Notes: a model not told the origin generated them from the sequence alone. DNA of 64,000 bases from an uncultured Prevotella sp. (GCF_937922495.1 NZ_CALAIU010000021.1), one strand, 5' to 3'; positions 1 through 64,000 are shown, numbered from the stretch's first letter. Numbers and translations: made by a program.

Positions 1-374
1 GGACCAATTACAACATCTTCACAATCAGTGATATTGGTGAAATCTGCGATAGAACTATTGTTGGGGAAATCCGAGGGTGTACGAAAATAATCTCGCCATG
101 CGAGATAGAATGATTTCATTCTTTTCAACTGCGTTTTAGAAAAACCTTTTAAACCAGGCATCTCTTGTTGCAGTAGTGAAGAAATAGTTTCAAGAATTTT
201 ATCACCCCAGCTGGATCTTTTCTGACTTTGGCAGATGTACCGTCCTATGCCGTAATACAAAGCTAATGCATTTTTGTTTGCACTAAGCATCATTGTCTTT
301 CGCGTTAGCTGAATGGCAGATTTGATAGCAGCTACAGCTTTCACGACATCAGTTTGGATTATATTTTGTTCCAT
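1..374 (-). CDS. DUF1016/YhcG-like PDDEXK nuclease domain protein, N-terminal part; the gene runs off the left edge
   Basis: The minus-strand ORF is not in the supplied track because it has no stop in the window. It begins MEQNIIQTDVVKAVAAIKSAIQLTRKTMMLSANKNALALYYGIGRYICQSQKRSSWGDKILETISSLLQQEMPGLKGFSKTQLKRMKSFYLAW, which matches the DUF1016 N-terminal pattern (WG...KGFS...M..FY). Its start ATG overlaps the stop of the upstream HTH ORF as TAATG. Confidence 0.6.
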   Translation of the reverse strand, partial: MEQNIIQTDVVKAVAAIKSAIQLTRKTMMLSANKNALALYYGIGRYICQSQKRSSWGDKILETISSLLQQEMPGLKGFSKTQLKRMKSFYLAWRDYFRTPSDFPNNSSIADFTNITDCEDVVIG

Positions 375-589
375 TATATTTCTTCATTATCAACTATTAA
401 TATATCCGAAAGTCCTACATTGAGAAGCTTTGATATTTTTATCAAACACTCAACGTCTGGCAGGCTTGAATTGGTGCACCATTTTGAGATGGTTGTTTTA
501 TCTTAACCAAGTTGCTCCGCCAACCATAAGCCTGTTTTCTTTTTCTTAACAAGCCATAGCTTTAGGAGATTCAACTCTTTGTGTGCCAT
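374..589 (-). pseudogene. HTH_XRE (Cro/C1-type) small transcriptional regulator with an in-frame TAA (pseudogene or sequencing error)
   Basis: The minus-strand translation is MAHKELNLLKLWLVKKKKTGLWLAEQLG*DKTTISKWCTNSSLPDVECLIKISKLLNVGLSDILIVDNEEI. The stop at 503-505 sits where Bacteroidales HTH_XRE proteins carry a conserved Lys (LAEQLGK...VSKWC). The end of the ORF overlaps the start of the DUF1016 gene. Confidence 0.55.
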
Positions 590-762
590 AACATTTTATT
601 TATACCGCAAATTTACTAATAATTATCAACAAACTTGCAAAAGCAGCCTTATTTTTATCCTATGTTCTCAACAAGTTGAAAACTATTCAATGGGTTTATG
701 TCTTTTCCGAGGATTGACCTACAATATATCTTTGCCTCAAAAACAGCATATTATGCCCGATA

Positions 763-1140
763 CACTAACATTTACATCCGTCCATACCATCCCTGGTGCC
801 CACGCCTCCGCTGCCTTCACATCCAAGACATCTGAAGTCTTTAAGGAGGAGCATAACATTGCACCAATCATCATCAACGACAAGATGAAGTACATCCCGT
901 GGGGAGGCGACAATCAGATGCCGTACAACATCATTGATCTCAGCGTGCTACGTCCGCTTTGCTCCAGCCGACAAGTCGGGCGTGATACCTTACATTCTCT
1001 ATGCCAAATGGCGTAATACGGTCAGTCCGGAGGACATTGAGCGCATCGAACTTCTCAATCCACAGTCGCCATTCACCGACCTTCAGAACAGAGGGAAAAA
1101 TTTCACATTAGAGTTTTCTAATCCACCACACAGACCATAA
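763..1140 (+). pseudogene. Frameshifted remnant of a gene of unknown function (possibly a primase/VirE-like N-terminal fragment)
   Basis: Two overlapping track ORFs (579..1016 and 934..1140) join across a +1 frameshift near position 950: ...IPWGGDNQMPYNIIDLSVL then RFAPADKSGVIPYILYAKWRNTVSPEDIERIEL.... There is no signal peptide, and the remnant ends right before the repeat block. Confidence 0.25.
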
Positions 1141-1164
1141 TCGGGTAAGGAAACGGGGGTACGG

Positions 1165-1290
1165 AAGCTGGAAAGCGGCGTTTCGCCGGTCGTGCGACTG
1201 CAGTCATACATTCGTCTCACTATAGTGAAAATCATTTCCCACTATAGTGAAAAACATTTCCCACTATAGTGAGACGCCCCGAGAAGCAGC
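1165..1290. repeat. Palindromic repeat element, copy 1: GGTCGTGCGACTGCAGT head followed by 3 copies of the 12 bp palindrome TCACTATAGTGA at 22 bp spacing
   Basis: (C)CACTATAGTGA occurs at 1217-1228, 1240-1250 and 1262-1272. The same family recurs at 10950-11045 and 53975-54090. Confidence 0.8.
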
Positions 1291-1316
1291 GCTTGCTGAC
1301 TGTCAAAGTGATGATT

Positions 1317-1427
1317 TATGACCCGAAAAAGCATGAGTTATGACCCGAAAAAGCATGGGTTATGACCCGAAAGGGTATGGGTTACGACCCGAAAGAGCAT
1401 AGGGGGCGACCCGTAAGGGTATGGGGT
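1317..1427. repeat. Tandem direct repeat of about 22 bp in 5 degenerate copies (TTATGACCCGAAAAAGCATGRG)
   Basis: Unit boundaries read directly from the sequence are 1317, 1339, 1361, 1383 and 1408. The repeats are contiguous with no spacers. Confidence 0.85.
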
Positions 1428-1532
1428 TAATCATGAAAATACATGGTCTTGTGTCTCATGAAAGCATAAAAGCATCATGCAAGAGGCTGGCTGCATGATG
1501 CTTATCCGGGTATCCGCCAAGAAAGGAGCGGA

Positions 1533-3518
1533 TCAGAGTTCATGGATGTCTATTGATAGTCCTATCTGAAAATTGATTCCGTCAGTCACGGGACTGTTCA
1601 GATAATAATACTTCGGACGGTAATTGAAAAGGTTGTCCAATGCCGTGGTGAGCTTCACGGCTTTGCCGATTCGCTGCACGAGCGAGAGTTTCCACATGGT
1701 ATAGGCAGGATAGGAAACGCGGACCGTGCCCTGGCTTACGTCATAATAGTTGCGGTATTCCTCATTCTCCGTGCCGGAGAGCAGACGGCCGCTGATTCCC
1801 GCCGAAATGCCGTAGCGGGCGGAGAACTGCCGGTCATAGTCATACCTGACATTAAGCGAATGGCGGCGCGCAGGGATATACTGGTTGTTCACGGCGTTGC
1901 CCTGCTTGTCGGTGGGCAGCTCTTCCTTTGTGTAGGCATAGGTGAAGCGTGCCGACATGCCGTTGTCCCAACGTGTCTGCACACCGATTTCCCCGCCATA
2001 CACGCTGTATCCGTCGAGGTTGGTATAGGGCAGGTATGGGAGTTTGTCGGATGGGGTACGGAAATACGGTGCGCCCGTGGCGAGCTTGTTCTCCACCTTA
2101 TTATAATATGCCGACGCCGTGAGGTTGTAATGCCCCTTGACGTATTCGGCTGAAAGGTTCAAGTTGTGGCTTATCTCTGATTTCAAAGCGGCGTTTCCCT
2201 CCACAATCCAGATGCCTGCCATATCGAAATCGTAGTATTTCTCCTTCAGCGTAGGCGCACGGAAGCCCATTCCGTAGCCTGCCCGCAGGGAGAGGTTGCG
2301 CACAGGTTTGTAGCAGAGATTGAGCTTTGGTGTCAGTCGGGATTCGCCTCCGTCAGAGAAATAGTCGTAGCGTACTGCTCCCACAGCCTCCAGCTTCTGA
2401 CTGATGCGCCAGTCGTATTGCATGAAGAAGTCGAAGCAGTCTTGCTTTCGCTCGGTGTTGTCGAGGTTGGTGTTAAACAGATAGTCGTGCATGAAATCCG
2501 CCCCTGCGGTGAGGATGTCACCGCTGCCGAAGGTATGGTTGTAGAGCAGACGGAACGTGTTGCGCACATTGCTGTAGTCGCGGATATCGAGCTTGCGCAG
2601 CTTCTGGTAGTCCGACTTGTCGTATTGGTCGAAGGCGTAGTTTGCCTGCAGCATGTCGTGGTCGGAGAGAGTCCAGTCGATGCGCAGTCCTCCGCTGAAG
2701 TCGCGGTAGCGCTCGGGCTGCTCGGCGGTGCGCGTAGTCTGGCGGAAGAAGTAGCCTACCCTTCCGCCAATCTCCACATTGCGCGACGGCGACCACACCA
2801 GTTGGTCTTTCAGATTCAGCGTTCTGTCGCCATACACCGTGGAGATGATTCTTGTGACGGGGTCCGCCGCACTGTGCACGTCGAAGTTGTCCACGTCTGT
2901 ATAGTTGGCCGTGAACATATTGCCGAGGCGCTTGCCGTTGAGACCGAACGAAGCGCCGTAGCGCTGCTCGTTGTGTCGGGCCAGTCTGCCGTTCACGTTC
3001 AGCGTCCAAGGCTTGTCAGTCTTCTTCGTTATGATATTTATCACGCCGCCCGTGGCATTGCTGCCGTAAAGCGCCGATGCGGCTCCTTTCACTATTTCTA
3101 TGCGTTCCACGTTGTCCATATTGAGACGTGTGAAGTCCACATCGTCCATCGTCTCGCCGGCAAGCCGCTCCCCGTCGATGAGGAAGAGCACGCCCTGTCC
3201 GCCGAATCCAGAAAAGTTGAGATGAGTCTGCTGGTTCATGGCGTATGAGAATTCCACTCCAGGCAGTTCCTGCTGCAGGAGGTCCTGGATATTCGTGGCA
3301 TCCGTCTTCTCTATCTCGCGGGATGTGATGACACGGGTCTGGATAGGGGTGTCTTTAAGGAATTTGGGAGTGCGCGTGCCTGTAACGACCACTTCGCCCA
3401 GGTCGAAATGACGGCTGATTGAGTCAATATACTCATCAAGCCGGTCGGCGCTCATGGCATTCTGGGCAACGGCACAAACATGGGCAAGGCACAAAGCCGG
3501 AATGAGGATTCTTCTCAT
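1533..3518 (-). CDS. TonB-dependent outer-membrane receptor (HmuR/BtuB-like, heme or tetrapyrrole uptake)
   Basis: Signal peptide, then a plug domain (DTPIQTRVITSREI...GGVINIITKK), a 661 aa beta-barrel and a C-terminal aromatic residue. It is co-operonic with an HmuY-like lipoprotein. Confidence 0.85.
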   Translation of the reverse strand: MRRILIPALCLAHVCAVAQNAMSADRLDEYIDSISRHFDLGEVVVTGTRTPKFLKDTPIQTRVITSREIEKTDATNIQDLLQQELPGVEFSYAMNQQTHLNFSGFGGQGVLFLIDGERLAGETMDDVDFTRLNMDNVERIEIVKGAASALYGSNATGGVINIITKKTDKPWTLNVNGRLARHNEQRYGASFGLNGKRLGNMFTANYTDVDNFDVHSAADPVTRIISTVYGDRTLNLKDQLVWSPSRNVEIGGRVGYFFRQTTRTAEQPERYRDFSGGLRIDWTLSDHDMLQANYAFDQYDKSDYQKLRKLDIRDYSNVRNTFRLLYNHTFGSGDILTAGADFMHDYLFNTNLDNTERKQDCFDFFMQYDWRISQKLEAVGAVRYDYFSDGGESRLTPKLNLCYKPVRNLSLRAGYGMGFRAPTLKEKYYDFDMAGIWIVEGNAALKSEISHNLNLSAEYVKGHYNLTASAYYNKVENKLATGAPYFRTPSDKLPYLPYTNLDGYSVYGGEIGVQTRWDNGMSARFTYAYTKEELPTDKQGNAVNNQYIPARRHSLNVRYDYDRQFSARYGISAGISGRLLSGTENEEYRNYYDVSQGTVRVSYPAYTMWKLSLVQRIGKAVKLTTALDNLFNYRPKYYYLNSPVTDGINFQIGLSIDIHEL

Positions 3519-3562
3519 ATATATCGTTGGGGTGATAATCTGTTATATCGTTGGGGAGATGA

Positions 3563-4327
3563 TCAATACGGGTACTTGTAATTTATTGTGAGATAGCATT
3601 TTTTGCCGCTTGGCGAAAGATAGTCTTCGAGCTGCAGGGCGGCACACGTTCCGTCGGAAAGACGAAGGATGAACACGTGGTTGTTCTTCACGTAGGCCGG
3701 CGGCATGGGCGGTATCTTCAGGGCGAGCCACGAGGAGAGCAGCTTGTTTATCTTTATGCCCTGGGAGGGCACGAGGCCGAGGAGCATCTGTTCCTGACTG
3801 TCCCACACGTCGCACTCCGACCATTCGTCAGGCGAGAACTTCACATTGGCAAACGCCGTACTCGATTCCGGGAGCTGGTCCATTGATGTGAATGCCGTTT
3901 CGTAGACCTCTCCGCCATTGGTACGCACGTTGTTCCGGTGCACGGCGATAGTCCAGCGGTCCGGCTCCGGCTGCTTGTCGGTGGGCGTGAAGCTGCGGTA
4001 TTCGTTGTTTTCCACGCCCTTGCCGAACACGTCAAACCAGTATAGATACTGTCCCGTAGTGTCGTCCGATTCTCCTGTCAGCGTCATCGGAATCGGGTAT
4101 GCCTGGAATACGGTCTGCGCCTTGATGAGCGCCTCCTCGTCGTTCTGCTCCGACAGCCGCTGCAGTTCCTGCAAATCAATATAATACCAGTCGGTCCAGC
4201 TCGTGGCATCCACCACAATCTGCCCCTTTGCCGGAATGATTTCTATCGGTTTGTCGTATATTTCATCAAAGATGCCATTGCATGACATGAGCATCAGTAT
4301 GCCAGAACATGCAATGGCTGTCTTCAT
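3563..4327 (-). CDS. HmuY-family heme-binding lipoprotein
   Basis: Lipoprotein signal MKTAIACSGILMLMSCNG. The motif WTIAVHRNNVRTNGGE resembles the HmuY W-IAFHR...TNGG core. The gene lies immediately upstream of the TonB-dependent receptor. The likely start is the internal Met of track ORF 3563..4351. Confidence 0.6.
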   Translation of the reverse strand: MKTAIACSGILMLMSCNGIFDEIYDKPIEIIPAKGQIVVDATSWTDWYYIDLQELQRLSEQNDEEALIKAQTVFQAYPIPMTLTGESDDTTGQYLYWFDVFGKGVENNEYRSFTPTDKQPEPDRWTIAVHRNNVRTNGGEVYETAFTSMDQLPESSTAFANVKFSPDEWSECDVWDSQEQMLLGLVPSQGIKINKLLSSWLALKIPPMPPAYVKNNHVFILRLSDGTCAALQLEDYLSPSGKKCYLTINYKYPY

Positions 4328-4379
4328 TATGATAGTTCGTATATTTGTCATAACAGCCTTATATATTGCAACATAAGGT

Positions 4380-5390
4380 TTATCTTCTCAGGTATTTCTT
4401 TCCGTTTACTATTACTATCCCCTTGGCGTTGCTGCCCACGCGCTGTCCGTTGAGGTCATACATGTTGCCGTCTTTGACAGTTGGCTTGCCTGCATCGATA
4501 TTGTCTACCGCGTTTGTGGCATTGTTGAAGGTCGACGTGATAGGGAATGGCATTGCACCAACCTGGAAAGCATTCTCTATCGAAGTAATCTGACTGCCGC
4601 TGTATACCACGAGGATGTTGTTTTCTTTCTCTGGATTGAACTGGTATATTCCGTCCATCGTCTTGGTGCCACCACTCTCTGCCATGAAATGGAATGAGAG
4701 TCCGTCGCCCTTGTAGTCATGGTAGAATCCGCCCTTTTCCTCGCTGTAGGTCAATCCCTTTATGACGTATGAACCAAGCGTGATATTGCCCATGATGGTG
4801 TTGTCGAGCGTATAGGTCGGAACCTCTACATCTACCTTCTCCACGCTGCCGTCGGTATACTTGCGCAACTTGTATGTCACATTGTCGTTGGAGTAGTTAT
4901 ACACGCCTCCAACGGAAACGTTGATTGCGCCCGAAATGGCTTTCAGGTAATACGACTTTATCTCGTATGTCATCTCCATCGGCATAGCTCCGTATTTGAA
5001 TACGGCCTTCAGTGTCAGGGAGTTGTCTGCCATGTTGTACTCACCGGATAGCGATGATCCTGTTATCTGCTTCTCTGCGCCGTCGGCTTCGGCCTTGGCT
5101 GTGAACGTCTGGTCGCTGAACGAAACCACATGGTTTGCGCCCATGGAGAACTTTACGTTTTCTATCGTGAACGATGGAATGGTAGACATTCCCTTCATTG
5201 CGGGCAGTGTGATGCTGCCTGTCGTCATGTCGTTCATCACGAAGCTCACGGTGTCGCTCGGATTTTCTATGACTGTTGTCATTACAGACACCTTGGATGC
5301 ACCTACGAAGTTCAAGGCGCCATGCATCTGGGCCTTCATTCCTATTGCCGCAAGTACGGCAAATACGAGAGTAAATATTCTCTTCATCTT
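4380..5390 (-). CDS. Secreted protein with a T9SS C-terminal sorting domain, in the heme/tetrapyrrole uptake operon
   Basis: Signal peptide MKRIFTLVFAVLAAIGMKAQ, with the start placed at the internal Met of track ORF 4380..5594. The C-terminus ...YDLNGQRVGSNAKGIVIVNGKKYLRR is a typical Por/T9SS CTD. Confidence 0.6.
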   Translation of the reverse strand, partial: KMKRIFTLVFAVLAAIGMKAQMHGALNFVGASKVSVMTTVIENPSDTVSFVMNDMTTGSITLPAMKGMSTIPSFTIENVKFSMGANHVVSFSDQTFTAKAEADGAEKQITGSSLSGEYNMADNSLTLKAVFKYGAMPMEMTYEIKSYYLKAISGAINVSVGGVYNYSNDNVTYKLRKYTDGSVEKVDVEVPTYTLDNTIMGNITLGSYVIKGLTYSEEKGGFYHDYKGDGLSFHFMAESGGTKTMDGIYQFNPEKENNILVVYSGSQITSIENAFQVGAMPFPITSTFNNATNAVDNIDAGKPTVKDGNMYDLNGQRVGSNAKGIVIVNGKKYLRR

Positions 5391-5612
5391 GTTCTTGTTT
5401 TTTTGTTTTATCGTTGTTTTATGTTTTATACTTACGTTTACCGTTTCTGTATTATGGATTTCGTCGTGGTTCTCTACCCTGTTCGCTTGCTTGCCGAAAA
5501 GCATTCCATTGCCAACCGATGATGTTTCATTTGTCTGCTTATGATGTTTCCAGAAAAGCGCTGCAAAGGTCGGCAGTTTTCCATTCTTACACAATACTCA
5601 AATCAGGGGTTT

Positions 5613-6599
5613 TTACTCCGCCTTTTCGGCCGTTTTGTCCTGTGCGTTATAAAACCAATAACCAAAAACGAGTATTATGAACGCCCCGAGGATGCCCAGC
5701 ATCTCATAGACATGGTTTAGCGGATCCACCCAGATTTCCTTGAAGAAGCCATTGCGAGCCGCGACTTCGACGAAGCTCCAGAATACGATTACCGTGGCTA
5801 TCGACATACGGAGATTGCGTCCCCACTGACCGATATAGAGCTGTCGCTTGAACATCAGTGCCGAAGCAATGAGGCAAGCCAAACCTATGGCATAAGTGAC
5901 GGGATGAGTGGTGCCGAGGAAGACGGGGTCGTAACAGAACATAAGCAGCAGATAAAGTCCCCACATCATTATGTTCCACTCCATAAAGGTGACGATGCTC
6001 GCATGGTGTGCCATCGGCCGGAGCTCCACATTGCCGTTCACGCCGCAGTGGTTCTGTATCCAGCGGATAAAGTCGCAGCCCGTACGTGTGCAGAAGACAT
6101 ACAGCACAACGAACATCATCCACATGCCAAACGAGGCGGGCATGATGAGATACTCGGGGCGTGAACCGCGGATTCCCTTTATCCCCTCACGTGTATACTC
6201 CTCCAGCGGCGTAGCGTTCACGGTGAAGGTGTGGTTTACGGCGATTCCATTGACGTATTCCGAAGTGGTCTGCACCACTCCATTGCCCACCAGGTCGCAA
6301 TGCACTCCGTAGCGATGGGCATAATAGGCGAAGAGGAATTCCACCCAACCCGTCCAGAAGAGCAATGCGCCGAACACTCCGAAGCATGTCTGCCTTGTAT
6401 CGCCCTTCACGAATACGCCGTAGACAGTGACTACGAGTCCGACAAAACCCATTGCAAAAGCGGAATAGTGGAGTACTGCAGGCGTGAGCAACTGTTCCAT
6501 CACAATCATCAGCGCATGCCCCAACGGCATGAGCAGCAGAATAATCAGCAAGGAACCTATCGTCTTGCCGAAATAAGTCTTTCCATTCTTTGTTGTCAT
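5613..6599 (-). CDS. Polytopic integral membrane protein, function unknown; first gene of the uptake operon
   Basis: 328 aa with at least 8 hydrophobic segments. A promoter lies immediately upstream. Confidence 0.5.
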   Translation of the reverse strand: MTTKNGKTYFGKTIGSLLIILLLMPLGHALMIVMEQLLTPAVLHYSAFAMGFVGLVVTVYGVFVKGDTRQTCFGVFGALLFWTGWVEFLFAYYAHRYGVHCDLVGNGVVQTTSEYVNGIAVNHTFTVNATPLEEYTREGIKGIRGSRPEYLIMPASFGMWMMFVVLYVFCTRTGCDFIRWIQNHCGVNGNVELRPMAHHASIVTFMEWNIMMWGLYLLLMFCYDPVFLGTTHPVTYAIGLACLIASALMFKRQLYIGQWGRNLRMSIATVIVFWSFVEVAARNGFFKEIWVDPLNHVYEMLGILGAFIILVFGYWFYNAQDKTAEKAE

Positions 6600-6621
6600 G
6601 TCATTTTGATTTTTCCGGCTG

Positions 6622-6629
6622 CAAAGGTA
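6622..6629 (-). promoter_or_regulatory. Bacteroides sigma-A -7 box (TAccTTTG) for the uptake operon
   Basis: The minus strand reads ...ggcTACCTTTGcagccggaaaaatcaaaATG. The consensus is TAnnTTTG. Confidence 0.6.
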
Positions 6630-6699
6630 GCCAATATCTCATGTTCCGTGCAATACTGAAAATTAATGATATTCCCTACGACCTATCGACAACACCTAA

Positions 6700-6769
6700 T
6701 GAAAAAGTGGATAAAAAGACAGAAAGTGTAAAGAAGTCAGGCCACTCGCCCGCTCTTCTTTACACTTTC
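6700..6769 (-). terminator. Rho-independent terminator of the sstT-like gene
   Basis: A perfect 15 bp stem (GAAAGTGTAAAGAAG / CTTCTTTACACTTTC) with an 18 nt loop, followed on the minus strand by GTCTTTTTATCCACTTTTTC. Confidence 0.75.
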
Positions 6770-7001
6770 CTTAAATATTGTTTATCTATCCGCCACCTCT
6801 GGTTCTTATTCATTCTTCATCGAAGGCCTCCAGATATCTCTCTATACATGGTTTCAAGTCCGGAATGTCATTTTCTATTGATACATATTTTCTTCAAAAC
6901 ATCCAACTATCCTTGGATTTAATTTTCACTTTATGCCCTTGTAATCCGGCATGGCACATGATAACGGAAGAGAAAACCAAAGAGAGACTCAGCCTTTCCG
7001 C

Positions 7002-8183
7002 CTATCCCTCCGCAACAGCTTCGGCCTTCTTGCCGAAACACTTGTCGACAATCAAAGCAAGGGCACCGTCGCCCGTCACGTTGCACGCTGTACCGAAACT
7101 GTCCATCGCGATATACAGGGCTATCATCAGAGCCAGCGCCTGCTGGTCGAAGCCAAGCATCGACGAGAGAATGCCGAGTGCCGCCATGATTGCTCCGCCA
7201 GGCACACCCGGGGCCGCCACCATAGTTATACCGAGCATCATGATGAAGCCTGCAATCATCTGGAAATCATACGCCATGCCCTGCATCATCATCAGTGCAA
7301 GGGCACATGCCACGATTTTCATCGTGCTGCCCGACAGATGTATCGTGGCGCAAAGCGGAATTACGAATCCGGCAATGTCCTTGTGGACACCGTTCTGGAT
7401 GGTCTGGCGCATGGTGACAGGTATGGTTGCTGCCGACGACTGCGTGCCGAGGGCAGTGAAATATGCCGGCATCATCCTGCCGAGCATACGCAGAGGGTTC
7501 TTGTGGACGAAGATTGACGCTATGGTATACTGGAGAATGAGCAGGAATATATGCATGATGAATATCACTCCGATAATCTTGACGAACACGCTCAACACCT
7601 TGAACACCTCGCCAGAAAAAGTCATATTGAAGAAGATGCCGAAGATGTATATTGGCAACAACGGCAGGACCACCGCCTGTATGGTCATAGTGATGATGTC
7701 GCGGAACTCCGAAAAGACATACTTCAGCGACTGCGTGCCGAGATGGGCGATGCCCAGACCGAACGTGAATGCCATGACGAGCGAGGTCATAACATTGAGC
7801 GAAGCCGGAATGGCCACGGTGAAATACGGTTTGACGCCATCTGCCTGGCTTATCTGCGTCAGCTTCAGGTCGTCGGAAATAAGCGACGGGAATAAGGACT
7901 CGCCCACTCCATAAGTGAGGAAGCCCGAAAAGATCGTAGCTCCATAGGCGAGCATCGCCGTGACGAGGAGCATCTTGCCAGCCCCCTTGCCTATGTCAGC
8001 AATGGCCGGAGTGACAAGTCCCACGATGATGAGCGGTATAAGGAATCCGAGGAATTCGCTGAACAACCCGTTGAACGTGACGAAGATGCGCACCGGAGTT
8101 TCGGGAGTGAACATACCGAGACAGATGCCAAGAATAATGGCAACAATGATTTTAGGCAATAAGCCGAACTTGAATTTCTTCAT
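7002..8183 (-). CDS. Dicarboxylate/amino acid:cation symporter (DAACS family, SstT-like)
   Basis: 393 aa polytopic protein with DAACS-like motifs (GxxxNxDG-like region, re-entrant loop serine-rich segments). Confidence 0.65.
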   Translation of the reverse strand: MKKFKFGLLPKIIVAIILGICLGMFTPETPVRIFVTFNGLFSEFLGFLIPLIIVGLVTPAIADIGKGAGKMLLVTAMLAYGATIFSGFLTYGVGESLFPSLISDDLKLTQISQADGVKPYFTVAIPASLNVMTSLVMAFTFGLGIAHLGTQSLKYVFSEFRDIITMTIQAVVLPLLPIYIFGIFFNMTFSGEVFKVLSVFVKIIGVIFIMHIFLLILQYTIASIFVHKNPLRMLGRMMPAYFTALGTQSSAATIPVTMRQTIQNGVHKDIAGFVIPLCATIHLSGSTMKIVACALALMMMQGMAYDFQMIAGFIMMLGITMVAAPGVPGGAIMAALGILSSMLGFDQQALALMIALYIAMDSFGTACNVTGDGALALIVDKCFGKKAEAVAEG

Positions 8184-8414
8184 TACTGAATGTTTTTATG
8201 GTTTCTTAGAATTAAGATTTGCTGCTTCTTATTGTTTTCGGATAGCATTTGCAAATATAAGGCAAATTATCTATAAAGCAATCGTATTGGATAAAAATCT
8301 TTTCTTTTTACCCAATACGACGCTTGATTAAAAAGGTATAGAGGCTCTCTATACGCCTTTCAGTCATGATACAGCCCGCATACACGGGACGTACCGCCCG
8401 GCCGCTGCCGGCAT

Positions 8415-10742
8415 CTATTTCATCATTACTTTCACACTTTCCTTCACATTGCCGCCTGCTACCTTCAGGATAATCAAACCCTCGGTCTTCGGCAGATAGA
8501 TACTGGTGTTCGTGCCGTTGAACTTGTGCGTTCCTATCAGTGCGCCGTTGATATCGTATGCGTTGATTGTGAAGCTGTCCTTGGCCTGCGCTCCGTCAAC
8601 ATTCACGATGACAATTCCGCTGAATGCCTGCACGAGGCGCACCTTCTTGCCGTCGCTTTTGGCCTCCTGGATGCATCCGATGCCCAATGTCTGGCTGCCG
8701 AACGAAACGCTCTTGTCTGCCAGTCCCAGTTCTATCGCTCCGAGGTCTGGAGCTGCGCCTGCATAGCGTATCGCCGGAACGCTCACGCCCTGCGCCTTGT
8801 ATCTGTCGCTCGCCTCCACTGCGGTTCCCTTGTCCACGAGCAGTGCATTGCCTTCCAGCGGACGCGCCCATGTAAGGTTGTCCCATTTCCAGTCGCCGTT
8901 GGCATCGCGGTCAGCGATTAGTTCGGCGTAGCTGTCCTCGCTCAACACATTTGACGGGTCCACGTTGAGATCGCTGGTCACCATTGTTCCCACGGAGAGT
9001 TCCGTTCTTCCATACTTTGTGCTCTTCTCGCCCCATTTCGTCGGGTCGTCGTGATGGCGGTCGGTCTTCAGATTGTCGTTGATGGCGATGCAGTTTGTCG
9101 CCACGAGTTCGTGTCCAGCCGCAATCGGTTCGTATGCCCTGTATGAGTATGCTTTCTTCAGCGTATTGCCGGCAACCGTCTTCAGCGCATAGCCCGTGCA
9201 GTTGTTCATGATGATGTCGCCGGAGTTATGGTTCTGGTCGAAGCCCTTGTTCACGTTGTTCACGGCAATGCAGCGGTTGAGCACCACGTTCATCGCTCCC
9301 TGGTCCGAGCCGCATTTGAATCCATTTCCGTTGCCCTCCGTCACTGTGCCGTTGATGATGGCGTTCTCGTAGGCAAGGCAATTCTCGAACACGATCGTCA
9401 CATTGTCTTCGAATCCGCCCGACTTCTTGAAGAACACGTCATAGCCGTCGTCGGAGTTGTTGTATGCACGGCAGCCATAGAAGTAGTTGCCGGTTCCTAC
9501 GGAAATCTTCGGCGCGAAGCCGTCGGCATCGCCGTCTCCCTCGTCCTTGTTCTCGAAGGCGTCGCAGTTGAGCACGTAATTATAGGATGCAAGGTTTTTC
9601 ATCTGCACTCCGGTGTCGCCGTTTTTATAGAATTTGCAGTCTTCTATGATATTGTCGTGTGCGTCCTGCGTGCGGTTCTTGATGTCTGATGCCGAACCGC
9701 CGGTAGGCTTGTTGCGCTCGATGAGGAGTCCGTTGTCGCTGGCGTTCGTCACGTCCACGTGGTAGAAATGCCAGTATGACGAGGTAAGTCGTATTCCCTG
9801 GTATGGGTTGTCGCTATGTCCGTGTTGCGGATGGTCGCAGTTTATCACGGCCCTGCCGTTCAGACAGACGAGAGAGTTGTAGTTGTCTGCCGTGCCGTTG
9901 CGGTCGTTGATGTTTATCCTCTCCGTCGGACGGTATTCGCCCGGAGCCAGATAGATTGTCGTGCCCGGGTCCACGGCCTTGTCGACAGCGAGCTGTATGC
10001 TTGCCAGCGGAGCAGCCTCCGAGAGTCCGTCGTTGGTGTCGCTGCCCGTAGGCGATACGTATAAGGCGGGGCCGCTGCCGAGTCCTGGCGTGGCGATGGG
10101 CTGGCTGCCGGTCATATAGTTGAGGCCCGGAGTCTGGTCGTTGGGGTTATCGGGGTTGTCGGGCGATGCCGTTCCGCCTCCGCCGATTGTCTCCTCGTCG
10201 CCGATGGCTATATTATATATGTACATACCTCCGGTGATTCCGATTGTCACCGTTCCGTCTGCCAGCACCTTTCCGCTGCCCGTCTGATGCGTCTTGCCTG
10301 TTGACGACGGGAAGGTCCCGTCTACGTTTGTGAGCGCAAGCGAACGGGTTGCCGACTTGTTTGATGTCATGTATTCTATCTTCAGCATGTCGCCTGCCTT
10401 GCAGTCTGGTATAACCACGGAACTGGCATCGCCAAGCCACAGCGTACCGGTGCTGCCGCCCAGGCGCACATTGCCGTTGCTGTTTGCCGTTACGGTAAAA
10501 AGCAGGCTTTCGGTGGTTTTGAGTTCCGTTCCGTTTGCCTTCAGCGGAGCATTGTCGATGGCGAGCACATAACAGTAGCGGCTCTTTGAATCGGTCATCC
10601 AGTCAGCGTCTGCCTTGATGTTGCTGACGTCTTCTGCCGCCACGGACGTGAGGTTCCATCTACGCACAACAGCCGTCTCGTCCTGCGCAAAGGAAGCAGT
10701 AAACGACACTGCCGCCATTGCAAGCATAAAAAATTTCTTCAT
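8415..10742 (-). CDS. Secreted right-handed parallel beta-helix protein with T9SS C-terminal domain
   Basis: Signal peptide, then repeated N-x-x-I/V-x-N beta-helix rungs (NCDAFENK, NCLAYENA, NRCIAVNN, NNCTGY), with a C-terminal Por secretion tail (...IILKVAGGNVKESVKVMMK). Confidence 0.65.
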   Translation of the reverse strand: MKKFFMLAMAAVSFTASFAQDETAVVRRWNLTSVAAEDVSNIKADADWMTDSKSRYCYVLAIDNAPLKANGTELKTTESLLFTVTANSNGNVRLGGSTGTLWLGDASSVVIPDCKAGDMLKIEYMTSNKSATRSLALTNVDGTFPSSTGKTHQTGSGKVLADGTVTIGITGGMYIYNIAIGDEETIGGGGTASPDNPDNPNDQTPGLNYMTGSQPIATPGLGSGPALYVSPTGSDTNDGLSEAAPLASIQLAVDKAVDPGTTIYLAPGEYRPTERININDRNGTADNYNSLVCLNGRAVINCDHPQHGHSDNPYQGIRLTSSYWHFYHVDVTNASDNGLLIERNKPTGGSASDIKNRTQDAHDNIIEDCKFYKNGDTGVQMKNLASYNYVLNCDAFENKDEGDGDADGFAPKISVGTGNYFYGCRAYNNSDDGYDVFFKKSGGFEDNVTIVFENCLAYENAIINGTVTEGNGNGFKCGSDQGAMNVVLNRCIAVNNVNKGFDQNHNSGDIIMNNCTGYALKTVAGNTLKKAYSYRAYEPIAAGHELVATNCIAINDNLKTDRHHDDPTKWGEKSTKYGRTELSVGTMVTSDLNVDPSNVLSEDSYAELIADRDANGDWKWDNLTWARPLEGNALLVDKGTAVEASDRYKAQGVSVPAIRYAGAAPDLGAIELGLADKSVSFGSQTLGIGCIQEAKSDGKKVRLVQAFSGIVIVNVDGAQAKDSFTINAYDINGALIGTHKFNGTNTSIYLPKTEGLIILKVAGGNVKESVKVMMK

Positions 10743-10810
10743 TTCGATTTTAATAGATTGTTAGATATAATTGTTAGTAGATTCTGATCGGTTTGATAGT
10801 TTTTCTGTTG

Positions 10811-10818
10811 CAAATTTA
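10811..10818 (-). promoter_or_regulatory. Putative -7 box TAaaTTTG for the beta-helix gene
   Basis: The minus strand reads tatttAAATTTGcaacag, about 65 nt upstream of the ATG. Confidence 0.4.
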
Positions 10819-10949
10819 AATAAAAGTTGAAGAATGTGTTCTTATACTGGCTTCTTATTCCACGCAAACGTTTACGCAGAACCACAATTATATGTTATAC
10901 AACATAATAACATATTATACACTAAGTGGTTAAGCCGCTTTTTCCGGTT

Positions 10950-11045
10950 GAAAAGCATTGCTCTTTTGGTCGTGCGACTACAATGAGGCATATTTCTCAC
11001 TATAATAATGAGACGAATGGATGACTATAATGAGATGAATTTTCC
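10950..11045. repeat. Palindromic repeat element, copy 2 (degenerate)
   Basis: TGAAAAGCATTGCTCTTTTGGTCGTGCGACTACAATGAG followed by degenerate palindromes (CTCACTATAATAATGAGA, GACTATAATGAGA). Confidence 0.7.
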
Positions 11046-11049
11046 TACC

Positions 11050-12081
11050 TTAGAATTTCAGATCGGAAAACTTGCGTATACCTTTTATATAATACTGCCA
11101 GAGGATTGAGAAGGAATAGACACCGTTGACGCAGCCCGTGGGGAGCATCCTCGTGGACTGTATGCGCTCGCGGTCGGCAGCGAAATCCTTTTTCCAGCGC
11201 TTGAAGTCGCGACGCGCCCGCACCACAGCCCTGAAGTCGCCCCAGCTTCTGCCGAGGATGAGCATCTGGAAGGCTGCCACCCAATCGAGCACGAAGCGCA
11301 TACGCATCACGCCGGGGAGTTCGCTGTCGGAGAGGTTTTTGTAGAGCATCGTGAGATTGTTGCGGAAATTGAGGTAGGTCTTCATCGGATTGCCCTTGGG
11401 CAAAGTGCCGCCGCCCACATGATACACCACGCTGTCAGGGATGCACACCCCTGCCCTGCCCTGCAGACGAAGGCGCCAGCAGAGGTCTATCTCCTCATTG
11501 TGGGCGAAGAAGCGTCCGTCGAGTCCGCCCGTCTTCCAATAGTCCTGCGCCCTTATCATCAGGCATGCCCCCGTAGCCCAGAGTACCTCCGTGGTGTAAT
11601 CGTATTGCCCGTCATCATCCTCCACGGAGTCGAAGATACGCCCGCGGCAGAAGGGGTAGCCGTATTTGTCGAGATAGCCGCCTGCCGCTCCGGCATATTC
11701 AAAGGCATTCTTGTTTTGTTCCGACAGGAGCTTGGGCTGACAGAAGGCAACCTCGTAATGGTTGTCCATATATTCCACAAGGGGCGTGAGCCAATGGTGG
11801 GTCACCTCCACATCGCTGTTGAGCAAGACGTAGAGCTCGGCATCAATCTGCCCGAGTGCCTTGTTGTAGCCCTCGGCAAAGCCCCAGTTCTTGTCGAACT
11901 GTATGACTCTGACCTGTGGGAACTGCTCCTTCAGCATCAATATGGAACCGTCGGTGGAGGCATTGTCGGCGACATACACCACTCCTCCGTCTTCAGCGGA
12001 ATATTCCAACACCGAGGGAAGATACTTGCGGAGCATCTTCTCGCCATTCCAATTCAATATCACTATAGCTACCTTGTCCAT
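11050..12081 (-). CDS. Family 2 glycosyltransferase
   Basis: VAIVILNWNGEKMLRKYLPSV...VADNASTDGS is a GT-A N-terminal signature. The protein is 343 aa. Confidence 0.75.
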   Translation of the reverse strand: MDKVAIVILNWNGEKMLRKYLPSVLEYSAEDGGVVYVADNASTDGSILMLKEQFPQVRVIQFDKNWGFAEGYNKALGQIDAELYVLLNSDVEVTHHWLTPLVEYMDNHYEVAFCQPKLLSEQNKNAFEYAGAAGGYLDKYGYPFCRGRIFDSVEDDDGQYDYTTEVLWATGACLMIRAQDYWKTGGLDGRFFAHNEEIDLCWRLRLQGRAGVCIPDSVVYHVGGGTLPKGNPMKTYLNFRNNLTMLYKNLSDSELPGVMRMRFVLDWVAAFQMLILGRSWGDFRAVVRARRDFKRWKKDFAADRERIQSTRMLPTGCVNGVYSFSILWQYYIKGIRKFSDLKF

Positions 12082-12243
12082 CTTTTTCTCATTTATTATA
12101 TTATATCTCCTGTCGCCGGATTTGTTTCAGACTCAGCATTGAAACAGAATTCAGATTCCCGATTAGAAGCAGTTCCTGATTTCTCTTCCCTGATGTCTCT
12201 TTTCTGATTCCTAATTAGAAATGATTTCTGATTCCTGTCCAAC

Positions 12244-13608
12244 TCAAATTATCTCGCATTTCAGCGCCGACTTGTCGCGGTTGAAATCACCGAGGCGCAC
12301 CATCACGAGCTGGTTGTCGAGCTCATCAGACGACAATGCGGCAGGAAGTTCCACGCGCACGTAGTTCTTCGTGAATCCGTGCATCGCCTTTCCCTTCGGG
12401 GCTTTCTCGAAGAGCACCTCGGCCTCCGTGCCGATATAACTGGCATAGAAGGCGTGCTGCTTCTCGTCCGACATATCCAGCAGGCGCTTGCTGCGGAGTT
12501 TCTTGTCCTTGTCCGCCACCACATAGGGGATGCGTAGGGCTGCGGTGCCCGGGCGCTCGGAATAAGGGAACACATGGAGATGGGTCACATCAAGACCCTT
12601 GAGGAATTCGTAGGTCTCCTCAAACAGTTCCGGTGTCTCACCTCTCGTGCCCACCATCACGTCCACTCCGATGAAGGCATCAGGCATGAACTTCTTGATA
12701 AGCCGTATCTTGTGGGCAAACAGGGCTGAATCGTAGCGGCGGTGCATGAGCTTCAACACGGCATCCGAACCGCTCTGCAACGGAATATGGAAATGTGGCA
12801 TGAACGCCCGGCTGTGGGCGCAGTATTCTATCAGGTCATCCGAAAGGAGGTCGGGCTCCAGACTGCTTATCCTGTAACGCTTTATCTCCTCCACCCCGTC
12901 GAGGGCTTTCACGAGGTCGAGGAAGCTCTCATGCGTAGTGGCACCGAAGTCGCCTATATTCACTCCCGTGAGCACAATCTCCTTTCCGCCTTCGGCGGCT
13001 GCCTGCCGTGCCTGGTCCACCAATGAGGCGATGGACGGGTTACGGCTAAAACCGCGGGCATAAGGGATGGTGCAGTAAGTGCAGAAATAATCGCAGCCAT
13101 CCTGCACCTTGAGGAAAAAGCGGGTGCGGTTGCCGCGCGAACAGCTCGGTGTGAAGGTCTTGATGTCCTTCGTCTTGACGGAATAGAACTTGTGCTGCGC
13201 GTTATCGCCAGCCGACAGGGCATCCGAATCGGCCTGCGCCGATGTCCATGCGTCGGAGAGATACTGTATGAGGTTCGCCTTCTCGTTGGCACCAAGCACG
13301 AGGTCAACACCCTCTATCCTGGAGATTGTCTCCGCTTCGAGCTGCGCATAACAGCCCGTCACGACTACAAACGCCCCCGGGTGCTGCCTCACCATGCGGT
13401 GGATTGCCTGACGGCATTTGTGGTCGGCTACCTCAGTCACGGAACACGTGTTTATCAAACATATATCCGCCTTCTCGCCTTCTTCCACGGTTCTTACACC
13501 CATATCCTGAAGAAGTCTGCCGAAAGTGGAGGTTTCGGAAAAGTTCAACTTGCAGCCAAGCGTGAAATAGGCTGACGTCTTACCTTGAAATACCGATGAG
13601 TCTATCAT
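12244..13608 (-). CDS. mtaB: tRNA methylthiotransferase MtaB (radical SAM MiaB/RimO family)
   Basis: N-terminal MTTase domain (FTLGCKLNFSETS), radical SAM CxxxCxxC (CDYFCTYC) and a C-terminal TRAM domain. The start is placed at the internal Met (MIDSS...) of track ORF 12244..13731. Confidence 0.7.
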   Translation of the reverse strand: MIDSSVFQGKTSAYFTLGCKLNFSETSTFGRLLQDMGVRTVEEGEKADICLINTCSVTEVADHKCRQAIHRMVRQHPGAFVVVTGCYAQLEAETISRIEGVDLVLGANEKANLIQYLSDAWTSAQADSDALSAGDNAQHKFYSVKTKDIKTFTPSCSRGNRTRFFLKVQDGCDYFCTYCTIPYARGFSRNPSIASLVDQARQAAAEGGKEIVLTGVNIGDFGATTHESFLDLVKALDGVEEIKRYRISSLEPDLLSDDLIEYCAHSRAFMPHFHIPLQSGSDAVLKLMHRRYDSALFAHKIRLIKKFMPDAFIGVDVMVGTRGETPELFEETYEFLKGLDVTHLHVFPYSERPGTAALRIPYVVADKDKKLRSKRLLDMSDEKQHAFYASYIGTEAEVLFEKAPKGKAMHGFTKNYVRVELPAALSSDELDNQLVMVRLGDFNRDKSALKCEII

Positions 13609-13963
13609 ATTATATATGTATTTATGTTTTTCCGCAGCGGACAAAGCTGATGGCCGGAAAATACCTATGTGGCATCCGACGTTAACCTTATTATATATAT
13701 AGCCGCAGAATAATGTCTGCAAAGGTAGCACAAAAATCCGACTTTCTGCGTATACGCCCCCTTTGTTTTTATCCTACAGCGGAAAACAATCAAACAAAAA
13801 ACATATGGATTTCTACGTTTGTAAGGGCGCACAGAAATCTTTATACATTATTTAACATATTATTTCATTTTGTATTTACTTGATTATAAGCAACTTATAA
13901 AAAAGTTACAAAAACACGATAAAAAAAACACTAAAAAAGAGAACAACGTATTGGAAAATTACT

Positions 13964-13971
13964 TACCTTTG
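13964..13971 (+). promoter_or_regulatory. -7 box TAccTTTG for the small lipoprotein gene
   Basis: aaaattacTTACCTTTGcatcg, about 50 nt upstream of the ATG at 14024. Confidence 0.55.
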
Positions 13972-14023
13972 CATCGTTTTGATAAACAAATGATTGTTTT
14001 ACAGATTTAAAAAGCAAAGAAAA

Positions 14024-14188
14024 ATGAAAAAATTGGTTTTAATGTTCGTAGCTATCGCAGCTATCTCTTTCGCATCTTGTGGTAACAAAACAGCTCAGGC
14101 TACTGGCGCTGACACTGACACTGTAGCAGTTGATTCAGCTGCTGATTCAGTTGCTGTTGATACAGTTGCTACTGACTCAGTTAAGTAA
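14024..14188 (+). CDS. Small repetitive lipoprotein (54 aa; mature part about 35 aa)
   Basis: MKKLVLMFVAIAAISFASCGNK carries a lipobox. The tail is repetitive D/S/T/V/A (DTVAVDSAADSVAVDTVATDSVK). The gene is bracketed by its own promoter and a strong terminator. Confidence 0.55.
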   Translation: MKKLVLMFVAIAAISFASCGNKTAQATGADTDTVAVDSAADSVAVDTVATDSVK

Positions 14189-14218
14189 TTTGCGAAAGCG
14201 AACTTAAAGAGAAAGTAA

Positions 14219-14250
14219 GTCGCGGGACTCAGTCCTGCGACTTTTTTTTG
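14219..14250 (+). terminator. Rho-independent terminator
   Basis: GTCGCGGGACTC-AGTCCTGCGAC stem followed by TTTTTTTT. Confidence 0.85.
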
Positions 14251-14601
14251 TTTATATACACCAAGCATATTCAAAACTACAGAATAAGACAAAGCATTAA
14301 TAGTGCTAACTACATTATCCAAAGCTTTTCTCCCCTCTGTTAGCACCCAGACAATAAGACTATCACAAAAACGAAGAATACAGCCCTTATTTTGTTATAT
14401 TTCATGTTGTATTTTGGCAAATGAGAGAAATTACATGGTTTTTGATAGGATTTGCAAGTTTTTTGGAAGAAATTGCCATTTATATTTGTTCTTTGAATGC
14501 TTATCTTTGCATAAGATTGGCTGCACTCGGCAATCTGAAAACAAGTTTTCATTGCGCTCGCTTGCACAATCTTTGCATAATAACACATAAAATAATCAAT
14601 T

Positions 14602-16395
14602 ATGAATAGACTAACACCTTTTATGCTGTTCATGATGACGATATTGACATCATGCAACACCACTGACAGCAATGACTACATCACGGCTATCCCTTATCAG
14701 GAAACAGAAGACGGTATGTGGGGAATGATTACCACAGAGGGAGAAGTGCTGTTCTCCAAGGAGTTCAAGAATGAACCTACCGTGGTAAAAGACGGTATGT
14801 TCATGGTTAGAAACGAAGACAACAACTGGGAGATATACAAAGCTGAAAAGAAACCGAAAAAGATTGGCAGCGAATATACTGCCGCCACTCTCTTCTGCAA
14901 TGGTAGGGCTTTGGTTTGCGAGAAGGACAATTATATAACTATTATCGACACTGACGGAAATACAATCAAGACTATCGACAAGATTGACGACAAGCCGGTA
15001 AGTATGGTATTACCTTTTTATGAAGGCTTTGCCAAATACATGACTGACGAATGCTACGGAATCATCGACGAGGATGGCAACCCTATTATCCCCGCCGACT
15101 ATTGTTTAATAACAGACTGCAGCGACGGTAAGTTTATTGGAGTTAACAAAAAATACAGTACATATTACTGGAACAACCATTTTGATAAGATAAAATATAC
15201 CATACTGAACACAAAGGGAGAGATTCTCTTTGAGATTGACGGAACAGAATACAACCAAGTCACGAAATTCGAAAACGGACTGCTACCAGTATACATCATT
15301 AACGGCAATACTGAGATGTGGGGTATCATCAACGAGAAGCAGGAAGTGGTGGTGAAGCCAACCAAGGATATCATGGGCATCATTGAAATAAGAAACAACA
15401 TGTTCACCTATTACAATAAGGACGGATGGGGGCTCATGAATACAGAAGGGAAGATTCTGATAAAACCGAAATACAACACCCTGTCATTCGACGGCGACGA
15501 CAGACTACAGGCATACTATCTTGACAAGGACGAAAAAGGACACGTCAAGTTTATAGACACAAACGATAACCAGCTGTGCAAAGAGACTTTCTCCTATGCT
15601 ACAAAATTCTCGGAACTCGACAATATGCATTCATTGGTACAAATGCAAGACAATAGCTGGTCGATTATCAACGACAAATATGAACACGTTGCAAACCTTC
15701 CCAAAATAGCAAATGCAGAATATAAGTTAGGCGATAATCCTGTAGAGTGTAACTTCGTAGATATTGCAAAAATACTCGACGAGCTACAGATTAGCCAAAA
15801 CGGAATGGAAGGTGTGACATTCCAATCATCACCAAAGACTGTTGTTGAGAAGCTTATAAAATACCGTGATAATGAAGACCACAGATACCCAAAGGCATCA
15901 GCATACTGGTTTCAAAACCAGTCAATATACGAATACTATAAGACGATAAACAACCTGTATGCCTCGGTGGAAATAGAATTTTACGGCAATATGAGCCGGG
16001 CTATTTCCGACCCAAAAGAAGCAGGCAACGAGGATGTGAAATGGTATAAAAACGATATGGGCATACCATACGCTTACCTCTGGAACGACGAGAAGATAAA
16101 GTCATTCCGACTGGAATTCGCCAACGATGCCATGATGAGAGGCAAACTGAGCAGGATGCTTGATGAATTAAAGAAACACTTCAAGAAAGCGGGACGAGTG
16201 GTAAAGGAAAACGACGGTGCCATAGTGATTGCTCTCGACAACTACAAAACCGCCTTTATATATATGAAACCCAAGAAGGTGGTAGCCACATGGGGTGACA
16301 TCGGTTATCCGGAGGATTTCAACATCTCGGAATATGACGGTATTAAGGAAGACCTCTCCAATAAGATTTACGAAGAAGAATATGGCGAGAACTAA
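14602..16395 (+). CDS. WG-repeat (KWG-like beta-repeat) lipoprotein
   Basis: Lipoprotein signal (MMTILTSC). Repeated WG-containing units (WGMITTEGEVLF, WGIINEKQEVVVKP, WGLMNTEGKILIKPKY). Confidence 0.6.
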   Translation: MNRLTPFMLFMMTILTSCNTTDSNDYITAIPYQETEDGMWGMITTEGEVLFSKEFKNEPTVVKDGMFMVRNEDNNWEIYKAEKKPKKIGSEYTAATLFCNGRALVCEKDNYITIIDTDGNTIKTIDKIDDKPVSMVLPFYEGFAKYMTDECYGIIDEDGNPIIPADYCLITDCSDGKFIGVNKKYSTYYWNNHFDKIKYTILNTKGEILFEIDGTEYNQVTKFENGLLPVYIINGNTEMWGIINEKQEVVVKPTKDIMGIIEIRNNMFTYYNKDGWGLMNTEGKILIKPKYNTLSFDGDDRLQAYYLDKDEKGHVKFIDTNDNQLCKETFSYATKFSELDNMHSLVQMQDNSWSIINDKYEHVANLPKIANAEYKLGDNPVECNFVDIAKILDELQISQNGMEGVTFQSSPKTVVEKLIKYRDNEDHRYPKASAYWFQNQSIYEYYKTINNLYASVEIEFYGNMSRAISDPKEAGNEDVKWYKNDMGIPYAYLWNDEKIKSFRLEFANDAMMRGKLSRMLDELKKHFKKAGRVVKENDGAIVIALDNYKTAFIYMKPKKVVATWGDIGYPEDFNISEYDGIKEDLSNKIYEEEYGEN

Positions 16396-16567
16396 TGTTC
16401 TGAAACATCTCATTTCGAAGAACCTACGGATGGAAACAGTCATGAAATGAACAATGACTTTGCAAGTTGAATTGAACAAAAAAACGAGTAGACAAGTAGA
16501 TTGGCCTTACTCTTTCAAGAAGGCAGTCTTCCTTGTCTCCTGATTTCGTCACTCAAGAAAATTACAC

Positions 16568-16628
16568 CATAAAACGCATCTAAGAAACGCTGCCATCAGT
16601 AAACACAAGTTTCACCGACGGCAGCGTT
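16568..16628 (-). terminator. Putative terminator of yggS
   Basis: 9 bp stem AACGCTGCC/GGCAGCGTT with a 24 nt loop, followed by a U-rich stretch on the minus strand. Confidence 0.45.
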
Positions 16629-16648
16629 ATCATTAAAGTACTTCATCA

Positions 16649-17329
16649 TCAATACACACGTGGACCAAAGATTGTTGTACCTACTCTGACCATTGTACTA
16701 CAACACTCTACTGCTATCTTATAGTCATGACTCATTCCCCACGACCGCTCACAGAAAGCGTCATCGTCGGCAAAGTATTCCGCCTTCACCTCATCGAAGA
16801 AGTCGGCAGCCTGCATGAATTCGCTTCGAATCTGGTCTTCATCGTCCACATTCGATGCCATCATCATGATTCCGCTGATATGCACATTCTTCAATTCACG
16901 CCATTCCCCGTCGGCAAGGAGCTGGCGGCAGGCATCGGGAGTCAACCCGTATTTGGTTGCCTCCTGGGCGATATGAAGCTCAAGGAGAACGTTGATCACG
17001 CGGTCGTGCTTCGCAGCCTGCTTGTTTATTTCCTTCAACAGCTTAATGGAGTCAACCGCCTCAATCATGTCAATATACGGGGCAATGTATTTCACCTTGT
17101 TAGTCTGCAGATGTCCGATGAAATGCCACTGTATGTCATCCGGCATTGTCGCCTGCTTCTTGGAGAGCTCCTGTTCGTGGCTCTCGCCGAAGATACGCTG
17201 CCCCTCATCGTATGCTGCCTGCAGATACTCATTGGGATGAAACTTGCTGACAGCCACAAGGCGCACGCCCTCTGGAAGGTCAGCGAGCACTTTATGCAAG
17301 TTTCCTGCTACATCATAGTCCATAAACAA
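16649..17329 (-). CDS. yggS: YggS-family pyridoxal-phosphate homeostasis protein
   Basis: VAVSKFHPNEYLQAAYDEGQRIFGES...WHFIGHLQTNKVKYI, 226 aa. Confidence 0.85.
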   Translation of the reverse strand: MFMDYDVAGNLHKVLADLPEGVRLVAVSKFHPNEYLQAAYDEGQRIFGESHEQELSKKQATMPDDIQWHFIGHLQTNKVKYIAPYIDMIEAVDSIKLLKEINKQAAKHDRVINVLLELHIAQEATKYGLTPDACRQLLADGEWRELKNVHISGIMMMASNVDDEDQIRSEFMQAADFFDEVKAEYFADDDAFCERSWGMSHDYKIAVECCSTMVRVGTTIFGPRVY

Positions 17330-17408
17330 ATTCCTTTCTGTTTGTTATTCAGCTGATTATATTGTGATATATTATTGTCCGGGTTATACGCCGGACCGGT
17401 CTTACCGT

Positions 17409-17954
17409 CTATTCGGCAACCGCTTCGGGTTCTGATGCACCTGTTGCCGCAGCGTCCTGCTGCTCATATTCGGGAACGTCGTTTGCCTCGGGCTCCTTGG
17501 TCTTCATGTCTGCGCCATGCTCAAACACGTCCATTATCTGCGTTTCGGCAACAGAAGCTATTGCATAGTCTATCATCGTCTTGCCCATCACCTCGTCGAT
17601 ATTGTGGACAGCACCATTGAATGTGGCGGCATGAACGAGATAGTTCACGTTACTTCTCTTCTCCTTTTCCGTCTTCTCGTCGAGGGTGATAAACTGCAGT
17701 TTTGCCTTATACCATCGGTCGGCTGTCGGTTCGTCGCTGAAGAAGATTTCGCCGTATGGAGCCTTCTTTATGTCGCGCACCTCGAATTCGCCGCTTATAT
17801 AGGCAGACATCTCCTCTGTAATCGTCTTTTCAGCTTCTGTAAAGCTCAATGCGTCAACCACATAAAGCTCTGTCACCTTCTTCTGCATTCCGTCTTCCAT
17901 CATCTTTTCATAACGGATCTTACACTCAAACCATGTTGTTGTTCTTGTTCTCAT
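17409..17954 (-). CDS. Conserved Bacteroidetes hypothetical protein (DUF4494-like)
   Basis: 181 aa, acidic C-terminus, no signal peptide. The family assignment is from memory and tentative. Confidence 0.4.
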   Translation of the reverse strand: MRTRTTTWFECKIRYEKMMEDGMQKKVTELYVVDALSFTEAEKTITEEMSAYISGEFEVRDIKKAPYGEIFFSDEPTADRWYKAKLQFITLDEKTEKEKRSNVNYLVHAATFNGAVHNIDEVMGKTMIDYAIASVAETQIMDVFEHGADMKTKEPEANDVPEYEQQDAAATGASEPEAVAE

Positions 17955-18063
17955 CTTTATATTTGAATTATTTTTTTGATATCCTTATTGATTATTATCT
18001 CTTTGATTTTATCTTTATCTGCTTGATTTGGGAGCTTCACCCGTATTTGTCCAATCTTGACTC

Positions 18064-18969
18064 TCAAGACAGCAGCAGTCCCAAAGACAGCGTCAGTCCA
18101 TATACGAACATATTGCGGGCTGTATCGGCAAGCACAAGGTTCAACTGCCGCCCACTGCCTATCTTCACCATACGACGGTATGTGGCTATATGCATTATCA
18201 GATAAACAGTAGGCAGCAGCGGTGTCCAATATTTCCCATAAACAGCAAACACCACACCCATCAAGGAAGCTATTATGCCAAGCCACAGATAGAGGAGTCT
18301 GCCTTTATCTGCACCTATCATTACTATCAGTGTCTTCTTCCCTGCACGGCGGTCGTTGTCAATATCCCTGTAGTTGTTTACCACGAGCAGCGTGTCTATA
18401 ACCAGTCCACATGCCAACGAGGCGAGAAAGACAACCCATGTACATGTGTCTGTCTGCAAGTAATACGTGGCGCAAACGGGCACGATGCCAAAAAACACAA
18501 GCACGAGCAGATCGCCAAGTCCGCGTGAGGCAAGCAGCGTGGTGTAAAGGAAACAGAACACCACACACAACGCCCCTACGAGTATCATCTCCACGCCGCC
18601 ATAGATAACCAGCGGCAGACCGATGATGCAGGCAATCACGGTGGTAATGACTATCCCCACCTTCATCTTCGCCACGTCTATCCATCCCATTGCACAGGCA
18701 CGGGCTGGTCCGAGCCGCTGTTCGTCGTCCTTGCCGCTGATGAAATCGAAATAGTCGTTCACGAAATTCGCATCAATCTGCATCACGAAGGCAAAGAGCG
18801 CGCACAATACAGCCGGAATGATTCTGAAACCGTTGCCTTGCAAATCGGTATACGCCATAGCCAAGGCTATCATCACAGGGACAGATGCCCCGGTAAGGGT
18901 CTTTGGTCTGGCGGCAAGCAGCCATGCCTTGAAAGAGTTTTTCCGTATAATTTCCTTATCCATTTTCAT
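18064..18969 (-). CDS. menA: 1,4-dihydroxy-2-naphthoate octaprenyltransferase (UbiA family)
   Basis: UbiA-family motifs NDYFDFISGKDD and DIDNDRRAGKKTL. The protein has about 8 TM helices. Confidence 0.8.
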   Translation of the reverse strand: MKMDKEIIRKNSFKAWLLAARPKTLTGASVPVMIALAMAYTDLQGNGFRIIPAVLCALFAFVMQIDANFVNDYFDFISGKDDEQRLGPARACAMGWIDVAKMKVGIVITTVIACIIGLPLVIYGGVEMILVGALCVVFCFLYTTLLASRGLGDLLVLVFFGIVPVCATYYLQTDTCTWVVFLASLACGLVIDTLLVVNNYRDIDNDRRAGKKTLIVMIGADKGRLLYLWLGIIASLMGVVFAVYGKYWTPLLPTVYLIMHIATYRRMVKIGSGRQLNLVLADTARNMFVYGLTLSLGLLLS

Positions 18970-19095
18970 TTATATTCGTCGCCACATTACGCAAAACTGC
19001 GAGATATACGCCATAACAGACTATAAACCAACTACTATACGCAGATAAAACGACGCAAAAGCAGCGAACTTCTTGCAAAAATAAACATTAAATCG

Positions 19096-19103
19096 TACAT
19101 TTG
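19096..19103 (+). promoter_or_regulatory. -7 box TAcaTTTG for the HD gene
   Basis: tcgTACATTTGcaaaaaataag, 24 nt upstream of the ATG. Confidence 0.5.
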
Positions 19104-19126
19104 CAAAAAATAAGAACTACTTTTAC

Positions 19127-19765
19127 ATGATAGACAAAAATGTTAGTTTAGACCTGATGGAATTTGTAGAGACGGAGATTCTGCCGAGATACGCCGCTTT
19201 CGACCAGGCCCACAGGTTGGGACACGTAAATCAGGTAATAAAGCAATCACTCAATCTTGCAAGAAAGACCGGCGCCGACATCAATATGGCTTACGTCACC
19301 GCTGCCTACCATGACCTCGGACTCGAAGGGCCGCGGGCGATACACCATATCACGAGCGGAAAGATCCTGCTTGCCGATGCGAGACTGCGCAGATGGTTTT
19401 CTGCAGAACAGATAAAGATAATGAAGGAGGCTGTGGAAGACCATCGGGCATCAGCATCCCATGCCCCAAGAAGCATCTACGGCAAGATTGTGGCGGAGGC
19501 CGACAGGGAGCTTGACCCCGAAACGGTGTTCAGAAGAACAATCCTTTATGGAAGAGACCATTACCCCGAAATGTCGAAAGAGCAGCAATGGATCAGGTTC
19601 ACCGAACATCTCGAAGACAAATACTCCAACACAGGATACATCAAGCTGTGGATTCCCGGAAGTGAGAACGAGAAAAAGCTGAAGGCCATCAGGGAACTCC
19701 TCACCCAACCGAAGAAGCTCAGGGCGATGTTCGAATCCATCTTCGAGGAGACGGAAGAGGGATGA
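19127..19765 (+). CDS. HD-domain phosphohydrolase
   Basis: The H...HD motif reads AYHDLG. The protein is 212 aa. Confidence 0.65.
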   Translation: MIDKNVSLDLMEFVETEILPRYAAFDQAHRLGHVNQVIKQSLNLARKTGADINMAYVTAAYHDLGLEGPRAIHHITSGKILLADARLRRWFSAEQIKIMKEAVEDHRASASHAPRSIYGKIVAEADRELDPETVFRRTILYGRDHYPEMSKEQQWIRFTEHLEDKYSNTGYIKLWIPGSENEKKLKAIRELLTQPKKLRAMFESIFEETEEG

Positions 19766-19918
19766 AAGAACTGTTTCTTCCAAAGATTTGCCGCAACAAA
19801 CGCCATTCTGCGTCATTCATTGGAAAGACGGTGCTATACATATTAAATATAGGGTGCCATACATTAAGCATACGGCGCCATACACGAACAAGGATATCAA
19901 CTTAACACATCAAGAATA

Positions 19919-21808
19919 ATGAGAAAAGGACTTATAATAGGGTTGCTGCTTACGGCGATGACAGCCGGAGCCGTGAAGATGCAACCAGGATTCACCAAGG
20001 TAAAGCAGAGCGATGGCACGACAATAACCGTAAGGGCCTTCGGCGACGAGGACTTCAGCTATTTCATGTCTGCCGACGGAACACTGCTCTATCAGAAAGG
20101 CACGGACTTCTTCATTGCAGCCATCGGCAGCGACGGAAAGATGAAGCCGTCCGGCATCCTTGCGCACAATCCTGAGGAAAGGAGCGCCAAAGAGCTTTCG
20201 CTGATAAAGCTGCAGAACCGCGAGGCGTTTTTCAAAGCTATCAACTCGCAGGCCAAGGCCAACAGGATTATGCGCGAACCGATGGCAGAAGACAACACCC
20301 TGCTTCCGCATCTCGGGAAACAGAAAATCCCCGTTATCCTCGTGGAGTTCAGCGACGTGCCTTTCACGGTAAGCAATCCCAAGGAGACTTTCAACAAATA
20401 CCTGAACGGAAAGGAACTGTTCAACAAGACCGACGACCCGGAGATGGGTTATTTCAATGCCAAAGGCAACTTCATCGGCAACTACGGCAGCGTGGCACGC
20501 TATTTCTCCGACATGAGTTTCGGAAAGTTCCAGCCAGAGTTCGACGTATATGGTCCTGTCAAGCTCGACAAGTCACTCAGCGCATACGGTGCGGGATATT
20601 CCTCCCAAGAGGATATGAAGGGACTGTTCACGGATGCCTGCACGGCTATAGACGGCGAACTTGATTTTTCAAAATACGACTCCAACGGCGACGGCAACGT
20701 CGACCTCGTATACATCATCTATTCCGGCTATTCACAGAGTATCGCAGGCAACTCCACCGACTGCATCCATCCCAAATCGGGACTGCTGAGCCTCGACAAG
20801 ACTTTCGACGGCAAGAGCATCCGGCGCTACGGCGTGAACAACGAACTTAACGGCACTCCGGAGACGACCAGCCAGCTCGGTGTGATGATAAACGGTATCG
20901 GACTCTTCTGTCATGAGTTCTCCCATTGCATGGGAATGCCCGACCTGTATGCCACTTCCGGCAGCACAGCAGAAAAGCTCATCAACCACAACATGGACTA
21001 CTGGAGTCTTATGGATGCCGGAGAATACACATACAACGGCTACCGCCCGACGGAATACACGGCATGGGAACGTGAGCGCTTCGGCTGGATGGAAATAGAG
21101 ACACTGACCGAACCCGCCGACATCACTCTGACTACTCTTGCCAACAAGGGTAAGGCATACCGCATAGTGAACGACAAGGACAATACCGGACACGAATACT
21201 ACATTGTGGAGAACGTGCAGAAGAAGGGATGGAACAAGTCGTTATGGGGCAAAGGCATGATGGTGACCCACGTGGATTATGATGACTACTACTTCTCCCT
21301 CGGCGGCTGCAAGGTGAACAGTACCGCAGGACACCCGCGAATGACCCTCATGGCAGCCGACGGAATGCTCGTGCCAGAATACTATATCGGTGAAACGATA
21401 AAGGAGAGCACCGACGAAACGATAAAGAAACTCAACGCCGACCTCATAGCGAAATACAACGGACAGGAGTTCTCCGGCACCCTATACAAGAGCGAAGCCG
21501 CCGGCGACCTCTATCCTGGAACCTCCGAAGCCACATCGCTCACCGACGACTCCACCCCGATGAAGGCATGGACCTACACCGGAGGTACGATGGGCAAGCC
21601 GATAACCGATATCACGGAGAACACCGAAACAGGCGAGATTTCGTTCAAGTTCATGGGCGGAAAGACCGACGGAATAAACCTCATAACGACCGGACAGCAT
21701 GCCGACGGCAGAATCTATTCCATCAGCGGAACGCTTATGACGGGCGACCACAACTCCCTGCCCAAGGGTGTCTACATCATAAACGGAAAGAAAATGGTGA
21801 AGGAATAA
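19919..21808 (+). CDS. M6-family (immune inhibitor A-like) zinc metalloprotease with T9SS C-terminal domain
   Basis: Signal peptide, HEFSHCMGMPDLY zincin motif and a C-terminal Por tail (...KGVYIINGKKMVKE). Confidence 0.7.
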   Translation: MRKGLIIGLLLTAMTAGAVKMQPGFTKVKQSDGTTITVRAFGDEDFSYFMSADGTLLYQKGTDFFIAAIGSDGKMKPSGILAHNPEERSAKELSLIKLQNREAFFKAINSQAKANRIMREPMAEDNTLLPHLGKQKIPVILVEFSDVPFTVSNPKETFNKYLNGKELFNKTDDPEMGYFNAKGNFIGNYGSVARYFSDMSFGKFQPEFDVYGPVKLDKSLSAYGAGYSSQEDMKGLFTDACTAIDGELDFSKYDSNGDGNVDLVYIIYSGYSQSIAGNSTDCIHPKSGLLSLDKTFDGKSIRRYGVNNELNGTPETTSQLGVMINGIGLFCHEFSHCMGMPDLYATSGSTAEKLINHNMDYWSLMDAGEYTYNGYRPTEYTAWERERFGWMEIETLTEPADITLTTLANKGKAYRIVNDKDNTGHEYYIVENVQKKGWNKSLWGKGMMVTHVDYDDYYFSLGGCKVNSTAGHPRMTLMAADGMLVPEYYIGETIKESTDETIKKLNADLIAKYNGQEFSGTLYKSEAAGDLYPGTSEATSLTDDSTPMKAWTYTGGTMGKPITDITENTETGEISFKFMGGKTDGINLITTGQHADGRIYSISGTLMTGDHNSLPKGVYIINGKKMVKE

Positions 21809-21815
21809 TATGGCA

Positions 21816-21850
21816 AAAGGCTGAACCCAATCAAGGATTCAGCCTTTTTC
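21816..21850. terminator. Bidirectional rho-independent terminator between the M6 protease gene and dapA
   Basis: AGGCTGAA-cccaatcaagga-TTCAGCCT followed by TTTTT. The opposite strand carries a T-run as well. Confidence 0.75.
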
Positions 21851-21894
21851 ATATCATAAAGCGAAAATCTGCAACACACAGACTTTCAATCTGT

Positions 21895-22779
21895 TCAGAC
21901 ATTGAATTTCAAGCATTCGCTTATCTTCTGCATCGTGGTGAGACGCGTAGGCACAAGCGGCAGGCGAAGCACATTCTCAATCATCCCCATCTCATGAAGC
22001 ATCGCCTTTACTCCCGCCGGATTGCCATCCACAAAGAGGAGATTGAAGAGGTCGGTAAAGCGATGGTGAATCTTGCGCGCCGGCTCTATCTCGCCGTTCT
22101 GCTCCAGTCTGAGCATACGCGAGAATTCCTTAGGCAGAGCGTTTCCGATAACGGAAATCACTCCCACTGCCCCACAGGCAATCATCGGGAATGTCAACGC
22201 ATCATCACCGCTTATCACATCAAACGTGTCCGGCTTGTTCTTTATTATCTCGTCCACCTGCTCCAGGTTTCCGCTTGCCTCCTTCACGGCGACGATGTTC
22301 TTGCAGTCGCGTGCAAGGCGCACCGTTGTCACCGCCGAAAGATTTACGCCTGTTCTGCCCGGCACATTATATAATATGACAGGCATTTCCGTAGCTGCGG
22401 CAATCGTCTTGAAATGCTGATACAGTCCCTCCTGCGACGGTTTGTTGTAATACGGACATACGCTCAGCACTCCGTCGATACCCGAGAAATCGCGCGTCTT
22501 CAGCTCCTCCACTACGGCAGCGGTGTTGTTTCCGCCGCATCCCATAAGGATAGGCACGCGTCCGGCAACCTTCTCCACAACGAAATCCTTGATTCTCTGC
22601 TTCTCATCCTCCGTGAGCGTAGGTGTCTCGCCCGTCGTGGCAAGTATGCAGAAGAAGTCAGCACCATTTTCCAACTGATACTCTATCAGCTTCTCCAGCG
22701 CTGCATAATCCACAATGCCAGATGCCGTAAACGGCGTTATAAGGGCAATACCAAGTCCCTTGAATATGTTTTGACACAT
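21895..22779 (-). CDS. dapA: 4-hydroxy-tetrahydrodipicolinate synthase
   Basis: GIALITPF...; 294 aa DapA/NAL family. Confidence 0.85.
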   Translation of the reverse strand: MCQNIFKGLGIALITPFTASGIVDYAALEKLIEYQLENGADFFCILATTGETPTLTEDEKQRIKDFVVEKVAGRVPILMGCGGNNTAAVVEELKTRDFSGIDGVLSVCPYYNKPSQEGLYQHFKTIAAATEMPVILYNVPGRTGVNLSAVTTVRLARDCKNIVAVKEASGNLEQVDEIIKNKPDTFDVISGDDALTFPMIACGAVGVISVIGNALPKEFSRMLRLEQNGEIEPARKIHHRFTDLFNLLFVDGNPAGVKAMLHEMGMIENVLRLPLVPTRLTTMQKISECLKFNV

Positions 22780-22900
22780 AATGAAATATTTTTTTCATGT
22801 TTTAAACCGTTGCAAATTTACGATTTTAAAAGTAAATTGCAAAACTTTTTACGCATATATATGTTAATCTGCGCACGCCGCAACGGAATTTTTCCCCTCC

Positions 22901-23818
22901 CTATTTGCTTCCGATATAAAGGAACACCATTCCGAGCAGAACCAGCATGAGGTCTACCAGCTTGCTCTTCAGGTTCTTCTCATGAAGCAGCATAGCCCCG
23001 AAGAGGAACGACACGATTACGCTGCCCCTGCGCACCATCGACACGATACTTATCATTGCATCGGGGAAGCTCAGGGCATAGAAATACACAAAGTCGGCAG
23101 CACTCAGGAACACGCTTATCAGTATTATGCCCCAATGCCAATGAAACGCTGTGGAGGCCTTGCGCTTGGGATACCAGATTACGAGCAGCATGATGAGCAT
23201 CATGAAGCATTGGTAGATGTTGTACCAGCTCTGCACCATCATGCTGTTGAGCCCCACTCCGCCGCTCTCGCGCGGCGCCATGAGATACTTGTCGTATAAT
23301 CCGCTAACGGCTCCGAGCACAGCGGCAAGCACGATGAAATATATCCACTTGTCATGCTTGAAGTCGATGCCTTCCTTCTTTCCGCTCCTGCTGAGCATGA
23401 AGAACGAGGCCACCGCCAGTGCCACTCCTATCCACTGATATACATTCAGCCGCTCGCCGAACACGAGCAGTGCGCCGACGAGCACCATCACGGGGCGCGT
23501 GGCATTGATCGGCCCTACTATCGTGAGCGGCAGATGCTTCATGCCGAAATAGCCGAATATCCACGACGACAACACGATGATGCTCTTGCCGATGATATAC
23601 TTATGTTCGTCCCATCCGCCCGATGCCACATGGAAGATGCTTCCGTCGAGCATCGTGGTGTTATACGACAGGATGATAAACGGCAGGAATATCATCGATG
23701 CGAAAAGCGTATTGAGAAACAACACCGGTATCACGGCATTGTCACGGAGCGACTCTTTCTTGAAAGAATCATAGAAACCCAAAAGGGTTGCAGACAGAAA
23801 AGCTAAAATCAGCCACAT
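22901..23818 (-). CDS. EamA/DMT-family transporter
   Basis: 10 TM segments and duplicated EamA halves. Confidence 0.65.
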   Translation of the reverse strand: MWLILAFLSATLLGFYDSFKKESLRDNAVIPVLFLNTLFASMIFLPFIILSYNTTMLDGSIFHVASGGWDEHKYIIGKSIIVLSSWIFGYFGMKHLPLTIVGPINATRPVMVLVGALLVFGERLNVYQWIGVALAVASFFMLSRSGKKEGIDFKHDKWIYFIVLAAVLGAVSGLYDKYLMAPRESGGVGLNSMMVQSWYNIYQCFMMLIMLLVIWYPKRKASTAFHWHWGIILISVFLSAADFVYFYALSFPDAMISIVSMVRRGSVIVSFLFGAMLLHEKNLKSKLVDLMLVLLGMVFLYIGSK

Positions 23819-23850
23819 AATATTTTCTTTTATTATCCTGAATAATCTTT

Positions 23851-24612
23851 TTAATTCTCATCAAATGGATACAACACTTTTTCCAGGAAGAGCGCATTGC
23901 CCGGCATGCTCTCACCGGCATTGCTGCGGTTCTTCCCTGCCACGACAGCCTTGAACTGCTCCATCGTCAGGCGGTGTCTCCCCACATCTATCAGCGTGCC
24001 CACCACGGCGCGCACCATATTGCGCAGGAACCTGTCGGCAGAAATCACGAAGTGCCAGCAGCCGTCGCCGTCGTCAATCCAGCGGGCTTCGCTTACGCGG
24101 CAGATGGTGGTCTTCACATCCGTATGCACCTTGCAGAAAGCGGCGAAGTCGCTGCACTCAAGCAGGTATGCCGCCGCCTCGTTCATCAGCTTGAAGTCGA
24201 GGTCGTAATGCAGTTCGCAGGAATAAAACCTATGGAAGGGGTTCTTGTGCAGATGGATATAATAATGATATGTACGTTTCACGGCGCTGAACCTTGCATG
24301 CATCTCCCCATCCACCGGAATAACCTTGCCCACGGAGATGTCGCGCGGCAAGAGGCGGTTCAGCTTATACGCAAGTTGCTTACAGTCAACATTCTGGTCT
24401 GTGTCGAAGTGTGCCACCATCACTCTGGCATGCACACCGGCGTCGGTGCGTCCCGCACCCACAATCTCCATCTCGCGGCGCATCAAAGTGGAGAGTGCGC
24501 GCTGCATCTCCTCCTGCACGGAATTGCCGTTTGGCTGTATCTGCCACCCGTGATATGCCGTTCCGTCATAGCTCAAATATATGAAATATCTCTGCATCAA
24601 TTCTTCTGACAA
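23851..24612 (-). CDS. truA: tRNA pseudouridine(38-40) synthase
   Basis: YFIYLSYDGTAYHGWQIQPNG...GAGRTDAGVHA. Confidence 0.9.
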   Translation of the reverse strand: MSEELMQRYFIYLSYDGTAYHGWQIQPNGNSVQEEMQRALSTLMRREMEIVGAGRTDAGVHARVMVAHFDTDQNVDCKQLAYKLNRLLPRDISVGKVIPVDGEMHARFSAVKRTYHYYIHLHKNPFHRFYSCELHYDLDFKLMNEAAAYLLECSDFAAFCKVHTDVKTTICRVSEARWIDDGDGCWHFVISADRFLRNMVRAVVGTLIDVGRHRLTMEQFKAVVAGKNRSNAGESMPGNALFLEKVLYPFDEN

Positions 24613-24697
24613 TTCGTTTCGACCTGCAAAATTACTCTATATAATGGGAACGGCAAAGAAAATGCGGGGAAAAGAAAGAAATAACAAATAAAAAGGT

Positions 24698-24705
24698 TAC
24701 TTTTG
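24698..24705 (+). promoter_or_regulatory. -7 box TActTTTG for the DAACS gene
   Basis: aaggtTACTTTTGcaacag, about 65 nt upstream of the ATG at 24773. Confidence 0.5.
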
Positions 24706-24772
24706 CAACAGCTTTGTTAATATGAGCAAAAACACGCCGACCGGCAATTGAACAGATAAACGAATATTCTAT

Positions 24773-26020
24773 ATGGAAAGAACTGAAAGTCAGAAGAATG
24801 ACCAAAAACCAAGCAAACAGACCAAGCAGTTGATTCTATGGATCGGTGCCCTGGTAGTGGGAGCCGTATTGGGAATGTTGGGAATCAACGCCCTCAATGA
24901 GTTGATGAACTTTATCGCCACGGTATACACCCGCCTGTTCCAGCTTCTGGCGGTGCCCACAATCGCCCTGGCGGTAATGACCACACTGGCGGCACTGGGC
25001 AACCAGGCCGACACGGGGAAGATATTCCGCCGCGCCTTAGTCTACACAATGCTCACCACGTTTGCCGCAGCCGCCGTAGGACTCGTGCTCTACAACATCG
25101 TGCAGCCCGGAAACCTGCCGCAGGCAATGGTGCAGAGCGGCACTTCGGCGCTGCCACAGGATCTGGGCGAGACGTCATACTATGACCATATCCTGGGCGT
25201 AATCCCCAACAATATCGTCAGACCGTTCGCCGAGGGCAACGTGCTCTCCATCCTCATTCTGGCGGCTGCTGTGGGCATTGCCCTCGCCAAGATGCCGTCG
25301 TCCGACAAGAAAGACGTGATCATCAAGGGTCTCCAAGGGCTCCAAGACTTGCTCTTCCTCCTCATCCACGCCCTCATCTGGGCATTGCCGCTGGGCATCG
25401 TCGCCTTTGCAGCTCAGTTGTCGGCACAGTTCTCTGCCGGAATCGTGATGGCGTCGCTCGGCAAATACGTCGCCGTGATACTGGGAGGCAACATGATTCA
25501 GTTCTTCATCATCCTCCCACTCTTCCTGCTGGCCAGAGGTCTGAACCCGTTGCGCACGCTGGGCAGGATGATGCCCGCCGTATTGATGGCGCTATTCACC
25601 AAGAGTTCGGCAGCCACACTGCCAGTGACGATGCAGACAGCCGAGGATTGTCTGGGCGTATCCAGCAAGGTGTCGCGCTTCGTACTGCCCATCTGCACCA
25701 CCATCAACATGAATGGTTGTGCGGCTTTCATCCTCGTCACCTCGCTCTTCCTGATGCAAAACGGCGGCATGTCGCTCCCCTGGACCTCCATGATTCTCTG
25801 GCTCTTCATCTCCGTCCTTTCCGCCATAGGCAATGCCGGCGTACCAATGGGCTGCTATTTCCTCACGCTCTCCCTCATGTCGGGTGTCAATGCCCCGATC
25901 GGCATCATGGGAATCATCCTGCCCATCTATACCATCATCGACATGATAGAGACTGCCGAGAACGTCTGGTCCGACTCCTGCGTCTGCGCAATGGTAAACA
26001 AGGACATGAGCAAGTGTTGA
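24773..26020 (+). CDS. Dicarboxylate/amino acid:cation symporter (DAACS family)
   Basis: 415 aa polytopic protein with DAACS re-entrant loop motifs (SSAATLPVTM). Confidence 0.7.
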   Translation: MERTESQKNDQKPSKQTKQLILWIGALVVGAVLGMLGINALNELMNFIATVYTRLFQLLAVPTIALAVMTTLAALGNQADTGKIFRRALVYTMLTTFAAAAVGLVLYNIVQPGNLPQAMVQSGTSALPQDLGETSYYDHILGVIPNNIVRPFAEGNVLSILILAAAVGIALAKMPSSDKKDVIIKGLQGLQDLLFLLIHALIWALPLGIVAFAAQLSAQFSAGIVMASLGKYVAVILGGNMIQFFIILPLFLLARGLNPLRTLGRMMPAVLMALFTKSSAATLPVTMQTAEDCLGVSSKVSRFVLPICTTINMNGCAAFILVTSLFLMQNGGMSLPWTSMILWLFISVLSAIGNAGVPMGCYFLTLSLMSGVNAPIGIMGIILPIYTIIDMIETAENVWSDSCVCAMVNKDMSKC

Positions 26021-26060
26021 TGGAATCGGAAAATATATATAAAGTAAGAATTTAGAGTAA

Positions 26061-26201
26061 AAAAAGTTTTTCCTTTTTTTACCCTCACACCCTCACAAAT
26101 ATGCCTGAAACGCCCTGTATATCGGGGTTTCAGGTGTGAGGGTAAGTGTTTTTACCCTCACACTTACCCTCACACCCTCACTCTTCCGGCAGGAAAGCAT
26201 C
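26061..26201. repeat. 'ACCCTCAC' hairpin repeat element, copy A (about 140 bp, terminator-like)
   Basis: TTTTTACCCTCACACCCTCAC...CTGAAACGCCCTGTATATCGGGGTTTCAG...GTGTGAGGGTAAGTGTTTTT...TCTTCCGGCAGGAAAGCATC. A near-identical copy lies at 46105-46277. Confidence 0.85.
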
Positions 26202-26381
26202 CTGTTTGTCGTGAACTCTATGGATGGGCGTCAATGGAGCAGAGGTTTACCAGGCGTATAGCTATGTTATATTGTTAGTATACCTATGCTGAACTATCGG
26301 TACCAAGGTGCTATACCTTTCTGGTACCGTCTTTTCTATGAAAAAAAGGAGGAAATATTTGGGTCTTATAAAAAAACATAG

Positions 26382-26389
26382 TACATTTG
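26382..26389 (+). promoter_or_regulatory. -7 box TAcaTTTG driving the cobalamin riboswitch and btuB
   Basis: aaacatagTACATTTGcagcgg. Confidence 0.55.
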
Positions 26390-26394
26390 CAGCG

Positions 26395-26600
26395 GATTTG
26401 GAAACAGGGCATACACTCCTGTGCAAGGGAATCAGGTGGAATACCTGAGCTGTACCTGCAGCTGTAACCATATTTTTCTCCCCTCCAAGCAAGGTCACTG
26501 AAGGCAAAACGCCGATGGTTTTGCAGATTCGGGAAGACGGAAGGGGATGTGGAAGCCAGAATACCTGCCATCTCCTCTAATAGATTAAAGCTCCCAGGAA
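26395..26600 (+). ncRNA. Cobalamin (B12) riboswitch
   Basis: The conserved core is AAGGGAAUCAGGUGGAAUACCUGAGCUG...GCAGCUGUAACC. A B12-box-like GGUCACUG is followed by GGGAAGACGGAAGG. The expression platform can sequester the RBS (CCAUCUCCUC against AGGAGCA) just before the btuB ATG at 26616. Confidence 0.8.
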
Positions 26601-26615
26601 CAGGAGCATATTATT

Positions 26616-28769
26616 ATGAACAGAAACAGAATACTATTATTAGCCCTGACATCGGGCATATGCGGTGTGTCTTCACATGCCCAGAAAGATAATGGCCATA
26701 CCCTACAGGAGGTGGTGGTCACAGCCACTGGTACGGGTCACCTGCTGAAAGACGTGCCCGTGCAGACCGAAGTGATTTCCCGGAAGATGATAGAAAGTTA
26801 CGGAGCAAAGTCCATTGAGGAGATACTGGGCGGACTCACAGCGTCCTTCTCGTTCAACGAGGGCGACATGGGAAGCCAGACGCAGCTCAACGGACTGGGA
26901 AACAACTACATCCTGATTCTCATTGATGGAAAGAGAATACACGGCGACAACGGAGGCGAAAACGACCTCGGACTGATTGACCCGCACAACATCGAGCGCA
27001 TCGAAATAGTGAAGGGAGCACAGTCGGCACTCTACGGATCCGATGCCATGGCCGGAGTGATAAACATCATAACGAAGAAACACGACACCGAAGGACTACT
27101 GCTTGAGAACAAGACAAGATACGGCAGATTCAACGATATCAGACAGCACAACGGTGTGGGAGTGAGGTTCGGAAAGGTACAGTCGTACACCGGATTCCAA
27201 CTGCAACACTGCGACGGATGGCAGAACACGTCTAAGGAATACGCCGAAGGCCACATATTGCCCGACTCAAGGAACAAGACGCGCAACAAGTTCACGAACT
27301 GGCAGGTGAGCGAACGGCTGACATACAACCCGACGAAAGACCTGGAGCTATATGCCGGCGGAAGCTTCTACCGCAAGGACATCATGCGCCCGACAAACGG
27401 CAGATACCCGTCGTGCGACGTCTACACCTACGACCTGCTCTACCGCAACGCATCCGCCTCGGCAGGAGGGAAATGGTTCACCGACAGGGAGAAGAAGGAC
27501 TATCTCTCGCTCGACGTGGACTGGAACAAACACGCTTACTACTACCACTATACGGCCCGTACATACGAGGATGCATACATCAACGGGGAACTGGAACACG
27601 GAGTGCCCTTCTATGCCGGACAGGAACGCCTGCAAAGCGATCAGCAGCGCACGATGGCCACACTCAAGGGAGTGTTCCATCTGCCATACGCCAACACGCT
27701 CAACGTGGGAGCGGAATACAGATACGACTATCTGAAGGCTCCGATGCGCACGGAAACCGGCACGGCAAGCGACAACACCGCCGCCATATATGCGCAGGAC
27801 GAATACAATCCGGCAAGATGGCTCAACCTGACTGCCGGCGCAAGGCTCGTGGACAACGAGAAATTCGGATTCCACTTCACGCCGAAGCTGAGTGCGATGG
27901 CAAGTCTGGGCGATTTCCGTCTGCGACTGGGATGGAGCCAGGGATTCAAGTCGCCCACGGTGAAGGAACTATATTACAGATATCTCCACGTGATGGGCTC
28001 AAGCACTTTCTTTAATATGGGAAACAAGTCGCTCCGCCCGCAGAAGAGCAACTATTTCAGCGCCAATCTGGAATACCGCACGGAGAGGTTCTCGGCATCC
28101 GTAATGGGCTACTACAACAAACTGAAGAACATGATTACGCTCGTGAACGTGCCGGTGGATGAACTGCCCAAGGATGTCACCACGGGCTATCTGGGCGACG
28201 GCAGCGGAAAGGTGACGGCACGAAAATACAAGAACATGGAAGATGCCGAGACGTATGGAGTGGACGTGAACATGTCGGTCAATATCTTCAAGGACCTGAC
28301 GCTGACCGCCAACTACAGCTATCTCGACACCAGGGCAAACACATACGACGTGGAGCACGACCGCATGAAGCGTGCCACGATAGACGGCATGGCGCATAAC
28401 AAATGGAACGCCAGCCTCATCTACGGCCACCGGTTCAGCCCCTCATACCGCCTGGGAGCCAACCTCGCCACCCACGGCAGCAGCAAGCGCTACTACGAGA
28501 ACAACGGCAACGGTAAGCATTTCCAGATATGGCGCATCAACACCACACACGACTTCGGCAAGATGAACGCCCCGCTCACATACAAGGTGGAGCTTGGAAT
28601 CGACAACATCTTCGACTACAAGGACACGACGATGCGCCCATACCACATGGGCACGACTACCGGAGGCAGGACATGCTACGTGTCGGTGGCAGTGAAGTTC
28701 AACAAAGGAAAGAAGATTAACAATCATAATTTTAACAAACAAAACAAAAACAACAATGAAGAAGATTAA
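26616..28769 (+). CDS. btuB: TonB-dependent receptor, vitamin B12/corrinoid transporter
   Basis: Riboswitch-controlled. Plug domain (DVPVQTEVISRK...GVINIITKK), 717 aa barrel. Confidence 0.85.
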   Translation: MNRNRILLLALTSGICGVSSHAQKDNGHTLQEVVVTATGTGHLLKDVPVQTEVISRKMIESYGAKSIEEILGGLTASFSFNEGDMGSQTQLNGLGNNYILILIDGKRIHGDNGGENDLGLIDPHNIERIEIVKGAQSALYGSDAMAGVINIITKKHDTEGLLLENKTRYGRFNDIRQHNGVGVRFGKVQSYTGFQLQHCDGWQNTSKEYAEGHILPDSRNKTRNKFTNWQVSERLTYNPTKDLELYAGGSFYRKDIMRPTNGRYPSCDVYTYDLLYRNASASAGGKWFTDREKKDYLSLDVDWNKHAYYYHYTARTYEDAYINGELEHGVPFYAGQERLQSDQQRTMATLKGVFHLPYANTLNVGAEYRYDYLKAPMRTETGTASDNTAAIYAQDEYNPARWLNLTAGARLVDNEKFGFHFTPKLSAMASLGDFRLRLGWSQGFKSPTVKELYYRYLHVMGSSTFFNMGNKSLRPQKSNYFSANLEYRTERFSASVMGYYNKLKNMITLVNVPVDELPKDVTTGYLGDGSGKVTARKYKNMEDAETYGVDVNMSVNIFKDLTLTANYSYLDTRANTYDVEHDRMKRATIDGMAHNKWNASLIYGHRFSPSYRLGANLATHGSSKRYYENNGNGKHFQIWRINTTHDFGKMNAPLTYKVELGIDNIFDYKDTTMRPYHMGTTTGGRTCYVSVAVKFNKGKKINNHNFNKQNKNNNEED

Positions 28770-29838
28770 AATCTTTATGATGATGCTGCTTGCTGTGCTT
28801 TCATTCGCAGCTTGTAGCGATGATGACGACCCGAATGAGAACGTCATCTCCGAGTACACCCACAACGACCAGATCGTTTCCGCACAGAAAGCAAAGTCTG
28901 GCAAGAATGAGGCTGTGCTTCTCGTGGCTTTCGGCTCTACATGGACCAACGCTTTCGCTGCTTTTGACGAAACAAAGAAGGCTTACGAGCAGGCATTCCC
29001 TAACGCAGACGTTTACTTCTGCTTCTCTTCAGACATCTGCATCAACCGTGCAAGCGCCGGCGAGCACGGAGAAAAGCGCGACTACTATGAGCCTCGCTAT
29101 CTGCTCCACGCCATCGGTGCTGCCAAGTACAGCAAGGTTTACGTGCAGAGCCTCCAGGTTATCCCTGGTGAGGAGTTCGCAAACGTTGTGGCTGCAGTGA
29201 AGAAGTTCGCCAACAACGGTTATGTAAAGGATGCACACCTCGACGACGAGTATCTGAAGAAAGTTGAGATTCACCTCGGTATGCCTCTGCTCAACGACCT
29301 CGACGAGGTTGACGACGTGGCAAAGCTGCTCAACGACCTCTATAAGGACGAGGCTGCCCAGGGTGCTGTAGCATTCATGGGTCACGGTAACCCTGACAAC
29401 TACGACTCTTTCAAGGCCAACGTTCGCTACACTCAGCTTGAGCAAGCTCTCCAGAAATTCAGCAAGAACTACTATGTAGGTACTGTTGACATGAAGAACA
29501 ACTACAAGCAGAACGTGATGGACCGCATGAAGGGAAACAACATCAAGAACGGTAAGGTATATCTCCACGCCCTGATGTCTATCGCCGGTGACCACGCCCA
29601 CAACGACATGGCAGGCGAAGGCAGCGACTACTGGGATTCCAAGGATCCAACAAGCGAGGACAACAGCTGGTTCGAATTCTTCAAGAACAATGGATACGAG
29701 TCAATCGTTCCGATGAAGAACGAAAATCCACTCGGACTGCTCGAGTTGCCTACCATCCGTCAGATCTGGATTAACCATACAAAGAATGCCGAGCTCCTGG
29801 AGGATGCTTACCATTCAATGTATCCTGAGGCAGAATAA
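28756..29838 (+). CDS. CbiK-family (anaerobic sirohydrochlorin cobaltochelatase-like) lipoprotein, IhtB-like
   Basis: Lipobox LSFAACSDDDD. CbiK motifs LLVAFGST, FMGHG and LMSIAGDHAHNDMAG. Confidence 0.7.
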   Translation: MKKIKIFMMMLLAVLSFAACSDDDDPNENVISEYTHNDQIVSAQKAKSGKNEAVLLVAFGSTWTNAFAAFDETKKAYEQAFPNADVYFCFSSDICINRASAGEHGEKRDYYEPRYLLHAIGAAKYSKVYVQSLQVIPGEEFANVVAAVKKFANNGYVKDAHLDDEYLKKVEIHLGMPLLNDLDEVDDVAKLLNDLYKDEAAQGAVAFMGHGNPDNYDSFKANVRYTQLEQALQKFSKNYYVGTVDMKNNYKQNVMDRMKGNNIKNGKVYLHALMSIAGDHAHNDMAGEGSDYWDSKDPTSEDNSWFEFFKNNGYESIVPMKNENPLGLLELPTIRQIWINHTKNAELLEDAYHSMYPEAE

Positions 29839-29936
29839 TAGTCTTTAGATTGTTTTCGGTAAATATTTAATTTGATAGGGACACTGGATTGAAGGAAAAT
29901 CCAGTGTGCCTATTTTGTCTTTTATATATAAGCAAT

Positions 29937-31076
29937 ATGAAACACATCCTATCAATGGCGGCAGCGCTGCTGCTTCTCTTCTCATGCGCCACGTCGCAAG
30001 ACGAGAGGAAGGGACTCATTGCAGACCAGCTTTTCCACGATCAGGACTCAATCCTCTCGCATGCCAAGGACTACAGTGACACCATCAGAATCAAATACGC
30101 CAAAGGGCTGAAGGTGGACTACCGCAAGGACGGGATACACGTGACGATAACGAATCCCGACCCTGCCGCACGGTCGGCCAAGCCTCAACAAATCATTATA
30201 AAGAAATCTTCATCAAGGTTCATCTGTACTACGGCTTTGCAACTGGGAAACTTTGAGGTTCTCGGACTGGAGGACAAGATCGTGGGAATCAATTCCCTGC
30301 GCCATATCTTCTCGCTGAGGATGATAGACCAGCTGGAAAGCGGGAAGACTGCCGAAATAGGAAAGGAGGGAAACTTCGACCTTGAAGCCGTGATGGCGGC
30401 GAAGCCCGACTACATTCTCGTCAGCGCAAGCAAATACGGAGGATTCGAGCCGCTCAAGGAATGCAACATCCCCCTCATCCTGCATCATGGATACAAGGAG
30501 ACTTCGCCTCTGGGACAGGCTGAATGGATAAAGCTCATCGGACTGCTCACAGGCGAGACGCGACGTGCAAACGCTGTGTTCTCCGACATCGAGAGGAAAT
30601 ACCTCACGCTGAAGCAGGAGGTGGAAAGGACATATTCCGACAAGAAGAAACTGCCAACGGTCATCAGCGGCAGACAGCTGCGCGACGGATGGTATTTCGT
30701 GGGCGGCAGAAGCTATATGGCACAGATATTCAAGGATGCCGGAGCCGACTACATAATGAAGGACAACAACGAATCGGGCGGAGTGACGCTCGACTTCGAG
30801 GCTGTCTACGCCAAGGGCGTGAAGGCAGACTTCTGGCAGACCGACGGTTCGTCGAAAGGCAACTACACGATGCAGAGCCTTGCCTCCGAAGACGAGCGCT
30901 ACACCACGATGAACGCATACAAGAACAAGCGCGTCATATTCTGCGACCTCAGTCAGACACCATACAGGGAACTTGCCGGAGTGCAGCCGCATTTCCTGCT
31001 TGCCGACTTCGTGAAAGCTTTCCATCCGGAACTGCTGCCCAACTATACGCCGAAGTATTATCATATCCTGAAATAA
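29937..31076 (+). CDS. btuF: ABC transporter periplasmic substrate-binding protein (BtuF/cobalamin-heme type)
   Basis: Lipoprotein signal MKHILSMAAALLLLFSC, with the start at the internal Met of the track ORF. Class III SBP fold features. Located in the B12 locus. Confidence 0.65.
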   Translation: MKHILSMAAALLLLFSCATSQDERKGLIADQLFHDQDSILSHAKDYSDTIRIKYAKGLKVDYRKDGIHVTITNPDPAARSAKPQQIIIKKSSSRFICTTALQLGNFEVLGLEDKIVGINSLRHIFSLRMIDQLESGKTAEIGKEGNFDLEAVMAAKPDYILVSASKYGGFEPLKECNIPLILHHGYKETSPLGQAEWIKLIGLLTGETRRANAVFSDIERKYLTLKQEVERTYSDKKKLPTVISGRQLRDGWYFVGGRSYMAQIFKDAGADYIMKDNNESGGVTLDFEAVYAKGVKADFWQTDGSSKGNYTMQSLASEDERYTTMNAYKNKRVIFCDLSQTPYRELAGVQPHFLLADFVKAFHPELLPNYTPKYYHILK

Positions 31077-31142
31077 AGAATCAAGACATAAACCAATAAT
31101 CAGAATAAAAAAGTAACAATCATAATAATATCATCTAAACAA

Positions 31143-33224
31143 ATGAACCGCAATTTATTTCTATTGCCGATTACGGTTATCGCCCCTATTACGGTAAATG
31201 CACAGAACAACATTACCCGCGAAGCTACACTGAACCCTGTAGTGATTACAGGAACAGGAACATTCCACAAGGCGGAGAACTCGCCGGTGGAAGTGAGAGT
31301 GATATCCGCAAAGCAACTGAAAGACGCCAACGTGAGCAGTCTGCAGGAGGCTCTGACCAAACTGACATCAAGCATCACCACGCATACCAACGGAATGGGA
31401 ACATCGGTGAACTACAACGGTGTGAGCGACGACTACCTGCTGATTCTCGAAAACGGAAAGCGCGTCACCGGCGACGACCGTTGGAACAGGATAAGCATCG
31501 ACAACATCAAGCGAATTGAGATTCTGTCGGGTGCAGCGAGTGCGCTGTACGGAAGCGACGCCATCGCCGGAGTGATAAACATCATAACTGACAACAGCAA
31601 GGACAATCTGGAGGCCACAAGTTCCACAAGAGTGATGGACAAGGGAAGATTCGACCAGGACATCAACGTGGACGTGACGAAGGGCAAGTTCTCCAGCCAC
31701 ACAAGCTTCAACCACCGTCAGGCAGACAACTGGCAGGTAAACAAATACCAGGAGTTCAAGGAGGGCGACAAGCAGGTGTTGAAACTCACCGGCAGACCAA
31801 TGTCGCAGGCTTTCACATCAAACAATATCAGCGAGAGATTGGAATGGCGTTTCTCCGACATGTTTGATGTATATATGAAGGGTAACCTCTACGGCTACGA
31901 AACCGGCCGCGACCGAAACGCAACATACTTCACCCAGAAGGCTACGACAAACAAGGAAACGGGCGAAAAGACCTATACCTACTCATCAAAGCAGGCATAC
32001 ACCTACGACATCAAGCACACGACATACAATATCGGTGCCGGTGCACGTTGGGTGCCTAACAACAATACACACATCTATCTCGACGTGTTCACAGACAACT
32101 TCAAGTCGAAGTATGACTACTGGCAGACTGCCACGGCAGAGGCACGTGAGGAAACCCGCAAGAACACCATCTACTACAACGAGACGCTGAAGGGCATCTT
32201 CCGCCTGAACGACTGGAACAAGCTGTCGGCAGGCATCGAGTTCGAACAGGAGACACTGAAGAGCGCATCCGACAACATCGACAAGGAGAACACCTATACA
32301 TACAACGTATTTGCACAGGACGAGATAAGGATTCTGAAAGGACTCGAAGGAGTAGTGGGAATCAGATACACCCACAACAAGAACTTCGGCAACAACATCA
32401 CTCCAAACGCCGCCCTGTTCTACCACATCGACGGATTCAGAGTCCGCGCAAGCTATGCCGAGGGCTACCGCACCCCTACCCTCTCGCAGCTCTATGCCAC
32501 AGACCAGGCCAAGACTTCATCACGCTATACTATCAACAACCCGTCGCTGAAGGCTGAGAAGAACAGATTCTTCAATGCCAACATGGAATATTCCAACAAG
32601 TGGATGAGCGTAAGCGTGAGCGGATTCATCAACAAGATCCGCAACATGATAAACTACCGCACCATGACGAAGGAGGAAATCGAGGCAAGTTCTGAACTCA
32701 CCGCATTGCAGAACGAGGGTTGGACCACTATCCGTCAGCGCGACAACATCGACAAGGCAAGCATCAAGGGTGTTTCGGCAAACCTCAAGCTGCTGTTGCC
32801 TTACGGATTCACAGTTGCCGGCGGCTACACATTCAGCAACACCGAAGCTGAGACGAAGAGCCTCAACACCAAGACGCAGGAGTATATCGTGAAGACTACT
32901 CCTGTGGACAAGAGCGTGAAGAACGTGGCAAACGTGATGGCTGCATGGGATCACAGCTGGCAGAACTATCATCTGAACGTGCATATCAACGGACACATCC
33001 AGAGCAAGCGTTATTCTTCGACCTACGGATATGCTCCTGAATACCAGCAGTGGGACATAATGACGAAGCATACTTTCAGTCTGAAGCAGGTCATCGTGGA
33101 ACCGGGTATCGGAGTGGACAACGTATTCAACAAGCGTGACACTTCCTACTGGAACTCCAACTTCTCCACTGTCAACCCCGGACGCTCGCTCTTCCTGAGT
33201 CTGACTCTTAGATTCAAAGACTGA
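31143..33224 (+). CDS. TonB-dependent receptor (second BtuB-like paralogue)
   Basis: Plug domain (DDYLLILENGKRVTGDD...GVINIITD), 693 aa, and a terminal F/aromatic residue. Confidence 0.8.
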   Translation: MNRNLFLLPITVIAPITVNAQNNITREATLNPVVITGTGTFHKAENSPVEVRVISAKQLKDANVSSLQEALTKLTSSITTHTNGMGTSVNYNGVSDDYLLILENGKRVTGDDRWNRISIDNIKRIEILSGAASALYGSDAIAGVINIITDNSKDNLEATSSTRVMDKGRFDQDINVDVTKGKFSSHTSFNHRQADNWQVNKYQEFKEGDKQVLKLTGRPMSQAFTSNNISERLEWRFSDMFDVYMKGNLYGYETGRDRNATYFTQKATTNKETGEKTYTYSSKQAYTYDIKHTTYNIGAGARWVPNNNTHIYLDVFTDNFKSKYDYWQTATAEAREETRKNTIYYNETLKGIFRLNDWNKLSAGIEFEQETLKSASDNIDKENTYTYNVFAQDEIRILKGLEGVVGIRYTHNKNFGNNITPNAALFYHIDGFRVRASYAEGYRTPTLSQLYATDQAKTSSRYTINNPSLKAEKNRFFNANMEYSNKWMSVSVSGFINKIRNMINYRTMTKEEIEASSELTALQNEGWTTIRQRDNIDKASIKGVSANLKLLLPYGFTVAGGYTFSNTEAETKSLNTKTQEYIVKTTPVDKSVKNVANVMAAWDHSWQNYHLNVHINGHIQSKRYSSTYGYAPEYQQWDIMTKHTFSLKQVIVEPGIGVDNVFNKRDTSYWNSNFSTVNPGRSLFLSLTLRFKD

Positions 33225-33266
33225 ATTTGAGATTAGTAAAACATCTTTAAATCGAGGACTAAAGAT

Positions 33267-34667
33267 ATGAGAATATATGTTGCAGGCATCGGACCTGGCT
33301 CACCACAGGACATCACTCCGGCTGTACTTAACGCCGTGAAGGACAGTGATGTCATCGTGGGATACAAGTATTATTTCCAGTTCATCAGGGAATACATCCG
33401 CGAGGACGCCGTATGCGTCGACACCGGAATGAAGAAGGAAAGGCAGCGCGCCGAAATGGCATTCGAATACGCCGAGGGCGGAAAGACGGTATGCGTGATT
33501 TCGAGCGGCGATGCCGGCATCTACGGTATGACACCGCTGATATACGAGATGAAACGCGAGAGGCAGTCTGATGCCGAGATTATTCCTATCCCGGGCATCA
33601 GCGCTTTCCAGAAAGCGGCGTCTCTGCTGGGTGCTCCTATGGGCCACGACTTCTGCGTCATTTCCATGAGCGACCTGATGACGCCGTGGCAACTGATAGA
33701 GAAAAGGATAAAGGCGGCCGCCGAGGCCGACTTCATCACTGCTGTCTATAATCCCAAGAGCAACGGCAGATACTGGCAACTCTACAGACTTAAGGAGATA
33801 TTCATGCAGTCAAGGAACGAGGACAACATCGTGGGCTTCGTGCGCCAGGCGGGACGCGACGACCAGAGCATCACCATAACCACACTGAAAGATTTCAATC
33901 CCGAAGATGTGGATATGTTCACCGTGGTGATAATAGGCAACAGCCAGTCGTATAACTGGAATAACACATTCATCACTCCGCGCGGCTACTATCGCAACGA
34001 AGCCACGGATGAAGCCACGAAAGTTGGACAAAGTATTATGATCAAATCCTTCCAGACAATAAGGAAGGAGCTGAAGAATCCTGATATCCCTGTATGGAAG
34101 CTATGGCCAATGCTCCACGCCATCCACACCACGGCAGACTTCGACATGGAAAGCCGGCTGTGGATGGACGACAACGCCACGGGCATAATATATAATAAGG
34201 TGAAAAGCGGGGAACTGAAGACTATCGTCACCGATGTATCAATGGTGGCATCCGGAATAAGGAAGGGGGCGCTTGAGCGGCTCGGCATCAACACCGTATG
34301 CTATATCAACGACCCACGTGCCGCTGAAATGGCAAAGACGGAGAACATCACCAGGGCGCAGGCCGGCATGCGACTTGCCGCCAAGGAATATCCGGATGCT
34401 CTCTACGCCTTCGGCAATGCTCCAACTGCCCTGCTTGAGATATGCAGTCTGATACGCAAGGGCATCTGCCGTCCGACTGGACTGATCGGAGCCCCCGTCG
34501 GTTTCGTTCATGTGGAAGAGAGCAAGCACGCCGCCAAGACAATGGCCGGCATCCCAAAGATTATCATCGACGGAAGGAAAGGCGGCAGCAACATCGCCGC
34601 CACACTGGTCAACAGTATCCTCACCTTCGACGATGCCGAAATGCTAAAACCCGGAAGAGATGTATAG
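33267..34667 (+). CDS. cbiHC: Fused precorrin-3B C17-methyltransferase CbiH / precorrin-8X methylmutase CbiC
   Basis: The N-terminus carries CbiH motifs (IGPGSP...VIVGYKYY...GM..E..R..VISSGDAGIYGM). The C-terminus carries CbiC motifs (GNAPTALLE, GAPVGFV). Confidence 0.8.
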   Translation: MRIYVAGIGPGSPQDITPAVLNAVKDSDVIVGYKYYFQFIREYIREDAVCVDTGMKKERQRAEMAFEYAEGGKTVCVISSGDAGIYGMTPLIYEMKRERQSDAEIIPIPGISAFQKAASLLGAPMGHDFCVISMSDLMTPWQLIEKRIKAAAEADFITAVYNPKSNGRYWQLYRLKEIFMQSRNEDNIVGFVRQAGRDDQSITITTLKDFNPEDVDMFTVVIIGNSQSYNWNNTFITPRGYYRNEATDEATKVGQSIMIKSFQTIRKELKNPDIPVWKLWPMLHAIHTTADFDMESRLWMDDNATGIIYNKVKSGELKTIVTDVSMVASGIRKGALERLGINTVCYINDPRAAEMAKTENITRAQAGMRLAAKEYPDALYAFGNAPTALLEICSLIRKGICRPTGLIGAPVGFVHVEESKHAAKTMAGIPKIIIDGRKGGSNIAATLVNSILTFDDAEMLKPGRDV

Positions 34668-35829
34668 ATGCGTGATTATCGGACTGTCTGACAGTCACCG
34701 TCAGTACCTGCAACCTGAAGCCGTGGAACACATCCGCTCCGGCAAGGTGTTCTCCGGCGGCAAGCGCCACCACGAACTGGTGAGGCATCTGCTGCCGGAT
34801 GATGCTGTATGGATTGACATTACAGTGCCGCTCGACAATGTCTTCAAACAATACGAACAATACGAAGACATCATCATCTTCGCATCGGGCGACCCTCTGT
34901 TCTATGGTTTCGCCAACACGATAAAAAGGCTCTACCCCGAAATGCAGATGAAGGTGCTGCCTGCCTTCAACTCCCTGCAGATGCTTGCCCACAGACTGAA
35001 TATGGCATATCAGGACATGAGGGCAGTATCGCTTACGGGAAGGCCATGGGACAAGTTTGACGAGGCCCTGATATGCGGCGAACAGCTCATCGGCTGTCTG
35101 ACGGACAGGAACAAGACCCCGAACGCCATCTGGAAGCGGATGCTGGACTACGGCTACGACAACTACATGATGTATGTCGGCGAGAACCTCGGCAACGAGG
35201 AGCGCGAGCGCATCAGCATATTCGAGGAAGGCAATGAATACGATAATCCCAACTGCATTATTCTCAAGCGGAAAAGCCTGATACGCCAGGGCTTCGGTAT
35301 TCCCGACTCCTACTTCCATCTCCTCAACGGCAGAAGCAGGATGATAACCAAGATGCCGATACGCCTTGCGTCGATTGCCGCAATGGAACTGGACAGGAAG
35401 AATTCGTTCTGGGACATCGGCTTCTGCACCGGAAGCATCAGCATTGAGGCGAAGCTCGCCTTTCCGCATCTCCACATTACGGCTTTCGAGATACGCAAAG
35501 AAGGAAAGGAACTGATGGAGGCTAACTCAAGGAAGTTCCATGCTCCTGGCATCAATGCCGTCATCGGCGATTTCCTTACGGCAGACATCAGCCGGCTGGA
35601 GAGTCCCGAAGCGGTGTTCATCGGCGGCTACGGCGGCAGGATGAAGGAGATGCTGGCGAAGGTGAAAACAGTACTTGCCGCAGACGGATGCATCGTATTC
35701 AACTCCGTTAGCGAAGAGAGCAGGACCACATTCATCGAGGCGACCACCGCCTTGGGCATGAAGCCCGAGATACTGCACACTATAAAAGTTGACGACAACA
35801 ACCCAATAACGATATTGAGAGCTATATGA
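34660..35829 (+). CDS. cbiET: Precorrin-6Y C5,15-methyltransferase (decarboxylating), CbiE-CbiT fusion (CobL)
   Basis: N-terminal tetrapyrrole methylase (CbiE), then a C-terminal class I SAM methyltransferase (GTGSISIEA, CbiT). Confidence 0.8.
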   Translation: MYRCVIIGLSDSHRQYLQPEAVEHIRSGKVFSGGKRHHELVRHLLPDDAVWIDITVPLDNVFKQYEQYEDIIIFASGDPLFYGFANTIKRLYPEMQMKVLPAFNSLQMLAHRLNMAYQDMRAVSLTGRPWDKFDEALICGEQLIGCLTDRNKTPNAIWKRMLDYGYDNYMMYVGENLGNEERERISIFEEGNEYDNPNCIILKRKSLIRQGFGIPDSYFHLLNGRSRMITKMPIRLASIAAMELDRKNSFWDIGFCTGSISIEAKLAFPHLHITAFEIRKEGKELMEANSRKFHAPGINAVIGDFLTADISRLESPEAVFIGGYGGRMKEMLAKVKTVLAADGCIVFNSVSEESRTTFIEATTALGMKPEILHTIKVDDNNPITILRAI

Positions 35830-37625
35830 TAAGATTTGAAACAATAAACGAAGCCGGCGAAAAGCTTGCTTCCATCATAGAGAAAGAGAACCTGCGCTTT
35901 GACGGCGAGGCTGTCGTTTTCATCGGTGCCCTGGGCATCTGCGTGAGGAAGATTCTGCCTATGGTGAACGACAAATACACCGACCCTGCCGTAATCTGCA
36001 TCGACTCCACAGGCAGATACGTCATCCCCGTCTTGAGCGGTCATGTGGGCGGTGCCAACGAACTGTCGAGGCAGATTGCCAAGGTTATCGGCGCAGAGGC
36101 CGTAGTTACCACCCAAAGCGACAACACCGGACTCTGGGCGCTCGACACTCTTGCCAAACGCTTCGGATGGAGGATGCCGGCACTTTCGAGAGAAGAAATG
36201 AACAAGGCTATCGCCACGTTTGTCAATAAGAAACCTGTGGCCCTTATCCTCGAATATAATGATGAGGGAACACTGTATCTGCAGTCATCCTGTCCTGAGC
36301 ATGTGACGATATTCCACGGCATCAAGGAATACAAAGAGCATTACACTGCGGCCTGTGCTGAAAACAACAACGAATCAGCCCCGTTCAAATTGGCTATCCT
36401 CGTTTCGCCTCATCGCTATCCCAACATCAACACGCCATATATCCAGTATTGTCCGCCATGCCTGAATCTCGGCATAGGATGCCAGAAGGACGCTCCCGAA
36501 GGCATTGCCGACAAGATACTGGCTGAGGTCGAAGAGAAAGGGCTTGCCTGCGAGAGCATCCGTTCGGTGGCTACCATCGAACTGAAGAAGGACGAACCGT
36601 CGCTGAAGCGTCTTGCCAAACTCCTGCCTTGGGCAAAGACAGACATCCATACGGCGGAAACGCTCGGGGCGATTGACGTGCCCAACCCTTCTGAGAAGGT
36701 GTTTGAAGTCACCGGCTGCTATGGTGTTTCTGAATCTTCCGCCATTGCTTCCAGCTGCGAGGGAAAGCTCGTCGTTGAAAAGCAGAAGGGGGTTGTCAAT
36801 GCCGACGGCAGGGAGATGCACTTCACCTGGGCTTTGTCTGAAGACCATCTTGCCGATAAGGACAAGGGCCATATAGAGATTGTGGGTGCCGGTCCGGGCG
36901 ACCCCGACCTCATCAGCGTCCGCGGAAGAAAGTTCCTCGAATCCGCCGACCTTATATTATATGCCGGAAGTCTGGTGCCGCGCGAACTCACGTTCTGTGC
37001 CAAAGAGGGTGCCGTTGTGCGCTCGTCTGCGGATATGGACCTGGAAGAGCAGTTCCATCTGATGAAGGAGTTCTACGACAAAGGAAAACTCGTGGTACGC
37101 CTCCACACCGGCGACCCCTGCATCTATGGTGCGATTCAGGAGCAGATGGCTTTCTTCGACAAATACGGCATGCGCTATCACATCACACCCGGCATCAGCA
37201 GTTTCCTTGCTGCGGCAGCCGAGCTGAAGAGCCAGTTCACCATTCCCGAGAGATGTCAGACCATCATCCTGACGCGCGGAGAGGGTCGCACGCCGATGCC
37301 CGACAAGGAGAAGCTACACCTGCTGGCACAGCATCAGTCCACCATGTGTATCTTCCTGAGTGCAAGCATCGTGGACGAGGTGATGAAGGAACTGCTCGAC
37401 GGCGGCTATCCGCCTGAGACTCCTATTGCGGCATGCTACAAGCTGACGTGGAAGGAGCAGCGCATATACAGAGGTCAGCTGAAGGATCTGGCAAAGATTC
37501 TGAAGGAGAACAACCTGACCCTCACCACCATGATTGTCGTGGGCGAGGCAATAGACAACCGTGAAGGACTGAGCAAGCTCTACGACGGTCACTTTACCCA
37601 CCTTTTCAGAAAAGCAAGCAAATGA
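35826..37625 (+). CDS. cbiGF: CbiG (cobalt-precorrin-5A hydrolase) / CbiF (precorrin-4 C11-methyltransferase) fusion
   Basis: A CbiG-like N-terminus, then a C-terminal tetrapyrrole methylase (IVGAGPGDPDLISVRG...ILYAGSLV). Confidence 0.8.
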   Translation: MIRFETINEAGEKLASIIEKENLRFDGEAVVFIGALGICVRKILPMVNDKYTDPAVICIDSTGRYVIPVLSGHVGGANELSRQIAKVIGAEAVVTTQSDNTGLWALDTLAKRFGWRMPALSREEMNKAIATFVNKKPVALILEYNDEGTLYLQSSCPEHVTIFHGIKEYKEHYTAACAENNNESAPFKLAILVSPHRYPNINTPYIQYCPPCLNLGIGCQKDAPEGIADKILAEVEEKGLACESIRSVATIELKKDEPSLKRLAKLLPWAKTDIHTAETLGAIDVPNPSEKVFEVTGCYGVSESSAIASSCEGKLVVEKQKGVVNADGREMHFTWALSEDHLADKDKGHIEIVGAGPGDPDLISVRGRKFLESADLILYAGSLVPRELTFCAKEGAVVRSSADMDLEEQFHLMKEFYDKGKLVVRLHTGDPCIYGAIQEQMAFFDKYGMRYHITPGISSFLAAAAELKSQFTIPERCQTIILTRGEGRTPMPDKEKLHLLAQHQSTMCIFLSASIVDEVMKELLDGGYPPETPIAACYKLTWKEQRIYRGQLKDLAKILKENNLTLTTMIVVGEAIDNREGLSKLYDGHFTHLFRKASK

Positions 37626-39397
37626 TACTGATATTTGGCGGAACCACCGAAGGACGCATAGCAACGGATGTCTGCGAACAGGCCGGCAAGAGGTTCTATT
37701 ACTCCACGAAGAGTGATTTGCAGAATGTTGAGATGCATAATGGTGTGCGCCTCACGGGGGCCATGCTGTCTGATGGGATGCGCGACTTCTGCAAGCGCAA
37801 CTCCATCCGCTGCATCATCGATGCCGCCCATCCGTTTGCCGAGCACCTCCACTCCACCATCCAGGACATCGGACTGCCCGTGATTCGTCTCCAAAGGGAC
37901 TTTGCCAAACATATCAGTGGCATAGAGTATTGCTCCGACTACAACGAGGCAATACGCAAGATGGAAGAGGCCGGTGTCCGTTCCCTCCTCGCTTTGAGCG
38001 GAACGAACACCATCAGTAAGCTGAAAGCCTATTGGCAAAGCCACAAGACCCTCTTCCGCATTCTCAACCGCGAGGAAAGCATCAGTCACGCCAAAGACTG
38101 CGGCTTTCCTACCGACAACCTGATTTTTTATCCTTCCACCCATTCCCTCCCCACAAAGGAGGAGGAGACTGCCATGATGAAACGGAGCGGCTGCGACGCT
38201 ATCCTGACCAAGGAAAGCGGAGCGTCCGGCGGCTTCGAGGCTAAAGTGCAGGCGGCAATGGAACTGGGACTCAAGGTGTTCGTAATCAGACACCCCGAAC
38301 TGCCTGCCGACTGGACCTACGTCACGGGCAAATACGGACTCCGAAGGGCTATAGAGAGAATCGTGCCCGGCTTCTTCGACCTCAAGACGGGACTCACCAC
38401 CGGTGCCTGTGCCACGGCTGCAACAAAGGCCGCCCTGCTCTCCCTGCTCTGGGACGATGATTCCGAGGAGGTAAGCTTCGCTCTGCCCGATGGTGAGGTG
38501 CTCTCCATCCCCATCGAACACATCAAGAAGGGCATCGCCGTGGCAACGAAGGACATGAACGACGACCCGGACGTGACGAAAGGATGCAGGATTACATCTG
38601 AAGTGTCGGTAAGACAAGACGCAGACAGCGATGGAGAAGACGGCAAGAAGAATACACAGAAAATAAGATTCCTTCAGGGAAAAGGCGTGGGCACGGTCAC
38701 ACTGCCCGGTCTGGGCATCCCCGTTGGCGAACCCGCCGTAAACCCAACCCCTCGCAGGATGATATGCGATGAAATCCGTCTGATAACTGATGCCAGCATC
38801 GACGTGAGAATAAGCGTGGAGGATGGTGAGGAACTCGCCAAGAAGACATTCAATCCGCGTGTCGGCGTGATGAACGGCATCAGCATCCTCGGCACTTCCG
38901 GCATCGTACACCCCCTGTCCAACGAGGCTTTCATCAGCAGCATACGCCGCGAGATGCAGGTGGCATGGGCCGTAGGGTGCAGGGAGATAGGACTTGTCGC
39001 CGGAATGAAAAGCGAACGCGCACTGATGGAGGAGCGCGACATAAGGTGCATCCACTACGGCAATTTCATCGGCGAAGCCCTCAAGGCCGCCCACGACATA
39101 GGCTTCCGCAAGGCCGTCATAGCGATAATGATAGGCAAGGCGGTGAAGCTCGCCGAAGGACGCCTCGACACACATTCCCACAAGTTCGTGATGAACAAAG
39201 ACTTCCTGAAGCATACCGCCGCAAGTCTCGGCATCCCTCCCTCCCCCATCGACGGCATCACCATGGCAAGGGAACTTTGGGACATCATGCCCGAAGCCTT
39301 CTTCAACAAGATTACTTCGCTCTGCAAAGAACACTGTCTGTCGGTCTTCCCCGACGGCGAAATAGAAATAAAACTGATATGCGACACACAACGATAA
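37622..39397 (+). CDS. cbiJD: CbiJ (precorrin-6x reductase) / CbiD (cobalt-precorrin-5B C1-methyltransferase) fusion
   Basis: A CbiJ-like N-terminus (MILIFGGTTEG), then a CbiD-like C-terminus (GLTTGACATAATKAA). Confidence 0.8.
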   Translation: MILIFGGTTEGRIATDVCEQAGKRFYYSTKSDLQNVEMHNGVRLTGAMLSDGMRDFCKRNSIRCIIDAAHPFAEHLHSTIQDIGLPVIRLQRDFAKHISGIEYCSDYNEAIRKMEEAGVRSLLALSGTNTISKLKAYWQSHKTLFRILNREESISHAKDCGFPTDNLIFYPSTHSLPTKEEETAMMKRSGCDAILTKESGASGGFEAKVQAAMELGLKVFVIRHPELPADWTYVTGKYGLRRAIERIVPGFFDLKTGLTTGACATAATKAALLSLLWDDDSEEVSFALPDGEVLSIPIEHIKKGIAVATKDMNDDPDVTKGCRITSEVSVRQDADSDGEDGKKNTQKIRFLQGKGVGTVTLPGLGIPVGEPAVNPTPRRMICDEIRLITDASIDVRISVEDGEELAKKTFNPRVGVMNGISILGTSGIVHPLSNEAFISSIRREMQVAWAVGCREIGLVAGMKSERALMEERDIRCIHYGNFIGEALKAAHDIGFRKAVIAIMIGKAVKLAEGRLDTHSHKFVMNKDFLKHTAASLGIPPSPIDGITMARELWDIMPEAFFNKITSLCKEHCLSVFPDGEIEIKLICDTQR

Positions 39398-40419
39398 TGA
39401 TATTGCTCATACTGAGCATCGTGGTTTTCTCTGTCCTCAACCTCACGGTGGGATCGGTAAGCATCCCCACGGCTGCCGTGTTCAACATCCTCAACCCCTT
39501 CGGCAAGGGACTCCACGGCAGCGACACATACGAGATATGGACCAACATCGTGATGCAGACCCGTCTGCCACAGACGCTCACGGCCATCGCCTGCGGTGCA
39601 GGACTCTCCGTTGCCGGACTGGAGATGCAGACCGTCTTCCGCAACCCTCTTGCCGGTCCTTCGGTGCTGGGAATATCCAGTGCCGCAAGTCTCGGCGTTG
39701 CCATCGTGGTGATGTTCAGCGGAGCGATAGGCGGCGGACTGCTCCAGGGATTCGGCATCATAGGCAATTCCACCATCACGATAGCCGCCATCTGCGGTTC
39801 GCTCCTCGTGATGAGCTTCATAGTGTATCTCTCGCAAAGAATCGACGGCAACGCCACTCTGCTAATCACCGGCGTACTGATCGGCTATATAGCATCCGCT
39901 GTAACGGGCGTACTGAAATATTTCTCCAGCGAGGAGGACATACATACTTACGTTATCTGGGGCCTTGGCTCATTCTCCAAGGTGACCGGCGGACAGGTCT
40001 TCGTCTTCGTGGGCCTCATCGCCACGCTCCTGCCCCTCACGATGCTCCTCGCCAAACCACTCAATATCCTGCTGCTCGGCGACAGATACGCAGCCAACTT
40101 AGGACTCAACGTGAAGCGCGCCCGTATGCTGACGATTACATCCGCCGGCATCCTTACTGCCGTAACCACGGCATACTGCGGACCGATTATGTTTCTCGGT
40201 CTTGCCGTGCCGCATATCTGCCGCGGAATGTTCAGCACGAGCGACCACAGGATTCTGCTGCCGGCTACGGTGCTCGGCGGCGCTGCCCTCGCCCTGCTCT
40301 GCAACATCATCGCCAGGATGCCCGGCTTCGAAGGGGCGCTGCCCATCAATTCCGTCACGTCGCTCATCGGTGCGCCCATAGCCCTCTCGATTCTTCTGAA
40401 GAGGAAAAGCAAGGCATAA
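39379..40419 (+). CDS. btuC: FecCD-family ABC permease (BtuC, corrinoid import)
   Basis: The start is the internal Met MRHTTIMILLILSIVVF of track ORF 38965..40419; the upstream part of that ORF overlaps cbiD in another frame. The protein has about 9 TM helices and FecCD motifs. Confidence 0.75.
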   Translation: MRHTTIMILLILSIVVFSVLNLTVGSVSIPTAAVFNILNPFGKGLHGSDTYEIWTNIVMQTRLPQTLTAIACGAGLSVAGLEMQTVFRNPLAGPSVLGISSAASLGVAIVVMFSGAIGGGLLQGFGIIGNSTITIAAICGSLLVMSFIVYLSQRIDGNATLLITGVLIGYIASAVTGVLKYFSSEEDIHTYVIWGLGSFSKVTGGQVFVFVGLIATLLPLTMLLAKPLNILLLGDRYAANLGLNVKRARMLTITSAGILTAVTTAYCGPIMFLGLAVPHICRGMFSTSDHRILLPATVLGGAALALLCNIIARMPGFEGALPINSVTSLIGAPIALSILLKRKSKA

Positions 40420-40467
40420 CGGGGTGCAGGAAACCTGAAGTTGAATACATAACATAAAAGATTCATC

Positions 40468-41130
40468 ATGAAATCCTTTCTGATAGGAGCCGCAACGTCA
40501 AACAGCGGCAAGACTACATTCACCATGGGACTGCTCAGAGCACTGCGCAACCGCGGACTGAGGGTGCAGCCGTTCAAATGCGGTCCCGACTACATCGACA
40601 CGATGTTCCATCACATCGCCTCCGGCAGCGAGAGCGTGAACCTCGACTCCTTCCTTTCGTCGGAACAGCACGTCAGGGAAATCTTCTCCGAATACTCCGC
40701 CGGAGCCGACATCGCCGTGGTGGAAGGCGTAATGGGCCTGTTCGACGGTTACGACAAATGGAAAGGGAGCAGCGCCGAGATTGCCCTTGCCATCAATGCG
40801 CCGGTAATCCTCGTGATCAATGCCAAGTCGGTGGCATACAGCGTGGCTCCGCTCATCTACGGATTCTCCCGATTCAACCCCCGTCTGAAGATTGCCGGAG
40901 TGGTATTCAACAATGTGGCTTCCCTGAACCATTTCTCCTTCCTGCAATCCGCTTGCAGGGATGCCGGCTGCGAGTGTCTGGGCTATATGACCAGGATTCC
41001 GGAGCTTGAAATCCCCGGCAGGCATCTCGGACTGACCATCAGCGAAAAGGAGAACATGGAGCGCATCATTAGCATCGCCGCAAAGGAGATTGAAGCACAT
41101 TTTGACATCGATAAATTGCTCGCATTATGA
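40468..41130 (+). CDS. cbiA: Cobyrinate a,c-diamide synthase CbiA, N-terminal ATPase domain as a separate ORF
   Basis: IGAATSNSGKTTFTMGLLRAL...FKCGPDYID is a CobB/CobQ-type P-loop. The ORF stops with ATGA, which overlaps the start of the next ORF. Confidence 0.75.
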   Translation: MKSFLIGAATSNSGKTTFTMGLLRALRNRGLRVQPFKCGPDYIDTMFHHIASGSESVNLDSFLSSEQHVREIFSEYSAGADIAVVEGVMGLFDGYDKWKGSSAEIALAINAPVILVINAKSVAYSVAPLIYGFSRFNPRLKIAGVVFNNVASLNHFSFLQSACRDAGCECLGYMTRIPELEIPGRHLGLTISEKENMERIISIAAKEIEAHFDIDKLLAL

Positions 41131-41705
41131 AAATACTTATAGCCAAAGACGAGGCGTTCAACTTTATATACCGTGCCAACGTGGACTCGCTCGCCACAAT
41201 GGGCAATGTGGATTTCTTCTCACCATTGCACGACAAAAAACTTCCACAATGCGACCTGCTATATCTGCCCGGCGGATATCCCGAGCTTTATCTCGAAGAC
41301 ATCGCCCGCAACCCAGACATGATGAAATTCATCAGGGAATATGCCGGGAATGGGGGCAGGATCTATGCGGAATGTGGAGGATTTATGTACCTTTGCAACG
41401 ATATTGATGAAACGCCGATGTGCGGAGTGCTGCCATTCAGGGCCACAATGCATGACGCACGCCTGCACTTAGGCTACAGACAAATGGAATTCACATCAAA
41501 GCGCAACGGCAGAAAGATGCTGATCAAGGGACACGAATTTCATTATTCCGAAGTGATTGATACAGAATCGAGCGGTATCAACATCATCCGCAACCAGCTA
41601 TCGGCCAAGGGATTGAATGTGGACACCGCTATATATGAATACAAGAACGTGACTGCCGGCTACACACATTGGTATTGGGCGGAACACGGATTCCCGTTCT
41701 TCTGA
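41127..41705 (+). CDS. cbiA: CbiA C-terminal glutamine amidotransferase domain as a separate ORF
   Basis: KILIAKDEAFNFIY...AECGGFMYL (catalytic Cys) ...HEFHYS; GATase1-like CobB/CobQ domain. Confidence 0.7.
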   Translation: MKILIAKDEAFNFIYRANVDSLATMGNVDFFSPLHDKKLPQCDLLYLPGGYPELYLEDIARNPDMMKFIREYAGNGGRIYAECGGFMYLCNDIDETPMCGVLPFRATMHDARLHLGYRQMEFTSKRNGRKMLIKGHEFHYSEVIDTESSGINIIRNQLSAKGLNVDTAIYEYKNVTAGYTHWYWAEHGFPFF

Positions 41706-41749
41706 CGGCAACAGCCCGGTCTTTACTGTTTAATTTGAAACGTCTGTTT

Positions 41750-43213
41750 ATGAAAGATAAGAAACTACACCCCGTGATGCTTGTAGGCACAGGCAGCGAT
41801 GTGGGCAAGAGCGTTCTTGCCACCGCCCTCTGCCGCATATTCCTGCAGGAGGGATACACTCCTGCTCCCTTCAAGGCGCAGAATATGGCGCTCAACTCCT
41901 ATGCCACTCCCGACGGACTGGAGATAGGACGCGCCCAGGCGGTGCAGGCGGAAGCCGCCAAACTGCCCTGCTCCACGGATATGAACCCGCTGCTGCTGAA
42001 GCCTAACTCCGAGCACACCACGCAGGTGGTGCTCAACGGCAAACCGATCGGGAACCGCTCGGCATACGAATATTTCAGAAAGGAGGGGCGCGAGGAACTG
42101 CGCACAGCCGTCAACGAGGCGTTCGACCGTCTTGCCGCCCAGCATAACCCCATCGTGATGGAGGGAGCGGGAAGCGTGTCGGAAATAAACCTGAGGGATT
42201 CCGACCTCGTGAACATGCCCATGGCGCGCCATGCCGGTGCCGACGTGATTCTCGTTGCCGACATCGACCGCGGCGGCGTCTTCGCCTCATGCTATGGCAG
42301 CGTAATGCTACAGACACCCGAAGACCGCAAGCGGATAAAGGGCATCATCATCAACAAGTTCCGTGGCGACATCCGTCTCTTCGAAGAGGGAAAGAGATTG
42401 ATTGAGGAGATTTGCGGCGTGCCAGTATTGGGCATCGTGCCGATGTTCAAGGATATCGTGATAGAGGAGGAAGACAGCGTGGAACTGGAGCGCAAGATGC
42501 ACTCCCTGTCCGACAGCAAGGTGAACATCGCCGTGGTGCTGCTCCGGCATATCTCAAACTTCACCGACTTCAACGTGCTTGAACGCGACGAACGCGTCAA
42601 CCTGTTCTATACCAACAACACTGCCGACATTGAAAAGGCGGACATCATCATTCTGCCCGGAACGAAGGCAACCATCGACGACCTCTACGAGCTGCGCCGC
42701 AACGGAGTGGCACAGGCTGTCATCCGTGCGCACCGCAACGGCAGGATGGTCATCGGGATATGCGGCGGCTACCAGATGCTCGGACAGATGGTGCTCGACC
42801 CGCACGCCGTGGAGGGCAGCGTGCCGCAGCTGCCTGGCTTGGGACTGCTTGACCTCTCCACCGAGATGCTGCCCGAGAAAGTGACACGGCAGACAGAATT
42901 CCTCTTCGAAGGCGCACCATGCAAGGGATACGAGATTCACCAGGGCAGGACGACATACTGCGAAGGTACCGATAAAGCAGGGGCTGAGGCCGGAACAATC
43001 GTAATGGGAAGCAACTGCATCGGCACGTATATGCACGGGATTCTCGACAACCCTCCCGTAATAGAGCATATCCTGAAGCCATTCGCCAGGAAGAACGACG
43101 ATGGAGTGAGGATGAGCATCGGGGAATTCAAAGACAGACAGTATGACCTGCTTGCCGACCACGTCAGGAAATATGTAGACATCGAGAAACTTATAAACAT
43201 TATGCAGTCATGA
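41750..43213 (+). CDS. cobQ: Cobyric acid synthase
   Basis: MLVGTGSDVGKS...NMALNSYAT, a C-terminal GATase domain and about 488 aa. The start is the internal Met of the track ORF. Confidence 0.85.
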   Translation: MKDKKLHPVMLVGTGSDVGKSVLATALCRIFLQEGYTPAPFKAQNMALNSYATPDGLEIGRAQAVQAEAAKLPCSTDMNPLLLKPNSEHTTQVVLNGKPIGNRSAYEYFRKEGREELRTAVNEAFDRLAAQHNPIVMEGAGSVSEINLRDSDLVNMPMARHAGADVILVADIDRGGVFASCYGSVMLQTPEDRKRIKGIIINKFRGDIRLFEEGKRLIEEICGVPVLGIVPMFKDIVIEEEDSVELERKMHSLSDSKVNIAVVLLRHISNFTDFNVLERDERVNLFYTNNTADIEKADIIILPGTKATIDDLYELRRNGVAQAVIRAHRNGRMVIGICGGYQMLGQMVLDPHAVEGSVPQLPGLGLLDLSTEMLPEKVTRQTEFLFEGAPCKGYEIHQGRTTYCEGTDKAGAEAGTIVMGSNCIGTYMHGILDNPPVIEHILKPFARKNDDGVRMSIGEFKDRQYDLLADHVRKYVDIEKLINIMQS

Positions 43214-44220
43214 TACAGGGACACGGCGACGACCTATATAAATATAATAAGGTGGAGATAAACTTCTCCACCAATATATTCAACCACTTCAACCATTCGG
43301 CGCTCTTCGCCTATCTCGCCGGAAGGCTGCCGCGCATCACGAGCTATCCCGAACCCGAACCGCTGACCCTGGAGAGGGCGCTCGCCAAGAGACTGGACGT
43401 GGAGCCGGAAAACGTGATTGCCACAAATGGGGCGACGGAGGCGATATACCTCATCGCCCAATGCTTCAAAGGCGGTGATGCGCATATCCTCCAGCCCACG
43501 TTTGCGGAGTATGCCGACGCCTGTCGTCTGCACGGATGCAACGTGAAGACGATTGCTTCGCTCGGCGAGGACGATGGTTTCAAGGAGGGCGACACCATGT
43601 GGCTGTGCAACCCGAACAACCCTACGGGCAAGGTGACTGCCGGAGAAGAAGTGGTGCGCTGCATTGCGGCGCATCCCGATACAATCTTCATCATCGACCA
43701 GAGCTATTCTTCCTACACCACCCACAAGGTGTTGTCGGCAGGAGAAGCCGTAAGTCTGAAGAACGTGCTCATCCTTAATTCCATGACGAAGGATTTCGGA
43801 ATTCCCGGACTCCGGTTGGGCTACGTGACGGGCGGCCGGAAACTGACAGACCGTCTGTGCAGCAAAAGGATGCCGTGGTCGGTCAACCAGATTGCCATCG
43901 ATGCCGGACTGTATCTCGTAGACCATACTGATGAATACAAGGTTGATGCCGCCGGTCTCTCCCTGGAGCGCGAAAGGGTGGCTGCCCTTATCAGCGCGAT
44001 GGGCATCAAGACATACCCCTCCGACTCCAACATGCTGCTCTGCCAGCTGCCCAAGCTCAGCGCCGCGGAGCTGAAGGCGCACCTCGTGGACGAATACGGC
44101 ATACTGATTCGCGACGCAAGCAATTTCGAGGGTCTCACCGAGCGACATTTCCGCATCGCGGTGCAGACCGTCGTGGAGGACGACAAACTGATTAAAGCTC
44201 TGAAAAAATGGATGGAATAA
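43210..44220 (+). CDS. cobD: Threonine-phosphate decarboxylase (class I/II aminotransferase fold)
   Basis: MIQGHGDDLYKY start, aminotransferase motifs and 336 aa. Confidence 0.8.
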   Translation: MIQGHGDDLYKYNKVEINFSTNIFNHFNHSALFAYLAGRLPRITSYPEPEPLTLERALAKRLDVEPENVIATNGATEAIYLIAQCFKGGDAHILQPTFAEYADACRLHGCNVKTIASLGEDDGFKEGDTMWLCNPNNPTGKVTAGEEVVRCIAAHPDTIFIIDQSYSSYTTHKVLSAGEAVSLKNVLILNSMTKDFGIPGLRLGYVTGGRKLTDRLCSKRMPWSVNQIAIDAGLYLVDHTDEYKVDAAGLSLERERVAALISAMGIKTYPSDSNMLLCQLPKLSAAELKAHLVDEYGILIRDASNFEGLTERHFRIAVQTVVEDDKLIKALKKWME

Positions 44221-45239
44221 CCCAACTGATATCTTCTGATTTCCTTATCGTATGCCTCGCCGTGGGATGGATGCTCGACCTCCTCTTCGGCGACCCATCG
44301 TTCCTGCCGCATCCCGTGGTATACATGGGCAAGTGGATTGCTTTCGGCGAGAAGCGTCTGAACCGCGGCAACAACCGCAAGAGAAAAGGTGCCCTGTTCG
44401 CCGTGGGGAGCATCCTCATGGTGTTCATGCTGGCGATGGCCGTTGCGTGGGTGTTCTCGCCTGGCGGCGGAAGCGGCTTCCTGCATAATCTGTTGGGCGA
44501 CGACTCAGTATACGTGTGCGTCGTCGTGCAGTCTATCCTCATCTTCTTCTGTCTCGCCGGAAAAACATTGCGCCGCGAGGTAAGAATGGTGTTCGAGGCT
44601 TTGCGACGCGGTCTGGACGACGGCAGGCGCCAGGTGGGGCGTATCGTTGGGCGCGACACACAGTCGCTCTCGGAGCAGGAGGTGGCTACAGCATCGCTCG
44701 AAACGCTCGCCGAGAATCTCTCCGACGGCGTGGTTGCGCCGCTCTTCTGGTTCTGTATGTTCGGTGTGCCGGGGATGCTTGCCTACAAGATGGTTAACAC
44801 CCTCGACTCCATGATTGGCTATCAGAACAAGAGATACAAGGATTTCGGCTGTTGGGCGGCGCATATCGACGATATTGCCAACTGGCTGCCGGCGCGCATA
44901 ACGGCCCTGCTGATGATTGTGGCAGGATGGATATACGCCAAACTGCATCCGTCGCTGCCATACAAGAAGTCGCTCGTTTTCTGTTTCAGGAACACGCTAC
45001 GCTATTCCCGCTGCCATGCCTCGCCCAACAGCGGATGGCCGGAGGCGGCACTCGCCTCATTCCTCGACTGTCGTTTCGGTGGGCCACACGACTACTTCGG
45101 CGAACTGTTTTACAAGCCCTTCATCGGCTCCAACCCTCGCCGCATCACTTTCCGCGACATGCAGGCGAGCATCACTGTATGCCTCACCGCCGAAATAATT
45201 GCCGTAGCCATCATCTTGTTGCCGGCAATACTGACATAA
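44208..45239 (+). CDS. cbiB: Adenosylcobinamide-phosphate synthase
   Basis: LDLLFGDPSFLPHPVVYMGKWI... membrane protein, 343 aa. Confidence 0.8.
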   Translation: MDGITQLISSDFLIVCLAVGWMLDLLFGDPSFLPHPVVYMGKWIAFGEKRLNRGNNRKRKGALFAVGSILMVFMLAMAVAWVFSPGGGSGFLHNLLGDDSVYVCVVVQSILIFFCLAGKTLRREVRMVFEALRRGLDDGRRQVGRIVGRDTQSLSEQEVATASLETLAENLSDGVVAPLFWFCMFGVPGMLAYKMVNTLDSMIGYQNKRYKDFGCWAAHIDDIANWLPARITALLMIVAGWIYAKLHPSLPYKKSLVFCFRNTLRYSRCHASPNSGWPEAALASFLDCRFGGPHDYFGELFYKPFIGSNPRRITFRDMQASITVCLTAEIIAVAIILLPAILT

Positions 45240-45499
45240 TCGTCATAGACAATCTGTCAAGGCATAAAGGTTTTACAGATTTCAGTCATTTTATTTTGTT
45301 CTGATAATATATATTATTAGAATATGAATATAGATAAGCCTTGCAATAATTCGTCCTGTGAGCCTACGGCTACAGGACGAAGGTCAAAAAACCTCACGGA
45401 TTGCACCGATGCACACGGAGTCTTTGACCACGGATTTTTTTGACCTTTCTTTTGATGCAAATGGATCCTAAACGGATTTGCAAGCGTTACCGCTTGCGG

Positions 45500-45800
45500 C
45501 TGGTTCTTGACCACGAATCTCCCGAATCCCACGAATATATACCATGTCACAACCTACAAGATTCGTCCGATTCGTGCAATTCGTGTTCAAAAAAAACATT
45601 TGCGTATATATTAAGTTGAACACGAGATTTGTCGAAGCCCCACTGATTAAAGGTAAGTAATCTCCCGAATGTCCCGAATATTCATTTTTGAGTCGTAAAT
45701 AAAAAGATTCGTTTGATTCGTGCGATTAGTGTTCGAAAAAAATATATTCGCGTATGAGTTATATTAACTTGACCACTAATCTCCCGAATCTCCCGAATCA
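45500..45800. repeat. Tandem duplication of about 2.5 copies of a roughly 140 bp unit in a 1.1 kb non-coding region
   Basis: The sub-motif TTGACCACKAATCTCCCGAAT occurs at about 45508, 45659 (a variant) and 45770. The sub-motif GATTCGTYYGATTCGTGCRATTMGTGTTCRAAAAAAA occurs at about 45561 and 45700. Confidence 0.75.
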
Positions 45801-46104
45801 TTTAATATGCAGACTGAATCAAAAGAAAAATCCGTCTATAATCCAATTTGTCCTGTCAAGGCACAATCAAAATGAAACGAAAATCAAAATATAAATCAAA
45901 AAAGAAAAAAATCAAAAAGCGAATCCGTGTAAAGACTCCGTTAAAATCTGATATTCCGTGAGCGTTTTTTGATTTAAGCTCTGTAGCCACAGGCTTACAG
46001 AGCGCAATGCAGCAATATTATCTTCCTACAATATATACTATAAGAACAATGAGAAAAGAGAAATCTCCTTGTCAACTTGTTTACTCGTCAACTTCTAAAA
46101 TAGA

Positions 46105-46277
46105 AAAAAAAGTTTTTTTGTTTTTTTACCCTCACACCCTCACTTTTCGGCTGAAACGCCCTGTTTATCGGGGTTTCAATGGTGAGGGTAAGTGTGAGGG
46201 CAAAACTTTTACCCTCACACCCTCACCATTGCCCTCACACTCCCATCACACCCTCGCTCTTCCGGCAGGAAAGCATC
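46105..46277. repeat. 'ACCCTCAC' hairpin repeat element, copy B
   Basis: Same orientation and core as copy A, ending TCTTCCGGCAGGAAAGCATC. It carries extra CCCTCAC units. Confidence 0.85.
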
Positions 46278-46416
46278 AGCTTGACGGACATTCCTGTATA
46301 TGCATTTAACGGAAGAGAACAAAATTTCCCCTAACAAGTAAAGCCCCACTGCGTCATCCCACATAATATATAGCGTCATCCCCTATAATATATAATGTGG
46401 CAGGAACAAGCCCCAC

Positions 46417-47046
46417 TCACTCCTTCTCCACAATCCCGAGGATGCAGATGGCGGCACTTCTCGACAAGTCTCCGGGGTTGCTGCCCGGTTCGCCCTCGGG
46501 CACCTGCAAGCCCTGACGGGCGTAATAGTCATGCCAGTAGGGCGTTATGCGTCCCGACTGGTCGTGGAACGACATCGGGATGGGCTTGAAAACCAGTTCA
46601 CCGCGGCTGTCGCGATAGCATTTCTGCACCAGTTCGCTGCAATAGAAAGCACTGTCGTCGGGCATGAAATTGAAGTCGTACGGTCTGCCGATAAACCGAA
46701 GCGCCCTCTCCACCGACCGTGCCACGCCGAGCGTATCCCTCAGACGCGCCGCAAGGACGACCTCGCGACGGGCCATGAAACTGTCTGTCGGCGTAAGCCC
46801 CACGCCGCTATGGATAGCCTCAAGGGCAAAGGTGCGTCCGCCCTGGCGATGGAAAATCGCCACGTGGTCAATCTTCATTCCGCCCACGCCCTGCGTCACA
46901 TCGGTGATGTTGTTGCCCTTCACCTGGGCGCAGAACAGCAGGTCGCCCTCGCACAGACTGCCCATACCGACGCCTTCCAGGCGCTGGGCGGAGACGCAAA
47001 CGGCTGACAGCAAAAGCGTAAGCCACAAAAACAAGGTCTTCTTCAT
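46417..47046 (-). CDS. YiiX/YaeF-family permuted papain-like (NlpC/P60 superfamily) secreted enzyme
   Basis: Signal peptide. GDLLF...IDHVAIF and FYCSELVQKCY motifs. Confidence 0.55.
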   Translation of the reverse strand: MKKTLFLWLTLLLSAVCVSAQRLEGVGMGSLCEGDLLFCAQVKGNNITDVTQGVGGMKIDHVAIFHRQGGRTFALEAIHSGVGLTPTDSFMARREVVLAARLRDTLGVARSVERALRFIGRPYDFNFMPDDSAFYCSELVQKCYRDSRGELVFKPIPMSFHDQSGRITPYWHDYYARQGLQVPEGEPGSNPGDLSRSAAICILGIVEKE

Positions 47047-47204
47047 ATTCTTCTTAATGTTTGTAATCCGTTATACGGCTGCAAATGTAACGCTTTTTCG
47101 GGTGGCAAAAAAAATATAAAGGATGTTTTTTGATGCTGACAAACTTGCCTACCTCGACAAATTCCACTAACTTTACGCACAAATTCAAAACTGCATATAA
47201 AGGC

Positions 47205-49079
47205 ATGACAATAACAATTCTAATACTCATTACCACTGTTGCCATGTTTATCTGGGGCAAAGTGAGAGCGGACATCGTGGCTATCGCAGCACTTGCGGCC
47301 CTTATGATTTCAGGAATACTTACTCCGGCAGAGGCTCTGGCCGGCTTCTCCTCGCCCATCGTCATCATGATGGTGGGGCTCTTCGTGGTGGGCGGAGCCA
47401 TAATGCAGACGGGACTCGCCAAGCTGACGGGACAGAAGCTCATGGCTCTGTCGCACGGCAACGAAACGCTGACGTTCCTGCTCGTTATGATAGTCACCTC
47501 TTTTATCGGAGCCTTCGTGAGCAACACCGGCACCGTGGCCCTCATGATGCCCATCATCATGAGTATCGCGGCAGCATCCGGCCTGCAGGCATCGCGGCTG
47601 CTCATGCCGCTCGCCTTCGCCGGCAGCCTGGGCGGAATGCTCACGCTCATCGGTACGCCGCCCAACCTCGTGATAGACGAAGTGCTGACCGAGGCAGGCT
47701 ACGAACCGCTTTCGTTCTTCTCGTTCTTCCCCGTGGGACTCATCGTCATTGCCATCGGCATCATCGTGCTCATGCCGCTCAGCAAACTGTTCCTTGCCAA
47801 GAAACAGGGCAGCAAGAAGGACAAGACGAAGTCGCTCGACGACCTCGTGGACGAATACAGGCTGATGGACAACCTGCACCGGTACCAGGTGCCGGCAGGA
47901 CCGGACGCTGACGGAGGCACAGGAGGGATGGGCATAATCGGCAAGACGCTCAACGAGCTGAACATACAGAAGCACTACGGAGTGAGCATCATCGAGATAA
48001 GAAACGACAAGAAGTCGCCGCTGAACCTGATAAAGGATGTGAACCAGAACATGGCGAAGAGCGGAAGCACCATCAACGAGGGCGACACGCTCTACGTGAT
48101 AGGCGATGAGGAGAGGATGAAGAAATTCGCCGGAGACTACGCACTGAAGAAAATGCCCGACGTGAGGATTGACTTCTACGATCTCGGACTGACGGAGCTC
48201 GTGGTGATGCCCACGTCAAACTTCCTGGGCATGCGCATCGGCGAGGCGAACCTGCGCAAGAGGTTCGGAATAAACGTGCTGGGAGTGAAGCGCGGCAGCA
48301 ACCGCGACAAGAGCCACTGCCACGAATACATCACCGACGACCTCATCAACACGAAGCTCCACGCCGGAGACGTGCTGCTGGTGCAGGGCGAATGGACAAG
48401 CCTCTCCCACCTGAGCGCCGACACCGGCAACTGGGTGCTGCTGAGCCAGCCGGAGAACACGGCAGACAAGGTGTTGCTCGACTACAAGATGCCCGTGGCT
48501 GCGGCGATAATGCTGCTGATGATCATACTGATGGTGTTCGACTTCATCCCCGTGGCACCCGTCACGGCCGTGATCATAGCCGGACTGCTCACCGTACTGA
48601 CCGGCTGCTTCCGCAATGTGGAGGCGGCATACAAGACGATAAACTGGGAGAGCATCGTATTGATAGCAGCCATGATGCCCATGTCAACCGCCCTGGAGAA
48701 GACAGGGGCATCGGCAATGGTGTCGCAGTCGCTCGTGGACAGTCTGGGAAGCATGGGACCCACGGCGCTCGTGGCAGGCATCTACTTCACCACATCCGTC
48801 ATAACCATGTTCATCAGCAACACCGCCACGGCAGTACTTATGGCTCCCATAGCCCTCGTGGCGGCACAGCAGATAGGCGTAAGCCCCTATGCCTTCCTCT
48901 TCTCCGTGACGCTCGGCGCAAGCATGTGCTTCGCGTCGCCGTTCTCCACACCGCCTAACGCACTCGTGATGAAAGCGGGAAACTACACGTTCATGGACTA
49001 CGTCAAGGTGGGCCTGCCCCTGCAGGTCATCGTGGGAGTGGTCATGACATTCTTGCTGCCGCTGCTCTTCCCGTTCTGA
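47205..49079 (+). CDS. SLC13/DASS-family anion permease with two central TrkA-C domains
   Basis: Transmembrane halves flank about 200 aa of cytoplasmic TrkA-C-like repeats. The start is placed at an internal Met (MTITILIL) and is uncertain. Confidence 0.65.
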   Translation: MTITILILITTVAMFIWGKVRADIVAIAALAALMISGILTPAEALAGFSSPIVIMMVGLFVVGGAIMQTGLAKLTGQKLMALSHGNETLTFLLVMIVTSFIGAFVSNTGTVALMMPIIMSIAAASGLQASRLLMPLAFAGSLGGMLTLIGTPPNLVIDEVLTEAGYEPLSFFSFFPVGLIVIAIGIIVLMPLSKLFLAKKQGSKKDKTKSLDDLVDEYRLMDNLHRYQVPAGPDADGGTGGMGIIGKTLNELNIQKHYGVSIIEIRNDKKSPLNLIKDVNQNMAKSGSTINEGDTLYVIGDEERMKKFAGDYALKKMPDVRIDFYDLGLTELVVMPTSNFLGMRIGEANLRKRFGINVLGVKRGSNRDKSHCHEYITDDLINTKLHAGDVLLVQGEWTSLSHLSADTGNWVLLSQPENTADKVLLDYKMPVAAAIMLLMIILMVFDFIPVAPVTAVIIAGLLTVLTGCFRNVEAAYKTINWESIVLIAAMMPMSTALEKTGASAMVSQSLVDSLGSMGPTALVAGIYFTTSVITMFISNTATAVLMAPIALVAAQQIGVSPYAFLFSVTLGASMCFASPFSTPPNALVMKAGNYTFMDYVKVGLPLQVIVGVVMTFLLPLLFPF

Positions 49080-49364
49080 TGCAATTGTCCAATTGGAAAG
49101 AAGTTGCAAAAAAAGCATGACTTTTCTTCGCATCACAACAGCAGCAAAATTAAATTTTATCAAAAATAACAGGATTAGCGGCAGATATTGGTTATTTATT
49201 CGTAACTTTACACGCACTTTGACCTGAGACGAGCGACCGGCGGCTGCCGGGTACACGTTCACACCATATTCATGCCATGCGCAAAGACACCGAAACGCCA
49301 TTGCGGAAAGGCATTTTCTCGAGGCAGAGGGCATATCCACGCGGAAATAAAAAAAACAATATAA

Positions 49365-51080
49365 ATGCATTTTAAATGGAAATACGAACCACCTACACCA
49401 GAACAGAAGAAAGATGCGGATAAACTGACAGAGGACACGAACATCAGTGCGCCGCTCGCGCTGATAATGGCTAAACGCGGAATAAAGGAGAAGGACGCCA
49501 AGAAGTTCTTCCATCCGCAGCTGGGCGACCTGCTCGACCCTTTCCTCATGAAGGACATGGACAAGGCGGTGGAACGCCTGAACGAAGCCATGGGACGTAA
49601 GGAACGTATCATGGTGTATGGTGACTACGATGTGGACGGATGCACGGCCGTGGCATTGGTCTACAAATTCTTGCAACAGTATTACTCCAATATCGACTAC
49701 TACATTCCCGACCGCTACGACGAGGGATATGGGGTGAGCCGCAAGGGCATCGAATACGCCCGGGAGACAGGAGTAAGCCTGATTATCATTCTCGACTGCG
49801 GAATCAAGGCGATAAGCGAAATACAATACGCCAAGAGCATCGGCATCGACTTCATCATCTGCGACCATCATGTGCCGGACGACGAGATGCCGCCGGCTGC
49901 CGCCATCCTCAACCCAAAGAGGACCGACGACGAATACCCCTTCAAGCATCTGTGCGGATGCGGAGTGGGATTCAAGCTCATGCAGGCTTTCGCCAAGAAC
50001 AACGGCATTCCGTTTGCAAGGCTCATACCGCTGCTCGACTTCTGTGCGGTGAGCATTGCGGCAGACATCGTGCCCGTGACGGGAGAGAACAGGATACTGG
50101 CATACCACGGACTGAAACAGCTCAACCAGAACCCAAACGTGGGGCTGAAGGCTATCATCGACATCTGCGGACTCAACGGAAGGACGCTCTCGATGAGCGA
50201 CATCGTGTTCAAGATCGGCCCGCGCATCAATGCTTCGGGCAGGATGGAGAACGGACGGGAGAGTGTGGACCTGCTTGTGGAGAAGGACTTCGGCGTGGCG
50301 CTCAACGAGGCGAAACACATCAACGAATACAACGAACAGCGGAAGGACATAGACAAGCAGATGACGGAGGAAGCCAACCTCATCGTGGAGCGGCTGGAAA
50401 GCCAGCAGAAACATTCGAGCATCGTGCTCTACGACGAGAACTGGAAGAAGGGCGTCATCGGCATCGTGGCCTCAAGGCTCACGGAGATATACGTAAGGCC
50501 GACCGTGGTTCTGACGCGCGACGGTGACCTGGCAACGGGTTCGGCACGCAGCGTGGCGGGCTTCGACATATACTCGGCTATAAAGAGCTGCCGCGACCTG
50601 CTGATGAATTTCGGCGGACATACGTATGCCGCCGGACTGACTCTGCGATGGGATGACGTGAAGGAGTTCCGCAGACGCTTCCAGCAGTATGTGGAGGAGC
50701 ATATACGCCCCGAGCATACCGAGGCGACGCTCGACATCGACGCCGTAATAGACTTCAGGGACATCACGAAGAAGATGCACAGCGAACTGAAGAAGTTCGG
50801 CCCCTTCGGCCCAGGTAACCCGAAACCGCTCTTCTGCACGAAAGACGTATACGACTTCGGCACGAGCAAGGTGGTGGGCAGAGAGCAGGAGCACATCAAA
50901 CTGGAACTGGTTGACTCAAAGTCGAACAACGTGATGAACGGCATCGCCTTCGGACAGAGCGCATCGGCAAGATACATCAAGTCAAAGCGCAGCTTCGACA
51001 TTGCATATACGATCGAAGACAACGTGTTCAAGCACAACGACGTGCAGCTGCAGATCGAGGACATCAGACCGAGCGAGTGA
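49365..51080 (+). CDS. recJ: Single-stranded-DNA-specific exonuclease RecJ
   Basis: DHH motifs (VYGDYDVDGCTAVAL, ICDHH) and DHHA1. The protein is 571 aa. Confidence 0.9.
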   Translation: MHFKWKYEPPTPEQKKDADKLTEDTNISAPLALIMAKRGIKEKDAKKFFHPQLGDLLDPFLMKDMDKAVERLNEAMGRKERIMVYGDYDVDGCTAVALVYKFLQQYYSNIDYYIPDRYDEGYGVSRKGIEYARETGVSLIIILDCGIKAISEIQYAKSIGIDFIICDHHVPDDEMPPAAAILNPKRTDDEYPFKHLCGCGVGFKLMQAFAKNNGIPFARLIPLLDFCAVSIAADIVPVTGENRILAYHGLKQLNQNPNVGLKAIIDICGLNGRTLSMSDIVFKIGPRINASGRMENGRESVDLLVEKDFGVALNEAKHINEYNEQRKDIDKQMTEEANLIVERLESQQKHSSIVLYDENWKKGVIGIVASRLTEIYVRPTVVLTRDGDLATGSARSVAGFDIYSAIKSCRDLLMNFGGHTYAAGLTLRWDDVKEFRRRFQQYVEEHIRPEHTEATLDIDAVIDFRDITKKMHSELKKFGPFGPGNPKPLFCTKDVYDFGTSKVVGREQEHIKLELVDSKSNNVMNGIAFGQSASARYIKSKRSFDIAYTIEDNVFKHNDVQLQIEDIRPSE

Positions 51081-51173
51081 GCAATTACCAATGAGCGGTT
51101 GTCATTGACCGGCGATTGACTGCAAGGGATTGATTATCCGTTTATGATTCATTGATAATCAAACCGGCGGCCA

Positions 51174-53138
51174 ATGCTCCATGCCGGAAAGTATATCGTG
51201 ACGGACGAAAAGGAGGAAAACGATTTGGCAAATACACAGCAAGACAGATTCAAGGATATCCTGAAAGAATACTGGGGATATCCCGATTTCAGAGGAATAC
51301 AAAAAGAAATCATCGAGAGCATCAGTCAAGGGAAAGACACCCTGGGACTGATGCCTACCGGCGGTGGCAAGTCTATCACATTCCAGGTGCCTGCCATCGC
51401 CATGGAGGGAGTGTGCATAGTTGTCACGCCGCTCATTGCCCTGATGAAGGACCAGGTGGAGCATCTGCGCCACAAGGGCGTGAAGGCATACGCCATATAC
51501 GGCAGCATGCAAAGGGCGGAAATACTGAAGATTCTCGACAATGCCGTGCTCGGCGGCGTCACCCTGTTGTATGTATCGCCCGAAAGACTGTCAACCGAGC
51601 AATTTCTCATCAAACTGAAACACATGAAGGTGAGCTTCATCACCGTGGACGAAGCCCACTGCATCAGCCAATGGGGATATGACTTCCGGCCGTCGTATCT
51701 CGCAATATCCGAAATAAGAAAGGTAAAGCCCGAGGCTCCGGTGCTCGCACTGACAGCCACGGCAACGCCTGCCACGATAGACGACATACAGGACAAGCTC
51801 GGATTCAAGCAGAAGAACGTGTTCCGCATGAGCTTCGAACGCAAGAACCTGGCATATATCGTGAGGGAGACAAGCGACAAGAAGGAGCAGATGGTACATA
51901 TACTGGAATCCGTGGAAGGCAGCGCCATCGTATATGTATACAGCCGGCAGAAAACCAAGGAAATGGCGGAGTATCTGCAGCAGGCAGGCATCAGCGCCAC
52001 ATTCTACCACGCCGGACTGGAACACAGCATGAGGGACGAGAGGCAGACGATGTGGCAGGAGGACAAAGTGAAGGTGATGGTAGCCACCAATGCCTTCGGC
52101 ATGGGAATAGACAAGCCCGACGTGAGGGTGGTGATACATATCGACTGCCCCGACTCCATCGAGGCGTATTTCCAGGAGGCAGGACGTGCCGGACGAGACG
52201 GGAAGAAGGCATACGCCGTGATGCTCTACAGCGACAGAGACCGCGCCGTGCTCCACAACAGGCTTGCCGACAACTTCCCCGACAAGGACTACATCAAGAC
52301 GGTTTACGAACATATCGCCTACTTCTTCCAGCTGGCCGTAGGCAGCGGATTCAACCACACCTTCGAATTCAACATCGAACAGTTCTGCATCTACTTCAAG
52401 CACTTCCCCATAAAGCTCGAGTCGGCACTCCACATTCTCGAGAAATCCGGCTACATAGAATACAAGGAGGACGGAGAGACACGGACAAGGATGATGTTCC
52501 TTGTGGACAGGGACGAACTCTACAGGCTGAACGAACTGTCGGAGAAGTACAACACCCTGATCATCACGCTGCTCAGATGCTACAGCGGGTTGTTCTCCGA
52601 CTATGTATGTATCGACGAGGGCATCATAGCAAAGCAATGCGACATAGACGAACGCGAGGTGTATATGATGCTCAAGGAACTGAACCGCAAGCATATCATC
52701 AGCTTCATTCCCAGGAAATCCACTCCCCGCATCAGATACACACAGAGCCGGGTGGAACAGAGCGAGCTCGTAATCCCGCAGAACGTCTACGAGCAGCGCA
52801 AGGACCTCTTCAGGGCAAGAATCGAAGCCGTAATAGACTACGCCGAGAACGAATATATCTGCCGCAGCAGACAGTTGCTAAGATATTTCGGCGAGAAGGA
52901 GACAAAGGATTGCGGACAATGCGACGTATGCATCAGCCACAAGAAGGAGACGAAAGAGGACAAACTGGAGCAGGAGCAGATACGCAGGGAGATTCTCAAC
53001 CTCCTGGCCGACAAGAAGCCGCACAACATCAGCGACCTCTACCAGCTGAAGCACGACACATACAAGGTGGACAGCGTATTGATGTATATGACGTATGAGG
53101 AGGAGGTTTTCAACGACAACGGGAAAATCACCGTCTGA
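51174..53138 (+). CDS. recQ: ATP-dependent DNA helicase RecQ
   Basis: FRGIQKEII...MPTGGGKS, DEAH (VDEAHCISQWG), zinc-binding CGQCDVC and the HRDC region. Confidence 0.9.
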   Translation: MLHAGKYIVTDEKEENDLANTQQDRFKDILKEYWGYPDFRGIQKEIIESISQGKDTLGLMPTGGGKSITFQVPAIAMEGVCIVVTPLIALMKDQVEHLRHKGVKAYAIYGSMQRAEILKILDNAVLGGVTLLYVSPERLSTEQFLIKLKHMKVSFITVDEAHCISQWGYDFRPSYLAISEIRKVKPEAPVLALTATATPATIDDIQDKLGFKQKNVFRMSFERKNLAYIVRETSDKKEQMVHILESVEGSAIVYVYSRQKTKEMAEYLQQAGISATFYHAGLEHSMRDERQTMWQEDKVKVMVATNAFGMGIDKPDVRVVIHIDCPDSIEAYFQEAGRAGRDGKKAYAVMLYSDRDRAVLHNRLADNFPDKDYIKTVYEHIAYFFQLAVGSGFNHTFEFNIEQFCIYFKHFPIKLESALHILEKSGYIEYKEDGETRTRMMFLVDRDELYRLNELSEKYNTLIITLLRCYSGLFSDYVCIDEGIIAKQCDIDEREVYMMLKELNRKHIISFIPRKSTPRIRYTQSRVEQSELVIPQNVYEQRKDLFRARIEAVIDYAENEYICRSRQLLRYFGEKETKDCGQCDVCISHKKETKEDKLEQEQIRREILNLLADKKPHNISDLYQLKHDTYKVDSVLMYMTYEEEVFNDNGKITV

Positions 53139-53188
53139 CACAATGCACCACACCGACTTTTACCACAAAACCAGATAAAATCAACTAT

Positions 53189-53980
53189 ATGAAATCAACA
53201 GACAACAAGAAGACTGAATCAACTGACAAGATCGGCAGATACGGATTCCTGGCAGAACCGTTCCACTGCGACTTCTCCAAGAAGCTCTTCATGGGACACC
53301 TGGGCAACCATCTGCTCAATGCAGCCGACTTCCATTCCAACGACCGCGACTTCGGAATGAACTATCTGAACCCTATCCACAAGACATGGGTACTTTCGCG
53401 CCTCGCCATAGAGATGACCGATATGCCAGCGGCATACGAGAAGTTCGACGTGGAGACATGGGTGGAAAGCGCCATGAGATACTTCACGAACAGGAACTTC
53501 CGCATCAGCAGTCCCGACGACAGCACGGTATACGGCTACGGCAGAAGTGTGTGGGCAATGATCGACACCGAAACCAGGCAGCCGCAGAACATCATGGAGA
53601 TACGCGACGGGGAAATCATGCGCTACATCGATACCGAAAAAGAATGCCCCATCGGTCCGCTCTCGCGTGTGAAGATGAGCAAGGACGCCGAACTGCTGCG
53701 CACCATCGACACCCATTACAGCGACGTGGACGTGAACGGACATATCAACAGCGTGAAATACATCGAGCACGTGATCGACCTCTTCCCCATAGACTGGTAC
53801 AAGAGCCACCGCATCAAGCGCTTCGACATTGCCTACGTGGCCGAGAGCCACTACGGCGACCAGCTCAAGTTCTACCGCGAGAAGGTGGACGACAACACCT
53901 TCCACATAAGGATCTGCAAGTCAAACAGCGAGACGGGTGAGACGGAAGTAGTGAGAAGCATGGTAAGGTTTGACAGCTGA
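53189..53980 (+). CDS. Acyl-ACP thioesterase
   Basis: 263 aa tandem hotdog protein. The conserved motifs are NGHINSVKYIEHVID and FDIAYVAES. Confidence 0.7.
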   Translation: MKSTDNKKTESTDKIGRYGFLAEPFHCDFSKKLFMGHLGNHLLNAADFHSNDRDFGMNYLNPIHKTWVLSRLAIEMTDMPAAYEKFDVETWVESAMRYFTNRNFRISSPDDSTVYGYGRSVWAMIDTETRQPQNIMEIRDGEIMRYIDTEKECPIGPLSRVKMSKDAELLRTIDTHYSDVDVNGHINSVKYIEHVIDLFPIDWYKSHRIKRFDIAYVAESHYGDQLKFYREKVDDNTFHIRICKSNSETGETEVVRSMVRFDS

Positions 53981-54090
53981 AAAGCATTGCTCCGCCGGGC
54001 GTGCGACTACAGTGAGAAGTGTTTTTCACTATAGTGAGAAGTGTTTTCCACTATAGTGAAAAATACTTTTCTCTACCGTGACACGACCAA
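53975..54090. repeat. Palindromic repeat element, copy 3
   Basis: TGAAAAGCATTGCTCCGCCGGGCGTGCGACTACAGTGAG followed by 3 CACTATAGTGA-type palindromes at 22 bp spacing, ending GTGACACGACC (inverted to the GGTCGTGCGAC head). Confidence 0.8.
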
Positions 54091-54190
54091 TGGAGCAGAA
54101 CTTTCCGCCCGATGGATTGCAGCTTTGCAGCCAGGGCAGCCGTGGTTGGCACTGCGGATAAAAATATATGGAATGTTATGGGGGTATAAA

Positions 54191-54224
54191 AAAAGCTTCA
54201 AATCAATATGACTTGAAGCTCTTT
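54191..54224 (-). terminator. Rho-independent terminator downstream of tRNA-Cys
   Basis: The minus strand reads AGCTTCAAgtcatattgattTGAAGCT followed by TTTTTTT. Confidence 0.75.
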
Positions 54225-54298
54225 TGGAGGTACCTAGCAGAGTCGAACTGCTCTACACGGTTTTGCAGACCGTTACCTAACCGATCGGCCAAGGTACC
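54225..54298 (-). tRNA. tRNA-Cys (GCA)
   Basis: The minus strand folds as a cloverleaf, GGTACCTTGGCCGATCGGTTAGGTAACGGTCTGCAAAACCGTGTAGAGCAGTTCGACTCTGCTAGGTACCTCCA: a 7 bp acceptor stem, anticodon loop CUGCAAA, T-loop TTCGACT and an encoded CCA. Confidence 0.9.
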
Positions 54299-54374
54299 AT
54301 TTCTCATTTGCGAGTGCAAAGGTAGGGAATTTATTTATATCCACCAAACTTTTCGGCACAATTCTTTTAAATAT

Positions 54375-54665
54375 TTATTTTTCATCCGCTTTTTCCTCGT
54401 TTTTATGTACGAATCCGGCTTTTGAACCCTTTGACGGAGCTGATTCCTGATCTTCCCGGGAACCGGCCTTCGCCTTATGCTTACTGTTGGAACTGCAGCT
54501 GCTGTTGTGTGCGTGCTTTTTCAGCTCGGCGAGTGCGCATCCAGAACAGTCGCCACAGCTGTTTCCTGCCACGCCGCCCTGATTGGAGAAATACTTCCAT
54601 ATTCTGTATGAGGCATACATCAAAGCTGCCAGAATTGCTATATATACTATAATGAACTGTATCAT
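54375..54665 (-). CDS. FeoB-associated Cys-rich small membrane protein with an extended K/S/E-rich tail
   Basis: MIQFIIVYIAILAALMYASYRIWKYF...NSCGDCSGCAL: one TM helix plus a CxxCxGC motif. Confidence 0.55.
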   Translation of the reverse strand: MIQFIIVYIAILAALMYASYRIWKYFSNQGGVAGNSCGDCSGCALAELKKHAHNSSCSSNSKHKAKAGSREDQESAPSKGSKAGFVHKNEEKADEK

Positions 54666-54696
54666 AGACTACGTTGATTTAAAAATTGACAAATGA

Positions 54697-55287
54697 TTAC
54701 AATGCCTTGCGCAGCGAAGCGAGGTATTCGTCCACATTACCGTCTGCCATCCGCTGCCACACGTCGCCGAGGATTGCCACGCCGCCAAAGCCCAGTTCCT
54801 TCACACGGGGGATATTCTCCAGCGTCACGCCCCCAAGGGCAATCACGCGGCGGTCTATCAGTCCGCTATCTCTGGCGGCTGCCAACTGCCCGGGTCCGAA
54901 AGCCGCCATGTATCCCTGTTTGGAGATACTGTTGAATATCGGACTGAGCGTGAGATAATCACACTCCCCCTTGTAGCGGGAGATTTCTTCCAGACTGTGG
55001 CATGAGCGCGACACGCTGCCCTCGTGGTTTGGCGGTGCCATCGGGTTGCGTCCGTTCAGATGCACCCCGCCGAGACCGTATTCACGGCACAGTCCGAAAT
55101 TGTCGTGCACCACTATCCGCGGCAGCCATTCGCGGCTGATTCCGTCCAGCAGTCTTCTGCACTCCCCTATGTCTGCCCCCGGCTTTCGCAGATGCAGCCG
55201 GTCGAGGCCGTGACCGAAGAGTCTGTCGATAAAGTCTGCCTCGCCCTGGAGAAATCCGGGCGAGGTTATTACTATCCATTCCATCAT
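54697..55287 (-). CDS. thiE: Thiamine-phosphate synthase / TenI-like (stand-alone copy)
   Basis: 196 aa TMP-TENI family member (IVITSP...LHLRKPG...GGV), lying downstream of thiDE. Confidence 0.7.
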   Translation of the reverse strand: MMEWIVITSPGFLQGEADFIDRLFGHGLDRLHLRKPGADIGECRRLLDGISREWLPRIVVHDNFGLCREYGLGGVHLNGRNPMAPPNHEGSVSRSCHSLEEISRYKGECDYLTLSPIFNSISKQGYMAAFGPGQLAAARDSGLIDRRVIALGGVTLENIPRVKELGFGGVAILGDVWQRMADGNVDEYLASLRKAL

Positions 55288-55297
55288 TCAGCCAGTT

Positions 55298-56764
55298 TTA
55301 TTCCGTTGCAGATTCCACGAGCCGGCAGAACTTCTGCGTCTCGCCTATCGGGTTTCCGGCCGTAAGCACCGCACCGCTAACGGCCACTCCGCTCACGCCG
55401 GTCCCCATTATTGCCCTAACGTCGTCAGGCAGGATTCCGCCTATAGCCACCATCGGCAGCACGATTCCCCGCTGGCGCATACCACGGATTATCTTCCTGT
55501 AGCCCTCGATGCCGAGCACGGGCGAGAGGTTCTTCTTGGTGGTGGTGAAGCGGAACGGGCCGCAGCCTATATAGTCTGCCCCCGCCCTGTAGAGGCGCTC
55601 CACGTCGTCAAGCGTGTTTGCCGTTCCACCTATTATATATTCAGGACCCAGAATCCTGCGGACCTCATCTATCGGCATGTCGTTCTTGCCGAGATGCACT
55701 CCGTCGGCTCCCGTCTGCCTTACGAGGTTTACCTTGTCGTCGATGATGAACACGGCATGGTATTCCTCGCAGAGAGCCTTCACCTTTTTAGCCTCGGCGA
55801 CAAACTCAGCGTCCGTCGCCTCCTTCATCCTCAGCTGTACCCAGCGGCAGCCGCCCTTCAGCGCCAGTTCTATACCGTCGGCATAGGCGTGGACACCGTT
55901 GCTGTGGCTGATGAACTGCAGTGCCATACCTTCGAGACGCTTTGTAGGATGGGCGTCGTCGGCACTGCGGTAGAGATGTGTATGGCTGACGGGGCCGTGG
56001 CCCTTGCCCTGACGGATGTCCTTGCCGTCAACGATGGCTCCGTGAAGATACTCCACGGCGTGGCCTACGGCAGCAAGCATCGTCTCCCCGCGGGCGAGCA
56101 GCGAGGCAATCGCCGACGAGAGGGTGCATCCCGTGCCGTGAGTGTTCATGGTTTCCACGGCGGCATTGCGGAACGAAGCCGCCAGTCGGCCGTCTACATA
56201 GAGTCTGTCCTCCTTCTCCTCGCCCTTCAGGTGTCCGCCCTTTATCAGCACCGCCCTGCATCCGAGCCGGCAGATTGCCGCTGCGGCTGCGTCCATATCG
56301 GCGGCACAGCGGATTGTCATTCCGGAGAGCCTTTCAGCTTCGGGTATGTTCGGTGTGAGGAGCGTAGCCAATGGCAGGAGTTCGCCCACGAATGTCTTCA
56401 CGGCATCCCCGTCCATCAGGGCATGTCCGCTCGTAGACACCATGACGGGGTCCACCACGATGTTCTGCGGCTTGTATTCGCGCAGGCATGCCGCCACCGC
56501 ACGCATCACGCCGGCGTCGCCGAGCATCCCCACCTTCACGGCATCCACCACGAAGTCGCCCATAACGGCGCGTATCTGGCCCTCCACCGCCGCGGCGCTC
56601 ACCGGTTCCACGGCGCTGACGCCCTGCGTGTTCTGCGAGGTAACTGCCGTCACCGCCGACGCGGCATATACGCCGAGCGCCGTCATCGTCTTGATATCCG
56701 CCTGTATTCCGGCTCCGCCACAACTGTCGGAGCCTGCTATCGTAAGTGCTGTAATGTATCTCAT
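55298..56764 (-). CDS. thiDE: Bifunctional hydroxymethylpyrimidine/phosphomethylpyrimidine kinase ThiD fused to thiamine-phosphate synthase ThiE
   Basis: N-terminal ThiD (IAGSDSCGGAGIQADIKT) and C-terminal ThiE (VQLRMKEA...GADGVHLGKND...GGI). Confidence 0.85.
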   Translation of the reverse strand: MRYITALTIAGSDSCGGAGIQADIKTMTALGVYAASAVTAVTSQNTQGVSAVEPVSAAAVEGQIRAVMGDFVVDAVKVGMLGDAGVMRAVAACLREYKPQNIVVDPVMVSTSGHALMDGDAVKTFVGELLPLATLLTPNIPEAERLSGMTIRCAADMDAAAAAICRLGCRAVLIKGGHLKGEEKEDRLYVDGRLAASFRNAAVETMNTHGTGCTLSSAIASLLARGETMLAAVGHAVEYLHGAIVDGKDIRQGKGHGPVSHTHLYRSADDAHPTKRLEGMALQFISHSNGVHAYADGIELALKGGCRWVQLRMKEATDAEFVAEAKKVKALCEEYHAVFIIDDKVNLVRQTGADGVHLGKNDMPIDEVRRILGPEYIIGGTANTLDDVERLYRAGADYIGCGPFRFTTTKKNLSPVLGIEGYRKIIRGMRQRGIVLPMVAIGGILPDDVRAIMGTGVSGVAVSGAVLTAGNPIGETQKFCRLVESATE

Positions 56765-56837
56765 TCCGTTTTTTCCTTTAGTCTGATGATTATATTCTGC
56801 AAAGTTACAAATTATTTTGGTACATCCGGGTTATGAG

Positions 56838-56882
56838 GCATAAATAACAGCCCCCGAACGGTCAACCGGGCCGTTTGGGGGC
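56838..56882 (-). terminator. Putative terminator after cydB
   Basis: GCCCCCGAACGG-tcaaccggg-CCGTTTGGGGGC stem-loop followed by a U-rich tail on the minus strand. Confidence 0.5.
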
Positions 56883-56924
56883 TTGTTCATGTATCATAGG
56901 GAGCGAAGAAGAGTCCCCCCTCGC

Positions 56925-58010
56925 CTACTTTGTCAGTTTATACCATACCCATGCTATGTATGCCAGCACGAAAGGTATGGCCAGACTGACGATGCTCATC
57001 GTCCTGAGGGTGAACTCTGATGATGAGGAATTATAGATTGTCAGAGACGACCCCATGTCTGCATAAGAGGGATAGTAAGGCGTGTTGTTGTAGCCAGCCA
57101 CCCAGAACAGCGCCAGCACCACGAGAACCGTGCCCACACCCGAGAACCATATTCCCTTGCGGCTCTTACGGACCAGAGCTGCATAGACGGCATAGAGTAC
57201 AAGGAGGGTTCCCGAAAGGAAGCATGAGAGTGCCGCGGGCATAGCCAGAAGATTGTCGAGATATTTGTGGTCCACCTGCCGGAACTCATGCAGTCCTGTC
57301 GTTTCATAACCGCTTGCCGTGAACAATACTGCAACCGTGGCGAGGAAGAGCACGACGAATACGGGAGCATTGACGAGAAGCTGTCTACGGTTCCAGCCGG
57401 CAGTCTGCCCGTCCTTCACCTGATTCAGGAACCAGAGGTTAGCCTGCACACGTGTGAGGAACAGCACCATCAATCCGAACATCACCACACGCCAATCCAG
57501 AAGCACTTCCAGTCCATGCCAGTCGCCCCACTGCGATATGACGGGAGCAGACGCGTCGGTGAGATTAGTCTTCTCCACAGTGAAGTCGCTGCCGAAGAAG
57601 AATGTGGCAACCGCTCCGCCAAGGAGCAGCGGCGCAAGGATGCCGTTGATGAAAAGGAAGATGTCATACACCCTGCGGCCAAGGATGTTTCCCTCGGCAG
57701 TGCGGTATTTGAAGCTCACCGCCTGCACTACGAATCCGAAGAGTATAAGCATCCATATCCAGTAGGCTCCGCCGAAGGATGTGGAATAGAACAGCGGGAA
57801 CGATGCGAAGAACGCTCCTCCAAAGGTGACAAGCACTGTGAAGGTGAGCTCCCAGCGGTGCGCGATGGAATACAGCATCCCTTCACGCTGGTTCTCCTTC
57901 ATCTGCGGTATCATCGACTGGCCTCCCTGCACGAAGAGCATGAAGACCAACAGTGCGCCTAAGACTGAAATCAAAAGCCACCAATATTCTTGTAAAAGCT
58001 GATAGTTCAT
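56925..58010 (-). CDS. cydB: Cytochrome bd ubiquinol oxidase subunit II
   Basis: 361 aa polytopic protein starting MNYQLLQEYWW, encoded directly downstream of cydA. Confidence 0.85.
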   Translation of the reverse strand: MNYQLLQEYWWLLISVLGALLVFMLFVQGGQSMIPQMKENQREGMLYSIAHRWELTFTVLVTFGGAFFASFPLFYSTSFGGAYWIWMLILFGFVVQAVSFKYRTAEGNILGRRVYDIFLFINGILAPLLLGGAVATFFFGSDFTVEKTNLTDASAPVISQWGDWHGLEVLLDWRVVMFGLMVLFLTRVQANLWFLNQVKDGQTAGWNRRQLLVNAPVFVVLFLATVAVLFTASGYETTGLHEFRQVDHKYLDNLLAMPAALSCFLSGTLLVLYAVYAALVRKSRKGIWFSGVGTVLVVLALFWVAGYNNTPYYPSYADMGSSLTIYNSSSSEFTLRTMSIVSLAIPFVLAYIAWVWYKLTK

Positions 58011-58012
58011 GG

Positions 58013-59608
58013 TTATATGTTTTGGGGTTCAACAATTTCCGTCTGCCCGTCCACCGCCTCGGGACCTTTCTTTATCTGCTTTATCATTATATTGATTTCG
58101 GCACAGAGAAGGACGGTGAACAACAAGCCGAAGATTATAAATGTGGTGACCACCTGGCCTACCGACAGACTTGAAACGGCTGCCTGTACCGGCATGATGT
58201 CCTGGATTGCCCATGGCTGGCGCCCCACTTCGGCTACAATCCAGCCACACTGGGAGCAGATGTATGTCAGAGGCAGGGTGAGAAGAGCCAGGACAGGGAA
58301 GACACTTATGCTCTTCCATCTGTAGCTCAGCCATTCGCGCCGCCTGAATGACAGATACACCGTTGCGGCGAGGAAGACCAACAGCCATCCGCCGACGGCA
58401 ACCATGATATGGAAAGGATAGAACACCATGGCAACATTGGGGATTGCTTCCTTGACATCGTTGAAGTAACCGTAGCCAAAATACTTATAGTGCGGCTTCA
58501 GTGCCTTTTCCGCCGCTGCCATACCGGCGGCGTTGCCTGTCTTCTTTGCCTCATTGTATGCTGCAAGAGCCTTCCGGGCAGCCTTGCCGCGACTGATACG
58601 TTCGGCATACGGAACGGTATTGACCATCTTTCCGTCCACAACATCCTTTCCCTCAATGATGTCCTTGATGCCCGGGATGAAGGCATCGGCATCGTGGCGT
58701 CCAAGTATGCTCAAGCCCTTGGGGATGGCTATCTCAAACAGCATAGACTCCTGATTGTCATTCCATTGCTTATCCGGATTCAGGATGCCGAAGCCGACAA
58801 GGGGAGTCCCCTCCTTGCCCTCATACAGTCCCTCCATGGCGGCAAGCTTCATTGGCTGAACCTTTGTCACCTCTACCGCACTGCCGTCGCCGGAGTACAT
58901 GCACAACAGTATGCCGGCAAGCCCCACAGCGCCGCCCACCTTGATTGACCTGACGGCAAAGCCGACGTGGCGCTTCCTGATAAGGAACCAACCGCTCACG
59001 CCGACGACGAAAGCGCCGGCAAGACACCATCCGCTGGTGACGGCATGGAAGAACTTGTTCACCGCGACGGGCGAGAGCGCCACATCCCGGAAGCTGACCA
59101 TCACATTGCGCATCTGGTCGGCGGAAAACTCCATCCCCACAGGATATTGCATCCATGAGTTGGCCACGAGAATCCACCATGCGCTCAGACTCGCACCGAA
59201 GGCCGTGAGCCAGGTGGCGGCAAGATGCTGGCCGGCGGAAAACTTCTTCCAGCCGAAGAACATCACGGCGAAGAACGTGCTTTCGCAGAAGAAGGCAAAG
59301 ATGCCCTCTATGGCAAGCGGAGCTCCGAAGATATCGCCCACGAACCATGAATAATTGGAGAAATTGGTTCCGAATTCAAACTCCAGGATGATGCCCGTGG
59401 CTACTCCTATGGCGAAGTTCACTCCGAAGAGCGTCATCCAGAACTTGGTGAGATTCAGCCATTCCTGCTTGCGGGTGCGGTAATATACAGTCTCCATCAC
59501 GGCAACTATTATTCCCAATCCCAATGTCAGCGGCACGAACAGCCAATGGTAACATGCGGTAAGGGCAAACTGTGCCCTCGACCATTCCACTACGTTGATT
59601 ATATCCAT
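58013..59608 (-). CDS. cydA: Cytochrome bd ubiquinol oxidase subunit I
   Basis: Characteristic N-terminus (WSRAQFALTACYHWLFVPLTLG), Q-loop and 531 aa. Confidence 0.9.
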   Translation of the reverse strand: MDIINVVEWSRAQFALTACYHWLFVPLTLGLGIIVAVMETVYYRTRKQEWLNLTKFWMTLFGVNFAIGVATGIILEFEFGTNFSNYSWFVGDIFGAPLAIEGIFAFFCESTFFAVMFFGWKKFSAGQHLAATWLTAFGASLSAWWILVANSWMQYPVGMEFSADQMRNVMVSFRDVALSPVAVNKFFHAVTSGWCLAGAFVVGVSGWFLIRKRHVGFAVRSIKVGGAVGLAGILLCMYSGDGSAVEVTKVQPMKLAAMEGLYEGKEGTPLVGFGILNPDKQWNDNQESMLFEIAIPKGLSILGRHDADAFIPGIKDIIEGKDVVDGKMVNTVPYAERISRGKAARKALAAYNEAKKTGNAAGMAAAEKALKPHYKYFGYGYFNDVKEAIPNVAMVFYPFHIMVAVGGWLLVFLAATVYLSFRRREWLSYRWKSISVFPVLALLTLPLTYICSQCGWIVAEVGRQPWAIQDIMPVQAAVSSLSVGQVVTTFIIFGLLFTVLLCAEINIMIKQIKKGPEAVDGQTEIVEPQNI

Positions 59609-59620
59609 ACGCTTTTCTGA

Positions 59621-59827
59621 TTAAGGTTTCGTCGTTATCAGATTTTCCCTCACTTTGTCCGCCTTCTCCCCGTCAGTGCCCGACAGGGCAGGCTGGAAGA
59701 AGAAGACACGGAGAACGGCAAATATTATGAAAAGCTTTATCAGGATGATGGCCCATAGCGTCCTGCCGACCGTCATCCCCCTGAAGCCTTCATAATAGAA
59801 AAGGAATATTTTCCGTAAGTTTCCCAT
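59621..59827 (-). CDS. DUF4492-like small membrane protein preceding cydAB
   Basis: 68 aa with one TM helix, in the conserved position upstream of cydA in Bacteroidetes. Confidence 0.55.
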   Translation of the reverse strand: MGNLRKIFLFYYEGFRGMTVGRTLWAIILIKLFIIFAVLRVFFFQPALSGTDGEKADKVRENLITTKP

Positions 59828-59982
59828 ATCCTTGTTTTTTTGTCGTTATGATAATCATGAGGCAAAGATACAATTCCTCCAACAGGCAGGCAAATGCAAA
59901 TATCTATCCCATGATAGAGAATATCTTTTCTTTCAGGACATCGCCTCTCCACATCCATATACGAATGAAACATCAAACAAGA

Positions 59983-60075
59983 CCTGCAGGATTGAGATAT
60001 TATCCTTTCAGAACCTGCAGGATTGAAATATTATCCTTTCAAAACTTGCAGGATTGAAATATTATTCTTTCCTTT
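59983..60075. repeat. 3 tandem copies of a 31 bp unit (CYTGCAGGATTGARATATTATCCTTTCARAA)
   Basis: The units start at 59983, 60014 and 60045. Each contains a 5 bp inverted repeat AGGAT-n9-ATCCT. Confidence 0.85.
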
Positions 60076-60084
60076 GCACCAAGA

Positions 60085-60255
60085 GAACTATCACGGGGTG
60101 CTGAGTGGACTCAGCTGAGATTATACCCATAGAACCTGATGCGGATAATGCCGCCGAAGGGAAAATGATATAACTTCATTATCTTCTACACAAAGCCCCT
60201 ATTCCCAGACGGATGCGGAATCCGCCGAAACAAGGAATCAGGTTTTTTTTTCTGT
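60085..60255 (+). ncRNA. TPP (THI-box) riboswitch with terminator-type expression platform
   Basis: The aptamer reads CACGGGGUGCUGAGUGGACUCAGCUGAGAUUAUACCCAUAGAACCUGAUGCGGAUAAUGCCGCCGAAGGGAA, with the CUGAGA and ACCUGAUCUGGAUAAUGCCAGCGUAGGGAA consensus. A downstream hairpin followed by U9 (60243-60251) precedes thiS. Confidence 0.85.
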
Positions 60256-60351
60256 TCTTGAAAGGCAACAGGAAGATAGAAGACAAGAATCCACAAAGCG
60301 CCGGAGAAGTGAGGTTGTCGCATTTGTTTAACAACCTAATTCAGGCAAATT

Positions 60352-60549
60352 ATGAAAATCAGAATCAACAACAAGGAGACCGAAGTGGAAGCTTCCACCC
60401 TACTCGCCCTGGCGGAGGAGACAAAACTGCCCGAAAGGGGCATTGCCGTAGCCGTGAACAACCGTATGGTGCCGCGCACGGAATGGGCCGGAGCCACGAT
60501 AAAGGAGGGAGACAATATAGTCATCATCAAGGCGGTATGCGGAGGATAA
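60352..60549 (+). CDS. thiS: Sulfur-carrier protein ThiS
   Basis: 65 aa ending in GG (MKIRINNKE...KAVCGG). Confidence 0.85.
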   Translation: MKIRINNKETEVEASTLLALAEETKLPERGIAVAVNNRMVPRTEWAGATIKEGDNIVIIKAVCGG

Positions 60550-60635
60550 CGCATCGGAGAGACTACAGATTCCAGAACTTCAATACACAACTATACATAT
60601 TATAATATATATACAACTATACATACTATAAAACT

Positions 60636-63151
<2,516 letters not shown>

Positions 63152-63155
63152 GAAA

Positions 63156-64000
63156 ATGTTTTCAGACGAATTAAAGAATATCAGTTGGGAGGAGACCACG
63201 GAGCGCATTGCTCGAATGACCGATAACGATGTGCGCCGTGCCCTTGCCAAGGACCATTGCGATGTGAACGACTTCATGGCGCTGATTTCACCGGCAGCCG
63301 AGCCATACCTGGAGGTAATGGCGCGTCTTTCCCGCAAATATACCGAGGAGCGCTTCGGCAAGACCATGTCGATGTTCATTCCTCTCTACATCACCAATTC
63401 ATGCTCAAACTCCTGCGTGTATTGCGGTTTCCATCGTGAGAATCCGATGGCCCGCACCATCCTCACCCCAGAGCAGATTGAGAACGAGTACAAGGCCATC
63501 AAGCAGTTGGCTCCATTCGAGAACATCCTTCTCGTAACGGGCGAGAACCCAGCCAAGGCTGGCACCCCTTATCTTGCCAAGGCCATCGACATCGCCAAGA
63601 AGTATTTCTCCAACGTGAAGATTGAGGTGATGCCGCTCTCTACTGAGGATTACAAGACCCTCGCCGACCATGGTATGAACGGCGTAATCTGTTTCCAGGA
63701 AACCTACAACCACGAGCACTACAAGCTCTACCACCCACGTGGCATGAAGAGCAAGTTTGAGTGGCGCTGCGATGGTTTCGACCGCATGGGTATGGCAGGC
63801 GTTCACTCCATCGGTATGGGTGTGCTCATCGGACTGGAGAAGGAGTGGCGCACGGATGTAGTGATGATGGCTCATCACCTGCGCTACCTTCAGAAGCATT
63901 ACTGGAAGACCAAGTACAGCGTGAACTTCCCTCGTATGCGCCCTGCACAGAACGAAGGTTTCCAGCCAAACTGCTACATGACCGACAAGCAGTTGGCACA
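63156..64000 (+). CDS. thiH: 2-iminoacetate synthase ThiH (radical SAM); 3' end lies beyond the window
   Basis: Not in the track because it has no stop in the window. It reads MFSDELKNISWEE...YITNSCSNSCVYCGF, the CxxxCxxC radical SAM motif, and runs to the window edge. Confidence 0.8.
   Translation, partial: MFSDELKNISWEETTERIARMTDNDVRRALAKDHCDVNDFMALISPAAEPYLEVMARLSRKYTEERFGKTMSMFIPLYITNSCSNSCVYCGFHRENPMARTILTPEQIENEYKAIKQLAPFENILLVTGENPAKAGTPYLAKAIDIAKKYFSNVKIEVMPLSTEDYKTLADHGMNGVICFQETYNHEHYKLYHPRGMKSKFEWRCDGFDRMGMAGVHSIGMGVLIGLEKEWRTDVVMMAHHLRYLQKHYWKTKYSVNFPRMRPAQNEGFQPNCYMTDKQLA

Follow-up and report, generated by a model that had tools for sequence, protein, structure and literature searches.

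A dispersed intergenic repeat of palindromes in 22-bp phase in a gut Prevotellaceae chromosome, and its positional association with HU-HIG genes

What might a short palindrome be doing that recurs every 22 bp at the ends of genes? The question is raised by positions 1165-1290 of a 64,000-nucleotide stretch of DNA from an uncultured Prevotella species (the whole stretch is referred to here as the window), where a sequence-only reading had noted a family of such palindromes and traced it to two further loci, 10950-11045 and 53975-54090. Cooperative binding by a dimeric protein was proposed, as at operators, plasmid iterons or parS-like sites, and a small non-autonomous transposable element (MITE) was offered as the alternative. 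The surroundings of the repeat are unexceptional. The window carries hmuY, hmuR, a glycosyltransferase gene, RecQ, an acyl-ACP thioesterase gene, thiamine genes, cobalamin and TPP riboswitches and a tRNA, and is ordinary chromosome. The thioesterase protein is also found on human-gut metagenome contigs, and its named relatives belong to Prevotellaceae, Prevotella and Xylanibacter.

The repeat itself is a dispersed intergenic element of about 130 bp in this gut Prevotellaceae chromosome, present in two intact copies (loci 1 and 3) and one decayed copy (locus 2). When up to two mismatches are allowed, the pattern TCACTATAGTGA matches the window nine times against 1.5 matches expected; none of 100 shuffled sequences reached nine, so the family is far from chance. 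The 20-nt head GGTCGTGCGACTACAGTGAG, searched with up to three mismatches, occurs at 1188, 10968 and 53997 and nowhere else in the window (0 expected), so that the head claimed to be common to the three loci is indeed theirs alone, and their alignment spans about 130 columns. Tandem Repeats Finder (TRF) reports a period of 22 at 1218-1272 (96% matches) and at 54006-54059 (93%).

Closer definition of the unit changed the picture in part. The loci had been described as containing two or three perfect 12-bp palindromes 22 bp apart. The 22-bp phasing holds in loci 1 and 3, but the perfect 12-mer occurs once in each (at 1217 and 54026), the other units being CCACTATAGTGA, and locus 2 has no perfect unit and shows a 25-bp spacing. 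What is invariant is the palindromic 10-mer CACTATAGTG, of which locus 1 has three copies and locus 3 two, with TTYC-CACTATAGTG-RRAA as the extended form of the unit. Loci 1 and 3 each contain four in-phase units (0-4 mismatches) at 22-bp spacing, the outer ones degenerate; the count rises to four once the "head" GACTRCAGTS and the "tail" CTCTACCGTG, which keep the phase, are recognized as degenerate units as well. On either side the units are flanked by inverted arms, made of GGTCGTS and, outermost, a small GAAGCnnnGCTTC-like palindrome. The inversion between head and tail noted earlier for the third copy is present (GTGACACGACC at 54078-54088), and the inverted arms reach further out, to GAAAAGCATTGCTCC and GGAGCAGAACTTTCC.

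Locus 1 opens with a left arm at 1170-1195 (plus strand), in which the outer GAAGCnnnGCTTC-like motif GGAAAGCGGCGTTTC is followed by GCCGGTCGTGC; this arm aligns with those of four related loci from other contigs (L043, L054, L058 and L108). The array proper (A-array, 1196-1271, not assigned to a strand) consists of four units in 22-bp phase, the degenerate GACTGCAGTC at 1196 and CACTATAGTG at 1218, 1240 and 1262, separated by the spacers AAAAtCATTTCC and AAAAACATTTCC. The right arm, AGACGCCCCGAGAAGCAGCGCTTGC, occupies 1272-1296 (plus strand) and is inverted relative to the left one. Mobile-element remnants adjoin the locus. A second 22-bp array, overlooked in the first reading, lies beside it at a distance of 40 bp. 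This B-array (1311-1425, plus strand) has five 22-bp units (ATGACCCGAAAAAGCATGAGTT; TRF period 22, 4.1-5.0 copies), each combining the quasi-palindrome GGGTTAYGACCC with a GAAAAGCAT motif akin to the outer motif of the arms, and has an orthologue in another contig (L040).

The organization of locus 3 is similar. Its left arm, GAAAAGCATTGCTCCGCCGGGCGTGC (53979-54004, plus strand), comes directly after the TGA (53978-53980) of the acyl-ACP thioesterase gene; the array (54005-54080, no strand assigned) again has four units in 22-bp phase, GACTACAGTG at 54005, CACTATAGTG at 54027 and 54049 and CTCTACCGTG at 54071; and the right arm, ACACGACCAATGGAGCAGAACTTTCC (54081-54106, plus strand), is inverted relative to the left. 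The spacers are AGAAGTGTTTTT and AGAAGTGTTTTC, then AAAAATACTTTT, with the orientation flipping after the second. Nine strains are identical at this locus except for one GT indel, and the same site in two related species (L031 and L082) carries five units. An integration (att) site at the nearby tRNA was considered and rejected, as there is no integrase and the tRNA is separated from the element by a terminator hairpin of its own.

Locus 2 (10950-11045, plus strand) consists of the head GAAAAGCATTGCTCTTTTGGTCGTGC and the units GACTACAATG (10976), CACTATAATA (10998) and GACTATAATG (11023). Between the last two the spacing is 25 bp, and an arm-like GAGACGAATGGA follows immediately upon the first of them. 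Given this spacing and the lack of a perfect unit, we regard locus 2 as a truncated and mutated copy. All three copies are at gene 3' ends, as had been stated: locus 2 borders on the glycosyltransferase stop codon (11050, minus strand), locus 3 on that of the thioesterase gene (53980), and locus 1 lies beyond hmuR and the hmuR terminator.

The family extends well outside the window. A scan with the pattern CACTATAGTGA-N11-CACTATAG returned 10 loci from species-representative genomes and at least 90 from metagenome contigs, after an earlier and stricter pattern had given no matches in the genome scan. The 100 loci from both scans fall into 26 sequence clusters, three of which (L012, L017 and L033) were left out as chance-like, having two units only and lying inside long open reading frames. 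The other 23 are intergenic arrays in Bacteroides, Prevotellaceae, Porphyromonadaceae, Mediterranea and other Bacteroidales; one array was on a contig labelled Clostridium sp. CAG:302, and Chitinophaga provided a two-unit case. Fourteen clusters have four in-phase units, two have five, two have three and three have two; in the remaining two the arrays are expanded, to 12 units in L055 and at least 24 in L087. The spacing is almost always 22 bp, and no three-unit array was seen in about 1 Mb of shuffled control sequence. A core of 8-10 bp and the exact 22-bp phase are retained across lineages in which the spacers have diverged completely, although the matches of the scans were preselected by the core and independent evidence of its conservation comes only from loci fetched by protein sequence (see below). 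Both palindrome and phasing recur in the intergenic DNA of many Bacteroidales lineages; a lack of such conservation would have counted against the sequence-only reading.

About ten of the loci have arms of the window type (GRAAGCnnnGCTTCTCC-GGTCGTCT) and A-rich spacers, and their neighbors are unrelated housekeeping genes; these arms and the four-unit design were found together at no fewer than nine unrelated loci in related metagenome contigs (L034, L043, L048, L054, L058 and L060 among them). Many arrays are accompanied, as in the window at 1311-1425, by a second, lineage-specific 22-bp array with a palindromic core of its own: CATTACTAATG in L013, GTATGCATAC on both sides and inverted in L019, and GAAGCnnnGCTTC in L043. 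Judged from these sequence comparisons, the four-unit array is a conserved cis-element of Bacteroidota whose distribution goes beyond this genome.

A lead to its function came from the position of some arrays. Two independent loci (L011 and L037) have the array a short way upstream of a PF18291 (HU-HIG) gene. The L037 protein, which has a winged-helix tail, was used to retrieve homologues on the basis of protein sequence only, and this gave 13 loci belonging to four to five species (B. thetaiotaomicron, B. congonensis, B. reticulotermitis, Parabacteroides). Every one of the 13 has four ACTATAGT cores in 22-bp phase, in fixed columns between the promoter and the ATG: about 21 bp separate the Bacteroides-type -7 box TAnCTTTG (TAACTTTG or TACCTTTG) from the start of the array, and about 90 bp lie between its end and the ATG. 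The loci represent two genomic neighborhoods, with either a SusD-type PUL or a Big_5 gene. When five leaders are aligned, the cores show no variation and no indel interrupts the array, in contrast to the diverged spacers and remaining leader sequence. The L011 gene, a Prevotellaceae HU-HIG of the glycine-rich subclade, contains four to five copies of this core in its leader (-7 box near 300, array at 470-567, ATG at 677). Homologues of its protein have other four-unit arrays with palindromic cores at the same place, with 23-bp units (AAGTATACTATACTT) in L123 and 22-bp units (AAAATACCTATTTT) in L125 and L126. The association is not universal: among six distinct HU-HIG leaders examined, the array is absent from two, those of L127 and of the second paralogue in L110. 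The HU-HIG leader of L129 contains only an 11-bp repeat, which is upstream of the promoter. An HU-like gene beside the array of L088 was not counted, as it is part of another insertion, made at a GTGAGGG hot spot, and its 3' end faces the array.

Loci 1 and 3 share the design of the leader arrays (four units, 22-bp phase, inner core ACTATAGT) but not their position: the window copies do not lie between a -7 box (TAnnTTTG) and the ATG of a PF18291 gene. No HU-HIG gene is present within the 64-kb window, nor beside the approximately ten window-type copies in related contigs. Given the location of the window copies at gene 3' ends and the absence of an HU-HIG gene from the window, we take them for dispersed copies rather than leader arrays.

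HU-HIG proteins form a Bacteroidota-specific, HU-like family that has expanded lineage by lineage and evolves fast; their function was not known when the family was defined, their C-termini are of winged-helix (wHTH), Ig or Gly-rich type, they have no conserved operon partners, and the defining authors thought a role as sequence-specific transcription factors unlikely (PMC5499826). The AlphaFold model of the B. thetaiotaomicron protein predicts, with good confidence (pLDDT 77-88), that residues 140-200 fold as a C-terminal winged helix of H-H-H-beta-beta topology. Only this C-terminal wHTH is usable, because the shallow alignment left the HU domain at low confidence. Compared with the PDB, the winged helix matches wHTH DNA binders best, among them the centromere-binding proteins AspA and TubR, at weak E-values (5e-3 or above).

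We tentatively favor the explanation that the array would act as a cooperative platform for a dimeric DNA-binding protein, probably an HU-HIG protein, and that it would have been copied around the genome on a MITE-like element. Each palindrome would bind one dimer of a sequence-specific protein, the likeliest candidate being an HU-HIG member such as one of the subclade with a C-terminal winged helix. With a spacing of 22 bp, or about two helical turns, four dimers would be aligned on one face of the DNA and could bind cooperatively. Between the promoter and the start codon of an HU-HIG gene, the complex would permit autoregulation. The window copies, possibly spread by MITE-like transposition or recombination, would be extra platforms at gene 3' ends, serving as roadblocks, insulators or titration sites, and flanking arrays with other palindromic cores, such as that at 1311-1425, might be sites for paralogous proteins. 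Cooperative dimer binding, as envisaged in the sequence-only reading, provides the best fit to a core and a 22-bp phase kept across lineages, to four being the commonest number of units, and to the position in HU-HIG leaders. The occurrence of the array in these leaders suggests that HU-HIG proteins bind it; as this link is positional and the window copies are not beside an HU-HIG gene, our confidence in the HU-HIG binding mechanism is moderate at best and somewhat short of even.

The arrays might instead act at the RNA level. They would then be transcribed hairpin arrays, in HU-HIG genes a leader bound by a protein or folding into alternative hairpins, and in the window 3'-UTR stabilizers or back-up bidirectional terminators comparable to REP/BIME elements. 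Several observations are in keeping with such a role. The HU-HIG arrays are transcribed, as they lie downstream of the -7 box. Locus 3 as a whole folds as a single long hairpin (-62.5 kcal/mol as RNA, z -7.2; -33.4 kcal/mol as DNA, z -6.9); it sits between convergent genes, and the switch in spacer orientation places U-runs after hairpins on both strands. A terminator scan flagged the minus-strand units of locus 1 (UUUUUCAC-UAUA-GUGGGAAA followed by UGUUUUU; 6-17 pairs, 3-5 of them GC), whose stems are AT-rich and weak, and flagged none at locus 3. The orientation of the spacers agrees with incoming transcription in loci 1 and 3, L034, L054 and L058, but disagrees in L043 and L048. When the asymmetry between G-U and A-C was compared with the gene strand, there were 11 matches and 6 mismatches, which favors neither an RNA nor a DNA role.

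The leaders themselves argue against a conserved RNA structure. Their orthologous spacers are all one 12-mer, GAACGAAAGRGA, in either orientation, and the neighboring spacers that are complementary, and hence pair best, vary by species: s0 and s1 in B. thetaiotaomicron, s1 and s2 in B. congonensis, s2 and s3 in B. reticulotermitis, while those of L037 are mostly direct. No hairpin position is therefore conserved among orthologues. In many arrays, including L034, L054 and locus 1, all spacers are direct, so that only stems of 3-7 bp can form. Moreover, the core is conserved as sequence, beyond its potential for pairing; RNA hairpins have no need of an exact 22-bp spacing; and hmuR already has a strong terminator of its own ahead of locus 1. 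Rfam, which in the window matched only the cobalamin riboswitch, the TPP riboswitch and the tRNA, gave no match at the repeat loci and only spurious, sub-threshold ones for the HU-HIG leader. The FopS/GibS family of Bacteroides small RNAs, built of a single-stranded seed and a terminator and already in Rfam, is unrelated. Altogether, we consider an RNA-level function unlikely, and protein binding to double-stranded DNA is judged the likelier of the two.

A further possibility is that the repeat is purely selfish, a MITE- or REP-like element that, like BrickBuilt, contains a minisatellite. Palindromes and arms would in that case be sites for a transposase or recombinase, or merely repeats prone to slippage, with no function for the host, and the copies in HU-HIG leaders would reflect insertion preference or old insertions. 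The anatomy fits: the element is small (about 130 bp) and non-coding, has inverted arms (GAAAAGCATTGCTCCGCCGGGCGTG and CACGACCAATGGAGCAGAACTTTCC), and is dispersed at unrelated intergenic sites, the three loci of the window and at least nine distinct loci in related contigs. The number of units varies, from four to five at locus 3 across species and more widely in the expansions of L055 and L087, and a decayed copy exists in locus 2. On the other hand, alignment of the flanks of about 12 copies at the arms, a check called for by the sequence-only reading, revealed no consistent target-site duplication, a weak negative given that the outer boundary is fuzzy. Neither an empty site nor a presence/absence polymorphism was found, locus 3 being fixed in nine strains and two related species; distant homologues of the thioesterase gene are in an ilv operon context and thus do not offer orthologous sites for an empty-site reading. 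No transposase adjoins any copy examined. The core is conserved across families and the arms are lineage-specific, the opposite of what is expected from a transposon, and the constancy of four units at a fixed position in HU-HIG leaders, in different genomic contexts, argues for function. Ends of the Tn7 or Mu type with 22-bp transposase sites were likewise rejected, in view of the palindromic cores, the long expansions and the lack of a transposase in the neighborhood.

The MITE alternative of the sequence-only reading is in keeping with the inverted arms, the dispersed copies and the long-hairpin fold; no target-site duplication, empty site or parent element turned up among the loci compared. 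It fits as a description of the vehicle in this genome, where the anatomy is MITE-like in this lineage. As a complete account, with no role for the host, we find it quite unlikely. The two readings are also compatible, since a MITE-like vehicle can carry an array of binding sites.

The closest parallel is BrickBuilt of P. gingivalis, a strictly intergenic MITE/minisatellite with leader and tail arms that contain inverted repeats and with a long stem-loop (Klein et al. 2015, PMC4596501). It has 1 to 23 units of a 23-nt brick, AGACCATAGTATCCTCTCATATG, and IS5-like inverted repeats, GAGACCTTTGCA; its shortest copy, of 84 nt and without arms, lies upstream of the HU-family gene PGN_0872 (PMC4596501). 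Read in tandem, the brick resolves into a perfect 12-bp palindrome, TCTCATATGAGA, and an 11-bp spacer. The unit design is therefore the same as that of the repeat described here: both are intergenic in Bacteroidales, have tandem units of 22-23 bp in which an AT-centered 12-bp palindrome (TCTCATATGAGA versus TCACTATAGTGA) alternates with a 10-11-bp spacer, are bounded by arms whose ends are inverted, differ in the number of units from strain to strain or species to species, and have a long stem-loop as their predicted fold. They differ in that there is no similarity between units or arms, the period is 22 rather than 23 bp, the units are usually four rather than 1 to 23, and only BrickBuilt has long, distinct leader and tail segments. 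BrickBuilt is reported to be restricted to P. gingivalis and P. gulae (PMC4596501), whereas the CACTATAGTG core is found across Bacteroidales, and the BrickBuilt palindrome TCTCATATGAGA is absent from the window and from all the loci. An identity of the two elements was rejected on these grounds, as brick and inverted repeats differ in sequence and the design alone is shared; the analogy nonetheless suggests that our repeat family and BrickBuilt belong to one broader class.

The extragenic palindromes of Enterobacteria bear some resemblance as well. REP/BIME and RIP elements are short, imperfect palindromes dispersed outside genes, typically at gene 3' ends and often clustered; some include a site for an HU/IHF-family protein, as RIP/BIME-1 does for IHF. 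Messenger RNA stabilization, termination and nucleoid organization have been proposed as roles of REP sequences, which are mobilized by RAYT Y1 transposases acting at a GTAG-headed hairpin. The present repeat is likewise dispersed, extragenic and found at gene 3' ends. It is unlike REP in the strict phasing of its 22-bp tandem units, REP sequences, furthermore, being species-specific; no GTAG head was seen in the repeat copies, and a RAYT was not evident.

An integrated replicon, with the arrays as its plasmid-type iterons, replication origin or parS-like centromere, is highly improbable: four contiguous 22-bp direct repeats are the classic iteron geometry (as in pPS10 and R6K), the half-site TTTCAC..GTGAAA resembles parS and locus 1 abuts mobile-element remnants, yet the 64 kb, made up of ordinary chromosomal genes, contain three copies, none of which has a rep, par or initiator gene nearby, no examined copy in the window or in related contigs is flanked by par genes, collections of plasmids, phage genomes and viral contigs gave no match, and the same array is present in HU-HIG leaders. 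Part of the geometry is nevertheless shared. Iteron arrays of theta plasmids and centromere arrays (tubC/TubR, AspA) comprise three to seven phased repeats of about 22 bp, which hold dimers on one face of the helix, and it is to the AspA/TubR type that the C-terminal wHTH of the HU-HIG protein comes structurally closest among the PDB matches. Unlike these arrays, the copies studied here are many and chromosomal, outside any context of replication or segregation. Autoregulatory operator arrays in leaders offer another comparison, for example the tandem NrdR boxes (acaCwAtATaTwGtgt), which are 16 bp long, are paired at a spacing of about 31-32 bp and are confined to the upstream regions of nrd genes. 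The AT-centered palindromes, the CAC...GTG half-sites and the tandem arrangement at integral helical turns near a promoter are common to both, but the present sites measure 10-12 bp and are grouped in fours at 22 bp, both in HU-HIG leaders and in the dispersed copies. Two superficial likenesses were rejected: a CRISPR array, as the units are contiguous and the 12-bp "spacers" are variants of one motif, and a T7/SP6-type phage promoter, whose CACTATAG the core resembles, as the arrays are chromosomal, occur in many lineages and have no match in viral contigs or phages. Matches to the 12-mer in the literature were all T7-promoter primers.

The binding-platform explanation may be carried one step further. 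The four-unit arrays with palindromic cores in 22-bp phase could be the cognate sites of HU-HIG proteins, each paralogue co-diversifying with an array of its own (such as CACTATAGTG, AGTATAnTATACT, AAATACCTATTT or GAAGCnnnGCTTC) and autoregulating through the copy in its own leader, while MITE-like dispersal of single or composite arrays (such as A plus B at 1170-1425) would scatter platforms over the genome, BrickBuilt being one instance. We offer this generalization as a speculation and rate it as doubtful.

Whatever the outcome, the elements may be useful as strain markers, since their unit number varies, and should the HU-HIG hypothesis fail, they would stay a new MITE/REP-like family that also causes breaks in assemblies. 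Of the new findings, the position of the array beside HU-HIG genes is the most useful, because it opens repeat and protein family alike to testing: HU-HIG proteins are abundant and have no known DNA target, and the leader array supplies a concrete hypothesis that can be tested cheaply. If the hypothesis holds, such repeats and BrickBuilt would be mobile arrays of binding sites and not junk minisatellites, with a bearing on gene insulation, termination and nucleoid structure in the dominant phylum of the gut. If the arrays are indeed cognate sites of HU-HIG paralogues, they would represent a previously unrecognized layer of nucleoid organization, insulation or termination in gut Bacteroidales.

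The palindromic core, repeated in 22-bp phase and most often present as four units, with 12-bp spacers between the cores, is greatly expanded in two environmental contigs. One (L055, 2080-2350) carries 12 perfect 22-bp units, CACTATAGTGACAATACATGTA, and the other (L087, 4200-4757) at least 24 perfect units of the same core, CACTGTAGTGACAGAGCAACTT; therefore, the array can act as an expanding minisatellite. Arrays also differ in the orientation of their spacers. Among orthologous arrays in the 5' leaders of HU-HIG genes (L110, L114, L117 and L037; alignment A3), single 12-bp spacers are apparently reversed between palindromic cores that have kept their positions, and the same pattern is seen when loci L054 and L108 are compared. 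Inversion of a spacer through recombination between two of these cores would give such flips, although gene conversion could also be their source.

Several arrays adjoin genes for TonB-dependent receptors or SusC-like proteins (L014, the L021 cluster, L034 and locus 1 of the window). At L014, L021 and L034 the array lies 220-660 bp upstream of such a gene; at locus 1 it lies downstream of hmuR. Since genes of this kind abound in Bacteroidales, the proximity may be due to chance. Locus 1 also adjoins mobile-element debris (window 1-1160), comprising a pseudogenised Xre-type HTH gene (~400-560, minus strand) and a phage-like ORF remnant (750-1016). This is the "decayed gene cluster" that the sequence-only reading had placed beside the array.

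A second dispersed repeat family, ~150-170 bp in length, has two copies in the window (26075-26200 and 46120-46290), in which ACCCTCAC / GTGAGGG motifs surround a hairpin (GAAACGCCCTGT.TATCGGGGTTTCA) and TCTTCCGGCAGGAAAGCATC forms the terminus. Next to the array of the L021 cluster (L021, L024, L088 and L102) lies an insertion hot spot that varies among strains and is marked by a related motif, GGTGAGGGCAAAATTTGCCCTCACC.

Shorter repeats occur elsewhere in the window. A stretch of ~300 bp devoid of genes (45500-45800) contains alternating blocks of two 9-bp motifs, AATCTCCCG and GATTCGTGC, and of their complements. Short tandem repeats of other sequences with a period of 21-22 bp (14422-14476, 19842-19884 and 46351-46394) may be of one architectural class with the 22-bp arrays. 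Finally, three tandem 31-bp units (59978-60071), every one of which contains an inverted repeat (AGGAT...ATCCT), directly precede a promoter and a TPP riboswitch (60084-60179); these units may constitute a regulator-binding array of the thiamine operon.
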